Assembly (NCBI RefSeq): GCF_003334785.1 | Contig: NZ_QOWV01000086.1 | DNA from: Escherichia coli | Lineage (GTDB): Bacteria; Pseudomonadota; Gammaproteobacteria; Enterobacterales; Enterobacteriaceae | Length of the DNA: 486 nt | Strand: one strand, 5' to 3' | In this document: one piece after another, positions 1 through 486 of the stretch | Numbering within the stretch: position 1 is the first letter of the stretch | Layout of the letters: the number at the start of each line of letters is the position of its first letter | Position numbers and translations under genes: made by a program | The notes under the pieces: generated by a model | What the model was told of the DNA's origin: nothing | What the model saw: the letters and a program-made list of their open reading frames with translations, nothing else | Database searches by the model: none

Positions 1-167
1 CTGCGTAATACAGCCCGTCTGCCGTCTGGTTTTTCAGGACGGTTTTTCCAGTATCTGTAGCTGCTGCGATGAACCCCGAACACATGGCAGAGTGTGACCA
101 CAGGATAATGCGCTCTGAGTTTCCTGATTATCGAGAACTGTTCAGGGAGTCTGACATCAAGAGCGCG
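1..167 (-). pseudogene. insO: IS3-family (IS911-like) transposase OrfB, N-proximal fragment; 5' side interrupted by IS30, 3' side continues beyond window position 1
   Basis: Reverse-complement translation from 167 down to 3 gives 55 codons with no stop: [56 protein letters not shown]. This matches, from memory, the region of IS911 OrfB just downstream of the OrfA/OrfB frameshift site. No start codon or RBS for this frame is present before the IS30 boundary, consistent with disruption. The symbol insO is the E. coli K-12 name for the IS911 orfB fragment and is assigned from recollection. Confidence 0.7.
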
Positions 168-169
168 GT
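1..169 (-). mobile_element. Fragment of an IS3-family insertion sequence (IS911-like), truncated at position 169/170 by an IS30 insertion
   Basis: The minus strand translates without stops into a sequence with the N-proximal signature of IS3-family OrfB transposases. The sequence stops abruptly where the IS30 terminal repeat begins at 170. No IS911 terminal repeat is visible in the window, so this is an internal fragment. Confidence 0.75.
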
Positions 170-195
170 TGTAGATTCAATTGGTCAACGCAACA
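170..195 (+). repeat. IS30 left terminal inverted repeat (IRL), 26 bp
   Basis: TGTAGATTCAATTGGTCAACGCAACA lies directly upstream of the transposase gene. The matching right repeat is outside the window and cannot be checked here. Confidence 0.85.
172..177 (+). promoter_or_regulatory. -10-like hexamer TAGATT inside the IS30 IRL
   Basis: TAGATT matches TATAAT at 4 of 6 positions. In IS30 biology the IRL is known to supply a -10 element that combines with a -35 (TTGACC) from an abutting right repeat in (IS30)2 junctions. Here the upstream partner would be flanking DNA. The hexamer is seen directly; its function is inferred. Confidence 0.35.
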
Positions 196-218
196 GTTAT
201 GTGAAAACATGGGGTTGC

Positions 219-223
219 GGAGG
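219..223 (+). promoter_or_regulatory. Shine-Dalgarno sequence for the IS30 transposase
   Basis: GGAGG sits 8 nt upstream of the ATG at 232 (GGAGGTTTTTTGAATG), which is ideal composition and spacing. Confidence 0.85.
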
Positions 224-231
224 TTTTTTGA

Positions 232-486
232 ATGAGACGAACATTTACAGCAGAGGAAAAAGCCTCTGTTTTTGAACTATGGAAGAACGGAACAGGCTTC
301 AGTGAAATAGCGAATATCCTGGGTTCAAAACCCGGAACGATCTTCACTATGTTAAGGGATACTGGCGGCATAAAACCCCATGAGCATAAGCGGGCTGTAG
401 CTCACCTGACACTGTCTGAGCGCGAGGAGATACGAGCTGGTTTGTCAGCCAAAATGAGCATTCGTGCGATAGCTACTGCGCTGAAT
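232..486 (+). CDS. insI: IS30 transposase (DDE transposase, IS30 family), N-terminal 85 codons; 3' partial
   Basis: Frame 1 is open from the ATG at 232 to the window end: MRRTFTAEEKASVFELWKNGTGFSEIANILGSKPGTIFTMLRDTGGIKPHEHKRAVAHLTLSEREEIRAGLSAKMSIRAIATALN. I recognise this as the N-terminus of the E. coli IS30 transposase, which carries the helix-turn-helix DNA-binding region that recognises the IS30 ends. A strong RBS precedes it and it lies immediately inside the IRL. It is missing from the supplied ORF track because no stop codon falls in the window. Confidence 0.95.
   Translation, partial: MRRTFTAEEKASVFELWKNGTGFSEIANILGSKPGTIFTMLRDTGGIKPHEHKRAVAHLTLSEREEIRAGLSAKMSIRAIATALN

Follow-up and report, generated by a model that had tools for sequence, protein, structure and literature searches.

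The stretch of Escherichia coli DNA considered here, 486 nt in length and called the window below, consists of two parts joined between positions 169 and 170, and the question raised by this locus is how the two parts came together and what the event meant for the element that was interrupted. In a preliminary description, made from the letters of the window alone, the junction was taken for an IS30 nested in an IS911-like element, and the flanks, the target duplication and the colinear reconstruction presented in this work all agree with that proposal. In our opinion, it is nearly certain that the window represents the left junction formed when IS30 was inserted, by simple transposition, into an older element of the IS911 type, and nothing in the evidence contradicts this reading. 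The locus was also supposed to be a known one, and this is so: the nested insertion is ordinary in structure, belongs to a kind familiar from K-12, has already been annotated in hundreds of genomes and is not new.

The junction and its two elements

Positions 1–169 (minus strand) come from the orfB side of an IS911-like element of the IS3 family. They match complete genomes at 100% and end at IS30, and in the matching complete genomes they are labelled by PGAP as 'IS3 family transposase, frameshifted, incomplete'. An OrfB reading frame of 55 stop-free codons occupies positions 3–167 on the minus strand; these codons are residues 6–60, numbered from the AUU/A6G site, and their translation aligns to OrfB of the reconstructed element described below and of other IS911 copies. 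The same strand carries at 128–169 the OrfA tail, namely the last 13 codons with the TAA stop (128–130), recognised by translation and by its match to the end of the reconstructed OrfA. This C-terminal frame, running from 169 to 128, was absent from the preliminary description. The homology to IS911 stops at 169. It had been stated that the OrfB frame is open up to this point, ends at the first base of IS30 and has no start codon. The frame is indeed open, but it does not end at 170 and continues for three codons into IS30, with a stop only at 177–179; a conventional start is indeed missing at its head, but in-frame GTG codons occur.

From position 170 the window reads TGTAGATTCAATTGG... (in a longer stretch, TGTAGATTCAATTGGTCAACGCAACA), and positions 170–486 (plus strand) are the first 317 nt of the 1221 bp of IS30, with 99.7% identity to K-12 IS30A and IS30D. 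The terminal inverted repeats of this element are 26 bp long, imperfect and begin with TGTAGATTCAAT; the left one is located at 170–195 (plus strand) and pairs with positions 5365–5390 of the full-length locus in E. coli ATCC 11775 (L001). The boundary is supported in three ways, by the 26-nt inverted-repeat pair 4170–4195/5365–5390 in L001, by the annotation of MG1655, which puts the ends of IS30A, IS30C and IS30D at identical bases, and by the identical terminus beside unrelated flanks at many loci.

IS30 is a copy-out-paste-in element with a DDE transposase. The transposase gene, insI, starts with ATG at 232, downstream of a GGAGG at 219–223, and its first 85 codons fill positions 232–486 (plus strand); the complete CDS (L001 4232–5383) is annotated by PGAP as 'IS30-like element IS30 family transposase'. 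InsI is a single long ORF of 383 aa, which gave 277 bits against the NCBIfam profile NF033563 (transpos_IS30) at a cutoff of 80. No match was obtained in the NCBIfam scan of the 85 N-terminal InsI residues encoded in the window, because the profile matches only from InsI residue 89 on. A scan of the window for consensus promoters and terminators found none and is uninformative on the IS30 promoter. Codon 52 of the transposase gene (385–387) is CAT (His) here versus CGT (Arg) in K-12 IS30A, IS30C and IS30D. In the window, IS30 departs from the K-12 copies only in this base change, at IS30 position 217, and the full element has 2–3 mismatches with the K-12 copies in 1221 positions.

A partial 'hypothetical protein' pseudogene was placed by PGAP across the IS911/IS30 junction, at 155–235 (plus strand). 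The chimeric junction has almost certainly produced an artefact of annotation in this case, and such a spurious product may serve as a warning to annotation pipelines.

A locus of ATCC 11775 that lies between fecE and tRNA-Leu is matched by the window at 100%; the gene order there is fecCDE, a small hypothetical gene, an IS3-family pseudogene, IS30, a partial 'transposase', two genes and tRNA-Leu. The right repeat of IS30, which the preliminary description proposed to seek beyond position 486, is present there: L001 4170–5390 is a complete IS30 of 1221 bp, in agreement with the length typical of this element (~1221 bp), and its repeats are 88% complementary and 1169 nt apart. As was foreseen in the same description, the orfA side of IS911 and the frameshift region, with the A6G motif TTAAAAAAGGCTAC, resume directly past the right repeat; read on the opposite strand, the DNA after IS30 is ...GAAATATTAAAAAAGGCTAC, the orfA end with the A-AAA-AAG slippery heptamer. 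The 2-bp target duplication expected around IS30 was found as well. The flanks are ...GCGCGGT–IS30–GTAGCCTTTTTT (longer, ...AGAGCGCGGT–IS30–GTAGCCTTTTTTAATATTTC...), with GT on both sides; one GT (AC on the IS911 strand) is at 168–169 of the window, and the second copy is past the IS30 right repeat. Other copies of IS30 are accompanied by the 2-bp duplications CT, GC, GA, TT, CC, AG and AC.

When IS30 and one GT are subtracted from L001, a colinear element of about 1249 bp remains, in which an intact OrfA of 100 aa and the OrfB frame overlap at ATTAAAAAAGG, with the heptamer A-AAA-AAG at the overlap. Over 1246 nt this reconstructed element is 94.9% identical to a copy named by PGAP 'IS3-like element IS911', whose frameshift site reads GGCTACCGCG. 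The reconstruction bears on another explanation, according to which the junction is a hybrid produced by recombination, or by IS30 adjacent deletion, between two IS30 copies, and the flanks were never contiguous. Hybrids of this type exist: K-12 IS30D is placed between the orfA side of IS911 and an inverted IS600 without a matching duplication, and the mixed IS911/IS600/other flanks found at loci L028, L029, L034 and L048 of the viral collection show later recombination between IS30 copies at such joints. However, the window-type flanks share one 2-bp duplication and, when joined, form a colinear IS911 with the canonical GGCTACCGCG and with continuous OrfA and OrfB frames, and a hybrid origin of the junction seems very improbable to us. 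A simple insertion of IS30 is the reading followed below.

The window was found at no less than 80% of its length in 778 of 5426 complete E. coli genomes. In many of them the whole window matches at 100%, so chance is not an issue. A probe of 201 nt centred on the junction was found in 791 of the 5426 genomes, with some plasmids among the carriers. Misassembly of draft genomes is often due to repeats. The identical junction in these 791 complete genomes, obtained in many laboratories and on many platforms, refutes an artefact of assembly or a chimera, and the probability of such an artefact is negligible. About 15% of complete E. coli genomes carry the junction, which marks a dead IS911 copy beside the fec operon. 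The marker value for strain background or prophage context, which had been attributed to it, is weak at this frequency and with plasmids among its carriers.

The orfA/orfB joint and the ACA scar

Positions 1–169 had been expected to be IS911/IS3-family DNA, and they are. The OrfB frame of the window matches positions 87–133 of the NCBIfam profile transpos_IS3 (NF033516) with E 5.7e-9, a fragment score that is under the full-length cutoff, and window positions 1–195 show 94.9% identity to K-12 IS911A-1. By the ISfinder convention, isoforms have a nucleotide identity of more than about 90%, and the identity of the reconstructed element to the PGAP-named copy, given above, places it within IS911. 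Terminal inverted repeats (TGAAGTGG...) and a target duplication of 3 bp are hallmarks of IS911. Our element has the left end, TGAAGTGGTTTACTGAATTTGGCC, and its right end, ...GACCACAACA, is not a perfect complement of the left one. A direct repeat of the first 8 bases precedes the IS911 left end in L001 at 5716–5733 (TGAAGTGG TGAAGTGGTTTACTG...). In the HSDQG (DDE) motif of orfB, at about 3575–3582 of L001 and about 420 bp beyond window position 1, there is a 1-nt deletion (TTCCA-GGCGAT versus TTCCACAGCGAT) which shifts the frame and is common to K-12 IS911B-1 and the scarred O26 copy considered below. An intact DDE domain in OrfB, as in active elements, is not found in this IS911 copy, which is a decayed family member and not a non-member.

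OrfA of the same element covers positions 1–84 of the transpos_IS3 profile and the window frame positions 87–133; therefore, the break is at the orfA/orfB joint. The transposase is split, as was thought initially, but at this frameshift joint and not inside orfB proper. The target on the IS911 strand is ATT-AAAAAAG-GCT-AC^CGCGCTC, i.e. AC^CGCGCTCTTGATG. The duplicated AC starts four nt after the slippery heptamer, and IS30 enters 5 nt 3' of the heptamer. As a result, orfA and the heptamer are on one side of IS30, and the OrfA tail, the stimulator region and all of orfB are on the other.

The IS911 transposase OrfAB is formed through -1 ribosomal frameshifting from orfA on the heptamer, aided by a downstream RNA structure. 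Rettberg and co-authors are said to have described this downstream stimulator in 1999 as a three-way junction. When the RNA corresponding to window 95–169 (minus strand) was folded, the centroid had the pairing GCGCUCU...AGAGCGC, and its energy was no better than that of shuffles (z = -0.10). Since the fold is indistinguishable from shuffles, the frameshift stimulator is taken here from the literature.

IS30 integrated at the AC downstream of the heptamer with duplication of 2 bp. By this event orfB was moved 1.2 kb from orfA and the heptamer, so that the OrfAB fusion transposase would no longer be made, and OrfA was shortened by 13 residues. As the OrfA tail is cut off from the rest of orfA, the insertion truncates OrfA besides severing orfB. 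We infer from the arrangement of the frames that neither OrfAB nor full-length OrfA would be made and that IS911 transposition would be lost. The HSDQG deletion is also present in this copy, and IS30 therefore need not be the first inactivating event.

A search of the 5426 genomes revealed uninterrupted copies of the reconstructed element with 99.8% identity. E. coli O26:H11 11368 (L004) has an IS911 copy at the same locus, between an AbiJ-NTD4 gene and fecE, and this copy is identical to that of ATCC 11775 over 1338 bp except for 3 extra bases at the insertion point. The scarred site, GGCT-AC-A-AC-CGCG, is located at L004 3830–3842 (NC_013361.1, about 5541660) and is equivalent to window 168–169. 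The 30 best uninterrupted matches are all from STEC lineages by strain name (O26, O103 and CDC STEC isolates). A never-occupied, unscarred copy of this IS911 variant was found in none of the 5426 genomes.

The flank (GGCTAC) and the terminus of IS30 (ATCTACA) have the CTAC microhomology in common, and a deletion between the two would yield exactly the ACA form. Such a deletion would remove IS30 and leave an in-frame ACA scar, and the scar may be a record of IS30 removal. The opposite order, with the ACA form ancestral to this IS911 copy, was judged unlikely: insertion into GGCTACAACCGCG cannot give GGCTAC–IS30–ACCGCG, and the canonical GGCTACCGCG with a 2-bp duplication does yield it. In published work, the IS-excision enhancer (IEE) is reported to stimulate the excision of elements of the IS30 family, to possess a microhomology end-joining activity and to occur in serotypes including O157:H7, O26:H11 and O103:H2 (PMC9943667; bioRxiv 10.1101/2023.06.07.543989).

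An IS911-like element was also noticed between the etp/gsp and ehx operons of the pO157-type plasmid pDEC4E-1 (NZ_CP038401.1; L019 2229–3469). It has the same ACA at the joint, its orfA and orfB are open, and PGAP describes it with a 'programmed frameshift'; from its sequence, the element is apparently intact. It is a mosaic, which around orfA and the joint shows 97–99% identity to the copy at the fec locus and in its other parts 80–92%. The scar may be older, may have been spread by gene conversion or may have a repeated origin; the latter is possible because the microhomology product is identical for either orientation of IS30.

The absence of a never-occupied copy of the variant in the 5426 genomes, together with the ACA scar in all the best uninterrupted copies, would also be in accordance with another history, in which IS30 entered IS911 elsewhere and the 2.47-kb composite was then transposed beside fecE via the IS911 ends, with a transposase acting in trans. 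Identical IS600::IS30 composites met several times on one contig (L038–L041) are compatible with the movement of such a composite. However, such movement is not required by the data, the structure of the window being identical under either history. In addition, this IS911 copy has a frameshifted orfB and a right end unlike the left repeat, and the mobility of the composite would therefore depend wholly on help in trans. We consider this history rather unlikely; the insertion of IS30 into the IS911-like element, wherever it took place, is what the junction records in both cases.

IS3-family frameshift joints as targets of IS30

The flanks of IS30 were surveyed with a scan for the left repeat in one genome per species (12 loci) and in a collection of viral contigs (33 more). 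Most of them end in ...ATATTAAAAAAGGCTAC, ...ATATTAAAAAAAGCAAC (IS600) or ...CATATTAAAAAAAGCCGC immediately before the element, or have the reverse complement on the other side. According to tblastn, such flanks encode an IS3-family OrfA to residue 87 and OrfB from residue 5–6, and the joint is always at OrfA residue 87/88. Joint-sited IS30 was observed at loci L002, L003, L007, L010, L012, L013, L015, L016, L023–L025, L027–L044 and L047–L050.

At least six different IS3-family elements carry IS30 at the orfA/orfB frameshift joint. Besides IS911 and its Yersinia relative with 89% OrfA identity, IS600 is struck at its own joint (AAAAAAAGCAAC^), and so are at least four further IS3-family elements, whose OrfA is 28–55% identical to that of IS911 and some of which are struck in both orientations. 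They comprise a 55%-identity element (L024, L025), a 35%-identity element with IS30 in both orientations (L049 and L050 versus L035 and L010) and two more (L012; L033). The struck elements are hosted by E. coli, Yersinia aleksiciae, Silvania, Kluyvera, Tatumella and contigs of the viral collection. Counts of copies overstate the number of events, since composites may have been inherited vertically or have moved as units, and only distinct junction types and opposite orientations were counted as independent; these imply at least seven independent events. The pattern of recurrent targeting itself looks real.

Identical IS600::IS30 composites, with the same junctions, AC duplication and orientation, were noted on single contigs (L038–L041 and L030–L032); L038–L041 are all from contig IMGVR_UViG_2869924733_000007. 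They could come from repeated hits of IS30 on IS600, always in a single orientation, or from movement of the whole composite.

A target model was built as a position weight matrix from 14 non-IS3 half-sites of IS30, checked by tblastn, and 3–12 kb were scanned per locus, with IS30 removed or in uninterrupted copies. The matrix pattern is an A-run and then GG a few bases ahead of the duplicated pair. The real site was ranked first at the window locus L001 (1/7225) and at three more IS911 loci, L003 (1/8740), L013 (1/6971) and L053 (1/3062). The IS600 joint was ranked 2/8214 at L004, where rank 1 belonged to the IS911 joint of the same locus. At L049 (5/10214), L012 (19/11889) and L025 (28/6179) the real sites were within the top 0.5%. 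The half-site AAAAAGGC, in which an A-run and GGC stand 1–2 nt before the duplicated pair, is also found at sites outside IS3 elements, for example in K-12 ydbA.

The frameshift window of the IS3 family, an A-rich run followed by GGC, thus resembles the half-site which IS30 would prefer elsewhere, and for this reason several elements of the IS3 family would be struck by IS30 at the homologous joint, in both orientations. The ranks suggest that such a sequence preference is the cause of the recurrent targeting. In a broader and only tentative form, it is conceivable that the IS3-family frameshift window (A6G or A7G plus a GC-rich stretch) is a conserved, cross-genus hot spot mimicking the IS30 half-site and that IS30 acts as a recurrent and site-specific inactivator uncoupling orfA from orfB, perhaps partly reversibly with an ACA scar. 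The searchable literature yielded no report that ties the preference of IS30 to frameshift windows of the IS3 family, although such a link may still have been reported. The striking of IS3-family joints by IS30, along with possible removal that leaves a scar, is a testable case of interference between mobile elements and may be of modest interest to those who study IS elements.

Comparison with K-12 and with known IS30 hot spots

K-12 MG1655 holds two textbook relatives of the junction, and the statement that the same architecture is known in K-12 is correct in kind but not in detail. The origin of the window from MG1655 was rejected, neither K-12 locus matching it across the junction.

The first relative is IS911A::IS30A (insN/insI1) in the cryptic prophage CP4-6, at 270.2–272.2 kb. 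The insertion is at the same AC after AAAAAAGGCT and has the same 2-bp duplication, and the flanks are ...AAAAAAGGCTAC at the left repeat and ACCGCGCTC after the right repeat. However, CP4-6 is another chromosomal locus, its IS911 part is 94.9% identical to window 1–169, and IS911A-1 is truncated, ending after 429 bp. IS30A is opposite in orientation to the window IS30, its left repeat adjoining the orfA side. Since the element cannot flip in place, IS30A is an independent event at the same dinucleotide. Junctions of the IS30A type were found in 1028 of the 5426 genomes.

The second relative is the fec locus of K-12 (IS911B/IS30D/IS600 fragment/IS911B-1; insO, insI3, insM; KpLE2), which lies in the neighbourhood of the window, on the yjhV/fecE side, with IS30D oriented as IS30 is in the window. 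The 1-nt HSDQG deletion is common to this locus and the window copy, and the IS911 copy is therefore orthologous. In place of window 50–169, K-12 has 327 bp of an inverted IS600, without a matching duplication. This fragment (L002 6681–7007, MG1655 4508680–4509006) extends from the IS600 left end to the frameshift joint of IS600 itself and abuts the left repeat of IS30D, which adjoins GTTGCTTTTTTTAATAT, the inverted orfA side of IS600; the breakpoint corresponds to window 49/50. The slippery run at the K-12 fec locus is A5, versus A6 in the window-type locus.

The fec structure of K-12 is best read as a derivative, and the window as the simple form. On the way to K-12, IS600 would have entered orfB at window 49/50. 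The stretch from the joint of IS600 to the left repeat of IS30 would then have been lost, either in an IS30 adjacent deletion that reached this joint or through recombination with a second IS30 located there. Used as a structural marker, the junction distinguishes the simple allele from two others, the rearranged one of K-12 and the scarred one of STEC.

IS30 has been described as using hot spots that are close to palindromic, the lambda LHS among them, and as producing a 2-bp duplication (Olasz et al. 1998, as cited in PMC9333248). The hot-spot behaviour of IS30, to the extent that it is outlined in PMC9333248, combines the 2-bp duplication with strong site specificity, and both features are seen at the loci described here.

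Follow-up and report, generated by a model that had tools for sequence, protein, structure and literature searches.

The window analysed here, a stretch of 486 nucleotides from Escherichia coli (contig NZ_QOWV01000086.1), covers the junction at which the left end of an IS30 copy abuts an IS911-like element of the IS3 family. Positions 1-169 of the window plus strand are the antisense of the 3' end of an IS911-like orfA and the 5' region of orfB, i.e. of the region that follows shortly after the A6G -1 frameshift site when IS911 is read in its sense direction. The reverse complement of this stretch, ACCGCGCTCTTGATGTCAGACTCCCTGAACAG..., continues ...GAAATATTAAAAAAGGCTAC from the far side of IS30, and joining the two flanks at the locus gives ...ATATTAAAAAAGGCTACCGCGCTCTTGATGTCAGACTCC..., which restores the continuity of orfA and orfB together with the A6G heptamer; on the sense strand of the host element the restored sequence reads ...GAAATATTAAAAAAGGCTACCGCGCTCTTGATGTCAGACTCC.... 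We take this sequence to be the orfA/orfB frameshift region of IS911, in agreement with the annotation of IS911A and IS911B in K-12. The IS30 element is intact, with a length of 1221 bp (L001 4170-5390; L001 denotes the wider locus), a GT duplication, terminal inverted repeats and an ORF of 383 aa, and it differs from IS30A of K-12 by 3 nt. Its first base is window position 170, the left end reading TGTAGATTCAATTGG... and the right end, at the locus, ...GCATTGACAGATTGAATCTACA; the inverted repeats are presumably 26 bp long. The features to which we refer below are the following.

1-169, minus strand: IS911-like (IS3-family) fragment, annotated as 'IS3 family transposase', frameshifted, partial
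151-156, plus strand: -35-like hexamer CTGACA, 5/6 match to TTGACA; reverse complement of the IS911 coding sequence TGTCAG
157-171, plus strand: 15-bp spacer TCAAGAGCGCGGTTG; 13 bp of flank DNA up to the junction, with the target duplication of 2 bp included, then IS30 nt 1-2
168-169, no strand: GT, left copy of the IS30 2-bp target-site duplication; GT borders IS30 on both sides
170-195, plus strand: IS30 left inverted repeat (IRL), TGTAGATTCAATTGGTCAACGCAACA; the terminal 12 nt equal the inverted right end
172-177, plus strand: -10-like hexamer TAGATT, 4/6 match to TATAAT; by sequence geometry the -10 half of the junction promoter Pjunc
181-187, plus strand: native -35, either TTGGTC (181-186, 18-bp spacer) or TGGTCA (182-187, 17-bp spacer), by weight matrix; inside the IRL
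182-187, plus strand: zone in which a TAGATT-driven start would be predicted, 4-9 nt past the hexamer
205-210, plus strand: native -10 AAACAT, part of the small palindrome ATGTGAAAACAT; the mapped start follows 7 nt downstream
217, plus strand: native IS30 transcription start, a G at IS30 nt 48, transferred from K-12 IS30A
219-223, plus strand: Shine-Dalgarno sequence GGAGG of the IS30 transposase gene, read from the sequence, 8 nt before the ATG at 232
232-486, plus strand: first 85 codons of the IS30 transposase (ORF-A; 383 aa, WP_001254876.1), which runs past the window

Some further observations concern this stretch. At window position 386 (IS30 nt 217), a G217A change relative to IS30A, IS30C and IS30D of K-12 leads to R52H in the N-terminal DNA-binding region of the transposase, the ORF being otherwise intact (383 aa). 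The IS911 flank harbors a perfect 7-bp inverted repeat, GCGCTCT...AGAGCGC (window 111-117 and 160-166), which in the sense direction of IS911 comes shortly after the A6G site and probably belongs to the known frameshift-stimulating structure. RefSeq annotates a partial 'hypothetical protein' pseudogene of 81 nt on the plus strand (window 155-235, L001 4155-4235), which spans the IS911/IS30 junction, ends at a TGA overlapping the transposase ATG and recurs in every genome inspected; it looks like an annotation artefact. An Rfam search of the window returned nothing meaningful (best match E = 0.88).

The initial annotation had proposed that CTGACA in the flank and TAGATT in the IRL form a fortuitous, probably weak promoter that could drive transposase transcription into IS30 from outside the element. 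Both hexamers and the 15-bp spacer were reproduced exactly by a script check, and annotation and locus reading agree that IS911-like DNA abuts the IRL at this point. The pair lies in the context ...GGGAGT CTGACA TCAAGAGCGCGGTTG TAGATT CAATTGG..., where TAGATT keeps A2 and T6 of TATAAT. Thus, a -35-like hexamer and a -10-like hexamer with both key bases are present, but the spacer departs from the 17 ± 1 bp of sigma-70 promoters and, at 15 bp, lies at the lower edge of the natural range. A TGn extended -10 is absent (positions 169-171 are TTG), and the DNA upstream of CTGACA is not A/T-rich. The arrangement also has the geometry of an IS-flank fusion promoter, the IS terminus providing one hexamer and the flank the other, although at the extreme of workable spacing.

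If the pair were a real weak sigma-70 promoter, with CTGACA and TAGATT acting across 15 bp and a start at about 183-186, a transposase mRNA with a longer leader and the same 5' end as Pjunc transcripts would be added to the native output. We consider this unlikely, even though several properties of the pair speak in its favor: five of six positions of the -35 match, the -10 hexamer is functional in the strong Pjunc, and 15 bp is still within the range of natural spacers. Consensus hexamers give high expression with spacers of 15-19 bp (Klein et al. 2021), i.e. a 15-bp spacer is tolerated when the hexamers are consensus.

The connection to Pjunc follows from the ends of the element. The right inverted repeat (IRR) ends ...TTGACAGATTGAATCTACA, so that an IRR-IRL joint would contain TTGACA, 13 bp of IRR, a 2-bp spacer and 2 bp of IRL (17 bp in total), followed by TAGATT; we reconstructed this TTGACA-17-TAGATT arrangement from IRR, 2 bp and IRL, a 2-bp spacer being typical of IS30 junctions. 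PMC9333248, which cites Dalrymple 1987, describes a strong Pjunc that arises at the IRL-IRR joint and drives ORF-A, and the review PMC9330008 likewise covers Pjunc in (IS30)2 dimers and minicircles. TAGATT is placed exactly where the -10 of the promoter described in PMC9333248 would have to be, as the initial annotation had it, and by this geometry, to which an alternative is hard to see, it would be the -10 of Pjunc. The hybrid shares with Pjunc this -10 (IS30 nt 3-8), the would-be 5' end and leader and the direction into the transposase gene. In contrast to Pjunc, its -35 is a 5/6 hexamer from the IS911 flank instead of the 6/6 TTGACA of the IRR, its spacer measures 15 instead of 17 bp, and the DNA to the left of the IRL is IS911-like, with no IRR abutting the IRL. 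Without an IR-IR joint, the hybrid is not the transient promoter that is coupled to transposition.

Two other kinds of promoter invite comparison. Like the IS-flank fusion promoters reviewed in PMC9330008, the hybrid combines one hexamer from an IS terminus with another from neighbouring DNA, joined by the insertion. The documented cases are mostly directed outward, with the -35 in the IS end and the -10 in the flank, and have been shown to activate a neighbouring gene, whereas the hybrid points inward, matches at chance level and is known from sequence alone. The host element has a Pjunc of its own that follows the same split logic, with -35 and -10 in opposite ends, and that exceeds the resident promoter about 40-fold in strength (Ton-Hoang et al. 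1997, cited in PMC9330008 and PMC9333248). The IS911 Pjunc belongs to the host element and not to IS30. The IS911 DNA in the window is internal coding sequence and not an IS911 end.

To judge the match we scored sites with a rough sigma-70 weight matrix (maximum 18.3 bits). The hybrid CTGACA-15-TAGATT reached 8.12 bits, compared with 15.4 bits for the junction promoter, and was the second-best scoring site on the window plus strand, a point in favor of a weak promoter. A sigma-70 scan restricted to spacers of 16-18 bp returned no site in the window against 0.6 expected. Since a scan of contigs for the IS30 IRL gave only one locus (Pantoea), we used analytic and simulated nulls together with the K-12 copies instead. 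With the -10 of the IRL fixed, a -35 with at least 5/6 matches at a spacer of 15-19 bp is expected in 2.3% of flanks by the analytic null and in 2.5% when the flanks are taken from real DNA. For real E. coli DNA, 16.6% of flanks are expected to reach a composite score of at least 8.12 bits. The left flanks of other IS30 copies scored 8.7 bits (K-12 IS30A), 7.1 bits (Pantoea), 4.7 bits (IS30D) and 1.1 bits (IS30C). From this we conclude that the hybrid match is at chance level.

The meaning of such a score was calibrated by comparing the matrix with the plus-strand Cappable-seq list over 48.5 kb of MG1655. On one strand of this region, 76 sites scored at least 8.12 bits, which is about one per 640 bp per strand, and nine of them (12%) had a start 4-9 nt past the hexamer, compared with a baseline of 0.8%; in the bin of 8-10 bits the fraction was 4/63. 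Sites of equal score thus do have a start in 6-12% of cases, which leaves some room for a weak promoter at the junction, but none of the 13 sites whose best spacer was 15 bp and which scored at least 6 bits had a start, which argues against it. Real starts in the same region had a median of only 4.5 bits, and score and strength were practically unrelated (rho 0.07), so that the matrix is a weak instrument in both directions. Indeed, the native IS30 promoter (4.5-4.8 bits) scores below the hybrid. An internal control is provided by TTCAAA (324-329) and TATGTT (348-353), which are separated by 18 bp and score 8.2 bits; the predicted start at about 360-361 corresponds to IS30 nt 192, i.e. U00096.2 269956, which is a called Cappable-seq start in K-12 with about 5% of the native start (score 1.8 vs 32.8). 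Two further weak internal starts are present in K-12 at the equivalents of window 271 (269866, score 5.6) and window 316 (269911, score 2.0).

The matrix also listed two other pairs that could have been created by the junction, TTGTAG (169-174) with AACAGT (192-197) at 17 bp, where the first hexamer uses the flank base T169, and CTGACA with TTCAAT (176-181) at 19 bp. That one of these is the actual promoter seems to us scarcely credible: at 6.2 and 4.5 bits both score below the proposed pair and have poor -10 hexamers, and no K-12 start is called at IS30 nt 1-47, although the flanks in K-12 have a different base at the equivalent of position 169.

The promoter of IS30 itself is located further inside the element. 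According to PMC9783932, which cites Dalrymple et al. 1984, the native -35 lies in the left IR and the -10 in an internal symmetrical sequence, as do TTGGTC/TGGTCA and AAACAT in the window. In MG1655, Cappable-seq places a start at U00096.2 269812 with a read score of 32.8, and the independent dRNA-seq set of BW25113 lists the same position (FWD_(III)-269812). The start of IS30A at U00096.2 269765 was obtained from insI-1 at 269827-270978 and a verified offset of 776 to the current version; therefore, 269812 is IS30 nt 48 and corresponds to window 217, 7 nt past AAACAT. The start list of Kim 2012 contains no entry inside IS30, and SMRT-Cappable-seq none in the K-12 IS30A region. By analogy with K-12, the transposase mRNA of the window copy would most likely start at IS30 nt 48 as well. 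In comparison with the hybrid, this promoter has the same element end, direction and gene, but is contained entirely within IS30 (181-210) and has two K-12 data sets behind its start, whereas the hybrid has none. An N-terminal transposase fragment footprints the inner IRs, overlapping the native promoter and leaving the outer tips unprotected (PMC3299598). The hybrid itself overlaps the native -35, which lies 4 bp further in, so that the two would compete for RNA polymerase; this overlap at 181-187 is a further point against a productive hybrid.

K-12 does not contain the window junction: IS30A occupies the same IS911 site in the opposite orientation, and the left end of IS30D abuts a fragment of IS600. 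IS30A nevertheless serves as a natural control. Since IS30A is inverted, its right end abuts the same IS911 flank, and since the terminal 12 nt of both IS30 ends are identical, the K-12 minus strand carries CTGACA-TCAAGAGCGCGGTTG-TAGATT-CAAT; over the stretch that begins with the -35 and extends 4 nt beyond the -10, the right-end junction of IS30A thus equals the window. A two-strand dRNA-seq list of low sensitivity (about 1,000-2,000 sites) contains no reverse-strand start in 262303-274374, including the predicted position of about 270971. The list being shallow, this absence at an identical core is suggestive but not decisive evidence against a weak promoter. The left flank of IS30A provides a second hybrid, ATGAAA-18-TAGATT, which scores slightly above that of the window (8.7 bits), and no plus-strand Cappable-seq start was called between 269507 and 269812, including IS30 nt 13-18 of IS30A, in a list with a read-score threshold of 1.5 and unfiltered repeat reads that covers the plus strand up to about 1 Mb. 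Reads that start inside IS30 map to three copies, which dilutes a copy-specific signal about 3-fold, and the upper bound on the output of this left hybrid is about <14% of one native promoter. A start at 183-186 of the window would likewise fall within IS30 and could not be traced to one copy in strains with several copies; in ATCC 11775 and S88, with one matching place per record, IS30 at this junction appears to be single-copy. That a better-scoring hybrid shows no start above threshold likewise argues against activity of the pair in the window.

Two features of the K-12 loci are worth recording here. At U00096.2 271014, 29 nt beyond the right end of IS30A (L003 3763-3800), Kim 2012 lists a weak plus-strand start with 5 reads; it reads outward into the IS911 remnant, may be linked to the TTGACA of the IRR and is irrelevant to the orientation found in the window. 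At the IS30D locus (L002 4681-5060, minus strand), IS600 is inserted in IS911 at about window 50/51, window 51-169 is missing, and the left end of IS30D abuts the IS600 frameshift region. This locus looks like a deletion derivative of the window arrangement, consistent with recombination between two IS30 copies, and this arrangement leaves K-12 without the window junction.

A start at about 183 would also change the leader. For such a transcript, folding predicts a stable 5' hairpin (-27 kcal/mol, z = -3.9) and a largely unpaired Shine-Dalgarno sequence, a point in favor of a weak promoter; the predicted structure (window 186-270) comprises a CGCAAC/GUUGCG hairpin enclosing AUGU/ACAU and a hairpin CAGCAGAGG...CCUCUGUU in codons 7-13. 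For a transcript starting at about 216, the Shine-Dalgarno region GGAGGUUUUU is predicted to pair with AAAAAGCCUCU of codons 9-13 (-15.2 kcal/mol, z = -2.6), a fold that may dampen translation of the native mRNA. We also considered that the long leader blocks the ribosome-binding site, comparable to the protection of IS10 and IS50 from outside transcription, and rejected this because the Shine-Dalgarno sequence is mostly free in the fold and because Pjunc transcripts, which have the same leader, reportedly give high transposase levels (PMC9333248).

The junction is widespread. By megablast, the whole window was found at a coverage of at least 80% in 778 of the 5426 complete E. coli genomes, and a junction-specific query of 121 bp (window 110-230) in 1017 of them. 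In ATCC 11775, the type strain, fecCDE is located upstream of the locus and a tRNA-Leu gene is nearby, and the junction as a whole is part of the fec (ferric citrate) island beside tRNA-Leu (L001 1-2365, 7733-7817). That about 14-19% of complete genomes contain the junction is probably due to inheritance of this island and not to properties of the junction. If the hybrid were active in vivo, it would constitutively raise transposase levels in a flank-dependent manner and turn this copy into a 'master' source of IS30 activity, which would then act in the lineages with the junction, about 800-1000 of the 5426 complete genomes; we regard this as quite improbable.

The position next to the fec genes raises the question of read-through, i.e. 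of transcription that enters IS30 from upstream promoters such as that of the co-directional fecABCDE operon, which ends about 1.8 kb upstream. The genes fecC, fecD and fecE lie on the strand of the IS30 transposase (fecE ends at L001 2365), the same co-orientation is found in K-12, and the terminator-like sites in between are only weak. However, there are six of them against 2.0 expected, four on the plus strand, and two genes on the opposite strand intervene. Moreover, the fec operon is derepressed only when iron is limiting and citrate is present. Taken together, we consider a contribution of read-through to be very unlikely.

Comparison of host elements shows that the -35-like hexamer tracks the element in which IS30 resides: CTGACA is present in IS911 and ISEc52 hosts, and CGGACA replaces it in a much more divergent ISEc31 host with IS30 at the same site. 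As CTGACA is coding sequence of the host element and is not conserved in ISEc31, there is no sign of a maintained -35; we therefore rejected the idea that the hexamer is kept as a promoter element, and its variation counts against a functional weak promoter.

In several contexts, IS30 is found 4-6 nt past the A-rich heptamer at which IS3-family elements undergo -1 frameshifting. These include IS911 in both orientations (the window copy and K-12 IS30A), IS600 (K-12 IS30D, ...TTAAAAAAAGCAAC|IRL) and ISEc31, and the corresponding sites are window 168-170, L001 5391-5415, L003 2520-2545, L002 4681-4700 (minus strand) and L009. Other left flanks contain an A-run 6-12 nt from the IS30 end (Pantoea, ...AAAAAACATGAT|; IS30C, ...AATAAAGGTACT|). 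Judged from these flanks, the frameshift signal looks like it coincides with a target hot spot of IS30.

The explanation that we favor, at a probability of about 0.8, is that the hexamer pair is a by-product of IS30 landing at this site, that the hybrid is silent or negligible, and that the transposase mRNA arises from the internal promoter with its start at 217. The left end of IS30 carries TAGATT (nt 3-8), by geometry one half of a split promoter, which becomes strong only once a minicircle or tandem dimer brings the left end together with the right end and its perfect TTGACA 13 bp from the tip. In an integrated IS30, the -10 of the left end faces whatever DNA lies outside; here this is antisense IS911 coding sequence, which by chance offers CTGACA 15 bp upstream. 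Little or no transcription is expected from this pair because the spacer falls 2 bp short, neither hexamer is perfect, and an extended -10 and A/T-rich upstream DNA are missing. What counts against silence is that most 8-bit sites pair their hexamers less well than this one, which joins a 5/6 -35 to a proven -10. Overall, the hybrid is probably silent or negligible at the window junction. The terms 'fortuitous' and 'probably weak' of the initial annotation were well chosen, but its suggestion that the motif drives transposase transcription to a meaningful extent is not borne out: the match is at chance level, sites of equal score rarely have a start, none is listed at the identical K-12 core in the two-strand dRNA-seq list, the slightly better left hybrid of the differently flanked IS30A copy has no Cappable-seq start, and the real start is at IS30 nt 48.

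The elements involved are known, as are the logic of split promoters and the concept of IS-flank fusion promoters; the specific hybrid is undocumented. Its significance is small; if it were active, it would be one more flank-dependent IS promoter and a possible reason for differences in IS30 activity from copy to copy in the many E. coli lineages that inherit the junction. The case also advises caution, since sigma-70 matches of 8 bits are met about once per 640 bp on each strand, and about nine in ten of them have no detectable start. With the split-promoter design of IS30, the -10 of the left end would often meet a passable -35 by accident.

Follow-up and report, generated by a model that had tools for sequence, protein, structure and literature searches.

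The nested IS911::IS30 arrangement is already known: it is annotated in K-12 and in RefSeq, and hundreds of E. coli genomes carry it. IS911, the interrupted partner, produces its OrfAB transposase by -1 frameshifting at an A-AAA-AAG heptamer, aided by downstream RNA structure. For IS30, a hot-spot consensus of about 24 bp, together with its "non-permitted bases", was reportedly set out by Olasz et al. 1998 (Mol Microbiol 28:691). IS30 inserts either at hot spots or at its own inverted repeats (IRs), and hot-spot insertions give rise to 2-bp duplications (PMC9333248), the simple-insertion outcome also found at the locus described here. The first-pass annotation of this DNA had named both a hot-spot preference, which agrees with this account, and a preference for the inverted repeats of other elements, which is imprecise in that the second target class consists of IS30's own IRs (PMC9333248). 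A natural hot spot of this kind, LHS, spans positions 33244-33498 of phage lambda, with its left part at 33244-33290 (PMC9333248).

In K-12, IS911 is interrupted by IS30A, as stated in a figure legend (PMC9333248); in MG1655 the split copy is IS911A of prophage CP4-6, which reads ...TTAAAAAAGGCT AC, then IS30, then AC CGCGCTCTTGATG. This IS911A::IS30A insertion (insN/insI1) resembles that in the 486-bp stretch analyzed here, termed the window, in its target dinucleotide, its 2-bp duplication, the AC on the sense strand and its A6 heptamer. However, it occupies another chromosomal locus in a truncated IS911 copy, and its IS30 lies in the opposite orientation, with the left inverted repeat (IRL) toward the orfA side rather than the orfB side. 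The second K-12 counterpart, IS911B::IS30D (insO/insI3), is located in the KpLE2 element by fec and leuX. It shares with the window its neighborhood, the orientation of IS30 relative to IS911, and a window-type junction at the AC/GT dinucleotide on the side of the right inverted repeat (IRR). However, on the IRL side, K-12 IS30D adjoins a 327-bp fragment of IS600, whereas the window adjoins IS911 orfB, and the A-run of IS911B is A5 where that of the window's IS911 copy is A6. The IS600 fragment terminates in ...TTAAAAAAAGCA AC, which is the homologous position of IS600 (L004 5681-5700). K-12 IS30D (L004 4460-6007, corresponding to K-12 4507459-4509006) is hence bounded by IS911B at its IRR and by IS600 at its IRL, each cut at the homologous AC, and judging by these flanks the hybrid probably arose when two IS30 copies, each inserted in a different IS3-family element, recombined with each other. 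The window is the unrearranged form of the fec-leuX locus and is simpler than K-12. As a textbook nested insertion sequence, it has little significance beyond correct annotation, and it is useful as a clean reference, free of rearrangement, for how IS911 and IS30 join near fec/leuX.

The window divides into an IS911 segment and the left part of an IS30 copy (Table 1). Window positions 1-169 alone are 99.4% identical to genes that RefSeq names "IS3-like element IS911 family transposase", and their minus-strand translations yield the OrfA C-terminus in one frame and the OrfB N-terminus in another. Assignment to IS911 is further supported by orfA and orfB lying in the 0 and -1 frames and overlapping at the A-AAA-AAG heptamer, and by a rebuilt length of about 1248 bp, against about 1250 bp for IS911. 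The full IS30 copy and its right junction were read from genomes 100% identical to the window, such as E. coli ATCC 11775 (locus L001, in which the window is 4001-4486). Many complete E. coli chromosomes match the window with 100% identity over all 486 bp, and the window's junction is present in 778 of 5426 E. coli genomes, counted by matches that cover at least 80% of the window and hence span the junction. In L001, where IS911::IS30 is positioned between fecE and tRNA-Leu, IS30 occupies 4170-5390, exactly 1221 bp. Its IRL (4170-4195) pairs with the IRR (5365-5390) over 26 nt with 88% complementarity, the arms being 1169 nt apart. The copy differs from K-12 IS30A at 3 nt and from IS30D at 2 nt. 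Its length of about 1221 bp and imperfect 26-bp terminal inverted repeats are those of IS30, as is its one long open reading frame (ORF) for the InsI DDE transposase, annotated by RefSeq as "IS30-like element IS30 family transposase". RefSeq divides this region of L001 into three features: a minus-strand "IS3 family transposase", incomplete and frameshifted, that runs up to the junction; the IS30 transposase; and another transposase fragment, likewise on the minus strand. A further ORF of 68 codons on the plus strand (window 69-275) begins antisense to IS911 and continues through the junction into IS30; RefSeq carries a portion of it (L001 4155-4235) as an incomplete "hypothetical protein". 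It was rejected as a real gene, since the insertion most likely created it as a chimeric artefact.

Table 1. Features of the 486-bp window; positions are those of the window unless marked L001 (E. coli ATCC 11775).
Feature	Position	Strand	Basis or remark
Internal segment of IS911 (IS3 family), about IS911 nt 334-502	1..169	-	99.4-100% identity to annotated IS911/IS3-family transposase genes; minus-strand translations; RefSeq annotation of L001 3263-4167
Coding content of that segment: 5' part of orfB, and the final 13 codons plus stop of orfA	1..169	-	
3' end of IS911 orfA (13 residues), severed from the remaining orfA by IS30	128..169	-	Translation, minus frame 0
Weaker, orfB-side half of the ~24-bp IS30 target, CAAGAGCGCG + GT	158..169	+	4.0 bits (empirical matrix)
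Left GT copy of the 2-bp target-site duplication	168..169		AC on the IS911 sense strand; second copy at L001 5391-5392
IS30 IRL, 26 bp, TGTAGATTCAATTGGTCAACGCAACA	170..195	+	Inverted-repeat pairing in the full copy
Left 317 bp of the 1221-bp IS30 copy	170..486	+	
IS30 transposase (InsI), first 85 codons, MRRTFTAEEKASVFELWKNG...	232..486	+	Translation; RefSeq CDS WP_001254876.1, L001 4232-5383

The junction in the window is a simple insertion of IS30 into IS911 with a 2-bp GT duplication. The first-pass annotation had placed a GT directly against the IRL at 168-169, which is exact, the IRL beginning at 170, and had proposed it as a candidate duplication to be checked at the right junction and against a rebuilt target. 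The duplication is real: GT stands on both sides of IS30 (L001 4168-4169 and 5391-5392), and the right junction, ...GATTGAATCTACA/GT/AGCCTTTTTTAATATT, continues past the IRR as GT AGCCTTTTTTAATATTTCATTCTCC, which is IS911 rather than unrelated DNA. The left flank ends in ...CATCAAGAGCGCG GT, and deleting IS30 and one GT in silico gives ...GAGCGCGGTAGCCTTTTTTAATATT..., an intact IS911 sequence that exists in other copies. The rebuilt join, GAGCGCG-GT-AGCCTTTTTT, is contiguous in uninterrupted IS911, matching exactly over 78 nt in L018 and over 28 nt in L084, and is found also in L002, where the length of the T-run is the sole difference. A match of GT by itself has a chance of 1/16; it is the contiguity of the rebuilt flanks in uninterrupted IS911 copies that decisively identifies the GT as the true target duplication of a simple insertion. 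The uninterrupted target-region stretch occurs in 2449 of the 5426 E. coli genomes when similar sequences are counted (query, the A5 copy of L002; at least 80% coverage). Moreover, at about 1248 bp the rebuilt IS911 is essentially complete, which leaves IS30 as the only large interruption in it.

The target was compared with an empirical half-site matrix, not literally with the published 24-bp consensus string. Half-sites were gathered by scanning viral, genome and metagenome collections for exact IRL sequences and by adding three E. coli loci (L001, L003 and L004), which together yielded 174 left ends of IS30 and 248 end/flank half-sites, grouped into 56 sequence clusters. Most junctions came from the metagenome scan; the scan of genome contigs contributed 15 loci, none from E. 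coli or Shigella. As a guard against circularity, clusters resembling either IS911 flank were removed, together with recognizable orfB-side flanks of other IS3-family elements, and the matrix was trained on one representative of each remaining cluster, giving 40 half-sites unlike IS911, although these database junctions are of uncertain independence and some half-sites possibly derive from diverged IS3-family elements. Read toward the IS end, the matrix consensus is T-AAAAAA-GGC-N-AC, and the full consensus site, approximately TAAAAAAGGCN-NN-NGCCTTTTTTA, is a palindrome, long and degenerate, whose size is that expected. Database junctions thus suffice to recover the long, degenerate target of IS30.

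The IS911 target, TCAAGAGCGCG-GT-AGCCTTTTTTA (TAAAAAAGGCT-AC-CGCGCTCTTGA on the sense strand), consists of one strong half and one weak half. Of its score, 9.4 bits come from the orfA-side half, TTAAAAAAGGCTAC, and 4.0 bits from the orfB-side half, ATCAAGAGCGCGGT; the stronger one, AGCCTTTTTTA, lies outside the window, past the right end of IS30. The real dinucleotide ranks first among 1236 positions of the rebuilt IS911, with 13.36 bits against 8.76 for the runner-up. A fraction of only 2.5e-6 of random positions (n = 400,000) scores as high or higher, and in flanking non-IS chromosomal DNA none of 12,861 positions reaches the score of the target, the maximum being 11.24 bits. In itself the target is modestly palindromic, with symmetry at 6 of 11 positions (p = 0.03). 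The likeness to a hot spot, which had been considered beyond judgment from one junction, is therefore far above chance as measured on the empirical matrix rather than on the published consensus, and the matrix was validated on the lambda LHS. There, its top site within lambda 33200-33520 is 33290-33291, which agrees with the end of the left part of LHS, and lambda was not in the training set. The lambda half-site, TAAAAGTGGCG-AT, and the IS911 half-site, TAAAAAAGGCT-AC, are alike at 8 of 11 positions when read by eye. Both sites are top-scoring under the same matrix, lambda at a lower value (11.5 vs 13.4 bits), and the lambda context, the kil/cIII region, is unrelated to IS911.

The arrangement is very probably explained by a single IS30 that transposed into a natural hot spot within IS911 and left the GT/GT direct repeat. 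Staggered cuts 2 bp apart, followed by repair, would produce this repeat, a chemistry taken from the IS30 literature. The hot spot is the spacer just 3ʹ of the IS911 A-AAA-AAG -1 frameshift heptamer: the A-run with GGC makes up an IS30 half-site that is nearly perfect, and opposite it stands a weaker symmetric copy. An improbable alternative is that the junction stems from rearrangement, whether by recombination of two IS30 copies or by deletion or inversion from an IS30 dimer, in which case the GT would not be a true duplication. Such events do have a precedent in the K-12 IS30D hybrid, with its IRL at IS600 and IRR at IS911B, and individual genomes could differ; flanks are mismatched at several scanned loci, and the IRR-side junction is more common than the IRL-side junction (1210 vs 778 genomes). 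However, genomes identical to the window have IS911 on both sides with the same GT, the two parts join into the uninterrupted element of about 1248 bp, and five independently fetched loci repeat the same paired IS911 flanks, which refutes rearrangement for genomes of the ATCC 11775 type. Least credible of all is that an inverted repeat, belonging either to IS30 or to IS911, attracted the element in place of a hot-spot sequence. The idea was raised in the first-pass annotation, and IS30's own IRs are a documented target (PMC9333248). However, insertion of that kind would give IRL-IRR junctions (PMC9333248), whereas IS30 is flanked here by a 2-bp duplication of IS911. No IRL-IRR junction is found at either flank, and no IS30 IR or IR remnant lies beside the element, the flanks being IS911 coding sequence. 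Furthermore, the insertion point is some 335 nt into IS911 and distant from the IRs of that element.

Descent from one ancient insertion, since inherited or moved as an IS911::IS30 composite, would make the hot spot merely apparent. The junction does occupy one conserved chromosomal place, between fecE and leuX in a KpLE2-type island, in the listed genomes, and common descent probably explains it in many of the 778 genomes. Descent, however, accounts for copy number and not for the choice of site, and as a full explanation it is very unlikely. The opposite-orientation junction of the IS911A::IS30A type, at the same dinucleotide, is present in 1028 genomes; since insertions in opposite orientations, each with an intact duplication, cannot share one event, the same site was struck at least twice independently. 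IS600 and a third IS3-family element have also been struck at the homologous positions, in both orientations, and a matrix built from sites unlike IS911 predicts the IS911 site.

For the host element, insertion of IS30 into the hot spot has an expected consequence. On the IS911 sense strand, IS30 lies 5 nt downstream of the A6G heptamer (ATATT AAAAAAG GCT AC/CG; rebuilt sense strand, ATATTAAAAAAGGCTACCGCGC). IS30 separates orfA from orfB: the final 13 codons of orfA are removed, and 1221 bp now part the slippery heptamer from orfB and from the stimulatory RNA that lies downstream. Because orfA lacks its last 13 codons and the heptamer is parted from orfB by 1221 bp, this IS911 copy should make no transposase: OrfAB should no longer be produced and the copy should be dead. 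In the RNA of the rebuilt IS911, the predicted fold 3ʹ of the heptamer has stems from about 5 nt past the insertion point, and its energy is not significant (z = -0.85).

In L001 3250-3262, the IS911 copy that carries this IS30 has a variant IRL (TGAAGTGGTTTACTG...), ahead of which TGAAGTGG is duplicated, and its IRR-side terminus at 5700-5733 looks degenerate (TGTTGTGGTCAAC...), the terminal IRR reading TGTTGTGG. With a variant IRL and a degenerate IRR side, the host IS911 may have been immobile for more than one reason. Additionally, the A/T run of the slippery heptamer is polymorphic (L001 5397-5402 vs L002 2175-2179 and L004 4449-4453), with six residues (A6) in the window's copy and K-12 IS911A, and five (A5) in L002 and K-12 IS911B. 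Many genomes carry the A5 form with 100% conservation, and it would not yield the orfB frame.

Among the sampled IS30 junctions, which are redundant and non-independent, about 181 of 248 (73%) fall within frameshift windows, namely those of IS911-like elements, of IS600 and of a third IS3-family element. The recurrent dinucleotide is 4-5 nt 3ʹ of an A6-7G heptamer and is used in both orientations (e.g., L007 3214, L011, L020, L033 and L037); in the third element, the site reads GGGACATATTAAAAAAAGCC-GC-GGCGTACTTCGC. The recurrence apparently arises because the slippery A-run, with the G and GC that come after it, is identical to an IS30 half-site. The recurrence explains the frequent IS30-interrupted IS911 and IS600 pseudogenes in E. 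coli and Shigella assemblies. A tentative and rather doubtful generalization is that the IS3-family frameshift window, an A6-7G heptamer followed by GC, is an IS30 hot-spot half-site, such that IS30 systematically nests in and disables IS911, IS600 and their relatives. If true, this would be an antagonism of two IS families that is encoded in sequence, as well as a source of IS30-flanked hybrid structures. In the scan of genome contigs, the exact IS30 IRL was also encountered in assemblies labelled Alteromonadales, Shewanella, Colwellia, Marinifaba, Chryseobacterium and Yersinia aleksiciae, with four copies in Yersinia.

Follow-up and report, generated by a model that had tools for sequence, protein, structure and literature searches.

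Left junction of an IS30 element inserted in IS911 of Escherichia coli and its natural R52H transposase allele

Results

The 486-nucleotide stretch of Escherichia coli DNA analysed here, referred to below as the window, carries the left end of IS30, a well-known E. coli insertion sequence that has entered an older IS911 element (Table 1). With a probability of about 0.96, we propose that it holds the left junction of a canonical IS30 inside IS911 and that this copy represents a natural R52H allele of IS30. Over positions 170-486, 316 of 317 bases are the same as in IS30D of E. coli K-12 MG1655, the sole mismatch being G386A (A in the window, G in K-12), which changes Arg52 to His. The element opens with a complete left terminal inverted repeat (IRL, TGTAGATTCAATTGGTCAACGCAACA at 170-195), followed by a leader with a ribosome-binding site and by the first 85 codons of the transposase, which translate without a stop from MRRTFTAEEK to AIATALN (in full, MRRTFTAEEKASVFELWKNGTGFSEIANILGSKPGTIFTMLRDTGGIKPHEHKRAVAHLTLSEREEIRAGLSAKMSIRAIATALN). 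An earlier note on this DNA had described the 5' end of an IS30 copy as undamaged, with 85 open codons behind an intact ribosome-binding site and IRL, and the comparison bears it out on each of these points: the IRL, the GGAGG and codons 1-85 all match K-12 IS30D save for G386A. The same note had suspected that a histidine in HEHKRAV departs from the reference. Alignment to the reference IS30 transposase shows that this substitution is real and that the N-terminus is otherwise not diverged, but the residue is number 52 and not 51 (H50-E51-H52). A random frame of 85 codons would remain open with a chance of ~1.7% ((61/64)^85), and it is the identity to IS30, above openness by chance, that is decisive for this frame.

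Table 1. Features of the 486-nucleotide window. Positions count from the first base of the window; L001 is the corresponding locus of strain ATCC 11775.
Feature	Position	Strand	Remarks
IS911 (IS3 family) fragment	1..169	-	orfA 3' end and overlapping orfB 5' part, from minus-strand translations
Target-site duplication GT, left copy	168..169		2 bp; GT before IRL, GT after IRR in L001
IS30 left terminal inverted repeat (IRL)	170..195	+	26 bp, complete; same as K-12 IS30D IRL
TAGATT, putative -10 hexamer of Pjunc	172..177	+	within IRL; would need an abutted IRR with a 2-bp spacer
Shine-Dalgarno GGAGG	219..223	+	8 nt before the ATG at 232; same in K-12 IS30D
IS30 transposase (ORF-A / InsI), codons 1-85	232..486	+	stop-free; 383 aa in L001
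HTH1, residues 6-41	247..354	+	complete; Pfam HTH_38 E=0.001 (85-aa fragment), 0.014 (full protein)
Codon 52, CAT (His)	385..387	+	K-12 CGT (Arg); SNP at base 386; linker between the two HTH motifs
H-HTH2, first part, residues 58-85	403..486	+	Pfam HTH_38 E=9.6e-9; cut by the window end

When the 486 bases were compared by megablast with 5426 complete E. coli genomes, 778 genomes showed a match to 80% or more of the window, and at least 30 E. coli chromosomes among the matches listed were 100% identical to it over its full length, including the type strain ATCC 11775, S88, ML35 and MS7163. All of the 30 identical matches listed (30/30) bear the annotation 'IS30-like element IS30 family transposase', in a listing that carries no pseudogene flags. 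The IS30 element seen here is already known: both this natural allele and its position in the chromosome are common.

The rest of the element can be read in genomes that share the junction of the window. In ATCC 11775 (L001), the window corresponds to 4001-4486, between fecCDE on its upstream side and a tRNA-Leu gene and ahr on its downstream side; in strains such as this one, the IS30-in-IS911 nest lies in the fec / leuX island region. The annotation of this locus lists, in order, a minus-strand incomplete IS3-family transposase, the IS30 transposase WP_001254876.1 and then the remaining half of the IS3-family transposase. The IS30 element itself spans 4170-5390 (1221 bp, with two base differences from IS30D) and ends in a right terminal inverted repeat (IRR, 26 bp, 5365-5390) that lies beyond the window, pairs with the IRL at 23 of 26 positions, terminates in TGTTGCATTGACAGATTGAATCTACA and is followed by GT. 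Its ORF has 383 codons, no internal stop, and a product identical to K-12 InsI3 at 382 of 383 residues, the only change being R52H. Strain AHB10 has the same flank and the same IS30 left end, with one silent difference from the window (C405T) and an intact 383-aa CDS, again WP_001254876.1. Followed past base 486 in these two genomes, the frame thus continues to 383 aa with neither a frameshift nor a stop. From these copies with the same junction, we infer that the window copy is intact beyond base 486 as well. The alternative, that it is a pseudogene, sound for its 85 codons and frameshifted, truncated or interrupted further on, appears very unlikely: damaged copies of the H52 allele do exist in strains Z1323CEC0017 (L004) and 22F46 (L006, at the fec locus), but the left flank of the window is absent from both, the junction-sharing strains carry the intact protein, and all 30 identical matches listed bear the IS30 family transposase annotation noted above.

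Protein models identify the product as an IS30-family transposase. The full protein from L001 scores 277 bits against NCBIfam NF033563 (transpos_IS30, cutoff 80) over residues 89-364 and matches Pfam rve at residues 229-320. The NCBIfam scan of the 85-aa fragment returned no match because the transpos_IS30 model begins at residue 89, and this null result is therefore no evidence against IS30. Near-identity to IS30, 26-bp inverted repeats, a 2-bp duplication, a single DDE transposase ORF and HTH motifs were all found, and the element belongs to IS30 by each of them. No solved structure with detectable sequence similarity was found, and the single match of an Rfam scan of the window, IS009, is not meaningful (13 bits vs a gathering score of 117).

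The coding part of the window covers part of the DNA-binding region of the transposase. HTH1 is present as a whole; on the full protein, H-HTH2 extends over residues 58-98 (Pfam HTH_38, E=1.3e-18), and since the window ends at residue 85, inside this second motif, the DNA-binding region is not wholly contained in it. The description of an intact N-terminal DNA-binding region in the earlier note thus holds for HTH1 but has to be trimmed for H-HTH2, of which only about two thirds lie in the window. H-HTH2 reportedly binds the inverted repeats, and HTH1 is said to be needed for hot-spot targeting. In tblastn searches, the transposases of ISApl1, ISAba125, IS1394 and ISPsp7 showed ~38-41% identity in alignments that begin at residue 53-59. 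Because most IS30-family transposases align only from this point, residues 1-52 constitute an extension found in only some members; the HTH1 extension occurs in a minority of the tblastn matches, for example in homologues from Paraburkholderia, Falsihalocynthiibacter, Pantoea and Streptomyces.

The left flank, positions 1-169, lies just downstream of the frameshift heptamer of IS911 and was cut by the IS30 insertion. Its minus strand codes for the end of OrfA and, in a different frame, for the beginning of OrfB. It matches NCBIfam NF033516 (transpos_IS3) with E=5.7e-9, the score staying below the whole-protein cutoff because the fragment has only 55 aa, and it is labelled 'IS3 family transposase, incomplete' in RefSeq. 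An annotated IS911 that is not interrupted, in strain 2022N21-074 (L007), shares 99.4% identity with this flank. In this empty site, the left flank matches up to 1669 and the right flank from 1668. Because the two flanks overlap by exactly 2 bp in an uninterrupted IS911, the nest results from a simple insertion with a 2-bp duplication.

Two further frames cross the junction. The ORF at 69-275 (+ strand, 68 aa, ATG start) runs from IS911 antisense into the IS30 leader; it is a chimeric frame and no gene. The same verdict applies to the 81-nt partial 'hypothetical protein' pseudogene of RefSeq at L001 4155-4235, also a chimeric frame and an annotation artefact. For annotation purposes, the window is best labelled as an IS911 fragment, the IS30 IRL and the 5' end of insI, and the 68-aa ORF should not be called a gene.

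The two alleles at codon 52 were counted with 55-mers centred on base 386, searched by megablast in the 5426 complete E. coli genomes. Each 55-mer finds its own allele only, because with a 28-base word a central mismatch leaves no seed. The count for H52 (A386) was 524 places, spread over 372 genomes (18 of the places on plasmids, with a maximum of 8 per genome), and that for R52 (G386) was 6230 places in 3281 genomes (979 on plasmids, maximum 23 per genome); a rough overall count of IS30 copies with another IS30 55-mer gave 6805 places. H52 is the minor allele and accounts for ~8% of the copies. As it differs from standard IS30 by a single base, A386 might be taken for a sequencing or assembly error, but this explanation has a negligible probability and is refuted by the recurrence of the exact 55-mer, 524 times, across 372 complete genomes that were assembled independently; the allele also has its own RefSeq protein accession, WP_001254876.1.

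Elements of 1221 bp that carry H52 and are 100% identical to the L001 copy were found at three distinct sites, each with a 2-bp duplication: in IS911 in ATCC 11775; on plasmid pWP8-S18-ESBL-07_1 (L003), again at this IS911 site but with the orientation reversed; and in IS600 in NCTC9100 (L005). The presence of identical elements at no fewer than three sites with 2-bp duplications indicates that the allele has moved since it arose. An R52 transposase could have moved the H52 elements in trans; the H52 transposase is probably active itself. Two other H52 copies are damaged. In L004 (2313-3532), the element is 1220 bp long, is annotated as frameshifted and lies in a different IS3-family element; in L006 (2312-3532), it is 5'-truncated, with the N-terminus missing, and the left part of IS911 is deleted.

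Whether the substitution matters for function can be approached from the conservation of the residue. At the column of residue 52, four of five distant homologues that bear HTH1 have Arg and the fifth has Ala, in the context of a GG-x-x-P-x-x-R pattern. Because Arg prevails in 4/5 of these homologues, H52 need not be neutral, and a modest or mild functional effect of R52H is possible. One may go further and suppose that R52H, by replacing a DNA-contacting Arg of the linker, abolishes or strongly attenuates the function, so that the H52 copies would be relics passed on by vertical descent and moved only by R52 transposase in trans. The Arg of the K-12 reference and of the distant homologues points this way, as do the lower number of copies per carrier (524/372 = 1.4 for H52 vs 6230/3281 = 1.9 for R52, with the maxima given above) and the single chromosomal IS30 place in many carriers. 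We nevertheless consider this unlikely: identical H52 elements with fresh 2-bp duplications occupy at least three independent sites, one of them on a plasmid; a single genome holds up to 8 H52 copies; residue 52 lies outside both predicted HTH motifs; and Ala is found at this column in one of the five homologues. It is equally doubtful that the loss of the conserved linker Arg (GGI-P-x-x-R) sets apart a natural lineage of IS30 that is less active or chooses its targets differently. Should activity or targeting prove changed, R52H would be of modest interest to specialists of transposition.

The insertion sites of IS30 resemble each other. IS30 copies occupy the homologous site of three IS3-family elements (IS911, IS600 and the third one, in L004), in both orientations. 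We compared the target-site flanks of the window and its right-hand counterpart (window 150-169 and L001 5391-5420) with those in L003 (2290-2311/3533-3560), L004 (2295-2312/3533-3560) and L005 (2295-2311/3533-3560) and with the IS30D flanks of K-12 (L002, minus strand). The target lies immediately, or a few bases, 3' of the A-rich -1 frameshift heptamer (ATATTAAAAAARGCN-NN-), with a 2-bp duplication each. Outside the fec locus context, all four of the H52 insertions examined (4/4) are in, or derived from, an IS3-family frameshift window. A weak palindrome (AAAA.A.GC.[NN].GC.T.TTTT; 6-8 of 14 positions) emerges from the reconstructed targets, whose best match within phage lambda 33230-33350 falls exactly at 33290. 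The IS30 hot-spot consensus is a 24-bp palindromic sequence. The frameshift window of IS3-family elements looks like a natural hot spot for IS30, and these sites fit the known hot-spot specificity of the element. The repeated insertion of IS30 into this window is a tidy natural illustration of hot-spot targeting.

Discussion

IS30 transposes by a copy-out-paste-in mechanism (PMC9333248). First, the transposase links the two ends, IRL and IRR, across a 2-bp spacer to give a minicircle or a tandem dimer, and the IRL/IRR junction creates a strong promoter, Pjunc; the junction then integrates at near-palindromic hot spots or beside IS30 ends, hot-spot insertions leaving 2-bp duplications (PMC9333248). 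In such a scheme, the window would contribute the IRL, the untranslated leader with its ribosome-binding site and codons 1-85 of the DDE transposase, which encode HTH1, specific to IS30, and the beginning of H-HTH2, a family-wide motif that would bind the inverted repeats. Joining of the IRR to the IRL with a 2-bp spacer would assemble a strong promoter from TTGACA in the IRR and TAGATT in the IRL: read directly from the ends, the IRR-NN-IRL joint gives TTGACA - 17 nt - TAGATT, and positions 172-177 of the window would supply the -10 hexamer of Pjunc. The joined ends would then integrate in a near-palindromic hot spot, or by another IS30 end, to produce the 2-bp duplication. The three or more sites occupied by identical H52 elements, each with such a duplication, are indirectly consistent with transposition through a minicircle or IR-IR junction followed by integration. 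A scan of the window for sigma-70 and terminator consensus sequences found nothing, and no standalone promoter. CTGACA at 151-156, in the IS911 flank, stands 15 nt upstream of TAGATT at 172-177 in the IRL and resembles a near-miss hybrid sigma-70 promoter; the pair fails the scan because its spacing is under the 16-18 nt rule.

The element is the same as IS30 of K-12 (IS30A/C/D, InsI), from which its IRL, leader, ribosome-binding site and codons 1-85 differ by one base, and the K-12 elements have 26-bp inverted repeats and a 2-bp target duplication like the L001 element. Other members of the family are more remote: ISApl1, ISAba125, IS1394 and ISPsp7 share the DDE (rve) core and H-HTH2 (HTH_38), but have no match to the first ~52 residues (HTH1 and the linker), which make up most of the coding part of the window. 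Few bacterial insertion sequences have been characterised as well as IS30, and the finding of one more copy matters little.

The nesting of IS30 in IS911 is documented in K-12 (IS911A::IS30A, PMC9333248). In the K-12 nests (IS911A::IS30A, and IS911B/IS600::IS30D in KpLE2), IS30 likewise interrupts IS911, and the right-hand IS911 flank has the same sequence in L001 and K-12. The left flanks differ: in the window, the IRL abuts the orfA/orfB region of IS911, with GT on both sides of the element, whereas the IRL of K-12 IS30D (L002 7460-9007) adjoins an IS600 half-site (…AAAAAAAGCAAC). The IRR of IS30D adjoins an IS911 half-site (GTAGCC…), and its flanking dinucleotides, AC / GT, do not match. 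Judged from these borders, IS30D looks like the product of a rearrangement between two IS30 insertions and not like a simple insertion. Here, by contrast, the insertion is simple, its duplication is kept, and it lies in the fec-adjacent IS911 of non-K-12 strains.

Two minor variations were noted around this insertion site. The A/T run of the IS911 heptamer (L001 5393-5402) reads TTTTTT in ATCC 11775 vs TTTTT in K-12 IS911B and in the intact IS911 of L007, a length polymorphism of the slippery run. Strain fS25a (L014) carries an R52 IS30, which also has G20R, at the same IS911 site and in the same orientation, within a slightly different IS911 and a different neighbourhood. Its element is flanked by GT on the left and AC on the right (4391-4392, equivalent to L001 5391-5392), with no direct 2-bp repeat; repair of the 2-bp junction spacer may have left this footprint, or it may have arisen by rearrangement in situ.
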